Translations under genes and position numbers: made by a program
The notes under the pieces: generated by a model
Databases searched by the model: none
Told to the model about the DNA's origin: nothing
Seen by the model: only the letters and a program-made list of their open reading frames with translations
Source: Bacteriovoracaceae bacterium
GTDB taxonomy: Bacteria > Bdellovibrionota > Bacteriovoracia > Bacteriovoracales > Bacteriovoracaceae
NCBI GenBank assembly: GCA_048270185.1
Contig: JBLWTJ010000001.1
Location: forward strand, 800,001-864,000
Length of the DNA stretch: 64,000 bases
Reading direction: 5' to 3'
In this document: positions 1 to 64,000 of the stretch, one piece after another
Position numbering within the stretch: the first letter of the stretch is position 1
Layout of the letters: each line of letters begins with the position of its first letter

Positions 1-1
1 C

Positions 2-1294
2 GATACAGTATTTAACGCTTTTTTAATCATTCCGATATTCTTTCTGTCTTGGCAGATGGCAACGCCACTTCTTTTACTCGTTCCAATATATGCTATTCTC
101 TATCGACAGCATCTTGGCAAGTTAAGACTTAAGAAACAATATTTCACAGAACTGAACTCAGAAAAAAATAACTTAACCAATGAACTCAAAAGAAGATCAG
201 AAGATATCTATCTGGAAAGTCTATTTCCAGTTTTTAACAAAAGACTTGCATCACTAACATCAAGATCTTGTTATAGTGGACATCAAAGTCAAATGCTTAT
301 TCATAAGCTTGAATTAGTCGCTTACTTGATGACGATAGCTGTTGGAATCTCTTCAATTGCTACAGGCCTTGTCCTTGTATGGAATCAAACACTTCCAATG
401 GGAAATTTCATGGCGATCATGCTAATCCTTTGGAAGATTTTATCTCCAGCACATCAATTATTAAATTCGAGACAAAGATTCGATACAATTAAGTATACAT
501 TTCAAAATCTACATCGCTTTTTTAGAGCAAAGAATGAGTCGAGAACTTATCATACACATGAAGATCTTCATGCTGATAATTTTGATATCCAATTCAAAGG
601 TGTTTGTTTTAGATATCCAGACTCTTTAGAGAATATATTTGTCGGTGTTGATATAAAAATCAAAAAAGGTGAAATCTATGGTGTTCATGCTGGAGCAGAA
701 TCAGGTAAGAATGCCTTTATAAAACTATTAAACAAAACCTATCTCCCACAATCTGGAGCGATTCATATAGGCGGAGTTGATCATCGTCAATACGATACAC
801 TTTTCTTAAGACATAAAATACTGACATTAAATCTTACTAACTCCTTACTTAACGATCTAAGTATTTATGAAAATATTAAATACATCAATCCATTAGCAAA
901 ACGTAAAGATATTCTCTTCAAGCTTGGTTTATTTGGAATCGGCGAGATGCTTGAAAATGAAGGAATTGATATTGATACTCCTCTTAGTGGTTCGACAAAG
1001 CTACGTGTATCAAATGAACTTTATTCAGCAATTGTACTGGCCATTCCATTCTGTACAGAAGTTAAGTTAGTTCTAATTGAAGATATTCCTACAAGTCTAA
1101 TAAATGAACAGCTTAAGTTATTAACAAAGTTCTTAAATCTATCTAAAGGCAACTTTGGCGTTGTTTTCTGTAGTGAGCACAAAGAGATATTAAAAGAAGC
1201 AGATAATATCATTTATATGGCACCTGGCTCTCAAGTCTTCTCAGGAAGCAAAGATAAATTAATACCAGCTCTTGAAGAGAGAGCTTTAGTTTAA
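2..1294 (+). CDS. Type I secretion ABC transporter (permease + NBD), 5'-truncated by window edge; degenerate ATPase motifs
   Basis: Frame is open from base 2; TM helices followed by NBD (IQFKGVCFRYP, PQSGAIHIGG); lies directly upstream of HlyD. Confidence 0.85.
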   Translation, partial: DTVFNAFLIIPIFFLSWQMATPLLLLVPIYAILYRQHLGKLRLKKQYFTELNSEKNNLTNELKRRSEDIYLESLFPVFNKRLASLTSRSCYSGHQSQMLIHKLELVAYLMTIAVGISSIATGLVLVWNQTLPMGNFMAIMLILWKILSPAHQLLNSRQRFDTIKYTFQNLHRFFRAKNESRTYHTHEDLHADNFDIQFKGVCFRYPDSLENIFVGVDIKIKKGEIYGVHAGAESGKNAFIKLLNKTYLPQSGAIHIGGVDHRQYDTLFLRHKILTLNLTNSLLNDLSIYENIKYINPLAKRKDILFKLGLFGIGEMLENEGIDIDTPLSGSTKLRVSNELYSAIVLAIPFCTEVKLVLIEDIPTSLINEQLKLLTKFLNLSKGNFGVVFCSEHKEILKEADNIIYMAPGSQVFSGSKDKLIPALEERALV

Positions 1295-1303
1295 GGAAGT
1301 GAT

Positions 1304-2674
1304 ATGAAAAAGAATCAAGATACAAAATCATTAAAAGATACATTAGATTATGTAAAGCAGAGTGACTATATATGTCAGGACTTATTACTTAAAGAGGCGC
1401 GCATTCCTCTCATCACAAAGTCAATTATCAAACTCTCTGTATTTACAATAGTAGGTTTTATAACCTGGTCGTCAATATCAACAGTGAATGAAGTCGTGAA
1501 GAGTAATGGAGAGATCACACCGATAAAGCATATTCAATCAATTCAACACGTCAAAGGAGGTGTTATTGAAGAGATCAATGTCATCGATGGCCAATTAGTT
1601 GCTTCAGGAGACATTCTCTATACTCTTTCAGGAGATAATGTAAAAAGCGAAAGAACGCGAGTTCTAGCAAAACTATACTCACTCTCACTGCAAAGAGAAA
1701 GACTACTTTCATTTATCGAAAAAAGAGAACCTTGCTTTGAAGAAATTGCACAACAACATAGTCAAAAATATGATTTACAAGGATCACCGCAAGTACAAAC
1801 AGATGATCTAAGAACAATGCAGGATTCACTAGAAAGTGAGAGGACTATTATTGAAGTACGTCTAAGAACAAAAATGGATGAAGCAGTTACCTATGAATCG
1901 ACTGTTAAAAACTCTCAGCGTAACTATGAGCTTGCAAAAGAAGCTTTAAAACTTCAAAAGAAACTTGTTAGAAATGATATTGCTCCAAAGGTTTCTCTTA
2001 CTCAAGTAGAGATGGAAAAGAATCGTTACGAGAATGAATATGTAACGGCAAGGACATTAAAAGCAAAGATTGATAATGAGATAATCGAATTACAAGAACG
2101 ACTTAAAAGCTTAAGTGCAAACAGCGCAGAAAGTGCATATGAGCGAATCTCACAAATTGATTTACTACTAGAAGAGAATGAAAAGATACTACAAGGAATC
2201 GAAAAGGTAGTTGAATCACTCAACATCAGAGCTCCTATTGCAGGAATTGTAAAAGGAGTAGAAATACAGACAATAGGTGGTGTTATTACTGCTGGTCAGA
2301 AAATCATGGAAATTGTACCTATTGATGGCCAAGTAAATGCCATTATAAAAATCATGCCACAAGACATAGGGCATGTTCAAATAGGTATGCCAGTCGACTT
2401 AAAAATTACTTCATATCAATACAATCGTTATGGAACGATCGTAGGTCAAATTGAATCAATCTCCCCTTCTACATTCTATTCAGATGGTGGTGCAAGCTAC
2501 TACCGTGCGATTGTACGACTATCTAAAAACCATGTCGGTGATGATGAAAAAAAGAACCTAGTATTACCAGGAATGACCGTTCAAGCAGATATTCTAACAT
2601 CACGAAAAAGTATCTTAGCCTATTTAATGAGACCTTTAACTGTTTCATTAGATTATGCATTAACAGAGAGGTAA
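1304..2674 (+). CDS. HlyD-family type I secretion membrane fusion protein
   Basis: N-terminal TM, IQHVKGGVIEEI, coiled coil, IRAPIAGIV, RYGTIVG, PGMTVQADI motifs. Confidence 0.93.
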   Translation: MKKNQDTKSLKDTLDYVKQSDYICQDLLLKEARIPLITKSIIKLSVFTIVGFITWSSISTVNEVVKSNGEITPIKHIQSIQHVKGGVIEEINVIDGQLVASGDILYTLSGDNVKSERTRVLAKLYSLSLQRERLLSFIEKREPCFEEIAQQHSQKYDLQGSPQVQTDDLRTMQDSLESERTIIEVRLRTKMDEAVTYESTVKNSQRNYELAKEALKLQKKLVRNDIAPKVSLTQVEMEKNRYENEYVTARTLKAKIDNEIIELQERLKSLSANSAESAYERISQIDLLLEENEKILQGIEKVVESLNIRAPIAGIVKGVEIQTIGGVITAGQKIMEIVPIDGQVNAIIKIMPQDIGHVQIGMPVDLKITSYQYNRYGTIVGQIESISPSTFYSDGGASYYRAIVRLSKNHVGDDEKKNLVLPGMTVQADILTSRKSILAYLMRPLTVSLDYALTER

Positions 2675-2676
2675 TT

Positions 2677-3666
2677 ATGTTTAAGAGATTACAACAAGCA
2701 GTAAATAATGAAACAACTGAAGTCATTGATAATGAAACACAAGCTACTGTACCTCAAGTAAAAAATGAGCAGCAGGCCAGAGTTCTTGTGGTCAGTGCTA
2801 ATAAAACAATTACAGATCGTCTTAGTCTGATACTTGGAGATACATATGAAGTAGAGCATCGAAAAAACTTGGCAATGGTATTTCAGCTTTTTGCAGATGT
2901 TAAAGCAAAGAATATTGATCTCATAATTTACTATGATAGCAATACTAAGAAAGACCTCTCAATCTTATCAATGATGAGAAAGTATCCTAGATTCTCTAAC
3001 GTTCCAATAATTGTTTTGGCCCAGGAAATAAATGAAAAGAGAAGAAATCATTACTTAGAGAATGACTTAAATGACTACATTGATATGCAGAGTTTCTCCC
3101 ATATTAAGCAACTAGTTAATTCAAAAATCAAGTTACAATCTAAAATAAACTCAATTATCAATTATTCACTAAATCACAATAGTGGACTCGATATTGTTTC
3201 AAATGCCCAAATTCAAATTAGGTCACTAGCAGATGTTGCGGGCTGTGCGAGAACTCTAAAACTATTCACTAATGCAACAATTACTCAAGAGCGTGCCTAT
3301 TTTGAGATCATTCTAAACTCACTAGAGCATGGACAACTTGGCATTGATAAAGAAAAGAGACAAAAAACAAAAGACGAAAACGATTACGAAAATTATTTAG
3401 ATATTTTATGTAATCGTAATAAAGAACCAATCATTGTTACCTACGAAAAACTTGAAGATAGTTATCGCATTACAGTCATTGATGGAGGGGATGGTTTTGA
3501 ATACAAGAAATATTTGAAAACGAATCTAAGTGATTCATTAAAGGATTCACAAAAAGGTATCGCAATCGCTAATAGTACAAAAGGTATTGAACTTAAGTAC
3601 AAAGACCAAGGAAATATTGTTGAAATCAATATTCCTCATCAGGAAAAATTCAAATTATGGCACTAA
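2677..3666 (+). CDS. Atypical receiver domain fused to RsbW-like HATPase (anti-sigma/Ser kinase-like)
   Basis: Receiver-like RVLVV..DLII..VPIIVL; C-terminal EIILNSLEHG, VIDGGDGF, KGIAI. Confidence 0.7.
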   Translation: MFKRLQQAVNNETTEVIDNETQATVPQVKNEQQARVLVVSANKTITDRLSLILGDTYEVEHRKNLAMVFQLFADVKAKNIDLIIYYDSNTKKDLSILSMMRKYPRFSNVPIIVLAQEINEKRRNHYLENDLNDYIDMQSFSHIKQLVNSKIKLQSKINSIINYSLNHNSGLDIVSNAQIQIRSLADVAGCARTLKLFTNATITQERAYFEIILNSLEHGQLGIDKEKRQKTKDENDYENYLDILCNRNKEPIIVTYEKLEDSYRITVIDGGDGFEYKKYLKTNLSDSLKDSQKGIAIANSTKGIELKYKDQGNIVEINIPHQEKFKLWH

Positions 3667-3785
3667 AAGACTAGAAGAGAAATAATGCTAAACACCTACA
3701 AACCTTTGAGCATACTGTACCAAAGGCCAAGCAAGATCTTGACAGAGAATATCCAGAACTCGAGCTAAGAGGTGCCCTCTATAAA

Positions 3786-3819
3786 GAAAAAGGCCCTCGC
3801 ACAGAATGAGGAGGGCCAA
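3786..3819 (-). terminator. Intrinsic terminator of the S8 peptidase gene
   Basis: ggccctc (3792-3798) / gagggcc (3811-3817) stem followed by a T-run on the minus strand. Confidence 0.6.
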
Positions 3820-3824
3820 TAATA

Positions 3825-5150
3825 TTATAAATTATTAATAGCTGTGTAGAGATCAACGACTCCACCAGTAACGATATCCCCTTCCATCGATGACTTCTTT
3901 GTCACTGAATCCATGAGGATTTGCTTTAACTCAGCTGAAGTTAAAGATGGGTTATGTGAAAGGATTTCAGCAGCAACACCAGAAGTATTTGGCGAGGCCA
4001 TTGAAGTTCCAGACATATTTCCATAACGATTCCCCGGAGTCGTTGAATAAATCGATGATCCTGGAGCGGCCACGTCTACATTCTTAATTCCATAATTTGA
4101 AAAATAAGAAAACCTACCCGACTTTGTCGAAGAAGCGATTACAATCATCCCCTGTGTTTCAAAAGAAGCTGGGTACGTTAATCTCTTATCGATATCACGA
4201 GAGCTATTTCCTGCACTTGTAACAACAAGCACATTATAAGTTTCAGAGATATAATTAATCGTATCTTCGACTAATGAACCACCTTCATTATGTGATTTTC
4301 CAAATGAACAATTTATAATACGAGCTCCGTTCTTTGCAGCGTAGAGAAAACTTTCTGCCACATCAACATCTGTCTCATCGCCGTTATTAGGAACAGTTCT
4401 AATCCCCATAATTCTTACGTTTGAAGCAACACCGGCAATTCCAATTCCATTATTCTGCTTGGCCGCAATCGTTCCTGAGACGTGAGTTCCGTGAGAGTGT
4501 CCATCCATAATCTCAGCCGTTGCGTTTCCATCAGCATCACGAACGAGAGTATTAATTCCATGAACATCGTCAATATATCCATTTCCATCGTCATCAATTC
4601 CGTTGCCTGGAATTTCACCTTCGTTGACCCACATAACATCTTTTAGATCTTCGTGATTATAGTCAACTCCTGTATCGACAACGGCAACAATGATTGGTGC
4701 TGAGTTCTTAGCGAATCCAAATTCTTCATAAGTCTTTGTTACACTCATTCCATGACGATCACTATCTTTAAAGGCCCACAAGCTCGAAAGTTTTGGGTCA
4801 TTTAAAGTTCCCATTTTCGACTTTTCAAAAGTACGACGAACCTTTTCAACACCAGTTGGTGTTGGAAGTGCCTCTGACTTAGCATATGTATCAAAGTTGG
4901 CCGACTGTACCTGAGGAAGAGCTCTCACTTCATCAATTAACTTCAAGTCACCATTTGTTTGAAGAATATAATAGTCTCCAAAGAAATGACGTGCGCTTTT
5001 AACTCCGGAAATTTCCGGTAGTGATTTAGCTGAATGAAGTTTAACGATAAGACGATTTGGATTTACATTCTGCGACATTCCCTTGGCAGAGATGTTAAGA
5101 ATGAAACCGATAATAATTAGGACGGTTCCGATAAAGAGTGATCGATTCAT
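3825..5150 (-). CDS. Secreted subtilisin-like S8 serine peptidase
   Basis: Signal peptide; catalytic motifs VVDTG, HGTHVSG, SGTSMASP; ATG at 5150 preferred (AAGGA upstream). Confidence 0.95.
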   Translation of the reverse strand: MNRSLFIGTVLIIIGFILNISAKGMSQNVNPNRLIVKLHSAKSLPEISGVKSARHFFGDYYILQTNGDLKLIDEVRALPQVQSANFDTYAKSEALPTPTGVEKVRRTFEKSKMGTLNDPKLSSLWAFKDSDRHGMSVTKTYEEFGFAKNSAPIIVAVVDTGVDYNHEDLKDVMWVNEGEIPGNGIDDDGNGYIDDVHGINTLVRDADGNATAEIMDGHSHGTHVSGTIAAKQNNGIGIAGVASNVRIMGIRTVPNNGDETDVDVAESFLYAAKNGARIINCSFGKSHNEGGSLVEDTINYISETYNVLVVTSAGNSSRDIDKRLTYPASFETQGMIVIASSTKSGRFSYFSNYGIKNVDVAAPGSSIYSTTPGNRYGNMSGTSMASPNTSGVAAEILSHNPSLTSAELKQILMDSVTKKSSMEGDIVTGGVVDLYTAINNL

Positions 5151-5292
5151 TTGCAATTCCTTTTGCTAATAAAATTTCAGTAAGTTAAGAGTATCGATAA
5201 AAATACAATATAGAAAATATCTTTTTCTTACTTTTACACTCGGACATCGGGGCAAATCCCCTTACTTAACTCGTCGCGCATACGCCGTTTTA

Positions 5293-5311
5293 ATGACAAA
5301 TCCATGACAAA
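5293..5311. promoter_or_regulatory. 11-bp-period direct repeat ATGACAAA-N3-ATGACAAA (OmpR/PhoB-type box)
   Basis: atgacaaa at 5293-5300 and 5304-5311 in the divergent protease/hem intergenic region. Confidence 0.5.
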
Positions 5312-5366
5312 AAAGTAAGTTAAGTATTGTAATTTACATACTCACTTTTAAACACAAGGATATATT

Positions 5367-6896
5367 TTGAAGTACATCATTGGAACACGTGGATCCCTAC
5401 TTGCACTCACTCAATGCAATCAAGTGAAAGATCAACTTGAGCAATTAACTGGAGATGAGTTCGAGCTTAAAATCATTAAAACTCAAGGGGACCAAATTGT
5501 TGATAAACCTCTTTGGCAACTTGAAGGTAAAGATTTTTTCACAAAGGAACTCGATGCGGCCCTACTTCAAGGTGAAATTGATCTTGTGGTTCACTCATAT
5601 AAAGACCTTGGAAGTGATCGACCTGAAGGAATTAAACTAGCGGCCATTACAAAGAGAGATTACGCCCACGATATTCTCTTCATTAAGGAAGAGACTGTAA
5701 GCAAACTTATGTGTAAGGAGCTAACTGAATTTTTCGTTGGAACATCTTCTCCAAGACGTATTACAAATATTGAAAGCTCACTTGGTGAGTACCTTCCCTA
5801 CGGTGACCATGTAAAAGTCACAACAAAAATGCTACGTGGAAATGTTAACTCTCGCCTACAAAAACTTGTGGATGGTAACTACGATGCTATTGTACTGGCC
5901 ATGCCTGGTATTGAGAGACTAGCAATCACTGAAAGTTCTCGTCTTGAATTAGAGAAACTTTTAAAAGATATGACATATATGGTGCTACCACATAGTCAAT
6001 TTCCAGCGGCGGCTTCTCAAGGAGCACTTGGAATTGAATGTCTTGCCAACCGCGATGATAACGGTGCTCTTGAAGAAAAACTTAAGCGCATCCAGCACAA
6101 AGATACTGTTAGCGAAGTAAGCCGAGAACGCCAGGCATTTGCAAGTTACGGTGGAGGTTGCCACCTTGCTGTTGGTATCAATGTTTCTAAGGTCGGCCCT
6201 TACTATGTTCATACTCACAAAGGAAAGGTAGATGACAAGGTTATCTATGAGAGACACCTTGAAGGTAGTTTTCCTAACCCAGACTCAAAAGAGAAGGCCT
6301 TCATTGGTTTACCTCATGCTGATCACAGAGAAGATGAATATATTTACTGTGAACTAATAAAAAAAGAATCCGTCTCTAATGCAAGAGTTCCAAATAACGA
6401 TCTACTCGTTTCTGCACGATACGCTACAGATCTTTTTAAGAATCATGGTAAAGCTGTTTACACTGCTGGCCTTCAAACATGGAAGCTTCTGGCCCAAAAT
6501 GGTCAATGGGTACATGGAAGTAGTGATAGCCTTGGTGAAGCATATCTTGATAAGTTACGTGATTCTCTTGCAATTCAAGTAATGAATGGACCAAAAGAAG
6601 ATTTAACTATTCTTACACACAAAGATTCGTACTCAGACTACGGCCAAATCTTTGCAGCATACAATAGAACGACAAAAGAAATTTCGGAAACATTTAAAAA
6701 TGAACTACTACAGTGCGATGTTTTCTATTGGACAAGCTTTTCTCAGTACAAAGCATATATCGAAGCAATGCCTGAGATTAAATCAAAGTTCCACGCTTGT
6801 GGACTAGGTAAAACGTTTGAACAACTTTCAAAAGAAGATATTACTGTTCGACCATTTGCCAGCATGAATGAATTTAAAACTTGGTTAAAGAAGTAA
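5367..6896 (+). CDS. hemC: Hydroxymethylbilane synthase with C-terminal HemD-like extension
   Basis: IGTRGSLLALTQ, FTKELD, VHSYKD, GTSSPRR, RGNVNSRL, GGGCHL; about 200 extra C-terminal aa. Confidence 0.93.
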   Translation: MKYIIGTRGSLLALTQCNQVKDQLEQLTGDEFELKIIKTQGDQIVDKPLWQLEGKDFFTKELDAALLQGEIDLVVHSYKDLGSDRPEGIKLAAITKRDYAHDILFIKEETVSKLMCKELTEFFVGTSSPRRITNIESSLGEYLPYGDHVKVTTKMLRGNVNSRLQKLVDGNYDAIVLAMPGIERLAITESSRLELEKLLKDMTYMVLPHSQFPAAASQGALGIECLANRDDNGALEEKLKRIQHKDTVSEVSRERQAFASYGGGCHLAVGINVSKVGPYYVHTHKGKVDDKVIYERHLEGSFPNPDSKEKAFIGLPHADHREDEYIYCELIKKESVSNARVPNNDLLVSARYATDLFKNHGKAVYTAGLQTWKLLAQNGQWVHGSSDSLGEAYLDKLRDSLAIQVMNGPKEDLTILTHKDSYSDYGQIFAAYNRTTKEISETFKNELLQCDVFYWTSFSQYKAYIEAMPEIKSKFHACGLGKTFEQLSKEDITVRPFASMNEFKTWLKK

Positions 6897-6919
6897 AAAG
6901 AAAAATAAGAGGAAATTAT

Positions 6920-8191
6920 ATGAGTAACCTACAAACAGAAATTTTTGAAAAAAGTAAGAAGATGGTGCCTGGAGGTGTACACTCTCCAGTTCGCTCTTTC
7001 AAAGGAATGACTTCAACACCAAAATTCTTTAAAAGTGCAGAAGGTGCATACTTCACAGATATTGAAGGTAAAGACTATATCGACTTTTGCATGAGCTTTG
7101 GGCCTCTTGTTCTAGGTCATCAAAATCCTAGTGTAAAAGAGAAATTGACTGAAGCCTTAGGGCGCGGCTGGAGCTACGGAGCTTGTGAACCATATTCAGT
7201 TGATCTTGCAGAGTACTTACTATCTCGCCTACCACATGTTGATCAAATTAGATTTGTAAACTCTGGGACAGAAGCCGTAATGACGGCCCTTCGTCTTGCA
7301 AGGGGTGTAACAAAGAGAAATAAAATCATTAAATTCAATGGTTGCTACCATGGACACGTGGATGCCATGTTAATCAAGGCCGGTTCAGGACTTGCTGGAG
7401 CTGCAGAGTCATCTTCACTTGGTGTACCAAAAGGCGTTGCAGACGATACACTAATTCTTGAACTTGAAGACCTTGAAGGTGTTAAGAAGTGTTTTGAAGA
7501 TCACAAGGATCAAATTGCAGCAATCATTGTTGAACCACTTCCAGCAAATAATGGTCTATTAATTCAAGACCAAGAATTCCTACAAGGTCTAAGAGATATT
7601 ACAAAGGCCAACGATGCTCTTTTAATCTTTGATGAAGTTATCTCGGGCTTCCGTGTTGCTTTTGGTGGTATGGCCGAGTTAACAGGAATCACACCAGACA
7701 TCGTAACTTACGGAAAGGTTATTGGAGGAGGACTTCCTGTTGGCGCCCTTGCAGCAAAGAAAGAAATCATGGAACACCTAGCTCCTGTTGGTGGAGTTTA
7801 CCAAGCTGGAACTCTAAGTGCTAACCCTCTGGCCATGGTTGGTGGACTTGAAACACTTAAGCAAATGACAAAAGAAAATTATCAAGTTCTTGAAGAGAAT
7901 ACTTTAAGAATGGTCAATATCTTTAAAAAGTGGCTAGCTGAATATAACGACGGTCAATTTTCAAATTACAATATTATCCACCACTCTTCTCTATTTTGGA
8001 TTGTTCCAGGAGATAAGATTAAATCTGTTGGAAATATTCCAGGTAATATTGGAGAAGACTTTGTTCCTCTATTTGAACTTTTACTTGAGAAAGGTATTTA
8101 TCTTTCTCCAAATGCTTATGAAGTTGGATTTGGCTCTCTTGCCCATGACGAAGAAGTGACAAAAGACTTAGAAAAGAGGCTTTGGTCATAA
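6920..8191 (+). CDS. hemL: Glutamate-1-semialdehyde 2,1-aminomutase
   Basis: PGGVHSPVRSF, NSGTEA, FDEVISGFR, GKVIGGGLP, YQAGTLSANP; ATG at 6920 after AGAGG. Confidence 0.96.
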   Translation: MSNLQTEIFEKSKKMVPGGVHSPVRSFKGMTSTPKFFKSAEGAYFTDIEGKDYIDFCMSFGPLVLGHQNPSVKEKLTEALGRGWSYGACEPYSVDLAEYLLSRLPHVDQIRFVNSGTEAVMTALRLARGVTKRNKIIKFNGCYHGHVDAMLIKAGSGLAGAAESSSLGVPKGVADDTLILELEDLEGVKKCFEDHKDQIAAIIVEPLPANNGLLIQDQEFLQGLRDITKANDALLIFDEVISGFRVAFGGMAELTGITPDIVTYGKVIGGGLPVGALAAKKEIMEHLAPVGGVYQAGTLSANPLAMVGGLETLKQMTKENYQVLEENTLRMVNIFKKWLAEYNDGQFSNYNIIHHSSLFWIVPGDKIKSVGNIPGNIGEDFVPLFELLLEKGIYLSPNAYEVGFGSLAHDEEVTKDLEKRLWS

Positions 8192-9097
8192 TTGGAACTT
8201 AAGAAATCATCTTCCCCATTCTTTATTATTTCGGCCCTAACGAGTGGCCTTATTGGTCTCTTTGGTCTTTGGTGGCTTTTTTTAATTTTTAAATTAAGCG
8301 ATCGACTCGCGAGCTTAAATATTACTGATGGCCCAAATATTGGCTCACTTATCAAGTGGGAAGGTACAGCGTTTCTTATTCTAATTCTCATTCTTGTTGG
8401 CTCTCATACTCTGCTCTACCTTAGAGATCAAAGAAAGAATCGCTCAATTGGAGCCTTCTTTGCAGGCCTAACTCATGAACTTAAAACACCACTAGCAAGC
8501 ATCAAGCTGCAAAGTGAAGTTATTAAGGACGAAGTTGAAAAAGTTGAAAATCCAAGACTTGAAAAGTTAACGAATCGACTAATAGAAGATACTCTAAGAC
8601 TTGAAATTCAAATGGATAAAATCCTACAACTCTCAAGAATTGAGCGTGATGGTAATTTAAACCCAACTGATGTTGATATTACTCATTTTATCCAGGGGAT
8701 TATCTCAGCAGGATATGCAACAAAACTTGATGTAAATTTATTAGGAAAGCCACAAACAAGTGTTCTCGCAGATGAGTTTGCACTGAGTATTATTTTTAAA
8801 AATCTTTTAGAAAATACAATATCTCATACAAGCTCTCGTGATGTAAGAATACAAATTACATCAGATCGAAATACTGCCACAATTTCCTACCATGACAATG
8901 GAAGTTTTAACGGGGATGTAAAGAAGCTTGGAAAATTGTTCTATAAACATGAGTCAACAAAAGGTTCAGGAATAGGTCTCTATCTCTCAAAGAAGCTCAT
9001 TGAAAAAATGAATGGAGCATTTGAAATAGACAATGGAAATGGCCTCACATTTACAATTAAGCTGCCTCTATCTGAACGAGGAGAATCCCGTGAGTAA
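8192..9097 (+). CDS. Two-TM sensor histidine kinase
   Basis: Two TM segments with a short loop, THELKTPL H-box, NLLEN, DNG, GSGIGL. Confidence 0.92.
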   Translation: MELKKSSSPFFIISALTSGLIGLFGLWWLFLIFKLSDRLASLNITDGPNIGSLIKWEGTAFLILILILVGSHTLLYLRDQRKNRSIGAFFAGLTHELKTPLASIKLQSEVIKDEVEKVENPRLEKLTNRLIEDTLRLEIQMDKILQLSRIERDGNLNPTDVDITHFIQGIISAGYATKLDVNLLGKPQTSVLADEFALSIIFKNLLENTISHTSSRDVRIQITSDRNTATISYHDNGSFNGDVKKLGKLFYKHESTKGSGIGLYLSKKLIEKMNGAFEIDNGNGLTFTIKLPLSERGESRE

Positions 9098-9788
9098 CTT
9101 TGGAAAGATCTTAGTTGTAGAAGATGACAATAACCTTGGAGATACACTCAGCGAATATCTAGCAGATGTTGGCCATGCTTGTAAACTTGCTAAATCTGTA
9201 AAGGATGCTCGCTACTATTTTGATGAGTTTAAGCCAAATATTATTCTGATGGATATTGGTCTTCCTGACGGTAATGGAATTGAGCTTGCAAAAGAATTTA
9301 GAAAAGCTCGTAAAGACTTTATCTTACTTTTTCTATCGGCTCTAAATGATCCTCAAACAAAGGTTGAAGGTTTTGAAGCAGGTGGAGAGGACTATATAAC
9401 AAAACCCTTTGCTCTCAAAGAACTTACAATTAGACTTGATCGACTTCTAAGTTTTAAAACAAACCTTGAATCCCTTGACGACGAGATCGCTATTGGCGAT
9501 TTAAAGATTTGGCCCAAACGATTTGAAGTTCAAGACGGTAATGGAAAAATTATTAATCTCACACAAAAAGAATGTGCAATTTTAGAAATACTACTTAAGA
9601 AAAAAAATCAGGCCATTGAGCGTGATTTAATCATCGATGAAGTCTGGGGGCAGGATAAGTTTCCTTCTCAAAGAACAGTCGATAACTATATTGTTAAACT
9701 TAGAAAATGGGCCGAGAGCGATGCTAAGAATTCCCTAGAAATTCAAAGTGTACGTGGAATCGGTTATAAATTGATCATCAAAGAGTGA
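9090..9788 (+). CDS. OmpR-family response regulator
   Basis: VVEDD, MDIGLPDGNG, KPF, winged-helix RTVDNYIVKLR, SVRGIGY; GTG start at 9090 after GAGGAG. Confidence 0.93.
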   Translation: MSNFGKILVVEDDNNLGDTLSEYLADVGHACKLAKSVKDARYYFDEFKPNIILMDIGLPDGNGIELAKEFRKARKDFILLFLSALNDPQTKVEGFEAGGEDYITKPFALKELTIRLDRLLSFKTNLESLDDEIAIGDLKIWPKRFEVQDGNGKIINLTQKECAILEILLKKKNQAIERDLIIDEVWGQDKFPSQRTVDNYIVKLRKWAESDAKNSLEIQSVRGIGYKLIIKE

Positions 9789-9805
9789 TTAAAAGGAATT
9801 AAAAG

Positions 9806-10843
9806 ATGGGTTTATTTAACGATCGTAAAAGTGAAAACGGAAGAGAATTTGTACCTGTATGGTTTATGAGACAAGCAGGTCGCTACCACGACCATTACCA
9901 AGGAATGAAGAAAGAACATACATTTATGGAACTTTGTAAGAAGCCAGATCTTGCTTGTGAAGTGACAATGGGGCCAATTAATGACTTTGGTTTTGATGCT
10001 GCTATTCTTTTCTCTGATCTACTCTTCCCTCTTGAACAAATGGGAATGGGACTTGAGTACGCTCCAGGACCAAAACTTGAAATGAAACTAGAAACTGTTG
10101 CTGATATTAAAGGTCTTAAGTTCCTCGATAGTGCTGAGAATTTCTACAGGTTCCAAGGTGAAGCATGTACCCTTCTAAAAGATGCCCTACCAAGCAATAA
10201 AACACTTCTTGGATTTGTTGGTGCACCATTTACTCTCTACACTTATGCAGTTGAAGGATCACACGCAGGATCTTTATACAGTTCTAAAATTGGATTATAC
10301 GACGGACGTTGGGAAGCTTTCACAGAAATGCTACTTCCAGAGCTTCTTGGTGAAATGAGAGCTCAGGCCCTAGGTGGAGCTGACGCCATGTGTCTTTTTG
10401 ATACAGCAGCGGGTGAATTAAATCATGAGGACTATACTCGAATCGTTCTGCCAGTACTTAAGAAAGTTACCGCAGAATTCAAAAAGGAATTCCCAAATAA
10501 GAAAGTAATTTATTATTCAAAAATGACTCACCTTCGTACTCTTCAGGCCATCGAAGATGATAATATCGATGTCCTAGGAATCGATTGGAGACATGACCTT
10601 GGTCATGTTCTAAATACTCTTGGGAATGATTACTATATCCAAGGTAACTTAGAGCCAGCATATCTTGGCCTTCCATGGAATACCCTAGAGGCAAAGTGGA
10701 TGGAGCTTTACGAATCTGTTCAAGCATCAAATGCCCCTATGAACAAGTGGATCTGTGGACTGGGACACGGCTGTCTTCAGTGGATTGATCAAGAGAATGT
10801 TCGCAAGAGTGTTGAGCTTATCCAAACAAGATTTCAATATTAA
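9806..10843 (+). CDS. hemE: Uroporphyrinogen decarboxylase
   Basis: PVWFMRQAGRY, DAAILFSDLL, GFVGAPFTL, QGNLEP, LGHG. Confidence 0.96.
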   Translation: MGLFNDRKSENGREFVPVWFMRQAGRYHDHYQGMKKEHTFMELCKKPDLACEVTMGPINDFGFDAAILFSDLLFPLEQMGMGLEYAPGPKLEMKLETVADIKGLKFLDSAENFYRFQGEACTLLKDALPSNKTLLGFVGAPFTLYTYAVEGSHAGSLYSSKIGLYDGRWEAFTEMLLPELLGEMRAQALGGADAMCLFDTAAGELNHEDYTRIVLPVLKKVTAEFKKEFPNKKVIYYSKMTHLRTLQAIEDDNIDVLGIDWRHDLGHVLNTLGNDYYIQGNLEPAYLGLPWNTLEAKWMELYESVQASNAPMNKWICGLGHGCLQWIDQENVRKSVELIQTRFQY

Positions 10844-10846
10844 TTA

Positions 10847-10867
10847 TTTGGGCGCTTAGCGCCCAAA
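10847..10867 (+). terminator. Hairpin downstream of hemE
   Basis: tttgggcgc-tta-gcgcccaaa perfect stem; weak U-tract. Confidence 0.55.
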
Positions 10868-11013
10868 CTCCTCTAATACCAACTAGTTCCAACATCTATG
10901 TAAGAATATAATAGAATCTATTTCTACATATTCTACTTCTCAAGTCCTAGAATAAATAAATTGTACAAGATAAAAGCAGACGAGAATAATCCCAAATACC
11001 AAGGAAGGGTAAA

Positions 11014-12219
11014 ATGAAAAATCCAAGAAACGTAATTAATAAGATGAGTTTATTAATTGCTTTATCACTTCTTAGTGTAAGTACACTTGCTGGTGATCAC
11101 AAGTTTATCGTAACAGGTAAAGACCTATTCACTTCAACACAGAGTCTTCACTCAAACCTCAACCTAAAAGTTTTAAAAGTTGACGGAGATGTTGTTGTTG
11201 CTGAAACAAAAGAAATGGCAGAGAGAGCTGAGATTTCTCACCTAGCACACGAAGAACACCAAAGATGTGGGGGTTACTTTGCTTTCCAAACAAAAGAAGA
11301 AGCTCTTCAATTTGTTGAAGAATCAAAGAAGAACTTAAACACAAGTTCATTCTTAACTGATTACACAATTAATCAAAAGGATCTAGTTAACTCTTCAATA
11401 GAGAAAGCTCAAGAAGGTTCAATTAGAAGTGTTATTGAGAAGCTATCAAGCTACAATAACCGTTACTATAAATCACAAACAGGTGTTGACTCTCAAAACT
11501 GGCTAAAAGATTACTGGACGTCATTAACTTCACACCGTAGCGATATCAGCGTTGAATTATTTAATCACTCAAGCTACCCACAGCCATCAGTTATTGCCAC
11601 AATCAAAGGTAAGTCAGATGATATTATCGTAGTTGGTGGACACGCAGACTCAATCGCAGGTTGGTGGGGACGCACAAATGCCCACGCACCAGGAGCCGAT
11701 GATAATGCTTCGGGAACTGCAACAGTTACTGAAATTCTTAAGGTTCTAGCTCAAAGCGGTTATCAACCAGAAAAAACAATTAAATTCATGGCCTACGCTG
11801 CTGAAGAAGTTGGGCTTCTTGGTTCAAAAGAAATTGCTCAAACTCATAAAAGAGCAGGAAAGAATGTTGTTGGTGTTCTTCAACTTGATATGACAAATTT
11901 CAACAACTCTAATGATGATATTACAATTATCACAGATCATACGAACGAAGCACAAAATAACTTCCTAGGAACTCTGATTGACACTTATCTTCCAGAATTA
12001 TCTTGGGGACGCGATACTTGTGGCTACGGTTGTTCTGATCACGCATCTTGGACATCACAAGGCTTCCCTGCTTCAATTCCATTTGAAACTCGCAAGCGTG
12101 AAATGAACGGAAGAATCCATACTGCTAACGACACACTTGAATACATGGGTGGGACAGCTGACCACGCACTTAAATTTGCAAAACTTGGTCTTGCTTTCGT
12201 TATCGAATTAGATCGTTAA
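11014..12219 (+). CDS. Secreted M28 (leucyl) aminopeptidase
   Basis: Signal peptide, pro-region with RCGGY, GHADS, PGADDNASG, AAEEVGLLGS, CSDHASW. Confidence 0.93.
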   Translation: MKNPRNVINKMSLLIALSLLSVSTLAGDHKFIVTGKDLFTSTQSLHSNLNLKVLKVDGDVVVAETKEMAERAEISHLAHEEHQRCGGYFAFQTKEEALQFVEESKKNLNTSSFLTDYTINQKDLVNSSIEKAQEGSIRSVIEKLSSYNNRYYKSQTGVDSQNWLKDYWTSLTSHRSDISVELFNHSSYPQPSVIATIKGKSDDIIVVGGHADSIAGWWGRTNAHAPGADDNASGTATVTEILKVLAQSGYQPEKTIKFMAYAAEEVGLLGSKEIAQTHKRAGKNVVGVLQLDMTNFNNSNDDITIITDHTNEAQNNFLGTLIDTYLPELSWGRDTCGYGCSDHASWTSQGFPASIPFETRKREMNGRIHTANDTLEYMGGTADHALKFAKLGLAFVIELDR

Positions 12220-12247
12220 TTCAATCAAAAACTCAATTAGACTTACT

Positions 12248-12276
12248 GGCCAGTTTTCATAACTGGCCTTTTTTTT
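12248..12276 (+). terminator. Intrinsic terminator
   Basis: ggccagtt-ttcat-aactggcc followed by a T-run. Confidence 0.85.
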
Positions 12277-12296
12277 ACCAAAAGCAATTTATTTCA

Positions 12297-12342
12297 TTTA
12301 CATCGCTTCAATTTGACATATATAATAGAAATACGTCAAATT
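12297..12342 (+). promoter_or_regulatory. Sigma70-like promoter overlapped by an inverted repeat
   Basis: TTTACA (12297-12302), 18 bp, TATAAT (12321-12326); aatttgac (12310-12317) / gtcaaatt (12335-12342). Confidence 0.5.
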
Positions 12343-12359
12343 CATTAGGGAGAAGTTCG

Positions 12360-13382
12360 GTGAAAGTTTTTAATCAGCGAGGGTTTACACTCGCTCAAGT
12401 CGTCGTAGCGGCAGGCTTACTAGGTGGCCTATCACTTGTCGTTATGAACCTGAGTAAACAACAATCAGATATTACCAAAAGAGCAAATGAGTCTCAGTCC
12501 ATTATGTTCTTTCAAGACACCGTCATGACAACATTGGCAAATACAACTCTTTGTACTGATGCCATTACAAACCCAGGAGTTGGTCAAATCAAAGACAAAA
12601 CAAGTAATGATTTAACGGGATTTGGTGAATTCTCAAAAAACTCTTATATTGATGGCCAAACAAAATCAGACTCTTCAAGTAAGATTCGTATTGTTGGCTT
12701 TAAAGTTATTAAAAATAGTGAATCCCAAACTCTTCTTGATGGAGAGAAGAATCCACTAAAACTTAGAGTACACCTCATGCGTGAATCAAGTCGCTATAAA
12801 ACACCTAAGCCAATTCAAAAGGATATCAACTTCTCAGCTATTGTCACAGGTGGAGTAGCAACAAGTTGCTCGACACTAGAGAGTAGCTCAATCGAAAGTG
12901 GAATTATCGAAGCAACAAAGAATATCTGTGATGGATTTGGTGGGACAATGGTCGATGGCCAATGTGATATGAGTGCTAGAATATCACAAATAAAAGAAGA
13001 GGCCATCATTGAAGCAATCAATCGCATTACAACAAATGAGACGATTAATGCAAGCGTTGCCAATTCAATGTGTAATGACTTTGGTGGTATTCTTGTTAAT
13101 GGAAAGTGCCAGCTGGCTGTAGCTGCTGCAGAAGAAACACCAGCAGAGGAAGAAGAGCTGCCAAGTTCTGTTACCGTTGCAGGCTCAAGTTGTCCTTCAG
13201 GCTACTCTACTGTATCTCGAACGTGGGTTCCAAGAACTTGTGGAGCAGCCCCATTTGCTTGTACTACAGCATCATTCAAAAGAGGAACAACTGCTCCAAC
13301 ATGCAGTTGGGGATCTCCAAGAGAAGGCAAGAAAACTTGCACAGCAACAACTGTTATCAACACAAATTGCAATAAGTCATAA
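12360..13382 (+). CDS. Large type IV pilin-like protein with Cys-rich C-terminus
   Basis: Class III signal NQRG|FTLAQVVVAAGLLGG; two CxxFGGxxVxGxC repeats; Cys-rich tail. Confidence 0.8.
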   Translation: MKVFNQRGFTLAQVVVAAGLLGGLSLVVMNLSKQQSDITKRANESQSIMFFQDTVMTTLANTTLCTDAITNPGVGQIKDKTSNDLTGFGEFSKNSYIDGQTKSDSSSKIRIVGFKVIKNSESQTLLDGEKNPLKLRVHLMRESSRYKTPKPIQKDINFSAIVTGGVATSCSTLESSSIESGIIEATKNICDGFGGTMVDGQCDMSARISQIKEEAIIEAINRITTNETINASVANSMCNDFGGILVNGKCQLAVAAAEETPAEEEELPSSVTVAGSSCPSGYSTVSRTWVPRTCGAAPFACTTASFKRGTTAPTCSWGSPREGKKTCTATTVINTNCNKS

Positions 13383-13406
13383 AAAAAGGGAGCTTTAAGC
13401 TCCCTT
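13381..13406. terminator. Terminator between the convergent pilin-like and xth genes
   Basis: aagggagct-tta-agctccctt with an A-run on the left (U-tract on minus strand). Confidence 0.8.
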
Positions 13407-13416
13407 CCTATTTCTT

Positions 13417-14193
13417 CTATTTGAATTCAATTGATAATGGACAGTGATCACTTCCCATCACATCTGGCTGATGCCAACAGTTTTTGACTCTAGAAACAAA
13501 GTCATCTGTCGACCAGAAGTAATCAATACGCCAGCCAACATTCCTTGCACGACAATCTCCTCGGTATGTCCACCATGTGTAGTGGCCATTTTCTTCAGGT
13601 GACGTGAACTCGCGGAAGAGATCAGTAAAGCCTTGGGCCTTAAACTCATCCATCCACTCACGCTCAAGAGGTAAGAATCCTGTCGTCTTTGTATTTGTCT
13701 TTGGATTTGCGAGATCGTTCTCAGTGTGGGCCGTATTATAGTCACCACAGATAACAACTTCTTTCTTTGTCTTCTTCTTTAGAGCTAAGGCCTTATCGGC
13801 AACGGCACGACAGAAGTCCATCTTATATGGAACACGTCCATGATCGCGCTGCCCATTTGGGAAGTAGCAATTAAAGAGAATATAATCATCAAATTCAGAA
13901 ATAATGGTACGTCCTTCACAATCGAACTCAGCAATACCAAGCCCTACGGTGTGCTTAACATTAATTCCTTTACGAACCCAAGTCGCCACACCTGAATAGC
14001 CTTTCTTTTCGGCCGGTGCAATTAACGCTTCATGGTTGTCTGGATTATTTAAGCGATCACTTAATTGTTCAGGTAATGCCTTTGTTTCTTGAAGGCAAAT
14101 TACATCTGAATCATCCTCTAAATACCAATCGTAAAAACCTTTCTTTTCGCAGGCCCTAAGACCTGCGACGTTCCAACTTGAAATCTTAGTCAA
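13417..14193 (-). CDS. xth: Exodeoxyribonuclease III (AP endonuclease)
   Basis: SWNVAGLRA, CLQETK, GYSGVA, GDYNTAH, WRIDY, GSDHCP. Confidence 0.95.
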   Translation of the reverse strand: MTKISSWNVAGLRACEKKGFYDWYLEDDSDVICLQETKALPEQLSDRLNNPDNHEALIAPAEKKGYSGVATWVRKGINVKHTVGLGIAEFDCEGRTIISEFDDYILFNCYFPNGQRDHGRVPYKMDFCRAVADKALALKKKTKKEVVICGDYNTAHTENDLANPKTNTKTTGFLPLEREWMDEFKAQGFTDLFREFTSPEENGHYTWWTYRGDCRARNVGWRIDYFWSTDDFVSRVKNCWHQPDVMGSDHCPLSIEFK

Positions 14194-14195
14194 AA

Positions 14196-14963
14196 CTAGG
14201 CTCCTAGAATTGAAATACCAGAGTCAACGTAGAGAACTTGTCCTGTTACACCATTGGCAAGCCTTGATCCTAAGAAGACAGCAGCTCCACCAACATCTTC
14301 AGGTGTCACATTACGACGAAGTGGTGATTTCTCTTCAACATCATTTAAGAAACCTTTAAGCCCTGGAACACCAGAAGCTGCAAGAGTTCTAATTGGACCT
14401 GCAGAGATACAGTTTACACGAATTCCTTCTGGCCCTAAGTCGTCTGCCAGGTATCTCATTGTTGACTCAAGAGAAGCCTTAGCAACACCCATTACATTGT
14501 ATCCATTTAGAACCTTTACTGATCCATGATATGTAAGAGCTAGAACTGAACAATCCTTTGCCATTAATGGCTTTAGCACGTTACACACACCTAGTAGAGA
14601 GTATGCTGAAATATCCTGTGCCATCTTAAATCCATCACGGCTTGTTTTATGGAAACGATCTTTAAGATCCGTTTTATCTGCAAATGCAAGAGAGTGAACA
14701 ATAACATCAACCTCCCCCCATTTTTCTTTTACAATGTCGGCCATCTTCGTCATGTGTTCTTCATTTTGAACGTCTAATTCAAATGTGAACTCTCCACCAA
14801 TTTGATCACTAAGTGGTTCAACTCTTTTTTGAAGTGCTTCATTTAAGTAAGAGAATGCAAGACGTGCACCTTGCTCTTTCATTTGTGTAGCGATTCCCCA
14901 TGCAATTGATTTATCATTTGCAAGGCCTAGGATTAGAACTTTCTTTCCTTCTAAAATTCCCAT
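14196..14963 (-). CDS. fabI: Enoyl-ACP reductase
   Basis: GLANDKSIAWG, ISAYSL, YNVMGVAKASLE, SAGPIRTLAA. Confidence 0.96.
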   Translation of the reverse strand: MGILEGKKVLILGLANDKSIAWGIATQMKEQGARLAFSYLNEALQKRVEPLSDQIGGEFTFELDVQNEEHMTKMADIVKEKWGEVDVIVHSLAFADKTDLKDRFHKTSRDGFKMAQDISAYSLLGVCNVLKPLMAKDCSVLALTYHGSVKVLNGYNVMGVAKASLESTMRYLADDLGPEGIRVNCISAGPIRTLAASGVPGLKGFLNDVEEKSPLRRNVTPEDVGGAAVFLGSRLANGVTGQVLYVDSGISILGA

Positions 14964-14985
14964 TAATATCTCCTTTTAAAATTCT

Positions 14986-15663
14986 TTATTTATCAAATTT
15001 ATAACCCACAGATCGAATTGAAATAAAATGCTTCGGATCCTTTGGATTTTCTTCGAAGTATTTTCTAAGTCTCACTATGAAGTTGTCAATTGTACGTGTC
15101 ATTGAATCCTTTTTGTAGCCTAATAATTCAAGTAACTCGCCGCGCGTGACAACCTGACCCTCATTTTGAGTCAAAAGTGTCAAAATTCGCATTTCTTGCT
15201 CTGTTAAAGTATGTTCCTGACTACCAGCATAGGCCTTAAAATCATTAAAATAGATCTTATTATTTCCAAATTCATAAACCTCGACTTCTTTCCTTGTCCA
15301 GCTTGAACGTTTTAAAAGTCTCTTTACTCGCAGTATAAATTCATCGAGATTAAAAGGTTTTGAAAGATAATCATCAGTACCCAGATTAAAACAACGTACT
15401 TTTGATTTTGAACTATCCTTGGCAGATAAAACAAGAACTGGAGTTTTTTCATTAACAGCTCGAATTTCAACAAGTACGTCTTCTCCACTCATTCCTGGTA
15501 ACATGAGATCGAGAACAACTAAGTCATATGATCCTTCACGATATTTTTCGATACCAAGGTCACCACGGTCAGCGTGCTCGACTTCGTACCCTTCAAGCTC
15601 AAGGTTTAAGATAATTCCCTTGGCAATATTTTGCTCATCTTCAATAAGTAAAATACGACTCAT
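14986..15663 (-). CDS. OmpR-family response regulator
   Basis: LIEDE, LDLMLPG, KPF, RTIDNFIVRLR, SIRSVGY. Confidence 0.94.
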   Translation of the reverse strand: MSRILLIEDEQNIAKGIILNLELEGYEVEHADRGDLGIEKYREGSYDLVVLDLMLPGMSGEDVLVEIRAVNEKTPVLVLSAKDSSKSKVRCFNLGTDDYLSKPFNLDEFILRVKRLLKRSSWTRKEVEVYEFGNNKIYFNDFKAYAGSQEHTLTEQEMRILTLLTQNEGQVVTRGELLELLGYKKDSMTRTIDNFIVRLRKYFEENPKDPKHFISIRSVGYKFDK

Positions 15664-15671
15664 TTTAGTTC

Positions 15672-16613
15672 CTATTTTTTAAAAGTAATTTTGATTGTAA
15701 GCCCTTGATCAATTCCTTCAGAGCTTGCACTAATACGCCCACCATGTAGACGCATAATTTGTGTGGCCATATAAAGTCCAACACCACTTCCCTTAGAAGA
15801 CTTACCTACTTGATAGAATTTTTTAAAAATATTCTTTATCTCGTTTGGAGAAATTCCATCGCCATTATCCACAAAGAATAACTCGAGGAAGCGCTTATTC
15901 TCTTTTAAGATGACTTCTAATTTTTTGTCTCTCTTACTATTGTATCGAATAGCATTTGTTAAAATATTCATTAAAAGAATATCAAAGAGCTTCTTATCAA
16001 ATTCAATTGTGACATCATCTTCTAAATGAATAAAAGATAGATCTAGTTCTGAAAAGATATGGCCATTTCTTTCAACAAAATCTTCAATCGTTGCACGAAT
16101 ACTAATAAGTCTTAGGTCTGGCTCAACTTTCTTCTCCTCTATTCGACCGAGTTGAAGAATCTGTTCAATATTATCCCCTAATCTTTCTGTATCGTGTTTC
16201 ATAATATCGAGGTATTCAATTTGCTTAGGTCTTGGAAATTCGTGGCGCTTTAATGTATCGATAAAAATCGACATCGAGGCCACAGGAGTTTTTAACTCAT
16301 GAGTGAAACCATTTATAAAGTTTTGCTGCATTCGATAAAGCTGTCTTAATTTTTGGTAATAATAGAAAACGATACTAAACCCAGCAATAATGAGTCCGAC
16401 TAGAATTGAAAGAACCAGGATCATAACCCACGTCTGAGTTTGCTGAAATTTAACAAGTGGAATACTTGATTTATTAACAAAATCAGAAAGCTTTTGATTC
16501 ACTTCCAAATAAGAATAAATATATAGGTATAGAGACGTCCCTAGTGCGATTAAGGATGCAATAAAGATAAAAACAGGATGCAGGAAAACTGGCCCACGAC
16601 GTATAAGTGACAT
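15672..16613 (-). CDS. Two-TM sensor histidine kinase
   Basis: THELKTPV, NILTNAIRY, DNGDG, GSGVGL; ATG at 16613. Confidence 0.93.
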   Translation of the reverse strand: MSLIRRGPVFLHPVFIFIASLIALGTSLYLYIYSYLEVNQKLSDFVNKSSIPLVKFQQTQTWVMILVLSILVGLIIAGFSIVFYYYQKLRQLYRMQQNFINGFTHELKTPVASMSIFIDTLKRHEFPRPKQIEYLDIMKHDTERLGDNIEQILQLGRIEEKKVEPDLRLISIRATIEDFVERNGHIFSELDLSFIHLEDDVTIEFDKKLFDILLMNILTNAIRYNSKRDKKLEVILKENKRFLELFFVDNGDGISPNEIKNIFKKFYQVGKSSKGSGVGLYMATQIMRLHGGRISASSEGIDQGLTIKITFKK

Positions 16614-16678
16614 TTGCAAATTTTAGCAATTAAAGGCACTATTAGTTAAGGAAAAATTCATTTATTGAGGTTAAAACA

Positions 16679-17347
16679 ATGCAAGACTTAGCAAAATATA
16701 TCGATCATACTTTATTAAAACCAGAGGCAACTGCTGATCAAATCAAAAAGCTATGCCTAGAGGCCAATGAATATGGTTTTAAGTCGGTTTGTATTAATCC
16801 ATCAAATATTGCAGAAGCCAAACTCCACCTCGATCTAAGTAAGTCGCTCATTTGTACTGTTATCGGCTTCCCACTTGGGGCCATGACCACTGAAGCAAAG
16901 GTCTTTGAAGCTAAGGATGCTATCGAAAAAGGTGCAGGTGAAATTGATATGGTTTTAAATATCGGACGCTTAAAAGCAGGAGATCTTGACTATGTTCAAG
17001 AGGATATTGCCCAAGTTGTTAAGGCCTGTGGCCAGAAGTTAGTAAAAGTTATATTTGAAACATGCCTTCTCAATGAGAAAGAAATTCGTTTAGCGGCCAA
17101 AGCATCTATCAATGCAGGAGCAGCATTTATTAAGACCTCAACAGGCTTTAATTCATCAGGAGCAAACCCGGAAGTAGTTGCAATCATGTTGGAAGAGGCC
17201 AAAAATCACTGTGAAGTGAAGGCTTCAGGCGGTGTAAGAAGTGTTGAGGATGCAAGAAAATATATTGAAATGGGTGTGACAAGACTTGGTACAAGTTCAG
17301 GCGTGGCCATTGTAAATGGTGAAAATTCTACGGGGGGCGCTTACTAG
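16679..17347 (+). CDS. deoC: Deoxyribose-phosphate aldolase
   Basis: IDHTLLKP, VIGFPLG, EIDMV, KVIFET, FIKTSTGF, VKASGGVR. Confidence 0.97.
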   Translation: MQDLAKYIDHTLLKPEATADQIKKLCLEANEYGFKSVCINPSNIAEAKLHLDLSKSLICTVIGFPLGAMTTEAKVFEAKDAIEKGAGEIDMVLNIGRLKAGDLDYVQEDIAQVVKACGQKLVKVIFETCLLNEKEIRLAAKASINAGAAFIKTSTGFNSSGANPEVVAIMLEEAKNHCEVKASGGVRSVEDARKYIEMGVTRLGTSSGVAIVNGENSTGGAY

Positions 17348-17417
17348 CCTGTAAGTTTACAAGTATTTATGCTATTGTTATCTTCGTGCAAGAGAGAGTT
17401 TCCAACTAGGAGATTGT

Positions 17418-17708
17418 ATGAAGTTTATTTGCCTGTTCACTTTTCTATTTTCACTCTCGGCTTCGTTCGCACATGCCGCTCCTTGTGAACAACTTGATCA
17501 AAATATCGCCTACGACAACACTCGAAAATTCATTAAAATTAAAAAACAAATTCAAGAAGAAAAGAATAAAATTTCAGCAGATATCTCAAAACAAATCGAT
17601 ACACTAATTGAAAGTACAAGACGCTACTACTTCCGTTCAAAGTGTCAGAGTTTAAAAACTCAGCAAATGGGAATCCTATTACAATTAAACGACCTTAAGA
17701 GACTATAA
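17418..17708 (+). CDS. Small secreted hypothetical protein
   Basis: AGGAG RBS, signal peptide ending AHA, two Cys. Confidence 0.7.
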   Translation: MKFICLFTFLFSLSASFAHAAPCEQLDQNIAYDNTRKFIKIKKQIQEEKNKISADISKQIDTLIESTRRYYFRSKCQSLKTQQMGILLQLNDLKRL

Positions 17709-17811
17709 GCTAGTTTAAGTATTTCTTTACCGTTGCCTACCTATTTTTCCATCTTAGGAAATGCCAAGATAGCTTACAAGACAAGTTATGGCATTACCAC
17801 GGAAGGTTGAA

Positions 17812-18069
17812 ATGGAAAAATTAAGTATTTCAAAACACGCACAAAGAAGACTTCTTGAAAGGCATATTCACTTTAACGAATTCGATTATGCAAGACTTAG
17901 TGAAGCGGCCATGCGTCTAAAAGAAAAAGGTTCAAAGGAATCTCTTGTCATCACAGAGGATGCTGCTTTCATTCTCGATATAGCCCACTTCTGTTTAATC
18001 ACGGCAATGAGACGTGAAGAGATGGCCGATAATATCTTTACTAAAATAGATGCAACATTGGTCTTATAG
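17812..18069 (+). CDS. Flagellar operon protein-like (TIGR02530 type)
   Basis: SKHAQRRL..KGSKESLV..ITAM..NIFTKID pattern; start 17812 after GGAAGG (17788 alternative). Confidence 0.75.
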   Translation: MEKLSISKHAQRRLLERHIHFNEFDYARLSEAAMRLKEKGSKESLVITEDAAFILDIAHFCLITAMRREEMADNIFTKIDATLVL

Positions 18070-18071
18070 AT

Positions 18072-19106
18072 TTACAGATTATTCCAAAAATTTGCATCAA
18101 GGCCACCATGGGCAACAAGGTCATTTCCAGATCCAGGAACGGCACCATTAAAGATAAGCTTATTATTTACACTTTCAAAAACTGAAGTTGTAAGAATATT
18201 ACTTCCTTCCATATTCCCTACTTCCATAACTTGGACAACTTTACGTCCACCATCTTGAGTTTTTCCAAGCTGAATAATATAGTCAACGGCCGTCGAGATA
18301 TAGCGTCTAACAACATGGTATGGAATTTCGATTCCGGCCATGAGAAATAAGGCCTCAACTCTTTGTAAGCATTCAAGGCATGAATTTGAGTGGATCGAAG
18401 TCATGCTTCCATCATGTCCAGTATTCATGGCCTGAATCATATCAAAAACTTCTGCACCTCGAACCTCTCCTAGAATAATACGATCAGGGCGCATTCGAAG
18501 AGTATTCTTAACAAGGTCACTCATTTCAATTGCATCTTGACCGGAGCGACTTAGTCCCGATTCCAGACGAACTGTATTAAGATTATTAACAACGAGTTCA
18601 AGAGTATCCTCAATGGTAATAATTCGATCTTCTGGGGCCATCTCTTTTAAAAGCATATTCATAAAAGTTGTCTTTCCAGAACCTGTCCCACCAGAAATTA
18701 GAATATTCTTCTTAGCTTTAATCAGTGATCGAAAGAAAGGCACTAGGTTTTGATCAATTCCAAAGAATTGTGCATGTTTTTCTAATTGAAAATTATTCGA
18801 TAGATACTTTCTAATTGTGATCGATGTTCCACCTGAAGCGTAAGGCTCACCAATGATATTGATACGAGAACCATCAGGAAGTCTACCATCTAAGATTGGC
18901 TCATGAGTTGAAAATTCTTTCTTATTAAAGATTGCTACTTCATTAGCGAACTCTAAAATATCGCGTTTATTGATAGGAACGTTTAGACCGATAAACTCTC
19001 CACCTCTTTCAACAAAGACATTCTTTGCTCCATTAATGACGATTTCAGAAATTCCTTTCTTCGTCGATAAATCTTCTAGCATTTTCCATATACTATTTTC
19101 GGCCAT
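18072..19106 (-). CDS. CpaF/TadA-family secretion ATPase
   Basis: DGRLPDGSRIN, GGTGSGKTT, IEDTLEL, LRMRPDRIILGEVRG, AMNTGHDG. Confidence 0.92.
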   Translation of the reverse strand: MAENSIWKMLEDLSTKKGISEIVINGAKNVFVERGGEFIGLNVPINKRDILEFANEVAIFNKKEFSTHEPILDGRLPDGSRINIIGEPYASGGTSITIRKYLSNNFQLEKHAQFFGIDQNLVPFFRSLIKAKKNILISGGTGSGKTTFMNMLLKEMAPEDRIITIEDTLELVVNNLNTVRLESGLSRSGQDAIEMSDLVKNTLRMRPDRIILGEVRGAEVFDMIQAMNTGHDGSMTSIHSNSCLECLQRVEALFLMAGIEIPYHVVRRYISTAVDYIIQLGKTQDGGRKVVQVMEVGNMEGSNILTTSVFESVNNKLIFNGAVPGSGNDLVAHGGLDANFWNNL

Positions 19107-19117
19107 GGGCTTCCTTC

Positions 19118-19795
19118 TTACACAGTCTTTGCATCAATGAGATCAAAGTCTCCGATACTCAAAGCGTAGTTAATTATATTCTTTTGTAATTGTCTCTTTT
19201 GCGGTGGCTCTAGCATTGACTCAATCATATCAAAACTCGATTTGGCCTTCATTAAACCAAAGAGTTTTTCTTCCCCAAGATAATTAAGAAAGTGCATAAG
19301 CATAAGAATTAGAATATCAATTCGAACATTTCGATTTTTAGAACCCGCTAAAAGTGCATCTATTCGATGATCAGGATAATAAGGGTGGTCTTCAATATTG
19401 GAAATATCAGATTCAACACATGAAACCTTAAGGTAGAAACCAAGTGAGATTAATCTTGAATAACCACTTACAGTTTTATCTCTAAATCGATTTTCAATTT
19501 TTTTAATATCTTCAACTTCATCGACTACGACAGCATGAGGATGATTACTATTATGCAAGAAATTAACATAGTAAGCTAAGAGTCGATCTCTAATTCCATG
19601 CCAACCATATTTTTTTACAAGTGAAGTTAAATCAGTTTCTTCCCCACCATTTAAAATACGATAAAGTATCCTCGCCATAGCAGGCGATTGAAAAATATAT
19701 TGTTGTAAATCAATTGATGTGTTGCTTGAACTTGAGACGTCACTAATAAGTAGCTGACAAAAACCCTCAGGAAGCTCTACGTAGTCTAATTCCAT
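19118..19795 (-). CDS. Hypothetical protein, degenerate HDOD-like
   Basis: LPE..L....I.QSPAMARILYRILN....LTSLVKKYG..GIRD resembles an HDOD N-terminus. Confidence 0.5.
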   Translation of the reverse strand: MELDYVELPEGFCQLLISDVSSSSNTSIDLQQYIFQSPAMARILYRILNGGEETDLTSLVKKYGWHGIRDRLLAYYVNFLHNSNHPHAVVVDEVEDIKKIENRFRDKTVSGYSRLISLGFYLKVSCVESDISNIEDHPYYPDHRIDALLAGSKNRNVRIDILILMLMHFLNYLGEEKLFGLMKAKSSFDMIESMLEPPQKRQLQKNIINYALSIGDFDLIDAKTV

Positions 19796-19868
19796 AAATA
19801 TATTCTAAATGAGATTTAAACGAGATTCCAGCTTTATATTACCCTAGACCTACTGCTATAATAGAGTA

Positions 19869-20360
19869 ATGAAAACACCTATTCTTGAAGAGTTTAAACT
19901 CAAGTCTATTGATAAGGAAGAAATCCAAGCTGCGATTAAATCATTTCGTGTTGGTCATCAACCACTCTTCCTTGATGCATCCAAACTTGAAAGAGATCGA
20001 TTAATTAAGCTTTTAGGTCTTCTCTCTAATTGTCTTGAAGAGCAGAATCTTTCACCAAAATTCCCATACCCTTTTTATGTAATCTCTGAAATAGAAGATA
20101 TTTGGACCGGCTTTCCGGTTTTTAAAACACTAGAAGATCTACCAACTTATTATCAATTTGAAGCAACGAGACCGACAAATAAAGAACAAAAGGTTTTAGA
20201 TTTTATCGATATCTCTGCATCAAATATACGTAACGAAGATGTGCAATTATGTCTTGATGAATTTGGACGTACCATTTCTTCGCAACGAATTATTAAGGCC
20301 CTATCAAAAGAGGGTCATAAATTAGAGAAAATTCTCAAAATATTGGAAGCTGAAAAATGA
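19869..20360 (+). CDS. Hypothetical protein
   Basis: 163-aa ORF; extended -10 immediately upstream; overlaps next gene by ATGA. Confidence 0.75.
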   Translation: MKTPILEEFKLKSIDKEEIQAAIKSFRVGHQPLFLDASKLERDRLIKLLGLLSNCLEEQNLSPKFPYPFYVISEIEDIWTGFPVFKTLEDLPTYYQFEATRPTNKEQKVLDFIDISASNIRNEDVQLCLDEFGRTISSQRIIKALSKEGHKLEKILKILEAEK

Positions 20361-20698
20361 GCGATAACGACGACGATATCAAGAAGATTGATAAGCATAT
20401 TCGTAAGGTCTTAGGAGATGAGTTTGCTCCTGCGCAAACACGTCCCCTTCAACAAAATGATGGGCATAAGCTGACGAACTTCTTAGATATTGAAAAGAAC
20501 AGGATCAAGCAATTAAAGGACTTTTTCCAAACACGTATTCCCAATGTAATTGAACTCAATCAATTTGATGAACTTATGCAGGAATTAGTGGAATACAATG
20601 ACAGCTTACGCGCCCGAGTGTTAAAGAAAACCATGCAAAAAGACTCTAAAATGAGCAATAATCTTAAACAAATATTTAATAAGACATTCATCGAATAA
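20357..20698 (+). CDS. Hypothetical protein
   Basis: 113-aa ORF translationally coupled to the previous gene. Confidence 0.7.
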   Translation: MSDNDDDIKKIDKHIRKVLGDEFAPAQTRPLQQNDGHKLTNFLDIEKNRIKQLKDFFQTRIPNVIELNQFDELMQELVEYNDSLRARVLKKTMQKDSKMSNNLKQIFNKTFIE

Positions 20699-20708
20699 GG
20701 AGTTGATA

Positions 20709-21212
20709 ATGAAGAAGTTTATGCTGTTAGCACTACTATGTGCAACGACAATGGCCATTAGACCAGAGACTGTTGAAATCTCAGGAGATAATGGTGGACG
20801 CCTTGATGGAAAGGCTTGGTCATCAAATGAGCTAAAGGGAAAAGTACACGTTCTCTTCTACGTTGATCCAGATGAAAAAGATCTTAACAATCACGCTTCA
20901 GAAGCTCTTGCGAATGAGAAATTTGACCGCAAGAAATACGGTTCAGTTGCTGTTATTAATATGGATGCAACTTGGCTTCCAAATTCAATCCTAGAAGGTG
21001 CTCTTGAAGATAAGCAAAAGAAGTACCCAGATACTCTTTACGTAAAAGACCTTGAAAAAGTTCTAGTTAAGAAGTGGGACGGAATTGTAAAAGATGATGA
21101 TTCAAATATCATCGTTTTTGATAAAGGTGGAAATATCATCTTTAAAATCAATGGAAAAGCATCTGAAAAACAAGTTCAAGAAATGATCGGTCTGATCAAA
21201 AAGAATATGTAG
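20709..21212 (+). CDS. YtfJ-family exported protein
   Basis: AAGGAG RBS, signal peptide, WSSNELKGKVHVLFY motif. Confidence 0.75.
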   Translation: MKKFMLLALLCATTMAIRPETVEISGDNGGRLDGKAWSSNELKGKVHVLFYVDPDEKDLNNHASEALANEKFDRKKYGSVAVINMDATWLPNSILEGALEDKQKKYPDTLYVKDLEKVLVKKWDGIVKDDDSNIIVFDKGGNIIFKINGKASEKQVQEMIGLIKKNM

Positions 21213-21248
21213 GGTGCCATGCTCCTTTGGTTTCGCACCTGCTAAATA
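21213..21248 (+). repeat. Left REP-like inverted repeat
   Basis: ggtgccatgctcctttggtttcgcacctgctaaata, preceded by GTAG; ggtgc/gcacc stem. Confidence 0.85.
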
Positions 21249-21277
21249 AAAGGCTCCACAAGGAGCCTTTTTTATTT
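21244..21277 (+). terminator. Intrinsic (possibly bidirectional) terminator downstream of the ytfJ-like gene
   Basis: aaaaggctcc-acaa-ggagcctttt with T-run. Confidence 0.85.
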
Positions 21278-21350
21278 CAAAATTAAAATAATAACTTATT
21301 TATTAAATTTATCACTAATTACCGCCTGATTTAGTGCTAGTCGATACGAC

Positions 21351-21959
21351 ATGCCAAGAAAATCAATTATTAGAACAAATGAATTTCCCTATCATGTCTA
21401 TATCAGGACAAATAACAAAGAATGGTTTGATATACCAATGCCCAGAGTTTGGCATATCTGTCAAAAGTCGATTAAATACGCACTTAATAATATCCAAGTT
21501 GATATTCAAGCATTTGTCTTAATGTCTAATCACTATCACCTACTTATCTGGACACCTAATAGTGATATCGATAAGTTCATGTTCTACTTGAATTCACATT
21601 TAAGTAAGCTAATTAGAAAAGAAAATGGAAGAGTTAACCGAATATTTGGAGATCGTTATAAGTGGAGTTTAATACAAGATCAACAGTATTATCTAACTGT
21701 TTTAAGATATATTTACCAAAATCCTAATCGTAAGAACTTGACCGATAAATGTGAGGATTATGAATACTCTACACTCTACTACTATCTAAAAGGATTAAAC
21801 TTAGGCTACAAACTAAAAGACCCTATACACGGTGACATTAATAATTTTTTAGAATGGGTTAACCAAGAAGATAAGAAATTATCAAATAGCATGATTCGAG
21901 ATTCTTTAGGCCGTCCCATATTTAAAATAAAAGCAACTCGATCCTCAAGGCGTATTTAG
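21351..21959 (+). CDS. REP-associated tyrosine transposase (RAYT, Y1 HUH family)
   Basis: MPRK start, YHVYIRTNN, FVLMSNHYHLL (HUH), RYIYQNP (catalytic Tyr), YEYST. Confidence 0.9.
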   Translation: MPRKSIIRTNEFPYHVYIRTNNKEWFDIPMPRVWHICQKSIKYALNNIQVDIQAFVLMSNHYHLLIWTPNSDIDKFMFYLNSHLSKLIRKENGRVNRIFGDRYKWSLIQDQQYYLTVLRYIYQNPNRKNLTDKCEDYEYSTLYYYLKGLNLGYKLKDPIHGDINNFLEWVNQEDKKLSNSMIRDSLGRPIFKIKATRSSRRI

Positions 21960-21988
21960 CACGTGCGAAACCAAAGGAGCATGGCACC
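21953..21988 (-). repeat. Right REP-like inverted repeat
   Basis: tatttagcacgtgcgaaaccaaaggagcatggcacc is the reverse complement of the left copy with 1 mismatch. Confidence 0.85.
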
Positions 21989-23655
21989 TACTCTTTAATA
22001 ATTGTCACTTCATTCATTAAAACAGGATAGCTCTTACGAAGCTTCTTGCCGTTCTTTAGAACATAAGGCCATTCAATTGTCACTTCTTCGACTTTCTCAT
22101 TTCCAAGTCCGATGTGAACGAGGGAAGAGTTTTGAGGTTGAAATTGGCCAAATGAATAGTAGTGCTGTCTTGTGTAGGTCTTTCCACCCTTTGTATCCAC
22201 GATAACTTTGGCTCCAATAGCATCGCGGTTCGACTTCTTTCCTATAAGTTTAAGCTTAATGAAATTCTTTTGTGGAAGGCGATTTTCAAACAGGTAAACG
22301 CGAGGCTTAATTCTAAAGTCGCGAGTATTAACTTGAATCGTTAGAATATCCATACGGCCATCGCCATTATAATCAAAAGTTACAGTAGAGCTTGGGTTGA
22401 CGATATCAATTCCATATTCTTTTTCTCGTCCAACTAATTCGTGGTCATTTTCTTGAACGAAAGTGACAAGACGTGAATTAGGAGGGAATCCTGAGTTATC
22501 GATAATAAGATCGATTAGGCCGTCATTATTTAAATCAGTCCAAAGACCTCTCATATCACCTTGGTTCCAGTTTAAACTTCCACCATCATTAGTGTATTCA
22601 GTACGAAGAAATGAAATTTTTCGACGTCCTTCATTTGTTAATATACTAGAGCGATCACGTGATTCAGGGTCAATGGCCTTCGAAATCTCCCCCATCGCAA
22701 TATCGTAGTAGCCATCATTATTATAATCGCCACATATTGCAAAAGTTGAGTTACCTCCATTATGAAGACCACCACTTCTTATGGAGTCCATTGCATAGCC
22801 AGAACTTCTTCCAGCATCTTCATAAATAATATTCTTTCCTTGCTTACGCGAGAGCCAGAGTTTATTAGCGTATCCAGCGGAATTACTTGTTAGGATATCG
22901 GGAAATCCATCATTATTGATATCACAAATACTTGATGAGAATGTTGGTGAGATATAGATTTCTTGATCGGCCACTTCGTCGAGTTCAGTTGTTAGGGCGC
23001 CAGAAATATCATGAAGCTTCTTATCTTTATTTGTATAGAGTTCGTTAGCAACAGGGACTCCCCCTTTGCTCATATCAAACCAATTTGAAACAAAGACGTC
23101 GAGATTTCCATCATTATCATAGTCAAATAGGTTGGCACTTGTAATAGGAGCAATCGACTTGAATGAAAGCTCTCCAGCTTGTCTAAAAATGATACTGTCG
23201 TTACGAGACTTATGACCAAAAAATACTCTAATTGGTTTTTTAGTAAGTGCAGACTTTTGATTATGAAGCCCCACCATCACATCAGTGATGCCATCCTTGT
23301 TAAAATCTGAAAATTGCAGGAATGTAGCCTGAACATCTTCTTCAAAGTAAATATTCTTGGCCTTAACAAAACCACCTTCTCTTGTGGCCAAGTAGAATTC
23401 AACTGGCGAATAATTTCCCTTAAGAAAGGCCAAGTCCTCTAATCCATCTTGATTAAAGTCATAAACATAGACACGACTTGCAGAAATTCCTCCAAGTCCA
23501 ACTTTTTCAGTCACATCAACAAAATCTTGAGATGGCTTACTTGGCCCATAATTTATAGGAGGTGCTTTTTTAATTTCTTTTTGCTTTCTTAATTTTTTTA
23601 AGGAGCAACTTGCTAGGAGTGCAAGAGATAGAATGATAAGAGAAGATTTATTCAT
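21988..23655 (-). CDS. CRTAC1-like lipoprotein (FG-GAP repeats + ASPIC/UnbV)
   Basis: Lipobox LASC; repeated DxNxDGxxD motifs; NRDAIGAKV..HIGLG..IEWP. Confidence 0.88.
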   Translation of the reverse strand: MNKSSLIILSLALLASCSLKKLRKQKEIKKAPPINYGPSKPSQDFVDVTEKVGLGGISASRVYVYDFNQDGLEDLAFLKGNYSPVEFYLATREGGFVKAKNIYFEEDVQATFLQFSDFNKDGITDVMVGLHNQKSALTKKPIRVFFGHKSRNDSIIFRQAGELSFKSIAPITSANLFDYDNDGNLDVFVSNWFDMSKGGVPVANELYTNKDKKLHDISGALTTELDEVADQEIYISPTFSSSICDINNDGFPDILTSNSAGYANKLWLSRKQGKNIIYEDAGRSSGYAMDSIRSGGLHNGGNSTFAICGDYNNDGYYDIAMGEISKAIDPESRDRSSILTNEGRRKISFLRTEYTNDGGSLNWNQGDMRGLWTDLNNDGLIDLIIDNSGFPPNSRLVTFVQENDHELVGREKEYGIDIVNPSSTVTFDYNGDGRMDILTIQVNTRDFRIKPRVYLFENRLPQKNFIKLKLIGKKSNRDAIGAKVIVDTKGGKTYTRQHYYSFGQFQPQNSSLVHIGLGNEKVEEVTIEWPYVLKNGKKLRKSYPVLMNEVTIIKE

Positions 23656-23668
23656 ATAAATATTCTAA

Positions 23669-23697
23669 TAGGCCCTAGAAGAATTTACTAGGGCCTA
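23669..23697 (-). terminator. Hairpin downstream of the acyl-CoA dehydrogenase gene
   Basis: taggccctag-N9-ctagggccta. Confidence 0.65.
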
Positions 23698-23709
23698 AGA
23701 GATTATTTT

Positions 23710-25476
23710 TTAGAATTCGATAATATCTAGTCCGTATCCATCAAATTCACATACTTGATCTGATGTTTCTTTAACAATTTTATCATCGTGAGAAGTCATG
23801 GCCTTAACATTTGTGACAACAATTGCTCTAGCATCTTTAAGAGCAACTTTTGCTAGGTTAAGAGCATAGTCTTTCTTCTTTTGATCAACTTTATCACTTT
23901 CTAAGATTGAAGTTGTACGAGAGATAACAGCAAGAATAACGTATAAATTAATTGCCATATCTGCGATACGCTTTTGTGGAAGCTCATTTCCGATAATATT
24001 CTTACCGTACTTCATCAGAGTGTTTTCAACTTGAATTGCAAATTGTCCAAGAAGAGTATTAAACTTTCCTGCTTCTTTTTCTAATTTAGGGTGCGCTTTT
24101 GTAATTAGACGTTGTCCAATCATCTTTGAAAAACGACCTTTAGCAAAGTTAGTTAAAACACCAACTGATTTAATTGGATCTTGAAGAGCTTTTGAAACAT
24201 CTGTAGCCTTCCCTAACTCCTTCATGCTCTCAGATGGGTTTCTGATACCAGATAGAGCAAGGAAGATACGAAGAATTTCGTTTGTTCCTTCGAAAATCAT
24301 GTTGATTCTTGAGTCTCTCATATATCTTTCATAAGGATACTCTTTCATATAACCGTTACCAGCTGCAATCTGCATCCCTTGGTCAACTACTTCCCAAAGT
24401 GATTCTGAACCATAAACCTTACAAACAGCAGTTTCAAGGTAGTAGTCTTTTAGGCCCTTGCACATATTACCAGTTGTCATATAAACGATTGATTCAGTTG
24501 CATAGATTCTTGCGGCCATGAGAGCTAGCTTATCTTGGATAAGACCAAACTCAGCAATTGGAGCACCAAATTGCTTACGTCCTTTTGCGTGTTCAGTTGC
24601 CATTTTTAGAATTGACTTCATCCCACCAACACAACCTGCACCTAGAGATAGACGTCCAGAGTTAAGAACGTTCATTGCAATCTTGAAACCTTTTCCAAGC
24701 TCACCGATGATATTCTCTTTTGGAACGATTACCTTGTCGAAGTAGACAGCACGTGTTTCTGAAGCACGAATCCCCATCTTTCTTTCTTTTTCTCCGAAAG
24801 AGACACCTTCCATATCTTTTTCAACGATGAAACAAGAGATCTTCTCTTTAACTTCACCATCAATTTCATGGTCTGTTTTAGCGAAAACACTATAGAATTC
24901 AGCTGTTCCAGCATTTGTAATCCAAAGTTTTTGACCAGTAAGAGTATATGTACCATCACCGTTATCAACTGCTTTTGTCTTAATTGAGTAAGCATCAGAA
25001 CCTGATCCTGGCTCAGTTAGACAAAATGAAGCAAGTTTTTCACCACTAGCAAGAGCTGGAAGCCACTTAGCTTTTTGTTCTTCTGTACCCTCATTTAATA
25101 GTGCACGGTAACCAATTGACTGGTGAGCACCAATCATTGTTGCAACTGCTCCATCAAATGAAGCAACTTCTGCAAAAACGCGGCTATAAAGAGTATAATC
25201 AAGACCTAGACCACCTAGCTCTTCCTTTACACCCATACCAAATAGTCCTAGCTCTGCAAGACCTTGCATAACTTCTGGTGGGATTTTTGATTCTTCATCC
25301 ATTTTTTCACAATCAAGAGTATCTTCACAGAATCTATTAACTGCATTGATCATTTCACGACCAAAATCTTGTTGCTCATCAGTAAAACCAGGGAATGGGA
25401 AAACATTCTCTTCTTTTACTTCACCAAAGAATAGTCCTCCAACAATTGAGTCCATCATTTGTTTTTCTTCACTCAT
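23710..25476 (-). CDS. Acyl-CoA dehydrogenase (VLCAD/ACAD9-like)
   Basis: [43 protein letters not shown]; long C-terminus. Confidence 0.95.
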
Positions 25477-25717
25477 CTAAAAGTCCTTTTTAAATCCATA
25501 AGTTTGGATAAATAATAAATTGACTGAAATTCCCTGACATTTTAGCACGACTTTTGTCAAAATATCAAAGCAAACACTTATTAAGTTTAACCGACTCATA
25601 TGCTCGGCCATAAACAAAGAAAAATCTTACCGAATATTTCAAAGGTTGATGCTTTGGGTAAACAACCTTAAAATACTATAAGGTATTAAAATATAAAAAC
25701 TTTCAAGAAGAAACTTA

Positions 25718-27169
25718 ATGACGAAAAAGAAAGGATTCTTTTCAAAGATTAAATCTAAATTATCCAAAGATCAGGATGATGCTGATTTTGTTGACGCAGA
25801 AATCGAGTCGACAGATGAAGAATATGAGGATGAAGAGTACGAAGAAGAGGAAGAGTACGAAGACGAGTACGAAGACGTCGACTCCGTAAACGCAGACTCA
25901 CACACTCCACCGATCCCTGTTGTTGAAGACCCTACTCTCGAGGTCTATATTGATGAGCTGAGCTCAGAAGACAGTGACGAAGATAAAGGCTTTCTCAATA
26001 AGATTAAGAGTAAGTTAACAAAGAAATCCAACATTGACGACGAAGACTCTGAAGAAGATGACTTCGATGACGAACTCGAAGATGACGACTCAGACGAGCA
26101 AGAAGTTGATGAAAGTGAAAAATACAATGTCATGCAACGTATGCTCAATCGCATTAAAGACAAAGCACAAGATATCGATCTCTCTCGCGGGATTCCCAAA
26201 AAATCAAAAGGACAATCTTCTGGTGTCCAATACCTACTCCCTAATCTTCTAAGTTCTGAGTCACGTCCAAAGATTCATCAGTATTTCATTATCTTGCTTG
26301 CCTGTGTTTTCCTATACCAAATTGGAAAGGTTGCCGCCCTCTTTTTAAATAAGAAGGATAATGTCTCTAATATTCAAACTAATTTCAGCCGCCCTCGTAC
26401 TTTCGATTATAACGAACCGATAGCGAATATTAGAAATTACAATCCATTTAATATTCAAGAGGACGAAAATGATAAGCCTCAAGAAGTTAAGAAGCCAAAG
26501 AATGTTGTCAAAGTATGTAAAGAAGCAACAATTGAATCAAGGCTAGGACTTAAGCTTGAGAATACAATCGTTCTTCAAAATAGCATGAAGTCTGTTGCAA
26601 GTATAAAAAACCGTAACAAAGTTTTAAACATTAGAATCGGCTCTAAGATTGATAATATGGCAGAGATCGGAAATATCACACGTCAACGTGTGGTCTTTAA
26701 GAACTTAAGATCTGGTGAGTGTGAGTTCATTGCTAATGTTGATAATAAGTCGAAGCGCTTTGAGAGAAAGGCAAAGACAAAGGTTCACCCGCCAAGTGCA
26801 GCTAAAACACTAATGCCAGAGTTCAACAAAGATATTGCAGTTGAAGGTAATAACTTCAAAATTAAAAAGCAACTTAGAGATCAACTACTCTCTAATATCG
26901 GAGATGTACTTACACAGGCCAAGGCCATTACAATAAAAAACCCAGATGGAACACTATGCTTTAAGATGACAGAAGTTAAGGCCGGTTCAATCTACTCTTA
27001 CCTAAATGTACAAAATGATGATGTTATTTGTGAAATCAATGGGTCATCAATTAACAATATTAATCAGATAATGGGAATGTTCGGAAATATTAAATCAACA
27101 GACTATTATCAATTAGGTATTAAACGCGGTGGCGTTCAACAAAGTTACAATTACAATTTTGTCGACTAA
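25718..27169 (+). CDS. gspC: T2SS protein C with long acidic N-terminus and PDZ domain
   Basis: First gene of the gsp operon; single TM, HR-like region, C-terminal PDZ-like (DVICEING). Confidence 0.75.
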   Translation: MTKKKGFFSKIKSKLSKDQDDADFVDAEIESTDEEYEDEEYEEEEEYEDEYEDVDSVNADSHTPPIPVVEDPTLEVYIDELSSEDSDEDKGFLNKIKSKLTKKSNIDDEDSEEDDFDDELEDDDSDEQEVDESEKYNVMQRMLNRIKDKAQDIDLSRGIPKKSKGQSSGVQYLLPNLLSSESRPKIHQYFIILLACVFLYQIGKVAALFLNKKDNVSNIQTNFSRPRTFDYNEPIANIRNYNPFNIQEDENDKPQEVKKPKNVVKVCKEATIESRLGLKLENTIVLQNSMKSVASIKNRNKVLNIRIGSKIDNMAEIGNITRQRVVFKNLRSGECEFIANVDNKSKRFERKAKTKVHPPSAAKTLMPEFNKDIAVEGNNFKIKKQLRDQLLSNIGDVLTQAKAITIKNPDGTLCFKMTEVKAGSIYSYLNVQNDDVICEINGSSINNINQIMGMFGNIKSTDYYQLGIKRGGVQQSYNYNFVD

Positions 27170-27184
27170 ATATAGGGATCATGG

Positions 27185-29539
27185 ATGAAAAAACTATTTT
27201 TAAACCTATCTGCTCTTTCTTTACTTTGTCTTTCAGTGCCAACGCATGCGCAGTTTAGGCAGTTTAAATCGAAGACTAAAGTAAATCGAGACTCTGCTCC
27301 ATCAGCTGCAAGTCTACTTGACAGTAGTGCTTCTTCTGGCAGCGATGCTTTTGGTCGACAAGAAACGTCTCCAAAGAAATCAGATGATGCTTTTGTTAAC
27401 TTAAATCCTGAAACAGCATTTGGGCCAGAGATCATTACAAGTTTTGACTTTGAAGACACTTCCCTACAAGACCTGACAAAGCACATGCAAAAACTTACTG
27501 GTCTTAACCTCATTATCGACAAAGATTTAAAAGGGAAAATCACAATTTCAGCGCCAAATGCCATTACTGTTGGTGATGCATGGAAAGCCTACCTTGCAGC
27601 TCTTAATATGAATGGACTAACAATGGTTAAGTCAGGTGCTTTCTATAAGATCGTTCAAGCAAGAGATATTCGTTACGTTCCGACAAAGATCTATACTGGA
27701 AACTATGTTCCAGAAACTGAAAACTACTTAATGAAAATTATCGCCCTTAAGAATATTGACTCAACAGAGGTTTCAAGATCATTTAGACCTTTCATGTCTC
27801 GCTATGGACGTATTATTGAAATCAAACAAACAAATACAATTATCATTCAGGATACTGGTTCCAATATCAACCGTCTTATGAGTTTAATTAAATTCATCGA
27901 TGTTCCTGGCCATGAAGAAACACTTCAAATTATCCCTGTAAAAAATACTTCTGCTTCAGAAATTGCAAAACTTCTTGATAAGATTCTAAAAGATGACTCT
28001 TCAAAGAAAACAGCTCGTCGCTCTAGTGATGGTGGAGGACAGAGTATTTCAAAGCTTACAGCAGAACCGAGAACAAACTCGATTATTGCCATGGCAAACT
28101 CAAGTGGAGCTAAGAGACTAAAAGAGCTAATTAATAAGCTTGATGTTGAACTAGTTGCTTCAAATAACGAACAAATCCACGTCTACTATCTCTACCACGG
28201 TGATGCTGAAGATATTTCAAAAACTCTATCAGAGCTAGTTAGTGGTTCTAAGTCGAGTTCAAGTTCAAGAACAGCAAGAACTTCACGTTTTTCTCGAGCA
28301 GCACAAAATGATGCCAACGAGTTATTTAACGCTGAAGTTAGGGTTACGGCCGATAAATCAAATAACGCTCTCGTTGTTACTGCCTCTCCTACAGACTGGC
28401 TTACACTTGAGAAAGTTATTAAGAAGCTAGACCAACCGAGAGACCAAGTCTTTATCGAAGGTCTTATTATGGAAACAAATATTTCGAAGTCACGTGACTT
28501 AGGTGTTTCAATCGTTGGTGCATATGGTTCAGGTGCTGCAAGTCGTGCTGGTTCAATTCAGGGGACTTCAGGTACAACTCTGACTAGTCTACTAACAGGT
28601 AACTGGACTTCACTTGGTGGTCTATTTGCCGGAATTGGTTCAGGTAAGAAAATTGAAACAACTGTTGGTGGACAGACTGTTGAAATTGACTCATTCAACG
28701 CACTTGTTTCAGCTTTTGCAAGTAATGGTGATACAAATATTCTTTCAACTCCTCAACTACTAGTTCAAGATAATACTGAAGGTGTCTTTGAAGTTGGTGA
28801 GAAGGTTCCAGTTCCAAAAGAAACTCAAGCGGCCAATGGTTCGACATCAACGTCACTTGAAACACAGAACGTAACATTGAAAATGAAGATCACTCCACAA
28901 ATTAATAAAGTGACTCGTTATATTAAACTTAAAATCGATCAAAACTTTGAAGACTTTTCAAGTCGTGCCCTACCATCAGGTGTACAAAATGTTGGAGTTG
29001 GAACAGTCGTAAGAAGTGCTGTGACAACAGTGACAGTTAGAGATCGTGACACAATTGCCATGGGTGGGATGATGAGAGACAAGACTGTTGACTCAGTTTC
29101 TAAAGTTCCTCTACTGGGTGACATTCCAGTTCTTGGTTGGCTATTTAAGAACACAAGTTCTCAGACAGAAAAATTAAACCTTCTCTACTTCCTAACTCCA
29201 AGCATTCTTGATAACTATCAAGACGATGTTGCTAAGTCTGTTAAAGAAGGTCTTAATCGTCGTGCAGCTCACCTAAAAGAGCACCATGGAGAAAAAGATC
29301 CATTTAAAGCAACAGCTAAAGGTCTATACAATAAAGCACAAAAACAGCAAGAAGGTCCTCTTTACGATAAGGATCGTGCTAAGTTCTATCAAGACCAAAA
29401 TAACGATAGTGTTATGAATGAGAGCAATGGCAAAAGCGATCAGGACGTTCCAAACTACAAGGAAATTGTTCAACAAGTACAAAATAAGAAAGCGGCTGCA
29501 AAAAAAGCTAGCAATCAAGACGTTATTATTAAAAAGTAA
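27185..29539 (+). CDS. gspD: T2SS secretin
   Basis: Signal peptide, N-domains, QVFIEGLIME, ILSTPQL, KVPLLGDIPVLGWLF. Confidence 0.95.
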   Translation: MKKLFLNLSALSLLCLSVPTHAQFRQFKSKTKVNRDSAPSAASLLDSSASSGSDAFGRQETSPKKSDDAFVNLNPETAFGPEIITSFDFEDTSLQDLTKHMQKLTGLNLIIDKDLKGKITISAPNAITVGDAWKAYLAALNMNGLTMVKSGAFYKIVQARDIRYVPTKIYTGNYVPETENYLMKIIALKNIDSTEVSRSFRPFMSRYGRIIEIKQTNTIIIQDTGSNINRLMSLIKFIDVPGHEETLQIIPVKNTSASEIAKLLDKILKDDSSKKTARRSSDGGGQSISKLTAEPRTNSIIAMANSSGAKRLKELINKLDVELVASNNEQIHVYYLYHGDAEDISKTLSELVSGSKSSSSSRTARTSRFSRAAQNDANELFNAEVRVTADKSNNALVVTASPTDWLTLEKVIKKLDQPRDQVFIEGLIMETNISKSRDLGVSIVGAYGSGAASRAGSIQGTSGTTLTSLLTGNWTSLGGLFAGIGSGKKIETTVGGQTVEIDSFNALVSAFASNGDTNILSTPQLLVQDNTEGVFEVGEKVPVPKETQAANGSTSTSLETQNVTLKMKITPQINKVTRYIKLKIDQNFEDFSSRALPSGVQNVGVGTVVRSAVTTVTVRDRDTIAMGGMMRDKTVDSVSKVPLLGDIPVLGWLFKNTSSQTEKLNLLYFLTPSILDNYQDDVAKSVKEGLNRRAAHLKEHHGEKDPFKATAKGLYNKAQKQQEGPLYDKDRAKFYQDQNNDSVMNESNGKSDQDVPNYKEIVQQVQNKKAAAKKASNQDVIIKK

Positions 29540-29559
29540 TTTAGAGGCTAAATATTTTT

Positions 29560-31299
29560 ATGAAGAACCAAATGCTCGAAACATTTGAACAAGGCAAAGA
29601 AAAGATTGGTGAGCTACTTTTAAAGCACACTTCTCTGACTCGCGAACAATTAGATGAAGCCTTAGATATTCAAGAAGAATCAGGAATGCTCATTGGGGAA
29701 ATTCTACTTAAGAAGAATTATATTCACCCTCACGACATTACGAAAGTTATTTGTCACCAAATTGAGATTCCTTATGAAACAGAAATTAATGTGGATGAGA
29801 TCGATCCGGAACTGATCTTAAACATCCCTATTAACTATGCAAAGAGCCAGGAACTTATTCCAGTACTTGAGACTCCTCGCTTTGTTTCTGTCATCATAAC
29901 TGATCCATTCAATTTTGATGCAATTAATGACCTTAGAGAAATCTTTAAGAAAGATATTCATATTTCTGTTGCCCAACCTCTTAAGGTTAATGATGCCATT
30001 AATCGTGTTTATGAGAAGGCCAATAAGAATATGGTTCAGTCCCTCGAAGATGAGTTTGATGAAACTCTCGATCTTGACGGGCCAATTGATATTCTCGATG
30101 CTGGCGCTGATGAGGCTCCAGTAATTCGCTTTGTAAACTCAATCATTTTTAGAGCAGTCAAAGAGCGTGCCACAGATATTCACATTGAACCATATGAGAA
30201 AGAATCGATCTATCGCTTCCGTATTAACCGAGTCATGACTGAAGTTTTAAGACAACCCCTAAAAACTCACTCAGCGGTTGCCTCTCGTATTAAAGTTATG
30301 GCCAAGCTTGATATTGCTGAAAAACGTCTTCCACAAGATGGACGTATTCCAATTAAAATGGCCGGTAAAGATATCGATATTCGTCTTTCAACTGTCCCTG
30401 TTCAAAACGGTGAACGTATCGTTATGAGGATACTTGAAAAAGACAATAATGTATTGCAACTCGACCACTTAGGTTTCCACGGAAAGGTATTAAAGAATCT
30501 CGATGCCCTATCGCAGAGAAAAGATGGAATTGTTTATGTATCAGGGCCAACAGGTCACGGTAAATCGACAACACTCTTTGCCATGCTTAGCCGTATCAAT
30601 ACTCCAGATCGTATGATTATTACAGTTGAGGACCCAGTGGAATATGAAGTACCAGGTATCTCACAAATTCAAGTTAACCATAAAATTGAATTAAGTTTTG
30701 CCAAGGCCCTAAGAGCAATCCTTCGTCAAAACCCTGATGTAATAATGGTTGGGGAAACAAGGGATTATGAAACGGCAGAAATGGCAATTCAAGCATCGAT
30801 TACTGGTCACTTTGTTCTATCGACAATTCACACCAACGATGCAGCTTCAGTACCTAACCGTCTAATTGATATGGGTGTTCAGCCATTTATGATCGCCTCC
30901 TCTCTATCGGGAGCATTGGCGCAGCGTCTTATTCGAACTCTATGTAAAGAGTGTAAGAAGCCAAAAGAAATCACTGAATTTGACTTAGAGGTTCTCGGAA
31001 TTAAGCAAGTTCCAGAAGGATGTACTGTCTACGAATCTGTTGGTTGTCCAAGTTGTGACAATAAAGGCTACTCGGGAATGACAGTTGTTTCTGAATTATT
31101 AATGATTAATGACGAGATTCGTTCACTTATCATTAACTCTGCCCCTTCAGGAAAATTAAAGAGAGTTGCTCAAAAAAATGGAATGAAGACATTAAGAGAT
31201 GATGCCATTGAGAAAGTTCTTATGGGTGTTACATCAATTGCTGAAATGAACCGCGCCATCAATATTGAAGGCCAGGAAGAAGAAACAACGAACGAGTAA
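29560..31299 (+). CDS. gspE: T2SS ATPase with N-terminal MshEN-like region
   Basis: KIGELLL..LIGEILL, DIHIEP, GPTGHGKSTT, LRQNPDVIMVGE, CxxC pairs. Confidence 0.95.
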   Translation: MKNQMLETFEQGKEKIGELLLKHTSLTREQLDEALDIQEESGMLIGEILLKKNYIHPHDITKVICHQIEIPYETEINVDEIDPELILNIPINYAKSQELIPVLETPRFVSVIITDPFNFDAINDLREIFKKDIHISVAQPLKVNDAINRVYEKANKNMVQSLEDEFDETLDLDGPIDILDAGADEAPVIRFVNSIIFRAVKERATDIHIEPYEKESIYRFRINRVMTEVLRQPLKTHSAVASRIKVMAKLDIAEKRLPQDGRIPIKMAGKDIDIRLSTVPVQNGERIVMRILEKDNNVLQLDHLGFHGKVLKNLDALSQRKDGIVYVSGPTGHGKSTTLFAMLSRINTPDRMIITVEDPVEYEVPGISQIQVNHKIELSFAKALRAILRQNPDVIMVGETRDYETAEMAIQASITGHFVLSTIHTNDAASVPNRLIDMGVQPFMIASSLSGALAQRLIRTLCKECKKPKEITEFDLEVLGIKQVPEGCTVYESVGCPSCDNKGYSGMTVVSELLMINDEIRSLIINSAPSGKLKRVAQKNGMKTLRDDAIEKVLMGVTSIAEMNRAINIEGQEEETTNE

Positions 31300-31314
31300 T
31301 AAAAAGAGTAAGAA

Positions 31315-32523
31315 ATGGCCATATTTGATTATAAAGGGATTGATCGCACCGGAACGGAGAAGAAAGGTAATATCACGGCCGAAAATGAGCAGGCCGCTAA
31401 ATCCAAAATTCGTGCCCAAGGTATTATGCTGACTTCAATTAAAGAGCATAAGTCTTCGAGTAAATCTTCTTTTGAATTAAATTTTGGAAGTACTGTCTCA
31501 ATCAATGATCTATCACTGATGACAAGACAGCTCTCAACTCTGGTTAAAGCAAAGATTCAAATTGTTGAGGCCTTTAATGCACTCATCGAACAATGTGAAA
31601 ACCCAAAACTTAAAGTTGTCCTTTCAGAAATTAGGCAAAAAGTTAATGAAGGTAGCTCACTTGCAGCAGCCTTTGCAGATTATCCAAAAATCTTTAATAA
31701 TATTTATGTCAATATGGTTGAGGCCGGAGAACAATCAGGAACACTTGATGTTGTCCTTATTCGTCTAGCTGAATTTTCTGAAGCGCAGGTAAAGCTTAAG
31801 AATAAAGTTAAAGGCGCAATGATGTACCCTATTATCATGCTCCTTGTTGGTGCGACTGTAATGGGTGTTATTCTCGTGCTTGTTATTCCTAAGATTACAA
31901 AAATCTTTGTTTCCATGAAAAAGGAATTACCACTGCCAACAAAGATTTCCATCTGGCTTTCAAGCTTTTTACAAAACTACTGGTGGGCAGTTATCATTGG
32001 TGGATTTGGTTTAGTTTGGTTATTTAATCGCTATATTCAAACAAAGGGCGGAAAGGCCAAGTGGGACAAGTTCACACTAAAGCTTCCAATTTTTGGGCCA
32101 CTAATTACAATGGTGAACGTGTCTCGTTTTGCATCAACTCTTTCAACGCTTCTAAATTCAGGTGTACCAATTCTTGCCTCAATGCGAATTGTAAAAAACC
32201 TAATTAGTAATGTTCATATGCAAGAGGCCATTGAAAATGCACGTATAAATATTTCAGAAGGTTCTTCCATGGCCGCTCCCCTAGTGGCTTCGGGCTATTT
32301 TCCAATTATGGTAACGCACATGATCAGCCTGGGAGAGAAGTCAGGGGAACTCGAACCAATGCTAAACATTATTGCAGAAAACTATGAAGATCAGGTAGAA
32401 TCTAAGCTCAGCGGCTTAACAACTATCCTCGAACCTATTATGATGGTCGGTATGGGTGGCGCAGTTGCCTTTATCGTTATGTCAGTAGTTGTTCCAATGA
32501 TGGAGCTAAACTCGATTAAATAG
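31315..32523 (+). CDS. gspF: T2SS inner membrane platform protein
   Basis: TRQLSTL, AGEQSGTL, MMYPII, GEKSGEL, LEPIMM. Confidence 0.95.
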   Translation: MAIFDYKGIDRTGTEKKGNITAENEQAAKSKIRAQGIMLTSIKEHKSSSKSSFELNFGSTVSINDLSLMTRQLSTLVKAKIQIVEAFNALIEQCENPKLKVVLSEIRQKVNEGSSLAAAFADYPKIFNNIYVNMVEAGEQSGTLDVVLIRLAEFSEAQVKLKNKVKGAMMYPIIMLLVGATVMGVILVLVIPKITKIFVSMKKELPLPTKISIWLSSFLQNYWWAVIIGGFGLVWLFNRYIQTKGGKAKWDKFTLKLPIFGPLITMVNVSRFASTLSTLLNSGVPILASMRIVKNLISNVHMQEAIENARINISEGSSMAAPLVASGYFPIMVTHMISLGEKSGELEPMLNIIAENYEDQVESKLSGLTTILEPIMMVGMGGAVAFIVMSVVVPMMELNSIK

Positions 32524-32573
32524 CGAAAGAATTTAATTATAATTACGAGAAGACATTTAAGGAGATTAATTAA

Positions 32574-33029
32574 ATGAAGAAGAATTTTTTAAAGAACACA
32601 GTAATTAAGAGTCAAGCAGGGATGACGCTAATTGAAATCCTAATTGCCCTAACTCTTATTTCACTTATGGGTACTTTCATTGCAGGTAGAGTATTTGATA
32701 GCTTAGAAGAAGGACGTGTTAAATCTGCTCAAATTCAAATGAAGTCTCTTGAGTCACTTCTAAAAGACTTCAGAAGAAAGTGTAACTTCTATCCAACGAC
32801 GGAAATGGGACTTGAAGCACTTACATCAAAGCCTTCTGGCGGCAGAGAGTGTAAGAATTATCCACCAAATGGATTCCTAGATGGCTCAGAAATCCCACTA
32901 GATCCATGGGATATGGAATATATTTATACTTCAGATGGAAAGACTTACAATATCATGTCATATGGTAATGATAATGAAGAAGGCGGAGAAGGCTTCGCTC
33001 AAGATTTATACCTAAAAGAAAAGAAATAA
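32574..33029 (+). CDS. gspG: T2SS major pseudopilin
   Basis: G|MTLIEILI, YPTTEMGLEAL, DPW. Confidence 0.92.
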   Translation: MKKNFLKNTVIKSQAGMTLIEILIALTLISLMGTFIAGRVFDSLEEGRVKSAQIQMKSLESLLKDFRRKCNFYPTTEMGLEALTSKPSGGRECKNYPPNGFLDGSEIPLDPWDMEYIYTSDGKTYNIMSYGNDNEEGGEGFAQDLYLKEKK

Positions 33030-33034
33030 TACGA

Positions 33035-33700
33035 ATGCTTAAAGGTCATCGCCAATCGGGTTTTACATTAATTGAAATTCTGGTTTCGATGGCCTTAGCT
33101 TCCCTACTACTTTACATGGTAGCAGGTTCAACTTTCTCTTCACGTCGTAACCTCGACGAGACAATCGATAATATTGAAAGATTAATTCGCTACTCAAGTG
33201 ATGAAGCTTCTCTTCAAAATAAGTTTTTAAGACTTGGCTTTGAACTTGACGATTTTGATCAGAAGCTTCGCCTTGAAATCGCTCAAAAGAATGACTTTGT
33301 TATCGACCTAGAAGCAACTCGCTCTTTTGATGACATGACTGAAGAAGAGCAAAAAGAGGCCAAGAAGAAGGGTGGCTTCTTTAATCTTCCAGAATTTGAT
33401 GCCAATGACTATCGTCCATCTGGTGGAGTTCGTATTGTTGCCATTGGAAGTACCCTAACTCAAAAACTTCACACATCGGGTGTGCCCTATGTGTACTTTT
33501 ACCCCACAGGTGAAAAAGATTCTGTTATAATTATCATAGCAACTGAAGATGAAATGGTCGCCCTATCTACTCAGCCATATTCTCAAGTAATTGAGCGTGA
33601 GTATATAGCACTAGAAGATGTTAACTTCTCTAGTGAAGACTACATCGAAAAACTAACACAAAAAGCTAATGAACTTTATAACGAATGGTTAAGCAACTAA
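33035..33700 (+). CDS. gspH: T2SS minor pseudopilin H-like
   Basis: G|FTLIEIL, FYPTGE motif, operon position. Confidence 0.7.
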   Translation: MLKGHRQSGFTLIEILVSMALASLLLYMVAGSTFSSRRNLDETIDNIERLIRYSSDEASLQNKFLRLGFELDDFDQKLRLEIAQKNDFVIDLEATRSFDDMTEEEQKEAKKKGGFFNLPEFDANDYRPSGGVRIVAIGSTLTQKLHTSGVPYVYFYPTGEKDSVIIIIATEDEMVALSTQPYSQVIEREYIALEDVNFSSEDYIEKLTQKANELYNEWLSN

Positions 33701-34200
33701 GAAATAATTCAGGTTTTACTCTAATTGAGGTACTAATTGCACTCGCAATTTTTGCGGTCTTTATTACTGCCTATATCACGGCCCAGGGCTTAAATATCAC
33801 TGATTCCATTGAAATGCGAACTGAGCTTAGACTTAGAGAGTTTGCCGTTGAAAAGATGAATGAAATTGTTGCTTACCCTCCAGACTTAAAAGATGCTCTC
33901 ACTCTAAAGCCAGAGGTTGGAAAGTTTGAAAGTAACGATGCTTTTAGCTATAGCATTGAATGGAAGAAATTTGCTGTTCCCGACTTCGATAAGATCTCAG
34001 GTAATGATCAAGATAGTAGTAACAATAATAACAATAGTAGTGGTATACAAAAACAAATTTTCACTGTTGTTAAAACGAACCTTGAAAAGCTTATTTGGCA
34101 AGTTAGTGTCACCGTAAAAGATGATCTCTCTGAAGAGAGCTTTACCATAAGTACTTGGATATCAGATCCTAAATACAAAGTTGAGATTAATGGTATCTAA
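33685..34200 (+). CDS. gspI: T2SS minor pseudopilin I-like
   Basis: G|FTLIEVLIALAIFA, operon position. Confidence 0.72.
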   Translation: MVKQLRNNSGFTLIEVLIALAIFAVFITAYITAQGLNITDSIEMRTELRLREFAVEKMNEIVAYPPDLKDALTLKPEVGKFESNDAFSYSIEWKKFAVPDFDKISGNDQDSSNNNNNSSGIQKQIFTVVKTNLEKLIWQVSVTVKDDLSEESFTISTWISDPKYKVEINGI

Positions 34201-35134
34201 TATAGAAGTTAAAGCAATTCTAAAAAATAGAAAAGGCTTCACACTAATCGAAGTTCTCATCGCTATTGCAATACTCTCTGTACTTATGACGGCCATTTAC
34301 TCTATCGTCGACAATAGCGTCAATACTAATGACCGTGTATCCAAAGAAGATCGAGAAATTCTTGAGTTAGAAATTGGTTTAATGAGACTGACAAGAGACT
34401 TAGAATTAATTCACTCTCCACTCTACTTTGACACAGAAAAGGTTGAAGACAATAAGAAGCTAGCTGCTTTAATTAATGCTAGTAAGAATACAAGTCGCTC
34501 GGGATCGACTGGCCAGTCTCAAAGTCAAGGACAAAACCAGGGAAGCTCGCAGTCACAATCACAACAGCAAAATCAAACAACAGCTCAAGTTGTTACAAGT
34601 CACGTTTATCAAAACCGTAACTTTGATAATCTTTCAACAAGTAATGCTCCTATTCCTATTGTTATCAATGAAGAAAAGGGTTCTCTCGTTTTCCTGTCGT
34701 CTTCTAATCGCCGTTTGTTAAAAGATTCAAAACAATCCAATCTTATGTGGATCCGCTACCGTGTTGCCACAACAAGTACGGAAGGTGTAGATGAAGAAGA
34801 ACAAAATAAAGAAGCACCTTACTCTCTTACTCGAACAGTTATTACAAAAGATCTCTACGATACAGAACTGGACTGGGAAAAAGCAAAAGAATACGCCGTT
34901 ATCAATAATCTTAAAGATTTTAGTTTTGAATTCTATAGTCCAGAAAAAGAAAAATTTGTTTCCTCACTTAAAGAACTCAATAAACTGAGAAAAACTCCAA
35001 GGCTCTTTAGAGTCAATATGGAATACTTATCAAAGACAGGTGAAGCATTATCAATATCGAGAACAATTCGTGTATTATGGCCTGATTACAACGGTACTGA
35101 AGACTTAAAGGAGAAGTATGACAAGAAAAACTAA
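34190..35134 (+). CDS. gspJ: T2SS minor pseudopilin J-like
   Basis: G|FTLIEVLIAIAIL, LTRDL, operon position. Confidence 0.75.
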   Translation: MVSNIEVKAILKNRKGFTLIEVLIAIAILSVLMTAIYSIVDNSVNTNDRVSKEDREILELEIGLMRLTRDLELIHSPLYFDTEKVEDNKKLAALINASKNTSRSGSTGQSQSQGQNQGSSQSQSQQQNQTTAQVVTSHVYQNRNFDNLSTSNAPIPIVINEEKGSLVFLSSSNRRLLKDSKQSNLMWIRYRVATTSTEGVDEEEQNKEAPYSLTRTVITKDLYDTELDWEKAKEYAVINNLKDFSFEFYSPEKEKFVSSLKELNKLRKTPRLFRVNMEYLSKTGEALSISRTIRVLWPDYNGTEDLKEKYDKKN

Positions 35135-36473
35135 TGATCATCTCTCTGCAACTGATCTTCTAAAAAATGAATCTGGAATTGCCATTATCATGGTAACTAC
35201 GGCCGTTGCAATTCTTACCGTTCTCTTGGCCCAATTCACGTATGAGACGAAACTTAATAAGATTAGAATTGAAGGACAGGTCGATAAGGTTCAAGCAAAG
35301 CTTAATTCAGAAGCAGGAATTCAATATGCCCTATCTGTTTTGAAAGTCTACCGAGAAGCATGGAATAAACTAGAAGATAATACTTCTCTACAGGGAACGA
35401 TTAGTAAGCAGGATATTTCGTCAATTGTAACTCAGCCATTTATGGTACCAATTCCAGTAACTGGTGAAATGAATATTATTCAAAAAACGGCCATTGCAGA
35501 ATTTGAAAAAGAATCACTTATTCAAGGTTCAATTTCAGTTAGTATCTCTCCGGTTTCAGGCTTTCTAAACCCTAATTCGTTAAGAGTAATAAAAGCAGCA
35601 AATGCCCAAAACTCAAATCAATCAAGTAACTCAAGTCAATCAAATAGCTCAAGTCAAACTCCACAACAATTTATGGAAACGACTTTCACTGAAATGCTAG
35701 AAAAAACAATTCAAAATGAGATTGAGACAAATGAGGACTTTGCTCTACATTACTCAAATCTTGATCCTATTATGCTAGTCAAGGAATTAAAATTCTATGT
35801 CTCTGGTAAGAATGACTATGATGAACCTGAGAAAGCTGATATTGCTCGAAATTATCAAAATGCCGATATTACTCCAAAGCACGCGGCCTTTGAAACAACA
35901 GATGAACTCTACTCACTTGTTGGGTGGGACGATAAAATAGTCAATCTCATTAGGGATCGTATCAGTATCCACAATGTATCTGTTATTAACGTAAATGAAA
36001 TCACCCAAAATCAACTTAAAGTTCTCTTTCCTGATTTGACTGAAGTACACCTGGAAGACTTCTTTAACTATCGAAATGGTAACGAAGAAAAAGGAATGTC
36101 TCCAACTCCTTTAAAAACCGATAAGGACTTTAAAGAACTACTAACAAATCGAATTGGTGCAATGAGTTCAGCAGATTATGATAAACGCATTCAAGAATTT
36201 GCCAGTGCTAAAATTGTGATAAGTACTGGAGGAAAGTTGTTTAAAGTCGAATCCATTGGAGCTTATGGAAATTCAACTTTTAAATTAACCGCCTATATTG
36301 ATCTACCAATCAAGCCTCAAGTAAGTACAACTGCAAATGCAGGAGGACAAACTGGCGGTATTGCTGGAGGTTCTCAGTCAAGTAATCAAGGTGGCCAAGG
36401 AAGTCAAAACCAACAAACCCAAAGTAAGCATCATCTTCTAAGACCGCGAGTTGTTGAAATACGCACCTATTAA
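35118..36473 (+). CDS. gspK: T2SS minor pseudopilin K
   Basis: G|IAIIMV (no E5), EAGIQYA, DELYSLVG, INVNE. Confidence 0.8.
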   Translation: MTRKTNDHLSATDLLKNESGIAIIMVTTAVAILTVLLAQFTYETKLNKIRIEGQVDKVQAKLNSEAGIQYALSVLKVYREAWNKLEDNTSLQGTISKQDISSIVTQPFMVPIPVTGEMNIIQKTAIAEFEKESLIQGSISVSISPVSGFLNPNSLRVIKAANAQNSNQSSNSSQSNSSSQTPQQFMETTFTEMLEKTIQNEIETNEDFALHYSNLDPIMLVKELKFYVSGKNDYDEPEKADIARNYQNADITPKHAAFETTDELYSLVGWDDKIVNLIRDRISIHNVSVINVNEITQNQLKVLFPDLTEVHLEDFFNYRNGNEEKGMSPTPLKTDKDFKELLTNRIGAMSSADYDKRIQEFASAKIVISTGGKLFKVESIGAYGNSTFKLTAYIDLPIKPQVSTTANAGGQTGGIAGGSQSSNQGGQGSQNQQTQSKHHLLRPRVVEIRTY

Positions 36474-36533
36474 TGGAAAATTTTTCATTAAAAAAAAAAC
36501 AGCAAAGTTATTGAAATTTGGTAAAATATTTCT

Positions 36534-38111
36534 ATGAGTATTTTAGTTATCGACTGTGGTTCCTACAGTATTAAATTCGTAGAAGGTAGAGTTCACAAGA
36601 AGAAATTCATTATCGATGATATTGAAGAGATTCTTTTAGAAGATGTTCGTGGGCCAAATGAAGTCGATCTATCAATCCATGAACTTCAGCAAAGAATCAT
36701 ATCAAGCTTTCTTACTGATCAAAATTATCATGGAAGAATCATTACTCAATTGCCAAATGAGTTCTTAACAAATCGTTATCTTGATCTTCCGGCCAAGTCT
36801 AAGAAAGACGCCGAACTTATGATCCCTTTTCAATTAGAAGAGGATCTACCTTTTAATATTATTGATACGCACTATATTGTTAATCTCTACAAGAAGATTA
36901 ATGGTCAATTCTCTGCCATCGTACAAATCGCCGAAAAGAATGTTTTTGCAACTTATCGCAACTTTCTAATGGCCTACCACACTCTTCCATCCAACCTAAC
37001 ATCTGAACTAAGTATTTATCAGAGTTTCGTTGAAGAGAAGAAACTAGAATCAAATGTTTGTATCCTTGATATTGGACATCAAACAACAAAAGCATACTTA
37101 GTTTATAACGGTATAATCTACACTCATCATATTTCATATACTGCAGGTCAGGCCATTGATGAGGCCATTTCTAAAACTTATGATATTGGACCAGGAGAGG
37201 CCCGTATCTTTAAACATGAAAATAGCTTCTTCTTAACCAAGTCTCAGCTTGATAGTGTGACGAAAGAGCAACAAGACTTTGCTCTTATGATGCATCAATC
37301 TTTCAAAGACCTACTCTCTCAAGTAGACCGTTGGTTACTTGGTCACCGAGTGAAGACAGGACAAAATATTGAGCATATCTACTTAACAGGTGGAAGCGCA
37401 AATATTAAGAATATCGAAAACTATATTACAGAACGACTCAAGGTTTCAGTATCCCAGTTTATGGCCCCTGGACTTGAGAAGATGGTTTCAAAAGAAGAGT
37501 ACAATGCTCTTACTCTTGCTTATACGATGGGAGCAATGAATACTTACCGTGAACCGGCAAAGAACTTCTTTACGAAGGAATTTGCATCGGCACTGAAAGA
37601 CGGTATTAAGTTAGAAAATACCCTCTTCACTTTTTATCGCATTGCTATCATTTGTCTAATCGCTTGTGCAGGAATGCTTTTTGAAACTTTCTATTTCACT
37701 GCAAAAGAAATAAAAACAACAGATCGAGATATTAAAAAATTATTTAAGAGTAGTAATCTAAATCTATCCAAGAAACAAGAAGCATATTTAAGACGCTCTC
37801 CAGATCGTCTTTTAAAAATTGTTAACCAGAAGAACAAGGCCATCGATGTCGACTTGGAAGTAATTTCAAGAGTTCCAAAATCGAGTGCTCTTAAAAATCT
37901 TCACACAATTACTTCTTCACTTAAAAGAAACAATCAAGTTTCTTTAACAAGTTACCAAGGTGATATCGAAAGTGCCAAAGCGACTTTTTCGAGTAAGTCA
38001 GAAAGAGATACAAAGCAGCTCTTGAAAGTCCTTAAGAAATTAGATGTAAATGAAGCTAATATTGATGATTCTAAGAAGAATGAAATTGTACTAAGCTTTA
38101 AAGGTAAATAA
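36534..38111 (+). CDS. gspL: GspL/PilM-like actin-fold protein with C-terminal TM and periplasmic domain
   Basis: IDCGSYSIK, LDIGHQTT, LTGGSA; one TM. Confidence 0.78.
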   Translation: MSILVIDCGSYSIKFVEGRVHKKKFIIDDIEEILLEDVRGPNEVDLSIHELQQRIISSFLTDQNYHGRIITQLPNEFLTNRYLDLPAKSKKDAELMIPFQLEEDLPFNIIDTHYIVNLYKKINGQFSAIVQIAEKNVFATYRNFLMAYHTLPSNLTSELSIYQSFVEEKKLESNVCILDIGHQTTKAYLVYNGIIYTHHISYTAGQAIDEAISKTYDIGPGEARIFKHENSFFLTKSQLDSVTKEQQDFALMMHQSFKDLLSQVDRWLLGHRVKTGQNIEHIYLTGGSANIKNIENYITERLKVSVSQFMAPGLEKMVSKEEYNALTLAYTMGAMNTYREPAKNFFTKEFASALKDGIKLENTLFTFYRIAIICLIACAGMLFETFYFTAKEIKTTDRDIKKLFKSSNLNLSKKQEAYLRRSPDRLLKIVNQKNKAIDVDLEVISRVPKSSALKNLHTITSSLKRNNQVSLTSYQGDIESAKATFSSKSERDTKQLLKVLKKLDVNEANIDDSKKNEIVLSFKGK

Positions 38112-38113
38112 TA

Positions 38114-38731
38114 ATGACTCAAAAGAGTGTTTTTAAAGAAATTGATCTTGCAATTGACAAGCAAATAGAAGAAGCCAGAGGTTCTAATTTTTTTCAAAGT
38201 GTCTCTGATCAACTTCGTTCATTTTCAGAAAATGAGCAAAAGATTATTAACCAATTCTTTTCAGCTCTAGTTGTTATTATCCCTCTCCTATTACTAGTTG
38301 GTGTCTTTACCTTTCGTACAATCCAAAAAAGTGAATTAAATGAAAGAAAAGAACTTGAAGCGGCCATTATTAATTTTAAAGAAGGAATGGTACAATTAAA
38401 AACTCAAGAAGGTGCGGTTGTTACAACTCAGCCCATCTATGAAAAGGGTGATTTTGTAAAACTTCTTGAGTCTGCAACTTCTCGTCTTAACTTAAAGTCA
38501 GGACAAGTTAATGTTGATGGCTTTCAAAAAAATAATCTTGGTGGATCGATCAATAAAATTGAAACAAATATTATGATTGAAAAATTTACGAATAAAGCCT
38601 TCGTGGGTCTACTTAACGAACTCCATCGTAAATTTAAGGCAATTGTTACAGAAATTGACCTCAATCGTACAAGTGATTCTAAGTTTGTCTCAGGAAAGTT
38701 GTCCATCGAATTCTACTCAAAGACAAATTAA
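38114..38731 (+). CDS. GspM-like protein
   Basis: Single TM plus coiled coil; follows gspL. Confidence 0.55.
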   Translation: MTQKSVFKEIDLAIDKQIEEARGSNFFQSVSDQLRSFSENEQKIINQFFSALVVIIPLLLLVGVFTFRTIQKSELNERKELEAAIINFKEGMVQLKTQEGAVVTTQPIYEKGDFVKLLESATSRLNLKSGQVNVDGFQKNNLGGSINKIETNIMIEKFTNKAFVGLLNELHRKFKAIVTEIDLNRTSDSKFVSGKLSIEFYSKTN

Positions 38732-38751
38732 AAACAAGGTAAGAGGCTTAA

Positions 38752-39690
38752 GTGAATACAGAAGTTGCTGATACAGGTTCAGAAAACGAAATTTACAAAA
38801 CAAAGAAGACAACTATTTTAATGATCGTCATCTTTGCCTCCCTTTCACTAATTGCAGGCTTTATCATGAACTTCTCCTTAGAGGATCGTATTCTTGGCCT
38901 GATCCATGACGGATTAAAGAAGAATCGCTCATGTCCTATGTTCTACAAAGAAGCCAAGGTTAGTTACTTTCTACCAGGAATTGCTATCAGTGATCTTGAA
39001 ATTTCTCCTCGTTGCTTAAGAGCACAAAGAGGGTTGATGATTAAGGATATTGACTTCTCTCTTGGGCTACCTAGTATCACACCAATGGGAGTTACATTTA
39101 CTTCTCAAATAAGTGAAATTGATGGATTAGCTAGTACCATTAATCTTAAGTCGATTCACAATATTTCGACTCAATATATTCGCATTGAAGAATCCACTCT
39201 AAACCTTGCTTCTCTTGAAGCAATAATGGGAAAATTAAAAGTTGAAGGAAGCCTGAATATGACGGCATTTATGAGCACAGATCTTAAATCAATCAAAGAT
39301 CTCGATGCTTATATCACTTCAAAGAATTTTATTATTCCAGGCCAAGTGATTCAAAACTTTGAAATCCCTACGCTACTGATTAATAATTTATCTCTTAAGG
39401 CCCATTCAGAAAATTCTGGTCCAATTGAGATTCAGGAATTGATCATTGGTTCAGAGGATTCTCCAATTAGAGCAAATGCAACAGGTTCAATCGAACTTAA
39501 TCAAAGAAATATCAACAATTCAAAAATCGATATTGAGGCCCAAGTAAAATTCTCACAAGACTTTATTGAGCAATTCTCGATCATCAATCTCTTTCTTGGA
39601 AGTGGAAAACCAGATGAACAGGGTTTCTACCATATGAGAATCACAGGTACTCTTGGACGCCCTAACCCACCAGTGATAGTTAGTCCCTAA
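38752..39690 (+). CDS. gspN: T2SS protein N-like
   Basis: N-terminal TM, beta-rich, C-terminal ITGTLGRP; last gene of the operon. Confidence 0.65.
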   Translation: MNTEVADTGSENEIYKTKKTTILMIVIFASLSLIAGFIMNFSLEDRILGLIHDGLKKNRSCPMFYKEAKVSYFLPGIAISDLEISPRCLRAQRGLMIKDIDFSLGLPSITPMGVTFTSQISEIDGLASTINLKSIHNISTQYIRIEESTLNLASLEAIMGKLKVEGSLNMTAFMSTDLKSIKDLDAYITSKNFIIPGQVIQNFEIPTLLINNLSLKAHSENSGPIEIQELIIGSEDSPIRANATGSIELNQRNINNSKIDIEAQVKFSQDFIEQFSIINLFLGSGKPDEQGFYHMRITGTLGRPNPPVIVSP

Positions 39691-39729
39691 ATTGTTGACT
39701 TCCCCTTATTCTTAAAGCATCTTTAAGCC

Positions 39730-40710
39730 ATGCAAACGTCATCAATAATAAATATTAAAGAAGCAAAGCAACAAATTGAAAGTGATATTCTTAGACTAAT
39801 AAAAAGTGGCAATTACAATAATTGGTTCCATGAAATCTATGAATATTCTCTACTTCCTGCAGGCAAGTTATTTCGCCCGCTGCTTGCCTATGCTAGTGCC
39901 CTAGACTTTGGTATGGACTTTGAAGACAAAACTGCGCAAAACGGAATTAGAAACTTCTCATGCGCACTAGAAATCCACCACACTTACACTCTTATCCATG
40001 ATGATATGCCATGCATGGATGATGACGAATATCGTCGTGGAAGATTATCAACTCATGCTAAATTTGGAAGTTGGCAGGCCCTACTTGCAGGGGATGCACT
40101 CCAGTCACTTAGTTTTTATTTAATTGCTAAGAATAAAGCACAGTATCGCAATGAAATTCTCGACTATGCACATTGGTGTCTTGGTGCAAAAGGCTTAATT
40201 CTTGGCCAGGCCCTTGATCTTGATCATCAAATGACAGAGAGCTTTAAAAACCTTATTCTTACTCATAAATTAAAAACGGCAAGACTTATACAACTAAGTC
40301 TTGTTGGAGCATACTTACAGACTCCAGCAGTTGAGTTTAAAACAGCTAAGGCCATCCACCGCTTAGGTGAACACATGGGCGTTGCATTTCAATTATTAGA
40401 TGATCTTTGCGAACTTGAAGATGAAGTATTAAGTGAACACGAGGAAGCTGTAAACCCTTGGAAAACTCGTCAAGAAGACTGCTTTAACGAATTAAGTCGA
40501 AATCTTTCGTATATGAAGCAATTCTTTCATCAGTATAAATGTGAAAATATTAGATTAGTATATGGTCAATACTTAGGAAAAGTCCTAACGATCATCAATA
40601 GCAACAAAGGCAATATTATTAAGCATCTAAATGTAGAGACAGGCCAAAGGCCCGCCTCTAATTATACTTTAGATCCAATTATTTCTTTGTTGAATACTTT
40701 GACTCTTTAG
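39730..40710 (+). CDS. ispA: Polyprenyl (geranyl/farnesyl) diphosphate synthase
   Basis: GKLFRP, LIHDDMPCMDDD..RRG, GQALDL, KTA, FQLLDD. Confidence 0.88.
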   Translation: MQTSSIINIKEAKQQIESDILRLIKSGNYNNWFHEIYEYSLLPAGKLFRPLLAYASALDFGMDFEDKTAQNGIRNFSCALEIHHTYTLIHDDMPCMDDDEYRRGRLSTHAKFGSWQALLAGDALQSLSFYLIAKNKAQYRNEILDYAHWCLGAKGLILGQALDLDHQMTESFKNLILTHKLKTARLIQLSLVGAYLQTPAVEFKTAKAIHRLGEHMGVAFQLLDDLCELEDEVLSEHEEAVNPWKTRQEDCFNELSRNLSYMKQFFHQYKCENIRLVYGQYLGKVLTIINSNKGNIIKHLNVETGQRPASNYTLDPIISLLNTLTL

Positions 40711-41097
40711 GTTCAATTCTTTGAGGATACTTCTGGCCTGTTCAAGTTTATCTAAATCGATATTGTAATTTGCCAGCTTAGATTTTGGCGACTTCATTTG
40801 AACTTTCTTCTTAGAAGCTGTTGTTGCCACTTCCTTTTCAAGATCAACCTGACCGCGAAGAACCAACTTGGCCCTTTCAATTGTCAGTTTCTCATCGAAA
40901 AGCAGTCCTTTAATTCGAGCAAGAACTTGAATATCTTTCTGTTCAAAAAGCTTTTGACCAGTTGAAGAAATCAGCGGTGAAATCTCATCGAATTCACTCT
41001 CCCAAAATCTTAAGATATACGGCTTAACACCAACGATCGTACAAACTTCGTCTAACTTAAATAGAGACTTTTTAGGGATGTTTAGAGCTTCTAACAT
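40669..41097 (-). CDS. MerR-family transcriptional regulator
   Basis: IPKKSLFKLDEV..GVKPYILRFWESEF; conserved position downstream of ihfA. Confidence 0.88.
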   Translation of the reverse strand: MLEALNIPKKSLFKLDEVCTIVGVKPYILRFWESEFDEISPLISSTGQKLFEQKDIQVLARIKGLLFDEKLTIERAKLVLRGQVDLEKEVATTASKKKVQMKSPKSKLANYNIDLDKLEQARSILKELNLKSQSIQQRNNWI

Positions 41098-41098
41098 T

Positions 41099-41509
41099 CT
41101 AGAATCCATCTCCATCATTTTCAAAATCTTCAGTGTTATTTAAGAATGAACTAAGTGCATTTGGTTTACCATCTTTCGGAGGAATTGAAGTATCTTCTTT
41201 CCCTTTATCGTCAATACGGTGAACATAACGTCCAGTAATGTCTTCTTTTAGAACTTGCGAAGGTTTGAATGTAAGAACTCGTCTTGCAGAGATCTCCATT
41301 GCTTCACCAGTCTGTGGATTACGTCCCACTCTTGATGCTTTATCACGGATTGAGAAGTTTCCAAAACCAGAAATCTTCACTTTCTCACCACGTGCTAAAG
41401 TGTCCTTAATTACTTTAAATACTAGGTCTACAAGGTCAGACGCTTCTTTTTTTGAGAAGCCAGCTTCCTTATAAACTCTCTCGACAATATCAGCTTTAGT
41501 CAAGCTCAT
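41099..41509 (-). CDS. ihfA: Integration host factor alpha with C-terminal extension
   Basis: MSLTKADIV, VKISGFGNF, GRNPQTGE, RRVLTFKPS; GGAGG RBS before ATG 41509. Confidence 0.93.
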   Translation of the reverse strand: MSLTKADIVERVYKEAGFSKKEASDLVDLVFKVIKDTLARGEKVKISGFGNFSIRDKASRVGRNPQTGEAMEISARRVLTFKPSQVLKEDITGRYVHRIDDKGKEDTSIPPKDGKPNALSSFLNNTEDFENDGDGF

Positions 41510-41734
41510 TGCATTCCTCCATGAATCAAAAGAACCTTTATATATTAATAGGTTAGCAGAATAATACATATTGTACAAAAAAAATTTTGTAGGAAATATA
41601 TTTCTTTTTAATAACTTACAGACTCTGACCTTTAGCGCTTCATTTAAGAAAATTTTAAGTTGTTTGGATAAATAGAATCTATGTAAAATGTCTCTATCAA
41701 CTTCTTCTTGTCAAATTGGCGTATTGACATGAAC

Positions 41735-41773
41735 AATCCCCGGCATGAGTTTTACTCTTACCGGGGATTTTTT
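41735..41773 (+). terminator. Strong hairpin with U-tract on the plus strand
   Basis: aatccccgg..gagt-ttt-actc..ccggggatt followed by Ts. Confidence 0.75.
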
Positions 41774-41800
41774 ATTTCTGACCATTTTAATCTGAATTAA

Positions 41801-43264
41801 TTAAGATTTCTTCTTCACGGCCTTCTTTTTGGCCTTCTTCTTACCAAGTTTTTCTTGTTCCTTGGCAATTCTCTTTAGAAGCTTTTGCTTTTCTTGTTCT
41901 TTCTTCTTGAGAGTTTCACTAAGTTTAACATCAACATCGTTTAACTCTTCAATAAGTTTCTTAGCGACAAGCTTTGGTGACTTGGCAATTTTTGTATACT
42001 CTTCAAGCTTCTTCTTCTCATCTTTGATAAGAAGCTTTCTCTTCTCAACCTCATCTTTCGTCATACGATAGATTGGCATATCTGCTAGGTATTCAGAGTA
42101 TACGTATTTCTTCTTATCAAGGTGTTCAACAAAAGACTTTCTATTTTTCGACTTCGTCGCCTTTTCGTATTCTTTGTCCTTAATAAATCTAATAATTTCA
42201 TTATTCTTTTGAATTGAATCCTTAAGGTCAAGACATCTTAGCTCATATCGACGAGTTACGACTTTTAGTCTTTCTTGCGTGAAGATCTCAATAATCTCTT
42301 CTGCACGATTAAAGATCTTCACCCCTCTTTCAGAAATTAGAGTGTAGTTAGGAGATAGACTTGAAGTCGCACCAATTTTCTTTTGGGCCTCTTCTAGTGT
42401 TACTTCCTGACCTTTCTTAAAGAGCAATTCAATATTGATCTCATTATCAACAGATGCATCGACAAAATCTTTTAGGTATCCATCATCAATGAACTTCGTT
42501 AAATGACGATAAATCTTCTTCGCATCATACCCACGAGGTAATTCAGTAATAAAGATTTTTCCATTCTTCTGCTCAAAGCCCATATCAAAAGTTAACTTTC
42601 CAGTTTTCTTATCTTCATGAACAGGAAGAGAGTAATTATTAACATGAGGCTTAACCTTGCGGGCCTTACCTGTTTCAATAAATGAAATCATTGAACGAAT
42701 AATGTCTTTGTGATGAAAGCTTGGAATCGTTGAAGAAAATCCTGTTCCAATTCCCTCTGCTCCATTTAGTAACATGAGGGGAAGCTTTGGCAGAAGCCCT
42801 ACAGGTTCCATTGATCTCTCATCATAATTGGGAACCATTTCAACTTGGTTCATATCATCAAATAAGAGAATTTCAGAAACTTTACCAAGTTTACATTCAA
42901 TATACCTTCCGGCCGCAGGATCTGTTTCCATTCGCTCACCGAAGTATCCTTTCTTATCAATAAGAGGATAGTTATTCGAGAAGGTATAGTCTTGGGCCAT
43001 ATTAACAATCGCTGATTCAATTGAAGCAGGACCGTGAGGGTGTAGAGTTAGCACTAGCCCTGTGGCCGCCGAAACTTTGAGAAGACCTTTTGATTGATTC
43101 TTCCAAAGTGTATATAGAATTCGTCTTTGACCAGGCTTTAAACCATCTTGAAGATAAGGAATGGCACGATCCATCAGGGTATAAATCTGATAAGTACGGT
43201 ACTCATCTCTGACGATATCTTCGAGGTTAATTGACTCTAGGGAATGAAGATAAATTTCTTGCAT
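41801..43264 (-). CDS. Type IIA topoisomerase subunit A (short; no beta-pinwheel CTD)
   Basis: RAIP..DGLKPGQRRILY, HPHG, AAGRY (catalytic Tyr), LLNGAEGIGTG; Lys-rich tail. Confidence 0.92.
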   Translation of the reverse strand: MQEIYLHSLESINLEDIVRDEYRTYQIYTLMDRAIPYLQDGLKPGQRRILYTLWKNQSKGLLKVSAATGLVLTLHPHGPASIESAIVNMAQDYTFSNNYPLIDKKGYFGERMETDPAAGRYIECKLGKVSEILLFDDMNQVEMVPNYDERSMEPVGLLPKLPLMLLNGAEGIGTGFSSTIPSFHHKDIIRSMISFIETGKARKVKPHVNNYSLPVHEDKKTGKLTFDMGFEQKNGKIFITELPRGYDAKKIYRHLTKFIDDGYLKDFVDASVDNEINIELLFKKGQEVTLEEAQKKIGATSSLSPNYTLISERGVKIFNRAEEIIEIFTQERLKVVTRRYELRCLDLKDSIQKNNEIIRFIKDKEYEKATKSKNRKSFVEHLDKKKYVYSEYLADMPIYRMTKDEVEKRKLLIKDEKKKLEEYTKIAKSPKLVAKKLIEELNDVDVKLSETLKKKEQEKQKLLKRIAKEQEKLGKKKAKKKAVKKKS

Positions 43265-43286
43265 TTTATTTTGTCCTTCTTACTTT

Positions 43287-45485
43287 TTAATCAAGGTAAT
43301 CGATCATATCTGCTAGAACACCACTGGCCTTCTTGCTCACTGCTTTTTTCTTAGAGGCCTTGGTTGCTTTTTTGGCAACTTTTTTAGCGGCTTTCTTTGC
43401 TGTTTTTTTAGCGACTTTCTTTGCTGTTTTCTTAGCAGCTTTTTTGGCAACTTTCTTGGCAGCTTTTTTAGCAGGTTTCTTTGGTGCTACCGGCTCTTCT
43501 GGAGGTACACCTTCATTTAAAATCGTCGATTCTTCTTCATCAAGAAGAAGATCTTTTCTTAAATTCGTATCTTTTCCAAAGCAGATATTTAGCATCTCTT
43601 TTGCTTTGCTTGGTTTATCGATAACAATCTTAGTGTATTCTTCTTTTGAAAGAACATATTTCCAAGCTTCAGGAGACATCTCCCCTAATCCCTTGTTGCG
43701 ATGAATTTGTCTAATCTTTGCTTCACCTGCATTTCTAAACTCATCTAATTCTTTATCAGATTCAAAGTATAGAGTTTTCTTATCTGTTACAACCTCAAAA
43801 AGAGGTGCCTTAGCAATCTGGATGGCACCCATTTCAAATAATTCAGGCCAAAACTGGTAGAAGAAATTTGTAAGAAGTGTATTGATATGCCCACCATCGA
43901 CATCCGAGTCAGCGAGGAAGACAATATTAGAATAACGTAGCTTCTTCTCATCAACTTCTTGACCTAGGACTAATCCAACTGATGCCATGATGTCTGAGAA
44001 TTCTTGGTTATTTAAAATATCTTTAATTCCCGCTTGGGCAACATTCATTGGCTTACCTCGAAGGGCAATACCACCTTGATATAATTTATTACGAGCTGAC
44101 CTTAGTCCACCAATGGCCGAGTCTCCCTCACAAATAAAGAGAGTACAAAGATCACGTTTCTTTCGTTCGTTGGCATCAAGTAGTTTTTCAACTCTTTGAC
44201 GTTTTTGCTTACGGCCTTTTGATGCCGCTTCTTTGAGAACTTGATACTTATGACGAGATTTCCCTCTTTCAATAACAACTTCAAGATACTCTTTATTCTT
44301 ACGCATGAACTTATCAATATACTTGGCCATCAATTCCTCAAGGGCCTTTTCAAGCTGAACATCACGCACTAGTTTTCTCTTCGTCTGAGACTCAAACCTA
44401 GGGTTTGGCATCGTCACTCCAAGAACAAAAGTTAGGCCAGAAAGAATATCGTTATCAACTAACTTAATCTTTTCTTTCTTTGCTTGTCTTTCTAACTTGT
44501 CTTTAATGGCATTGATAAAGATACGTCTAACACGATCATGGTGGAAACCACCGTCATATGTAGGAGTTGAATTGACGAAAGAAATAAATTTTTCACGCTC
44601 TTCACTCGATTTATCAATATTAAGAGAAAGAGACATATCAATCTTCCCCTTAACTTTCTTCTTCTTTGTATTTATTGTTTCGTAGACATAACTTGCTTCA
44701 CCAAAGTCATGAGCATTTGCCTCATCAATTCTTTGGGCCAGTTCAAAGAGTCCTTTGTTATAGTGATACTTTTCACCATTAAAAAAGAAGGCAAGACCTG
44801 GGTTATTATATGCAAGGTCAATAATACGCTTTCTCAATAGATCTTCATCGATAACATTATTCTTATAGACTTCTTTGGCAAGAGTTACTTGAATCGATAC
44901 ACCAGAAGCACCTTTGAAAGTCTTTGGTTTTGTTTGGCTTATCTTAAGAGCACCATCGATAAATTTCGTCGTCTGCTCTTTCTTCGAATTATAGTGCTTA
45001 ATCGTTACAATAAATTCATCTGCAGTAAGACATGTGGCCGCGGCACCTAGACCATTTTGTCCAAGTGTACGATGAAGAAATCCCTTCTCATCTGTTTCTT
45101 CGTCTTTAAACTTTGAACCTGTTCTAAACTCTGAATAAACCTGCTTTACTTTATTAAGTGGAAAACCAATCCCATTGTCGGCAACTGTAACAGTCTTACC
45201 ATCAGCACTTAGAGAAGTGTGAATCTCTGTAACGTGTCCGCGGTAGTATTCATCAATACAATTATCAAGTAGCTCCTCAATGGCCTTTGATTTTGCTTGG
45301 TGAAATTTAACGGTTTGAAAGTCGACTGACTTATCTTGGTAAACGTAAGTTTCTAAATCTTCGATATCATTAGATCCAAAGACCAGGGTAATACGATTTC
45401 GACAGTGCCATCTCTGATCTTTACTCTCAATGACGGCGTCTTTCGTCTTACCTTTACGATTTACCTTTTCAATGCTGCGTCCCAT
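43287..45485 (-). CDS. Type IIA topoisomerase subunit B with Lys/Ala-rich tail
   Basis: ELLDNCIDE, DNGIG, GQNGLG, EGDSA, LRGK, DSDVDG, KGLGEM. Confidence 0.93.
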   Translation of the reverse strand: MGRSIEKVNRKGKTKDAVIESKDQRWHCRNRITLVFGSNDIEDLETYVYQDKSVDFQTVKFHQAKSKAIEELLDNCIDEYYRGHVTEIHTSLSADGKTVTVADNGIGFPLNKVKQVYSEFRTGSKFKDEETDEKGFLHRTLGQNGLGAAATCLTADEFIVTIKHYNSKKEQTTKFIDGALKISQTKPKTFKGASGVSIQVTLAKEVYKNNVIDEDLLRKRIIDLAYNNPGLAFFFNGEKYHYNKGLFELAQRIDEANAHDFGEASYVYETINTKKKKVKGKIDMSLSLNIDKSSEEREKFISFVNSTPTYDGGFHHDRVRRIFINAIKDKLERQAKKEKIKLVDNDILSGLTFVLGVTMPNPRFESQTKRKLVRDVQLEKALEELMAKYIDKFMRKNKEYLEVVIERGKSRHKYQVLKEAASKGRKQKRQRVEKLLDANERKKRDLCTLFICEGDSAIGGLRSARNKLYQGGIALRGKPMNVAQAGIKDILNNQEFSDIMASVGLVLGQEVDEKKLRYSNIVFLADSDVDGGHINTLLTNFFYQFWPELFEMGAIQIAKAPLFEVVTDKKTLYFESDKELDEFRNAGEAKIRQIHRNKGLGEMSPEAWKYVLSKEEYTKIVIDKPSKAKEMLNICFGKDTNLRKDLLLDEEESTILNEGVPPEEPVAPKKPAKKAAKKVAKKAAKKTAKKVAKKTAKKAAKKVAKKATKASKKKAVSKKASGVLADMIDYLD
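43330..43490 (-). repeat. Coding 12-bp-period degenerate repeat (KK-x-A)n
   Basis: PKKPAKKAAKKVAKKAAKKTAKKVAKKTAKKAAKKVAKKATK. Confidence 0.9.
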
Positions 45486-45558
45486 TCTTAAATTTTCCCC
45501 TATTCTAGCTTCGTGCTATAATCAATTCTGTATTAAGAATAAGGGAAACTAGCAGGCC

Positions 45559-46167
45559 TTGAAAGTTACAACGCGTCAACCATTGATAATTACAGCACTT
45601 TTTTTGCTAATTTCGATTTTTACAAATCATAGCTTTGCCAATGATTTTAGGGGGATCGAAGATGACATCAAAAATATTCTTGTCGAAAAAAAAAGAATTT
45701 ACCGCAAGGCACAAGTCGAGACGCACAAAAACAAACAAAGTTTAGATTACAGAATTTATGGGATTCATCCCAATAAGTGCAAGACTGCTCTGCGCAAGCT
45801 ATCGCGCTACGAAAAATTCAGTGAATATATCGATCTTGTAAAGCTATCTGGTTATTCAGAGAAGAAAAAGCAGATCTATCTCTATCTTGACCACACCCTC
45901 ATGCCTTTTCCAATGTCATTAAGCTTTAAAATTCCAAGAATCACAAGGCCAGGAGTCTATCCATTCACTTTTGATAAGGGATTCCTTAAAGGCCTAAAAG
46001 GTGAAATCAACGTTAGGCAATTAAAAGACGGACGTTGTCTCTTCTTTTCTACTTCATATTGGAAGGGTGAAAAGTCTTCAATCCCAGATACTCTATTTGA
46101 GATGTTTTCTGAGACACTTGGAGAGCTTGCCATGGAGAAATTATTTCGTATATCGCGCCGACTTTAA
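45559..46167 (+). CDS. Exported hypothetical protein (possibly START/SRPBCC-like)
   Basis: Signal peptide ending SFA; fold guess from sequence pattern only. Confidence 0.6.
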   Translation: MKVTTRQPLIITALFLLISIFTNHSFANDFRGIEDDIKNILVEKKRIYRKAQVETHKNKQSLDYRIYGIHPNKCKTALRKLSRYEKFSEYIDLVKLSGYSEKKKQIYLYLDHTLMPFPMSLSFKIPRITRPGVYPFTFDKGFLKGLKGEINVRQLKDGRCLFFSTSYWKGEKSSIPDTLFEMFSETLGELAMEKLFRISRRL

Positions 46168-47898
46168 CTCTTCAAAGAAAATCTTCTCACGAATATTCCA
46201 AAATTGACCTTTCTTGCGTGCAATAACGTACTTTGGTTTTCTAAAGAAATGTCGATCTTTTGAGACTTCTTCAATAGACTTTACCTTGTACTTTAATTCA
46301 GGGTTCTTTAAATGCTTTCGAACAAATGAATGAAAGAATGCCCCACGTTGGGAGTCACTTGTTAATTGATAGAATTCTTTTAGAGATTCTCCATTTACAT
46401 CGTAATAAGTAATTAAGAGACTACGACCTTTCTTGCCACTATATTCGCTAAAGATCATCTCCTCCACCCGCATAATGTGCGCATCCTTTAATTGCATGGC
46501 CTCTTTTAACTTCTTATCGGCATCGCGAATTTCATGCTCACAATAGTGGCATACATGGGCACTAATATCGTTGCTTTGTCCGCAATTTTCGCAAGTTTTA
46601 AAGCGAAAGAGAAAACCGCATTCTTCCACACTCATATCAGCTTCATTGATATGAATTCCCTGACATTTTCGCCCGTAATGTTCGATGACATGGCCTTCAC
46701 TATCCATCTTGCCCCAGAAGATATTCCCATGGCCACATTCAGGACAAAGAACTTGTACTTCCTCAGTGTCACCAGAAGGTCTTACTTCGCCTACTTCTGG
46801 TTTAAAAATATCGTGATCAAGTCCCGTATAATCAAGGATTAAACAATCAGTTTTTCCTTCATAGAGACGCAGTCCACGGCCAACAATTTGTTGGTATAAA
46901 CTAATGGACTCCGTCGGACGAAGAATTGCAATTAAATCGACATGAGGAGCATCAAAGCCAGTGGTTAAAACAGAGACATTAACTAAGAATTTAAGCTTTT
47001 GATCCTTGAAATCTTTAATTAATTTATCGCGCTCATCTTGAGGTGTTTCACCTGTCACAATAGCACTTAAACCTTCAGGTAAATAAGAGAGGACTTCTCG
47101 TGCGTGTTTAACCGTAGAAGTAAAGAGCATGACTCCACGCCTACTTTGAGCTTCTTGAGTGATATGCTTTACAATGCCAGGAGTAACACGGGCACTATCA
47201 TTTAAAATCTTTTCAATTTCTTGAGTTAGAAAGCGCCCTGTTTCATCATTAATTTCAAGCTTTGAAAAATCATAACAGGCCACAGGTGAATCAATTTTTA
47301 TCGGTCTTGTTAAGTACTTATTCTTAATCATAAAGCTAAGCGGTAGCTCATAAATACAATGCTTGAAAAAGCGCTCTTCTTTAGTTCTAAGAATTTCATG
47401 ATAGTGATAATTATAAACCCAGCCCATCCCTAAGCGGTAAGGCGTGGCAGTTAAGCCTAAGAAGAAAACCTTCTCATTTTGATGGCGCAATTTCTTAAAA
47501 ACTTGATGGTATTGCGAGTCTTCTTCTAGTGAAATTCGGTGACATTCATCAATAACAATAAGTGAAAAGTCTTTAAAGAATTCATCAGGAGCACGGGCAA
47601 CAGACTGGATAGAGCCAAAAATAACTTTATCATTATGGTCTTTTCGATTCATGGAAGCTGAAAAAATTCCGGCCTTTAAATCATAAGCTTCATACTTAGC
47701 ATGATTTTGCTCGACTAACTCTTTAACGTGAGCAAGAACAAGGACTCGACCTCGTGCAATTCGCGCAAGTTCAGCAATGACAAGACTCTTTCCTGCTCCA
47801 GTTGGTAGTACAATTAAAGCAGGATCACTTGATCTTTGAAAATGACGAATAGTCTTATCAACGGCCTCTGTTTGATAATCTCGTAACTTAAATACCAT
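46141..47898 (-). CDS. radD: RadD/YejH-type SF2 helicase
   Basis: LPTGAGKS, DECHRI, TATPYR, LTTGFDAP, QIVGRGLR, Zn-finger CxxC clusters. Confidence 0.9.
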   Translation of the reverse strand: MVFKLRDYQTEAVDKTIRHFQRSSDPALIVLPTGAGKSLVIAELARIARGRVLVLAHVKELVEQNHAKYEAYDLKAGIFSASMNRKDHNDKVIFGSIQSVARAPDEFFKDFSLIVIDECHRISLEEDSQYHQVFKKLRHQNEKVFFLGLTATPYRLGMGWVYNYHYHEILRTKEERFFKHCIYELPLSFMIKNKYLTRPIKIDSPVACYDFSKLEINDETGRFLTQEIEKILNDSARVTPGIVKHITQEAQSRRGVMLFTSTVKHAREVLSYLPEGLSAIVTGETPQDERDKLIKDFKDQKLKFLVNVSVLTTGFDAPHVDLIAILRPTESISLYQQIVGRGLRLYEGKTDCLILDYTGLDHDIFKPEVGEVRPSGDTEEVQVLCPECGHGNIFWGKMDSEGHVIEHYGRKCQGIHINEADMSVEECGFLFRFKTCENCGQSNDISAHVCHYCEHEIRDADKKLKEAMQLKDAHIMRVEEMIFSEYSGKKGRSLLITYYDVNGESLKEFYQLTSDSQRGAFFHSFVRKHLKNPELKYKVKSIEEVSKDRHFFRKPKYVIARKKGQFWNIREKIFFEELKSARYTK

Positions 47899-48151
47899 TT
47901 CTATTTTCTTTATCCCTAAACATTACAAAATCTCTTTTAATCCTCATTGCTACGGCCTTAGTGCAATCCTATAAATTTAAAACTTTTCCTTGGAATATTA
48001 TTAAAGATACTTAACTAAATGTATATTTATGATTCGTTACATATTTGTTCAATTCATAAAATCTAAAACTAAAAATCGTAAGACGTTAGAATTTAAAACC
48101 ATAACTTTCAGAAGTGAAAACATCAAAGAATCACAACAAAAAAACCCTTAA

Positions 48152-48201
48152 TTTCAGATAGTTAAATTACTTCTCCCTTTTTATTTGGCACCTCAAATGA
48201 A
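48152..48201 (+). promoter_or_regulatory. Sigma54-like promoter with upstream IHF-like site
   Basis: TGGCAC (48186-48191), N5, ATGA (imperfect -12); tttcagatagtta (48152-48164) resembles WATCAR-N4-TTR. Confidence 0.45.
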
Positions 48202-48296
48202 ATAAAATAAATTGACTCACTAGTGATATTCACTCATTAAAAATAATTTATCATTCAGTTCGCCATTCAAACTATGATAGCAGAAAGGAGTTCTCT

Positions 48297-48899
48297 ATGA
48301 TCAATTCTATTTCCAAAAATATCTTAACTTACCCATGGGACAATCTAGACTTTGTTCAAAACTTTTTGGCCCAAACTTATTATTACGTTAATCATTCAGA
48401 GAAATTATTATGTCTATCGATGGCAAGGCTAAGTGAAGATAAAGAGTTTAGAAGATTTAAGGAGCACCTTATAGAAGAGAGTGCACACGACCGTCTGGCA
48501 ATAAATGACTTAAAAAAATTTAATTCAAATATAAACAATCATACTGAGTACGCCACAACAAAAGCATTCTATCAAACACAGTACTACTTGATCGAACACA
48601 AGCATCCACTGTCGTTATTAGGTTATATTCTTTTCTTAGAAGAGCTTGCGGATCAAGCAGGTAGATCAATTCATGAAAAACTAGAAGAATACTATAGTAA
48701 AACATCAGCTTTCATCAAGCTACACTATGAAGAAGATGAGGATCACGTTGAAGAGGCCAAGAAATTAATCAACACTCTACCTGAAGAGATAAAATCAATT
48801 ATTTATCAAAACTATGATGATTCAAAAAAGTTATATTATTCAATGCTTGATCAAATCGTCGAAGAAATTACTTCAAAGAATCAAAACAAAGCAGCATAG
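48297..48899 (+). CDS. Heme-oxygenase-like diiron oxidase (iron-containing redox enzyme; CADD/PqqC-like fold)
   Basis: EHLIEESAH, YILFLEE and LHYEEDEDH match the HDO E/H..E..HxxxDxxH ligand spacing; AAGGAG RBS. Confidence 0.8.
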   Translation: MINSISKNILTYPWDNLDFVQNFLAQTYYYVNHSEKLLCLSMARLSEDKEFRRFKEHLIEESAHDRLAINDLKKFNSNINNHTEYATTKAFYQTQYYLIEHKHPLSLLGYILFLEELADQAGRSIHEKLEEYYSKTSAFIKLHYEEDEDHVEEAKKLINTLPEEIKSIIYQNYDDSKKLYYSMLDQIVEEITSKNQNKAA

Positions 48900-48914
48900 A
48901 TAAGAAGGTTCAAG

Positions 48915-49655
48915 ATGCATGATATTAACCCAAATGATTTAAAGCTCTATTTAATCAAGCCGGGTGAAATAACACCGACTGGCTACACTTCTCTTCTATT
49001 AGATTTTTACTATAAATGGATGGATGTTTGGAGAAAATCATATATCAAACTAGGGGCACGAGAAGATGCGATCGAAAAACTCTACTCTGATCGACTCTTG
49101 ATACAGGATGAATTAGTTATTCTTACCTATCAAGGAGAAATTGTCTCAGGGGCGAGCTTTAAAATATTTAATCTTGCAAATCAGCTTCACCTTCATCAAG
49201 AATATTTTTCAGATATTGATGAATTAACAATGAAAAAACTATTAAAAATATCCGTTGATAATAAATTTATCTCATGTGGAGACTTAACACTTATTTCGAA
49301 ATTTACAACGAGTAAATCCGATTTCAATTGGAAGTACCTTATTTTGGCGGCTTTATTTGAAAGAAGTATTAGGCAAGATAATGGGCCACTTGTTGCCTAT
49401 ACAAATAATATAATGAAAATAACAAAGGGCTGTGTGGACTTAGGGGCAGAAGTGATAAAGAAAGAATTCAAGCATCACTTACCTTTTGGAGCAAGCTGTG
49501 TTGTCGATGTCATTTACGTCAACGATCGGACTCTAGAGAATGTATCGGAAGAAATGAAAGTTTATGGTCTTCTCGCCAGAGACTTACTTGATCGATGCTA
49601 TAGCAACTCTGATATTCCAGTATTCTCTCGAGAAAGAAAGAAGTCTACTGGATAA
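48915..49655 (+). CDS. Hypothetical protein, putative GNAT / LuxI-FeeM-like acyltransferase
   Basis: N-terminal helix (VWRKSY), DELVILTYQGEIVSG strand pair, GDLTLISKF, C-terminal LGAEVI; fold inferred by eye. Confidence 0.5.
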   Translation: MHDINPNDLKLYLIKPGEITPTGYTSLLLDFYYKWMDVWRKSYIKLGAREDAIEKLYSDRLLIQDELVILTYQGEIVSGASFKIFNLANQLHLHQEYFSDIDELTMKKLLKISVDNKFISCGDLTLISKFTTSKSDFNWKYLILAALFERSIRQDNGPLVAYTNNIMKITKGCVDLGAEVIKKEFKHHLPFGASCVVDVIYVNDRTLENVSEEMKVYGLLARDLLDRCYSNSDIPVFSRERKKSTG

Positions 49656-51012
49656 CAGAATCGTCGTCTTCATTAGATAAATATTCTTGGTCATCCTCTT
49701 CCTCTTCTACGCTTTCAAGAAAAATTGGAATCTTAACTTCTACTTTTGTTCCATGAGTATTATCAAAATCAATTGTACCACCAACACGGTCGACAATATA
49801 ACAAAGAATACCGAGCCCCATACCACTACCGGTCTCATTCTCTGTACCTACCCTTGAAGTAACTTTAGAGAATGCCTTAACAGAATTAATGATTTCATCT
49901 GAAATCCCTTCTCCATTATCCTCAACACAAAAACAAAGAGTCGTATTATCTGTATGAATATTTAATTTTACGATATCTCGATATGACGAGAACTTTAAGG
50001 CATTAGTTAAAAGGTTACCAACAATTGTCTTAACAATTATTTCACTGCTAACTTCTGTATAGCAGTCTTCATTTTCACCATTAAAATTCTTAATAAGTTT
50101 CACACGCTTTTGATTGAATCTATCTTTATAGTTCTCATCAATTGTTGTCATAACTTCAAAAATATTAATAGGATAAAGATTCTTTTCATTATCATTATAT
50201 TGATTACTAATCTCGGTCTTAAAGCGAATCAGCTCATCAAGTCGATCATTTGCTTTTTTTACATATGAGATATCATCTTTTTTAATTGCACGACTTAAAG
50301 ATAGTGAAACGAAATTTAAATCATTAGAAGTATCATGGATTAGCGCTTTATATAGAGAATTCGTTAGTTTTAACTCAGACTGTAATTTGTGATCAAGTGA
50401 TACTTTCTTATCGAGAAGCTTTAAAAGGAATCCCAACATAATTGAAACATATGTGAAGACAGCTCCTGTCCACCCCCATAATTCTGCACCTTCATCAAAT
50501 CTAAAGAATGGGTATGTTAATGTATTAACGATACCTGAAAACAGAATTAAAGAATAAAAGTAATTGGCAGCTTTGTTTAATCTCTTTAGATGAAAGTAAA
50601 GAGCAATAGCTCCAGGCATATATCCACTTATAGAGAATAAGAGAGTATAGGCCGTAAAATTATCTGTTTGAGAGAAAATAACCCCACTTATTGCGATACA
50701 AATAAGATGCAAAGAAATGAATTTATTTCGATATTTTGTAAGTTTACCGTCCATAAAGTAATTACCAAGGAAGTAAACAGGAATAAGTTGGAGCGTAAAT
50801 ACAGCAGCTGCCATCACTTTTGTTTGCCCAAAGAATAACGTTATAACGTAAACGATAAAGACGCTCGTAATAAACCTTTTAAACTGAGTGTAATCTTCAG
50901 TCTTATCAACCGCAGCAACGATGTAGACACAAATGTTACACATTACAAGAAAGGCCAGTAGCGAAATATATAGAATCAGCATATTATTCATAAAGTTATA
51001 TCTATCAAACAA
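49645..51012 (-). CDS. Orphan multi-TM (about 7) sensor histidine kinase
   Basis: About 200-aa hydrophobic N-terminus; LIHDTSN, NLLTNALKFS, EDNGEG, GSGMGL; start may be ATG 50991. Confidence 0.9.
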   Translation of the reverse strand: MFDRYNFMNNMLILYISLLAFLVMCNICVYIVAAVDKTEDYTQFKRFITSVFIVYVITLFFGQTKVMAAAVFTLQLIPVYFLGNYFMDGKLTKYRNKFISLHLICIAISGVIFSQTDNFTAYTLLFSISGYMPGAIALYFHLKRLNKAANYFYSLILFSGIVNTLTYPFFRFDEGAELWGWTGAVFTYVSIMLGFLLKLLDKKVSLDHKLQSELKLTNSLYKALIHDTSNDLNFVSLSLSRAIKKDDISYVKKANDRLDELIRFKTEISNQYNDNEKNLYPINIFEVMTTIDENYKDRFNQKRVKLIKNFNGENEDCYTEVSSEIIVKTIVGNLLTNALKFSSYRDIVKLNIHTDNTTLCFCVEDNGEGISDEIINSVKAFSKVTSRVGTENETGSGMGLGILCYIVDRVGGTIDFDNTHGTKVEVKIPIFLESVEEEEDDQEYLSNEDDDSVIQ

Positions 51013-51120
51013 ACTTTAGGTTAGAAAACATTAATAAATATTATGTATTTTCTACCAGTCCTAAGTGGTTAAAATCATTAGTAAGTTAAAAAATAATCAG
51101 CAAAAAAATTAATTAATTAA

Positions 51121-51147
51121 TAACTCAATCTCAACTTAATTGAGTTA
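51121..51147 (-). terminator. AT-rich hairpin at the end of the zincin gene
   Basis: taactcaat-N9-attgagtta. Confidence 0.4.
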
Positions 51148-52005
51148 CAAATTGGAATAACACTCTCTTAGTAAATTTCCATACTCTCTTTCAAGAGTAT
51201 CAAGTAAATCAGCAGATGAGCGAGGCGCTTGGTAGTACTTAACAAAGTGCTCATAAACATCACGTCTTAAATGATCGGGAAAGTTCAGCTCATTTAGATC
51301 AAGCCCCTTGCCTTTAATGAAGATCGAGCTAGGAGTGAAGCGTTTAGAATAATCTACAATATTTAAAGTATCTTTAAAGCGAATATCTCCATCAGGGAAT
51401 AAGCGGGCCTTAATTCTTGCAAGTCCCTTTTCTCCAAAGCATGAGTTCTTAATTGAATTTATACCGTGAGCAAGTAGCAAATCTTGAATATTTGATTTAA
51501 CACCGATGATTAGATCAGAGGCCGTGTAGCCAAAGAATTCATGTGTAGCAATGAGAGAATTCGTTCCCCTAGCGTTGGCCCTAAACCAATCTTGCGTGCG
51601 AGAGAGAGCCTCTTCAGTCGTGCTACGGCTCCCTTTTACAAGGACATCAAAGTCTGCGTGCATGAGTTCATGAAAAATCGTTGAAGCGAGAATATCAAAT
51701 TCATACTTACGAGACTGAGGAAAATCACTAGCACCTACAATACGATTACCACGCCAATTCTTTTCACGTAATACAATGGTATTGGTTTTATCGTTATAAG
51801 TCGCTTCAGCTCCAGACTTATTCATCATCCATCTTTCAAATGCATTCGGTTTGCGAATACGAACCTTTGAAATGACAGAATCGAGTCGAGATGAATTTAG
51901 ACCAAAGTGCTTATCTAAAGAATCTGAAAATTCAGAGATTGTCACCGGAGAGGCCGCAAGGACATAAGTTGCAAATAAGAGTGATAAAATAGCTTTCATA
52001 TCCAT
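51145..52005 (-). CDS. Secreted putative zinc metallopeptidase (HExxH)
   Basis: Signal peptide; TIFHELMHAD and downstream THEFFGY. Confidence 0.6.
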   Translation of the reverse strand: MDMKAILSLLFATYVLAASPVTISEFSDSLDKHFGLNSSRLDSVISKVRIRKPNAFERWMMNKSGAEATYNDKTNTIVLREKNWRGNRIVGASDFPQSRKYEFDILASTIFHELMHADFDVLVKGSRSTTEEALSRTQDWFRANARGTNSLIATHEFFGYTASDLIIGVKSNIQDLLLAHGINSIKNSCFGEKGLARIKARLFPDGDIRFKDTLNIVDYSKRFTPSSIFIKGKGLDLNELNFPDHLRRDVYEHFVKYYQAPRSSADLLDTLEREYGNLLRECYSNL

Positions 52006-52106
52006 ATTAAACCTCGTCCTACACGCAATTACTATATGTGTAAGATGATATGAGATTCGCTATTTCTTGAAATGTGAATTGAGATTAAGAGAGAATGAAT
52101 TTAGGT

Positions 52107-53441
52107 TTACTTATCAATACCGTTTAAAATAAAGGTAAAATTAGTACCCTTATCAAGTTCTGAAGTCACTTTAAACTCTCCACCAATTTCTTCGATGAAG
52201 TGGATTGCAATGGCAAGACCATTTCCTGATCCTTGTTCATTCATTGTGCCATTACTAGAATCTAACTCGTGTAAATTATAAAGCTTTCTAAGGGTCTTTT
52301 GGTTCATGCCAACGCCTTCATCAATCACTTCAATGACACAAAGATTTTCTTTCTTTAGATGGCTTAATTTTACAGTAACGCTACTATCTGAAGAAGAGAA
52401 CTTAATTGCATTTTGAATAAGATTTGTCAGAATATTTTCTTTTAAAATTGTTGGGTTTGTTTCGACAAAGACATCTGCTTCCGCATCAATTCTTAATTCA
52501 ACATTCTTATTGAGGGCGTAATCAGAGAGATCATTAAGACTTTCTTGGACTAGTTTTCGTATATCAATTTTCATTTTAAATAAACGTGTCGATTGTGAGT
52601 TTTTAATAATCCCATTGACCGCAGCAATATAGGAATCAATTTTATCAACTGCACCATCAATATCGCCACGAGAAATTTTCATTTTGGCAAACTCTAGCAT
52701 TTGAAGCTTATTATAGATATCGTGATTAAGGGTGCGATTTAAGACTTGAAGCTTGCGATTCAGCTCTAATTGCTTCACGGACATAGTTTCAAGCTTCATT
52801 GTTTTAAGTTCAAGAGAGTTAGCATACTCGAGATTTTCAAAAACCACGCGCTCAAGCTGGCGAGGGCCAACAAAGAAGCGTCGATGAATTTGCAAAATAC
52901 TCCAACGATTAAGAATACCGTTTAATTGAAATTCAACACGATCCTCATGCTCTTTAAAACTTACAGAGATGGGTTTTTTATACTTAAAGAACATCATGGG
53001 AAAGTGGCGAAAAATACCAACATACATATTCACAAACTCTTCAAATGGACGAGTATCACTGTGAAAAAGAAAAGAAATATTTAAGCTAGAGCGAGACCCT
53101 CGACTAAAATTGAGTGTTATATTTCGATAAAGGGCCTTAAATGCGTATTTTAGAAGGAAGCGAATAATAAAAACTTCCCCTGTAAAATAGCTAGCAACAT
53201 GAAGAAGTGAGCTAAAGATTGAATTCTCTACCCCGGTATTCGTAACTAACTTCACGTAGTCGGGGTAAGTCTGGGCAAAAGACTTAGTAATTAAACTAAA
53301 CTCTTCCCACGACAGCATATCCCTTTGATCTAATAATGAATTATAATCAAAGCCTAGATCCTCGAAGAATTCTCTCGGATCATCATTTTTAACCTTAATG
53401 GCATCAATATAAGCAACTAGCGCTTTATTACTTACGTCCAT
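52107..53441 (-). CDS. Orphan histidine kinase with a largely soluble N-terminal ligand-binding-like domain
   Basis: LNHDIYN, NLIQNAIKFS, DEGVG, GSGNGL. Confidence 0.88.
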   Translation of the reverse strand: MDVSNKALVAYIDAIKVKNDDPREFFEDLGFDYNSLLDQRDMLSWEEFSLITKSFAQTYPDYVKLVTNTGVENSIFSSLLHVASYFTGEVFIIRFLLKYAFKALYRNITLNFSRGSRSSLNISFLFHSDTRPFEEFVNMYVGIFRHFPMMFFKYKKPISVSFKEHEDRVEFQLNGILNRWSILQIHRRFFVGPRQLERVVFENLEYANSLELKTMKLETMSVKQLELNRKLQVLNRTLNHDIYNKLQMLEFAKMKISRGDIDGAVDKIDSYIAAVNGIIKNSQSTRLFKMKIDIRKLVQESLNDLSDYALNKNVELRIDAEADVFVETNPTILKENILTNLIQNAIKFSSSDSSVTVKLSHLKKENLCVIEVIDEGVGMNQKTLRKLYNLHELDSSNGTMNEQGSGNGLAIAIHFIEEIGGEFKVTSELDKGTNFTFILNGIDK

Positions 53442-53514
53442 ACAAGAATTTTAGCGGAATAATGAACTAAAGGGAACTTAACTTACATAATAGTAAGGTA
53501 ATTTGTTTTACATA

Positions 53515-53797
53515 AACATCCTGCGGTAAAAGTACCTGAAAGGGCAGTTTTGAAGCAGAGATGAATGTTATGTCCAGTATGGACGGTATGTCTGCGAGAG
53601 GCAGGAGCCGGAGCAGACGAATTAAAGAAAGCTAGCCGCAGGCGCGGCTTTCGGTTTAAGACACAAAAAGGAATGGTCCCTTTGCGCTTGAGACAACAAA
53701 GCCAGCTTAAAAGCTGGCTTGTTGAAGTTTGATTTCATTTCAGGCGCTGGGCGCCCTAACTGCGTCATATCTTCGCTTTGCGAAGATGCCGCAGTTA
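53515..53797. other. GC-rich multi-hairpin intergenic element (REP/REPIN-like or structured RNA)
   Basis: At least six stems, e.g. aagccagctt/aagctggctt and taactgcg..atcttcgc/gcgaagat..cgcagtta. Confidence 0.6.
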
Positions 53798-55021
53798 ACC
53801 CCCGAAGTCGTCGAGCATGATATCTTCTCTTTCTACACCTAGATCGATAAGCATGTCGATTACACATTGGTTCATGATTGGAGGACCACATAGGTAGTAC
53901 TCACAATCTTCAGGAGCAGGGTGCTTACTTAGGTATTCATCATGTAGTACTTGGTGAATAAACCCTGTATAACCATCCCAATTATCTTCTGGTAGAGCAT
54001 CTGAAAGAGCTACGTGCCAAGTGAAGTTATCATTTTCGGCTTGTAGGCCATCAAAATCTTCAACGTAGAACATTTCTCTCTTAGAACGTGCACCGTACCA
54101 GAAAGTCATCTTACGTTTAGAGTGTAGTCTCTTAAGTTGGTCAAAGATGTGTGAACGCATTGGCGCCATACCAGCTCCACCACCAACGAAAACCATTTCT
54201 TTATCTGTATCACGAGCAAAGAACTCACCAAATGGTCCAGAGATAGTAACCTTATCTCCTGGTTTACAGCTAAAGATATAAGAAGACATTTTACCTGGAG
54301 GAGTTCCCTTAGGAGCTCTTGGAGGAGGAGAAGCAATACGCACGTTTAGCATAATGATCCCTTTCTCTTCCGGGTAATTTGCCATTGAGTAAGCTCTGAT
54401 CGTTTCTTCATTAACAGTCGAATTATACTGCCAAAGATTAAAGTGATCCCAGTCCCCTCTATATTCTTCTTCAACATCGAAGTCTTTGTAGTCAATAGAA
54501 AGTCCTGCAGGTCTTTCGATTTGGATGTAACCACCAGCTCTAAAAGGAACTGACTCACCTTCAGGAAGCTCAAGTACGAACTCCTTAATGAAAGTAGCAA
54601 CATTGTGGTTAGATCTAACCGTACATTCCCACTTCTTTACACCAAATACTGACTCTTCAACTTCAACTTCCATATCAGTTTTAATACCAACCTGACATGC
54701 TAGTCTTAGTCCCTCACGAGCTTCTTTCTTAGAAATATGTGACATTTCTGTCTCTAAGATTTCCCCTCCACCTGAGTGAACGTGTACAGTACATTGACCA
54801 CAAGTACCCCCACCACCACAGGCAGAAGATACGAATAATTTTTGATCAGCAAGAGCGTTTAGAAGCTTTCCACCAGCTGGAATGCTTACAACTTTCTCAC
54901 CGTTAATTGTTAATTTAACGTCACCACTTGAAACCAGCTTTGACTTAGCAAAAAGAATTACTAAAACAAGTGCCAGAACCACAACGGTAAACATTAAAAC
55001 ACCAAGAATAATTGCATTCAT
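53795..55021 (-). CDS. nqrF: Na+-NQR subunit F
   Basis: [37 protein letters not shown]. Confidence 0.98.
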
Positions 55022-55049
55022 AATATTTCCTTTTTATTACTTACCGTTA

Positions 55050-55661
55050 CTAAAGTTGGATTCCTGAAAAACTTAGGAAACCAAGTGCCATTAGACCTAC
55101 AGTGATAAAAGTGATCCCAAGACCCTTAAGTCCATCAGGAACGTCACTATACTTCATTTTCTCTCTAATACCTGCAAGAGCTGCAATCGCTAGGGCCCAT
55201 CCAAAACCTGAACCTAGACCGAAAACAACAGACTCTCCAAAATTATAATCTCTTTCCACCATGAAAAGTGAACCACCAAGAATGGCACAGTTTACAGTGA
55301 TAAGAGGAAGGAAAATCCCTAGAGCGTTATAAAGAGCTGGCATATACTTATCTAAGAACATTTCTAGGATCTGTACCATCGCCGCGATTACACCGATGTA
55401 ACAAATTAGACCTAGGAATGAAAGATCAGTACCAGGAATACCTGCCCAAGCAAGAGCATTGTCTTTTAGTAAGTAGTTAAAAAGTAGATTGTTAATTGGG
55501 ATTGTAATTGTTTGAACAACAACAACCGCAACACCTAGACCTAGAGAAGTCTTAACTTTTTTCGATACAGCTAGGAACGTACACATACCTAGGAAGAACG
55601 CAAGAGCTAAGTTTTCAATAAATACCGCTTTAATAAATAAACTTAAATAATGTTCTAACAT
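55050..55661 (-). CDS. nqrE: Na+-NQR subunit E
   Basis: [21 protein letters not shown]. Confidence 0.97.
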
Positions 55662-55674
55662 AATTCACCTACCC

Positions 55675-56292
55675 TTACATTTCTTCTACTTGATCTTTCT
55701 TCCAAGTACGTAGACCCCAGATGAAAAAACCAATTAAGAAGAACGCAGATGGTGCAAGAAGCGCCATACCATTAGTTTGGTACCAACCACCTTCTCCAGT
55801 TGTTGCTAAAATAGAAACTCCAAATAGCTTTCCTGAACCAAGAAGCTCTCTAAAGAATCCAACAAATACAAGAACGATTGAATAACCGATACCGTTACCA
55901 ATACCATCAAAGAATGACATAATTGGTGGGTTCTTCATCGCATATGCTTCCGCACGTCCCATAACAATACAGTTTGTAATGATAAGACCAATATAAACTG
56001 ACATCGATTTTGCAACATCATATACGTAAGCTTTTAGTACTTGATCTGTCACGATAACTAGTGAAGCAATAATCGTCATCATAACGATGATACGAATTGC
56101 ACTTGGAACGTGATTTCTAATAAGAGATACGAATAAGTTAGAGAAAGCTGTAACAACTGTTACCGCTAAACACATAACTGCTACTGACTCCATCTTCGTC
56201 GTAACCGCTAGAGCAGAACAAATACCAAGGATTTGAAGTGCAATTGGGTTATTCTCAAATAATGGAGAAACTACTGTTTCTTTAAAATTCAT
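55675..56292 (-). CDS. nqrD: Na+-NQR subunit D
   Basis: [22 protein letters not shown]. Confidence 0.97.
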
Positions 56293-57065
56293 TATTCACC
56301 CCCGCCTTGTGTGAATTTCTCAATGAATGGACCAAATGCATCGTCCCCCATCCAGTAGCGAACAGTTCCTGTTACACCATTAGCTGTCAGAGTCGCACCT
56401 GAAAGACCATCGATATCAAAGCTGCTTGCTTTACTAGCTTCACCTTTAATAACTTGAATTTGTGGATTTCCATTCTCTCCAAAGATTTTCTTCCCTGGCC
56501 AGACTGATCTCCAGTGTGGGTTATCAATCTCACCACCAAGACCTGGAGTCTCACCGTGCGAGTAGAAACCAATACCTTTAACAGTATTAAGATCTGTCTC
56601 AAGAACTAAGAAACCATACATTGTCGACCAAAGACCTTTCCCGTGAATTGGGAATACAACAGACTTAACTGTTTCACCGTCTTTAACGAAGAAAACTTTA
56701 CTGTACTTTGCACGGAATTTAATTCTTCCCTTATCTTGATCCGCAGGAATCTTATAATTCATCTTTGGATCTTTAGCAGCTTTAACAGCGTCGTATTTTG
56801 AAACATTCACATCAGTTACGTATTCACCTGTTGCAAGATCAACAAGCTTCTCTTCAATATTTGTGTATGCTTCTTCGATTTCTTTTTTCCCTGCTTTAGC
56901 TTCAACAAGCCCAGCAGTCATAAGAAGGTTCTTTTTAATATCTAATTCTTTATTAATCGTTTGTAGTGGCTTTAGTGAAACCGCAGACCAAGAAACGACG
57001 ACTGAACATATAACACAAAGAAGTGTCGCTACGATCAGAGTTTTTGCAGTACTATCATTACTCAT
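56292..57065 (-). CDS. nqrC: Na+-NQR subunit C
   Basis: [25 protein letters not shown] (FMN site). Confidence 0.97.
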
Positions 57066-57074
57066 TACTGCCCC

Positions 57075-58274
57075 CTATACCGTCTTGTAGCCGTTTGCAC
57101 GTTTCTTGATATTACCTTGAATAACAAAGTAATCAATTAATGGTGCAAAACAATTTCCGAAAAGAATGGCAAGCATTGTTCCTTCCGGGAAAGCTGGGTT
57201 AATAACACGAACAAGGATAACCATGAAACCGATTAGGGCACCATAGAACCAATGTCCTTTTGGAGTCATTGAAGCTGATACTGGATCAGTTGCCATGAAT
57301 ACTGTACCGAATGCGAACCCACCAAGAACTAAATGCCAAAGAGGAGTTACTGAGAACATTGGATTAGTAGTTGATCCAATTACATTTAGAAGTCCAGAAG
57401 TAATAACGGCCGCTAAAGTCATTGAAAGCATGATTCTCCAAGAACCGATACCAGCGATAATTAGAACCGCAGCACCAATTAAACAAGCAAGAGCAGAAGT
57501 CTCACCCATTGAACCAGGAATAAGTCCTAAGAAAGCATCTTGCATTGAAACTGTGATCGCTTGAACACCACCAATTGCAGCTTGTGAAAGTGCAGTTGCT
57601 CCAGTGAATCCATCAACAGCAGTCCAAACCGCGTCACCTGAAATCTGTGCAGGATATGCAAAGAAAAGGAAAGCACGAGCAGTAAGAGCTGGGTTTAAGA
57701 AGTTTTTACCTGTTCCACCAAACACCTCTTTACCGATTAGAACACCGAAAGAGATCCCTACAGCAACTTGCCATAATGGGATAGTAGGAGGAAGAGTTAG
57801 AGGGAAAAGCATCCCAGTAACAAGGAAACCTTCATTGATTTCGTGACCACGAACGATCGCGAAAAGCGCTTCCCAAAAACCACCAGCAATTTGAGTTACT
57901 AGGAAGATTGGAAAGAAATAAAGGAAACCGTGAAGTAGATTAGCAACATAGCTATCAGGAGAAAAACCAGCTCCAAGTGCCATGATGATATCAGCACGCC
58001 ACCCCTCTGGAGTCATGCTAGCAGCTGCAAGAGCAGAGTTCGCTTGAAAACCAGTGTTGTACATTGCCATGAACATCGCAGGAATAAGAGCGATGGCCAC
58101 AGTGATCATTAATCTTTTTAAATCAAGTGTGTCTCTAACATGAACAGTACCTTTTGATACACCACCTGGTGTATAAAGGAATGTGTCGATCATTTCATAC
58201 ACAGCATAAAATTTTTCGAACTTTCCACCTTTGGCAAAGTTGTCATGTTGAGAATCTAGAAGTTTACGCAACAT
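57075..58274 (-). CDS. nqrB: Na+-NQR subunit B
   Basis: [28 protein letters not shown]. Confidence 0.97.
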
Positions 58275-58279
58275 TGTTA

Positions 58280-59623
58280 TTATCCTTCTTTCTCAATAGT
58301 AGTTAAGTTTTCTCTAAGTGCCGGACCGAAATCAACCTTACCAGGACTTACGAAAGTACAAAGAGCGATATCCTCTTCGTCTAACTCAAGGCTTCCTAGC
58401 TCAACAGCATAGTCGTGATCTTTTGTCACAAGTGCTCTTAAAAGTTGAGTTGGTAAAATATCTAGTGGCATTACTTTTTCAAATGATCCAACTGGAACCA
58501 TTGCTCTATCAGAACCATGAGTAGCAGTTGTGAAGTTGAAAATTTGCCCTGGCTTTAGCCAGTGTAAGAATGTGCGCTTAACAGAGAACTTATTAAGACC
58601 TGGTTTATGCCAACCAAGGAACTCTCTCTCACGACCTTCATTTAAAAGGCTGATCTGATTATGAAAACGTCCAAGGTAAGCAAAAGTGCCGGCCATTGAA
58701 CGACCATTAAATACTGAACCTGAAACAACTCTTACTTCTCCGTGTCCGATCTTCCCTGAAGTTACTTCTCCAAGGTGTGCACCAGCAATTGTTTTTACAA
58801 GAGTTGGATTAACAGATGCAGGACCTGCGATCGATATGATTCTTTCATTTGAAAGTTCACCAGTTGTAAATAATTTTCCGATTGCAATTACATCTTGGTA
58901 ACCAATTGACCAAACTGTTTTCTTTGCATTAACCGGATCAACAAAGTGAATATGTGTTCCAGCGTTCCCCGCAGGGTGAACACCAGTAAATTCTTTTGTT
59001 TCCACCTTAGTTGTACTTGGCTTTGGAATCGAAACTCCAGCAGCTTTACAAACATAAGTTTTTCCGTCAGTAAGCTTTGATAGAACCTCTACTCCATTGA
59101 CGAAGTCCTCACTGCTTTCAGCAATAATTAATGCTGGGTCAGCAGCAAGTGGATTTGTATCCATAGCTGTTACGAAAATTGAATGTGGTTCAGAATTAAG
59201 TGCAGGAGCTTTTGAAAATGGTCTTGTTCTTAGAGTTGGCCATAGACCTGATTCAACAAGAAGATCTTGTACTTCTTCTTTTGTTAAATCCTTAACTCCA
59301 GTCCCTTTGTAGTTTTCAAATGTAACTTGCTCATTACCTGAAACTTCAATTACTAAAGTTTCAAACGCTCTTCTTGCACCACGGTTAATTTCGATAACCT
59401 TTCCGCTTACAGGTGCAGTGTAAAGTACACCCTCAACTTTCTTACAAGAAAATAACGCTTGTCCTTTTTTAACTTCATCCCCTACTTGAACAAGCATAGT
59501 TGGTTTCATTCCAACATAATCTGTTCCAGTAAGAGCGACTTTAGTCACTTGAGGCCCTGCCTCAACCTTTTGTGATGGCTTCCCTGTGATAGGAAGGTCC
59601 AATCCTCTCTTAATGTGAATCAT
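58280..59623 (-). CDS. nqrA: Na+-NQR subunit A
   Basis: [25 protein letters not shown]. Confidence 0.97.
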
Positions 59624-59782
59624 AGCGACAAATCCCGTTATTTTGGTTTGTTAACAATAAAATATTTATGAAATTATTAATTTTTTTAACAGAAATACAT
59701 AAGGTTGTAACCCTAATTTTAACTAAATGCCATCTATCTAAAGAGACCAGTATGCGTCAAAACGAAGGCTGTTTAGTCTAAA

Positions 59783-60265
59783 TTATTGACCACAACATTT
59801 TTTATATTTCTTACCTGAGCCACATGGACATGGATCGTTGCGGCCAACTTTAGCACCATCTCTCTTAACCTGCGCTACAATAGGCTCTCCATCAACAAAG
59901 AACCAATCTCCGTCAATTTTTACGAACTCAGAACGTTCATAATGCACATGGTCTTGGCCACCTAAACCAAAGTGGGCCTTAAATTCAACCATCCCCCAAT
60001 CATCGCGCTCAGTTCCCTCGGCCGTATCAACAATCTCAAGACCTTTCCATTCAGATTTTGATGACCATGCCTTGATTTCATTTACATCCATATCTTCTCT
60101 ATGATCTGGGTGAGTTGAATCAACGATGAAATCGATATTTCCGATTGTGTAAGCGTGGTAACGTGCACTCATTAATTGCGCTGCTGTTTGGGCCTTAGCT
60201 TCACCCTTAACAATAGCTTCACATGTCTTTGTATCAAGACCAGAATTACTCATAATAAACTCCAT
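59783..60265 (-). CDS. ychJ: YchJ-family protein with SEC-C motif
   Basis: [40 protein letters not shown]. Confidence 0.88.
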
Positions 60266-60928
60266 TTAAAATCGATATAATAAGTCAGTAAAATTGGTAT
60301 TTGTTTCATCAAAATATACCTTGCTTTCAAGTAGTCGACTAGAAATAAATGTAAAATGCTCTTTGAGCAATTTTTGATATTTTGTTCGACTGCGACGAAT
60401 AGCGTACTCGTCCTTAAACTCAAGCTCTTCTATTTGACGATCTAATTCTTTATCTGTTGGAACTGTGAGATAAAAATACTTGAATCTGGCAGCAATAATT
60501 GGCAGACAAAACTCAATTTCTTCATCTGATAAATATTGAAACACTGACGTGCAAATACCAAGATCATAAGATTTTTTTAAGTTCTCATTCTTCTTGCACC
60601 AAGTGACAATATCCATCTGGTGTAATTTAAATTTAGTGGATTCAACCTTATTAATTTCACGCTTTTTTACGATATTAAAAGCGTAAGCACTCGGCTCAAT
60701 TCCTTCGGCCTTATAGGGTTTGTATTCTTTTAATAAAGCTTCAAATAAATGCCCTAGACCAAAGCCTAGATCAACGATGGAGTTAATATCAATATATTCG
60801 AGCCCAAAGAGATTCTTGATATAGCCAACATGTTGTTCAACATTACCGATACCATCCATCTGATCGGCTTCTTCATAATTAACTTCCCAGTACTTGTCCG
60901 AGAAACCCTTAGCACCTAATTCTTTCAT
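60266..60928 (-). CDS. Class I SAM-dependent methyltransferase
   Basis: IVDLGFGLG, GIEPS, SVFQYL. Confidence 0.8.
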   Translation of the reverse strand: MKELGAKGFSDKYWEVNYEEADQMDGIGNVEQHVGYIKNLFGLEYIDINSIVDLGFGLGHLFEALLKEYKPYKAEGIEPSAYAFNIVKKREINKVESTKFKLHQMDIVTWCKKNENLKKSYDLGICTSVFQYLSDEEIEFCLPIIAARFKYFYLTVPTDKELDRQIEELEFKDEYAIRRSRTKYQKLLKEHFTFISSRLLESKVYFDETNTNFTDLLYRF

Positions 60929-62235
60929 GTATTTTTAATCCTTAATGTATTTCCAATTAAGTATGCATTTGAAATAAAGCGATAGATACCGACTGCGAAA
61001 ATTGCCCCCCACAGTAGTAAGAAAGATTGTTTCTCATAGCTTAAATAAGCTAGTGGAAGAAAGCAGGTTATGAATGCTATCACCATATGACGCCCTAGAA
61101 AATCAAAGCGATTAATTCCGAAAACAAGCCCATCATAGACATAGGCGATGGCAACAGGAATCTGCGCAAGAGCAAGGAAGTTGATAATATCTAAAATTAC
61201 TAATTGGATACTTTCGTCATAAGTAAATAGCGAAATAATTTGACGTCCAAGAAAAGTGAAGATGAAACAAAAGGCTATCCCCACAAGTCCTCCCATCATG
61301 AGAAGTTTCTTGTAAATATCATAAAGGTCTTCATGTCCCTTGTTACGATATAAAGTCCCGCCAATAATATTACCTGATGTTGCGATACCATCAGTAAAGA
61401 ACGAAGCAAATAGCCATAGATTTAAAATAATCTGATGCGCGGCCAATGCTTTAAGGGAAATCGAACTAGCGACCTTTGTCGCTAAAAAGAAACTTAAAGT
61501 TAGAAAAGCTGAGCGCATAAAAACATTGAGAGAACTTTTTCCCATGTGAAATGCATCTGAGATAATAATCTTTTGTGAAAAAAATAAATGACGAATCTTA
61601 TCATTCATTAATATGAAATATAGACATACAAAGAAGCCAAGGGCATTAGCGAAGACTGTTGCTGCAGCGACACTTTGAAGTCCTAGGCCAAATTGATAGA
61701 GCCCCAAGTAAGAAAAGATAATATTAGTTGCAGTTGCAAGACCAATAATACCTAGAACAATATTAACTTTTGCCATTCCCCTTAAAACAGATAAGGCCGA
61801 CATAAAGAGTAAAATGAAAATATGGCCATATAGGCGAACTAAAAAGTATTCATCACAAAGTCCGTAGAGTCCTTTATCAACACTTAAGAATTCATAAACA
61901 TAATTTCTGGCCGGAGAGAAAATAACAACGAGGATAACTCCAATGGCAATGGCCATTAAAAAAGTCACTTTTATAAGTGAAACAACATTGGGATATTCTT
62001 TCTGTGCTAACTTTTGTGAGATCGCCTGAATCGGCGCGTGTACTAAAAAATTAAACATCCATGTAATGGATGACATGATAGAGACACCAATGGCCATGGC
62101 CGCAAGCATTCTTGTATCAAAATTTCCAATCAGTGCCGTGTCGACAATTGAACTTAGAGGCTCAAGCATCGATGCTAGGATCGATGGAATAGAAAGGGCC
62201 CAAAGACCCTTATATGTTAACCAATCGCGATTCAA
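60925..62235 (-). CDS. MATE family efflux transporter (DinF-like)
   Basis: LSIPSIL..EPL..VDTALIG, LAAHQI, about 12 TM. Confidence 0.9.
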   Translation of the reverse strand: MNRDWLTYKGLWALSIPSILASMLEPLSSIVDTALIGNFDTRMLAAMAIGVSIMSSITWMFNFLVHAPIQAISQKLAQKEYPNVVSLIKVTFLMAIAIGVILVVIFSPARNYVYEFLSVDKGLYGLCDEYFLVRLYGHIFILLFMSALSVLRGMAKVNIVLGIIGLATATNIIFSYLGLYQFGLGLQSVAAATVFANALGFFVCLYFILMNDKIRHLFFSQKIIISDAFHMGKSSLNVFMRSAFLTLSFFLATKVASSISLKALAAHQIILNLWLFASFFTDGIATSGNIIGGTLYRNKGHEDLYDIYKKLLMMGGLVGIAFCFIFTFLGRQIISLFTYDESIQLVILDIINFLALAQIPVAIAYVYDGLVFGINRFDFLGRHMVIAFITCFLPLAYLSYEKQSFLLLWGAIFAVGIYRFISNAYLIGNTLRIKNT

Positions 62236-62246
62236 TTTTATTTAAT

Positions 62247-62600
62247 CTAGTATTTAGTAATTGCTGAATAAATTGCAACAAAGATTAGGGCAAGAATTAG
62301 ACCTAAACCAGCTAGACGATTGTTCTTCATACGCTTTACTAAAATTGGTCCCAGTGCTGCGATCGCAACCCAAAGACCGACCTTAACCTTAACCCATAAT
62401 GGCCAACCAGCTCCATGGCTTACACCGATACGAGCAAGTAGCCCCATACCTGCAACAAATAAAAGTAAACTTGCTACACCTGATGTAATCTTAAATAACT
62501 TACCATTTGTTCCATTTGGCGAGATAAATTGAGGAGCAAAAGCTGCAACCATCAACACCAACATAAAAACGTGTAACACTTTGTAAAATTCATAACTCAT
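62247..62600 (-). CDS. Small four-TM membrane protein (SirB2-like)
   Basis: YEFYKVLH, four hydrophobic segments, WVKVK. Confidence 0.65.
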   Translation of the reverse strand: MSYEFYKVLHVFMLVLMVAAFAPQFISPNGTNGKLFKITSGVASLLLFVAGMGLLARIGVSHGAGWPLWVKVKVGLWVAIAALGPILVKRMKNNRLAGLGLILALIFVAIYSAITKY

Positions 62601-63100
62601 TTCTTATCTCCATTTCTCTCTTCTAAACCTGTCAGTCTATCATTTATTATATTTAAAGTTTTATTTAATTTATTCAACTCTCTTTCAAGCATAAGGTCTT
62701 CACGGTGCATATCTGTTTGCATCCCTTCGACATTTCTTTTTAGCATTTTTACCTTTCGTCCAATGAGTGTGAACTCTCCACCCAGTAATATATTGGCAAA
62801 GATGGCAGTGTAAGTAGCAAAAACCCCTGTCCCAAAAATCATAAGAAGTACTCCAACGATTCTTCCTTCACGAGTCACAGGAGTAATATCACCATATCCA
62901 ACAGAAGTTAAGGTAACAAATGACCACCAAATGCTATCACTAAATTCTGTTACATTCGGATTGGCCGCGAGTTCAAAGTGGTAGAATGCCATAGCAAAGG
63001 CAATTGCACCAAAGTTACAAATGACGGTAATGACCCAAAAATCAATTGTCATAAATAACATAAAAAAGCGTTCGACAAAAATGCGTAGGCTTGAGCGCAA
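62597..63100 (-). CDS. Two-TM potassium channel (KcsA-like) with C-terminal coiled coil
   Basis: WWSFVTLTSVGYGD selectivity filter; TTG at 63100 after GAGG chosen to avoid overlap with the divergent gene. Confidence 0.88.
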   Translation of the reverse strand: MRSSLRIFVERFFMLFMTIDFWVITVICNFGAIAFAMAFYHFELAANPNVTEFSDSIWWSFVTLTSVGYGDITPVTREGRIVGVLLMIFGTGVFATYTAIFANILLGGEFTLIGRKVKMLKRNVEGMQTDMHREDLMLERELNKLNKTLNIINDRLTGLEERNGDKK

Positions 63101-63145
63101 AAGTACCTCTTCTATAAATTTTAAATATAACTTATAATATTGAAT

Positions 63146-63886
63146 ATGAGCTATTTTGGAAACAGCAATAAGGGAGAAAAGATCTTTCGCGGTGCATATA
63201 ACTATTTCCGCAAAGACAATCTCTACGCTGAAGAAACATTTGAAGTCTACAGACGCCCAAAGCAACACCAAGTGTACTTCGAAGGTGAAATGCTGGCCCG
63301 TGTAATGACCGGTGAACTTCTAAAAATCAATGTTGCCTATACAGTCGACAAGGAATACACACCAATTAAAGTTCAAATCATCAAGAGCCTTGGGGAACAG
63401 CTCTCAAAAGAGATCTTTCTCTTTGATCACTCAAATAGTGAACTGAAGTACCAATTTGAGTGTGGAGAAGAACGAAAAATGGAGTCCATTGCAACTTCAC
63501 CTAAATTCTTTGTTACGACTCCATTAAGCTGTTGCAGCATGCTCTTTTTGTGGTCAAAGAAGTTCGACTCTGTTGGAAAGAATTACTATTCATTCTTCTC
63601 AACGAATAATAATTGGAAGTACGAACACCCTATTATTAATAATAGTGTCGTAGTGGAGCGTGCATCTCAAACTTCAGAGTCACTTAAGATTGATGGTGCG
63701 AGTGTTACGGCCATTCAATATAAGATTTTTGAAAAAGTCGATATGGATGATACAAAAGATATTAAAGTTGCACCTGAGATTCTAAGTGTCTGGTTATCAC
63801 AACATCAAACGATCCCTTATATAATTAAAGATAAGCAAGGGACAAATATTACTATCAAGTACCTCAATAATCTCGATCGCAGCTAA
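63146..63886 (+). CDS. Hypothetical protein
   Basis: Long beta-rich ORF; TATAAT 7 nt upstream of ATG 63146. Confidence 0.75.
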   Translation: MSYFGNSNKGEKIFRGAYNYFRKDNLYAEETFEVYRRPKQHQVYFEGEMLARVMTGELLKINVAYTVDKEYTPIKVQIIKSLGEQLSKEIFLFDHSNSELKYQFECGEERKMESIATSPKFFVTTPLSCCSMLFLWSKKFDSVGKNYYSFFSTNNNWKYEHPIINNSVVVERASQTSESLKIDGASVTAIQYKIFEKVDMDDTKDIKVAPEILSVWLSQHQTIPYIIKDKQGTNITIKYLNNLDRS

Positions 63887-64000
63887 ATGAAAAGAGTGAA
63901 GAAGTTTCTCGTTTTTATACTCATTCTGTCATGTGCGAAACTACCAACAACAAGGTTTGAGCTTAAGGAAGAATTAGCAAGGCCTATGAATGAACAGCTA
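63887..64000 (+). CDS. Putative lipoprotein, 3'-truncated by window edge
   Basis: MKRVKKFLVFILILSC lipobox immediately after the previous stop; frame open to window end. Confidence 0.6.
   Translation, partial: MKRVKKFLVFILILSCAKLPTTRFELKEELARPMNEQL

Follow-up and report, generated by a model that had tools for sequence, protein, structure and literature searches.

A block within the 64,000-nucleotide stretch of Bacteriovoracaceae DNA analysed here (the window) encodes a heme-oxygenase-like diiron oxidase (HDO), a GNAT-fold protein of a family that we call B, and a membrane sensor kinase, and this HDO-B-sensor set probably makes and detects a small lipid-like signal. We favour, as somewhat better than an even bet, the reading that it is a cassette of synthase and receptor serving a lipophilic signal of the cell's own making, namely an oxidised N-acyl molecule with its own receptor. 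To our knowledge, these predators have no described signal that they make themselves, and no paper on the cassette was found in the openly searchable literature. The available text of a phylogenomic study reports finding no acyl-HSL synthases in Bdellovibrionota and leaves the substitute open (bioRxiv 2020.11.01.364414). The PF00765 scores in 301 Bdellovibrionota genomes, 32 bits at most, agree with this, and the cassette is a concrete candidate for the missing role.

The HDO gene, ORF1 (48297..48899, + strand, 200 aa), is followed after 15 bp by the family B gene, ORF2 (48915..49655, + strand, 246 aa), which is convergent with a histidine kinase gene (49645..51012, − strand, 455 aa counted from a TTG), the two overlapping by 11 bp at their 3' ends. 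The GC content of the block is 32.2%, versus 36.9% for the whole contig, and equally low values occur in 1.4% of the contig's 3.1-kb windows. The coordinates and composition agree with the sequence-only reading, which had described an AT-rich two-gene operon overlapping the stop of a convergent kinase. Close homologs of the kinase are 447 aa long, versus 455 aa from the TTG, and its true start may be an ATG near 50991. No response regulator is encoded near the kinase, as had been remarked earlier; the closest receiver domains lie about 34 kb upstream and about 56 kb downstream. The divergent AT-rich intergenic region 5' of ORF1 (47899..48296, assigned to neither strand) is the presumed promoter, and by inspection a ribosome-binding-like site precedes the ORF1 ATG. 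Sigma-70-like sites are not in excess in this region (16 versus 19.1 in shuffles), and no FliA-like box with fewer than 3 mismatches was found upstream of ORF1. Two short contigs of a single RNA library lie on ORF1 and the kinase gene; they may be of DNA origin and hence were not counted as expression. A second orphan kinase, termed V-type, with a soluble N-terminal domain (52107..53441, − strand), belongs to the family of kinases that flank B and HDO in five related loci. In relatives the V-type gene adjoins a ThiF gene and a 281-aa gene, both missing in the window, and this kinase is probably not the receptor of the ORF1/ORF2 pair.

As judged from its sequence, ORF1 is a heme-oxygenase-like diiron enzyme of a separate, uncharacterised Bdellovibrionota subfamily. 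It matched PF14518 at 52 bits (cut-off 28.9) in a profile search, and all six residues of the 3His/3-carboxylate ligand set are present on three core helices, which upholds the full diiron set first read from the sequence. E61, H64, E115, H143 and D147 are kept in 113/113 homologs and H150 in 112/113; Q26 is invariant, and H33 and H57 are strongly conserved. The ligand set is held in common with UndA, BesC, CADD, SznF and MboA, the HDO enzymes that served as the comparison set (from the accessible parts of PMC13108848 and PMC13185094). The solved sequences nearest to ORF1 were 3DDE (E 1e-13) and MboA (E 0.0014), the latter a desaturase and the nearest characterised sequence, whereas UndA gave a weak match (E 0.7). 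Unlike the known HDO enzymes, ORF1 is paired with a GNAT protein, carries its own Q26/H33/H57 pattern, and has neither a redox partner gene nor an ATP-grasp ligase gene beside it. The window genome has one copy of the HDO gene.

ORF2 has no Pfam match and nothing meaningful in NCBIfam, and searching the sequences of solved structures with the B alignment, or with that of the PAS-like family C described below, returned noise alone. An AF2 model of ORF2 (pLDDT 91.7) gave 116 Foldseek matches at E ≤ 0.001 with acyltransferases on top, those to EsaI, RpaI, LasI and FeeM lying at E 2e-6 to 3e-5. VIA-align scores lay at Z 11-14, with RpaI at Z 14.0 and FeeM at Z 13.5. By these model comparisons ORF2 has a GNAT fold, confirming the earlier assignment, and it is a putative FeeM/LuxI-like N-acyltransferase of an unnamed family. 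The hhalign comparison of family B with FeeM-type proteins gave 87% (E 3.8e-6, colinear over 158 columns), the FeeM-type profile consisting of 16 PF21926 matches and not of characterised enzymes, while that with LuxI gave 2.9%, at the control level of about 1%. PF00765 matched 0/74 family B members at E ≤ 0.1 and nothing in the window genome; PF21926 stayed below its cut-off, with 1/74 at E 0.048 and no match for ORF2.

Membership of ORF2 in LuxI is ruled out by the missing PF00765 match and the missing Arg/Trp/Asp/Arg/Glu/Arg signature, whose positions we take to follow LasI numbering. The residues conserved in LuxI proteins are an N-terminal R, F, W, D, D and R and an E-S-R; in the weak alignment (2.9%) with 14 PF00765 sequences, W35 stands opposite the first R, only the first D is kept (53/74 members), and the later R and the E-x-R are missing. 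The catalytic glutamate of FeeM is E95, according to the accessible part of PMC4897644; by inferred position mapping its column holds I, T or S in family B (S120 in the window), with a Glu two residues past it in 30/74 members. Of the AHL-synthase/FeeM likeness expected for ORF2, the structural part stands and the profile is suggestive of FeeM, but LuxI membership and the FeeM glutamate do not hold. Family B has conserved pocket-like residues of its own (W35, W39, D59, R63, D65, R131 and R164) and a Y-x2-W-x3-W motif in its first helix. The window protein represents a divergent subfamily missing three family arginines, at 63, 131 and 164, which are kept in 58-59/74 members. Decay of this subfamily is ruled out for the sister clade, in which dN/dS is 0.06-0.07 for the ORF1, ORF2 and kinase genes alike; the values apply to that clade, the window's own copy having no sufficiently close relative. 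Family B comprises 1053 clusters at 50% identity and was found in 117/301 sampled Bdellovibrionota genomes.

The structural matches also bear on detoxification or signal interception, in which an incoming molecule, whether a toxin or a prey signal, would be acylated and oxidised by the pair and detected, as their substrate, by the sensor. Many resistance and detoxification acetyltransferases are among the GNAT matches of ORF2 at similar scores (Z 11-14), and prey signals influence Bdellovibrio predation, quinolones and DSF being examples in the available portions of PMC8461301 and bioRxiv 2020.11.01.364414 (the latter citing the DSF effect). However, the longest structural alignments of ORF2 (177-197 residues) are with AHL synthases and FeeM, the B profile is nearer to FeeM-type proteins, and the HDO family is paired with canonical FeeM elsewhere: at two loci in Zetaproteobacteria, a canonical FeeM gene is followed by an HDO of ORF1's family (103-110 bits). 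We regard either role as quite unlikely.

The kinase gene divides into a sensor domain (50398..51012, − strand), assigned to an unnamed family that we call T, and a histidine kinase core (49645..50397, − strand) that carries N, G1 and G2 boxes as well as the H-box (H226). The HATPase_c match scored 65 bits, and PF00072 found no receiver domain in the gene. Residues 1-205 were modelled as 7 long helices (pLDDT 92.5), bearing out the roughly seven TM segments first counted, and a motif FxxFR...WGW...Y is conserved in helices 6-7 across the alignment of 32. These residues had no match in Pfam or NCBIfam, libraries that may hold no such model; for family T at large, Pfam had none in the window copy and no family common to two members. 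The helices adopt a GPCR/rhodopsin-like arrangement (Z 10-14), a likeness that may reflect a mere common helical arrangement; Foldseek gave none at E ≤ 0.001 and no solved bacterial sensor among the matches listed.

In the Vibrio LuxM/LuxN and CqsA/CqsS systems a membrane multi-helix histidine kinase is encoded beside the synthase of a lipophilic signal, and LuxN and CqsS are hybrid kinases with a C-terminal receiver. The window kinase is likewise a multi-helix membrane sensor beside a putative synthase, and to this extent the proposed LuxN/CqsS type holds; but no relation between the sensor-domain sequences was detected and the receiver is absent. The synthase chemistry also differs from that of LuxM and CqsA, and soluble types can take the place of the sensor in the window's group. 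LuxI-type AHL synthases (EsaI, LasI, RpaI, BjaI, TofI and MesI) are the best fold matches of B, and in LuxI/LuxR systems, too, the synthase gene adjoins the sensor gene, often convergently; LuxR, however, is absent beside the pair, which has an obligatory-looking oxidase partner. With FeeM-type synthases (PF21926; PDB 2G0B) B shares the GNAT fold (Z 13.5, 177 aligned, rmsd 3.5) and an association with oxidative tailoring enzymes, as in the proposed stieleriacine cluster, a FeeM-type synthase tailoring cluster with a desaturase (accessible sections of PMC7293339). In contrast to FeeM, B lies below the Pfam cut-off, is changed at the catalytic Glu position and has Y-x2-W-x3-W in its first helix; it also has a dedicated linked sensor, which was not found described for FeeM clusters in the portions of the literature available.

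Linkage of the cassette was surveyed in 301 Bdellovibrionota genomes. B lay within 3 kb of 110/112 strong HDO matches, and HDO accompanied 112/138 B matches, counts obtained with search profiles built from linked copies and in related genomes that are not independent. B-HDO fusion proteins exist (L076 and P0157). Three types of sensor adjoin the pair: the 7-helix histidine kinase (T), a stand-alone PAS-like protein (C), often accompanied by an XRE regulator, and a soluble kinase. Among 76 HDO loci, B was present in 64, T in 31 and C in 30, and T and C never occurred together. Recurrence of the same 7-helix kinase in 31/76 loci, in five gene orders, substantiated the predicted conservation of the triad. 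Across the 301 genomes, 22 B matches were near T (2 of them with a V-type kinase closer), at least 75 were near C, and none was near both; in a tree, T-linked and V-linked B proteins fell at separate places. V-type kinases flanking FeeM-HDO loci were also considered, and a profile search did not confirm them. Distances among B proteins correlated with those of the sensor domain at rho 0.54 and of the kinase core at rho 0.56; sensor-specific co-evolution with B was thus not found, and co-inheritance alone is what these values establish. PhhA, near some T loci, was a weak clue to a tyrosine substrate, confined to one clade; it persists at L145 and L146, where B and HDO are lost.

The oxidase, too, is interchangeable. 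We fetched 20 B loci lacking HDO; C was kept in 15, and all 15 had another oxidative gene, a PF00487 desaturase-family gene in 12, an acyl-CoA dehydrogenase in 1 and an FAD oxidoreductase in 2. Desaturase and HDO occur together in 6/119 B loci and so are not strict alternatives, and the best NCBIfam match of the desaturase-family neighbour is the arginine hydroxylase GntB, which makes a fatty-acyl substrate uncertain. These exchanges bear on whether B is an amide synthase at all. Its GNAT fold might instead be that of a thioesterase, a decarboxylase, an acyltransferase acting on proteins, or a binding partner with no catalysis of its own. The sensed molecule could then be, for instance, a DSF-like free unsaturated fatty acid for which the oxidase is mainly responsible. 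This would suit the loss of both the LuxI signature and the FeeM glutamate, the oxidative nature of the partner enzymes throughout, and the loci with HDO and a sensor and no B (four T loci, a methyltransferase taking the place of B in three). Yet B stays constant while the oxidases vary, has its own conserved pocket-like residues and is under purifying selection, and we hold both this role for B and such a fatty acid to be very improbable.

Under the favoured synthase-and-receptor reading, B would take the acyl chain of an acyl-ACP or acyl-CoA and join it to an amine or an amino acid in FeeM/LuxI-like manner, as its fold suggests, although SAM would not be the acceptor as it is in LuxI. HDO, whose diiron site is intact, would oxidise the product or a precursor with O2, most likely introducing a C=C bond by desaturation or decarboxylative olefination. 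The product would then enter the inner membrane and bind the 7-helix domain, and the kinase core would relay to a response regulator whose gene lies elsewhere; other lineages would use as receptor the soluble PAS-like protein, often with the XRE regulator, or the soluble kinase. That this amounts to phylum-wide cell-to-cell signalling peculiar to Bdellovibrionota, by an oxidised N-acyl molecule that attack-phase predators make with a FeeM-like synthase and a diiron desaturase and read with three unrelated, interchangeable receptors, is a tentative extension that we place well short of even. If that extension is true, the window kinase would be a lipid-signal receptor of a new, 7-helix class, and its co-divergent synthase and sensor would constitute a lineage-specific dialect. 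Beyond signalling, the cassette brings to light a candidate new reaction for an HDO, a GNAT family that is new and counts about 1000 clusters, and a family of 7-helix sensors without a name.

We infer that the counterpart of the pair in B. bacteriovorus HD100 is Bd2465-Bd2464. The two genes form one operon, which has a FliA site and for which an attack-phase start was mapped; the RPKM values are 6883/5645 in attack phase versus 145/14 in growth phase, and both proteins were detected and co-clustered. Bd2463, considered as family B from the gene order in another strain, was ruled out by its 186 aa length and the operon table, and its induction on prey entry is therefore not evidence for the cassette. 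Bd2463-Bd2466 had 0 occurrences in the openly searchable main texts. The HD100 data suggest that the molecule is made by free-swimming attack-phase cells, and it may count cell density or mark a life-cycle phase. Conversely, the sensor could stand upstream: by a DesK/Des-like logic, the 7-helix kinase would read an outside cue (prey lipid or membrane state) and control the tailoring pair, whose product would be no signal but an aminolipid, structural or of the surface, or else a weapon. The very high attack-phase expression suits a bulk product, the membrane-embedded sensor adjoins desaturase-type chemistry, ligand-specific co-evolution was not found, and many sensor copies are unlinked, lying >6.5 kb from B or a strong HDO (T, 28/51 matches and 5/19 strong ones; C, 72/150 among the matches listed). 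However, the replacement of the membrane sensor by soluble PAS-like proteins or kinases is easier to reconcile with a small ligand common to them all than with a property of the membrane, and the FliA site on the HD100 operon implies life-cycle control; we consider both the upstream sensor and such a product unlikely. The synthase-plus-receptor reading is strengthened by the interchange of sensors and of oxidases and by the HD100 expression. In HD100, which is genetically tractable, the genes are strongly expressed and uncharacterised, allowing a direct test of predator-to-predator signalling or life-cycle timing by a self-made molecule. The receptor candidate there, assigned by synteny, is Bd2467; it is expressed in growth phase, and swimming predators could, if this reading is true, signal to siblings growing within prey.

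The three ORFs, the 15-bp gap between ORF1 (48297-48899, +) and ORF2 (48915-49655, +), the 11-bp overlap with the convergent kinase gene (49645-51012, -) and the low GC content were all confirmed from the window sequence. The sequence-only reading had assigned ORF1 a diiron ligand set; ORF1 indeed belongs to PF14518, and the 3His/3-carboxylate set, which according to PMC13108848 defines most heme-oxygenase-like diiron oxidases (HDOs), was essentially invariant in 113 homologs. The proposed multi-TM histidine kinase has a complete kinase core preceded by a predicted 7-helix N-terminal domain (T), and a receiver gene was absent within 34 kb, in agreement with the lack of a cognate response regulator. 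The genome as a whole contains one HDO of the ORF1 family, one ORF2-type protein and one T, and none of the alternative sensor C described below. Named close relatives are Halobacteriovorax (ORF1 identity 58%), which makes it very likely that the host belongs to that group and is a predator.

A direct search with ORF2 found a single homolog, and ORF2 together with the proteins encoded beside ORF1 homologs formed one family (B), whose 74-sequence alignment matched no Pfam family and led to 1053 clusters at 50% identity. The ORF2 model (pLDDT 91.7) gave AHL synthases and FeeM as its first Foldseek matches, VIA-align scored RpaI at Z 14.0 (197 aligned, rmsd 3.6) and FeeM at Z 13.5, level with other GNATs, and the ESM Atlas returned unnamed Bdellovibrionota clusters followed by GNAT/FeeM at 0.93. 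By profile comparison, FeeM-type proteins reached 87% and LuxI 2.9%; three unrelated profiles, used as controls, stayed at about 1% or below. The earlier description of ORF2 as GNAT/LuxI-like therefore held for the fold but not for LuxI, whose signature was absent from family B in an alignment check. Since, in addition, the column of the FeeM glutamate is not Glu in family B, B is N-acyl synthase-like by its modelled fold, yet a member of neither the LuxI nor the FeeM family. Three family arginines are missing from B of the window and its sister clade, and the T domains of both deviate from the family at N25, W48, P125 and P196. Between two genomes of the sister clade, dN/dS was 0.06-0.07, which shows that the cassette genes (the B-HDO pair with its adjoining sensor) are maintained.

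Among 76 loci around ORF1 homologs, B was present in 64 and T in 31, in five gene orders, and the triad of HDO, GNAT protein and multi-TM kinase is thus kept elsewhere. C, a stand-alone protein that is PAS/MEKHLA-like by Atlas features (0.95) with a faint Pfam resemblance, was present in 30, and T and C occurred together in none; 15 loci, many of them short or non-Bdellovibrionota, had neither. Across 301 sampled Bdellovibrionota genomes, the profiles of HDO, B, T and C matched in 143, 117, 41 and 108, respectively. Adjacency was scored with 112 strong and 38 weaker HDO matches among those listed (35 more lay outside the list). Of the 145 B matches, 7 had an E above 1e-8 and were left out, so that 138 were used; T entered with all of its 51 matches and C with the 150 that were listed, and as 51 more C matches lay outside the list, C adjacency counts are lower bounds. 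B lay within 3 kb of 110 of the 112 strong HDO matches, and HDO beside 112 of the 138 B matches, among the matches listed. Of these 138, likewise among the matches listed, 22 were near T, at least 75 near C, none near both and 41 near neither; 17 of the 41 were fetched and revealed C in 13, a kinase with a soluble N-terminal domain (V-type) in two and no sensor in two. The V-type kinase was nearer than T in 2 of the 22 T-near matches. These counts show a consistent association, not independent events, because the genomes are kin and the profiles were built from linked copies. An XRE regulator was encoded at 29/62 C-type B loci vs 0/30 T-type loci, and an OmpR-type regulator followed HDO in one T clade. 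A quick phylogeny of 119 B proteins, with support by SH-aLRT only, put the T-linked copies in three or more places and grouped the V-linked ones as a single clade among C types.

One membrane and two soluble, unrelated sensors alternate beside one enzyme pair, and for this reason a small ligand common to all three is the simplest explanation and probably the correct one. B would form an amide, HDO would desaturate it or its precursor, the sensor would bind the product as ligand, and the product may move between cells. Evidence to the contrary is that 28 of 51 T matches and, among those listed, 72 of 150 C matches were unlinked, and that a distance test found no sensor-specific signal between B and sensor. 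Instead, the sensor might control a bulk product, which we regard as unlikely, or the system might intercept prey molecules, which appears improbable; a non-synthase role for B seems to us very improbable. Synthase-receptor pairing of autoinducers and tailoring beside N-acyl amino acid synthases are known logic; the present analysis adds the form with a 7-helix kinase, which is mutually exclusive with the PAS form, a third type of sensor, and the placement of B nearer to FeeM than to LuxI. Families B, T and C are unnamed, and a literature search, which extended to sources other than subscription papers and bioRxiv supplements, found no description of them.

Oxidase partners gave clues to the chemistry. 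Twenty of the 26 B loci lacking HDO were fetched: a desaturase-family gene (PF00487) whose His boxes are intact was present in 12, an acyl-CoA dehydrogenase gene in one and an FAD oxidoreductase gene in two. C was retained in all 15 of these, and the remaining five were lone B paralogs without C. The characterised HDO nearest to ORF1 was MboA (E 0.0014), a side-chain desaturase according to PMC13185094. On the basis of the desaturase and dehydrogenase substitutes and of MboA, desaturation would be the favoured chemistry of the pair, although desaturase and HDO occurred together in 6 of 119 B loci and the PF00487 neighbour's top NCBIfam match was GntB, an arginine hydroxylase. N-acyl synthase and HDO are a recurring pair, since two Zetaproteobacteria loci encode a canonical FeeM followed by an HDO of the ORF1 family, and a match to PF21926 (FeeM-type synthases) lay within 3 kb of 9/22 weaker HDO matches in a 151-genome subsample. 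B-HDO and HDO-methyltransferase fusions were also found. A Bdellovibrio clade of lone B paralogs (L126-L128, L131, L134) had neither oxidase nor sensor nearby.

With a profile E of 1e-73, CAE80273.1 is a B member of 225 aa; it is automatically named 'N-acetyltransferase domain' and has an accession series that we take to be that of the B. bacteriovorus model strain HD100. From this series, the 678-bp length of Bd2465 and the operon that Bd2465 forms with Bd2464 ('iron-containing redox enzyme' by annotation), we infer that CAE80273.1 is HD100 Bd2465. An attack-phase start with a FliA site has been mapped for the operon, and its RPKM values, with columns interpreted via legend and expression flags, were 6883 and 5645 in attack vs 145 and 14 in growth phase for Bd2465 and Bd2464 (PMC3627812). 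Both proteins were detected (20 and 16 peptides) in a common cluster, with a minimum at 4 h and an increase at exit (PMC12546842). Bd2467 lies between Bd2465 and thioredoxin, the slot of C in named Bdellovibrio loci, and by synteny only is assigned as C. Its transcript ran in opposite phase (RPKM 16 attack vs 1626 growth) and was about twofold up in host-independent growth, where thioredoxin did not rise (PMC2797640); the protein was not found in the proteome table of PMC12546842. All these HD100 data concern the PAS (C) form and not the T kinase form of the window.

The interval from the DEAD-box helicase to the Na+-NQR operon (window 47899-53441) is a hotspot of swapped enzyme-sensor cassettes in the genus, as judged from the window and loci L154, L164, L173, L181-L183 and L003. 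Its variants are HDO-B-T, a second T kinase and two arrangements with a V-type kinase, which stands either with B-HDO or with ThiF and an unknown gene of 281 aa; two different cassettes stand side by side in L003, and the V-type cassette occurs at another locus in two relatives. The window retains an orphan V-type kinase (52107-53441, -), with a paralog at C1:1031240, whose N-terminal domain had no Pfam match and may be V4R/HNOB-like. In relatives this kinase adjoins ThiF and the unnamed 281-aa gene, possibly a second synthase pair that is missing in the window. A protein of 286 aa (51145-52005, -) that looks secreted and carries an HExxH motif, with no family above noise, is kept at the locus in the genus.

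Kinase-less 7-helix T proteins of 247-297 aa were encoded at L014:6573-7316, L039:7634-8404 and L148:6289-7182; in L014 and L039 an XRE-HTH protein comes next, whose C-terminal domain is of unknown type. At L152:7706-8458 and L155:4739-5473, unlinked T kinases adjoin another kind of HDO-looking protein (244-250 aa), which has no Pfam match and is possibly a further synthase type for the T sensor family. L145 and L146 retain PhhA and the T kinase and miss B and HDO, all four of which their clade relatives have, and may be receptor-only lineages. At L046, L048 and L058, a SAM methyltransferase takes the place of B next to HDO and T; one accompanies the B-HDO pair at L009 and L071, and at L060 one is fused to HDO. 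On the Bdellovibrio plasmid pBdHM1 (AP029175.1), an HDO of the ORF1 family lies between co-directional and convergent hypothetical genes, an arrangement that is cassette-like as judged by gene orientation. The window's own genome also carries a PF21926 match (416-aa frame) on the 6.7-kb contig C17, beside an ORF that we take to resemble a LuxR autoinducer-binding domain.
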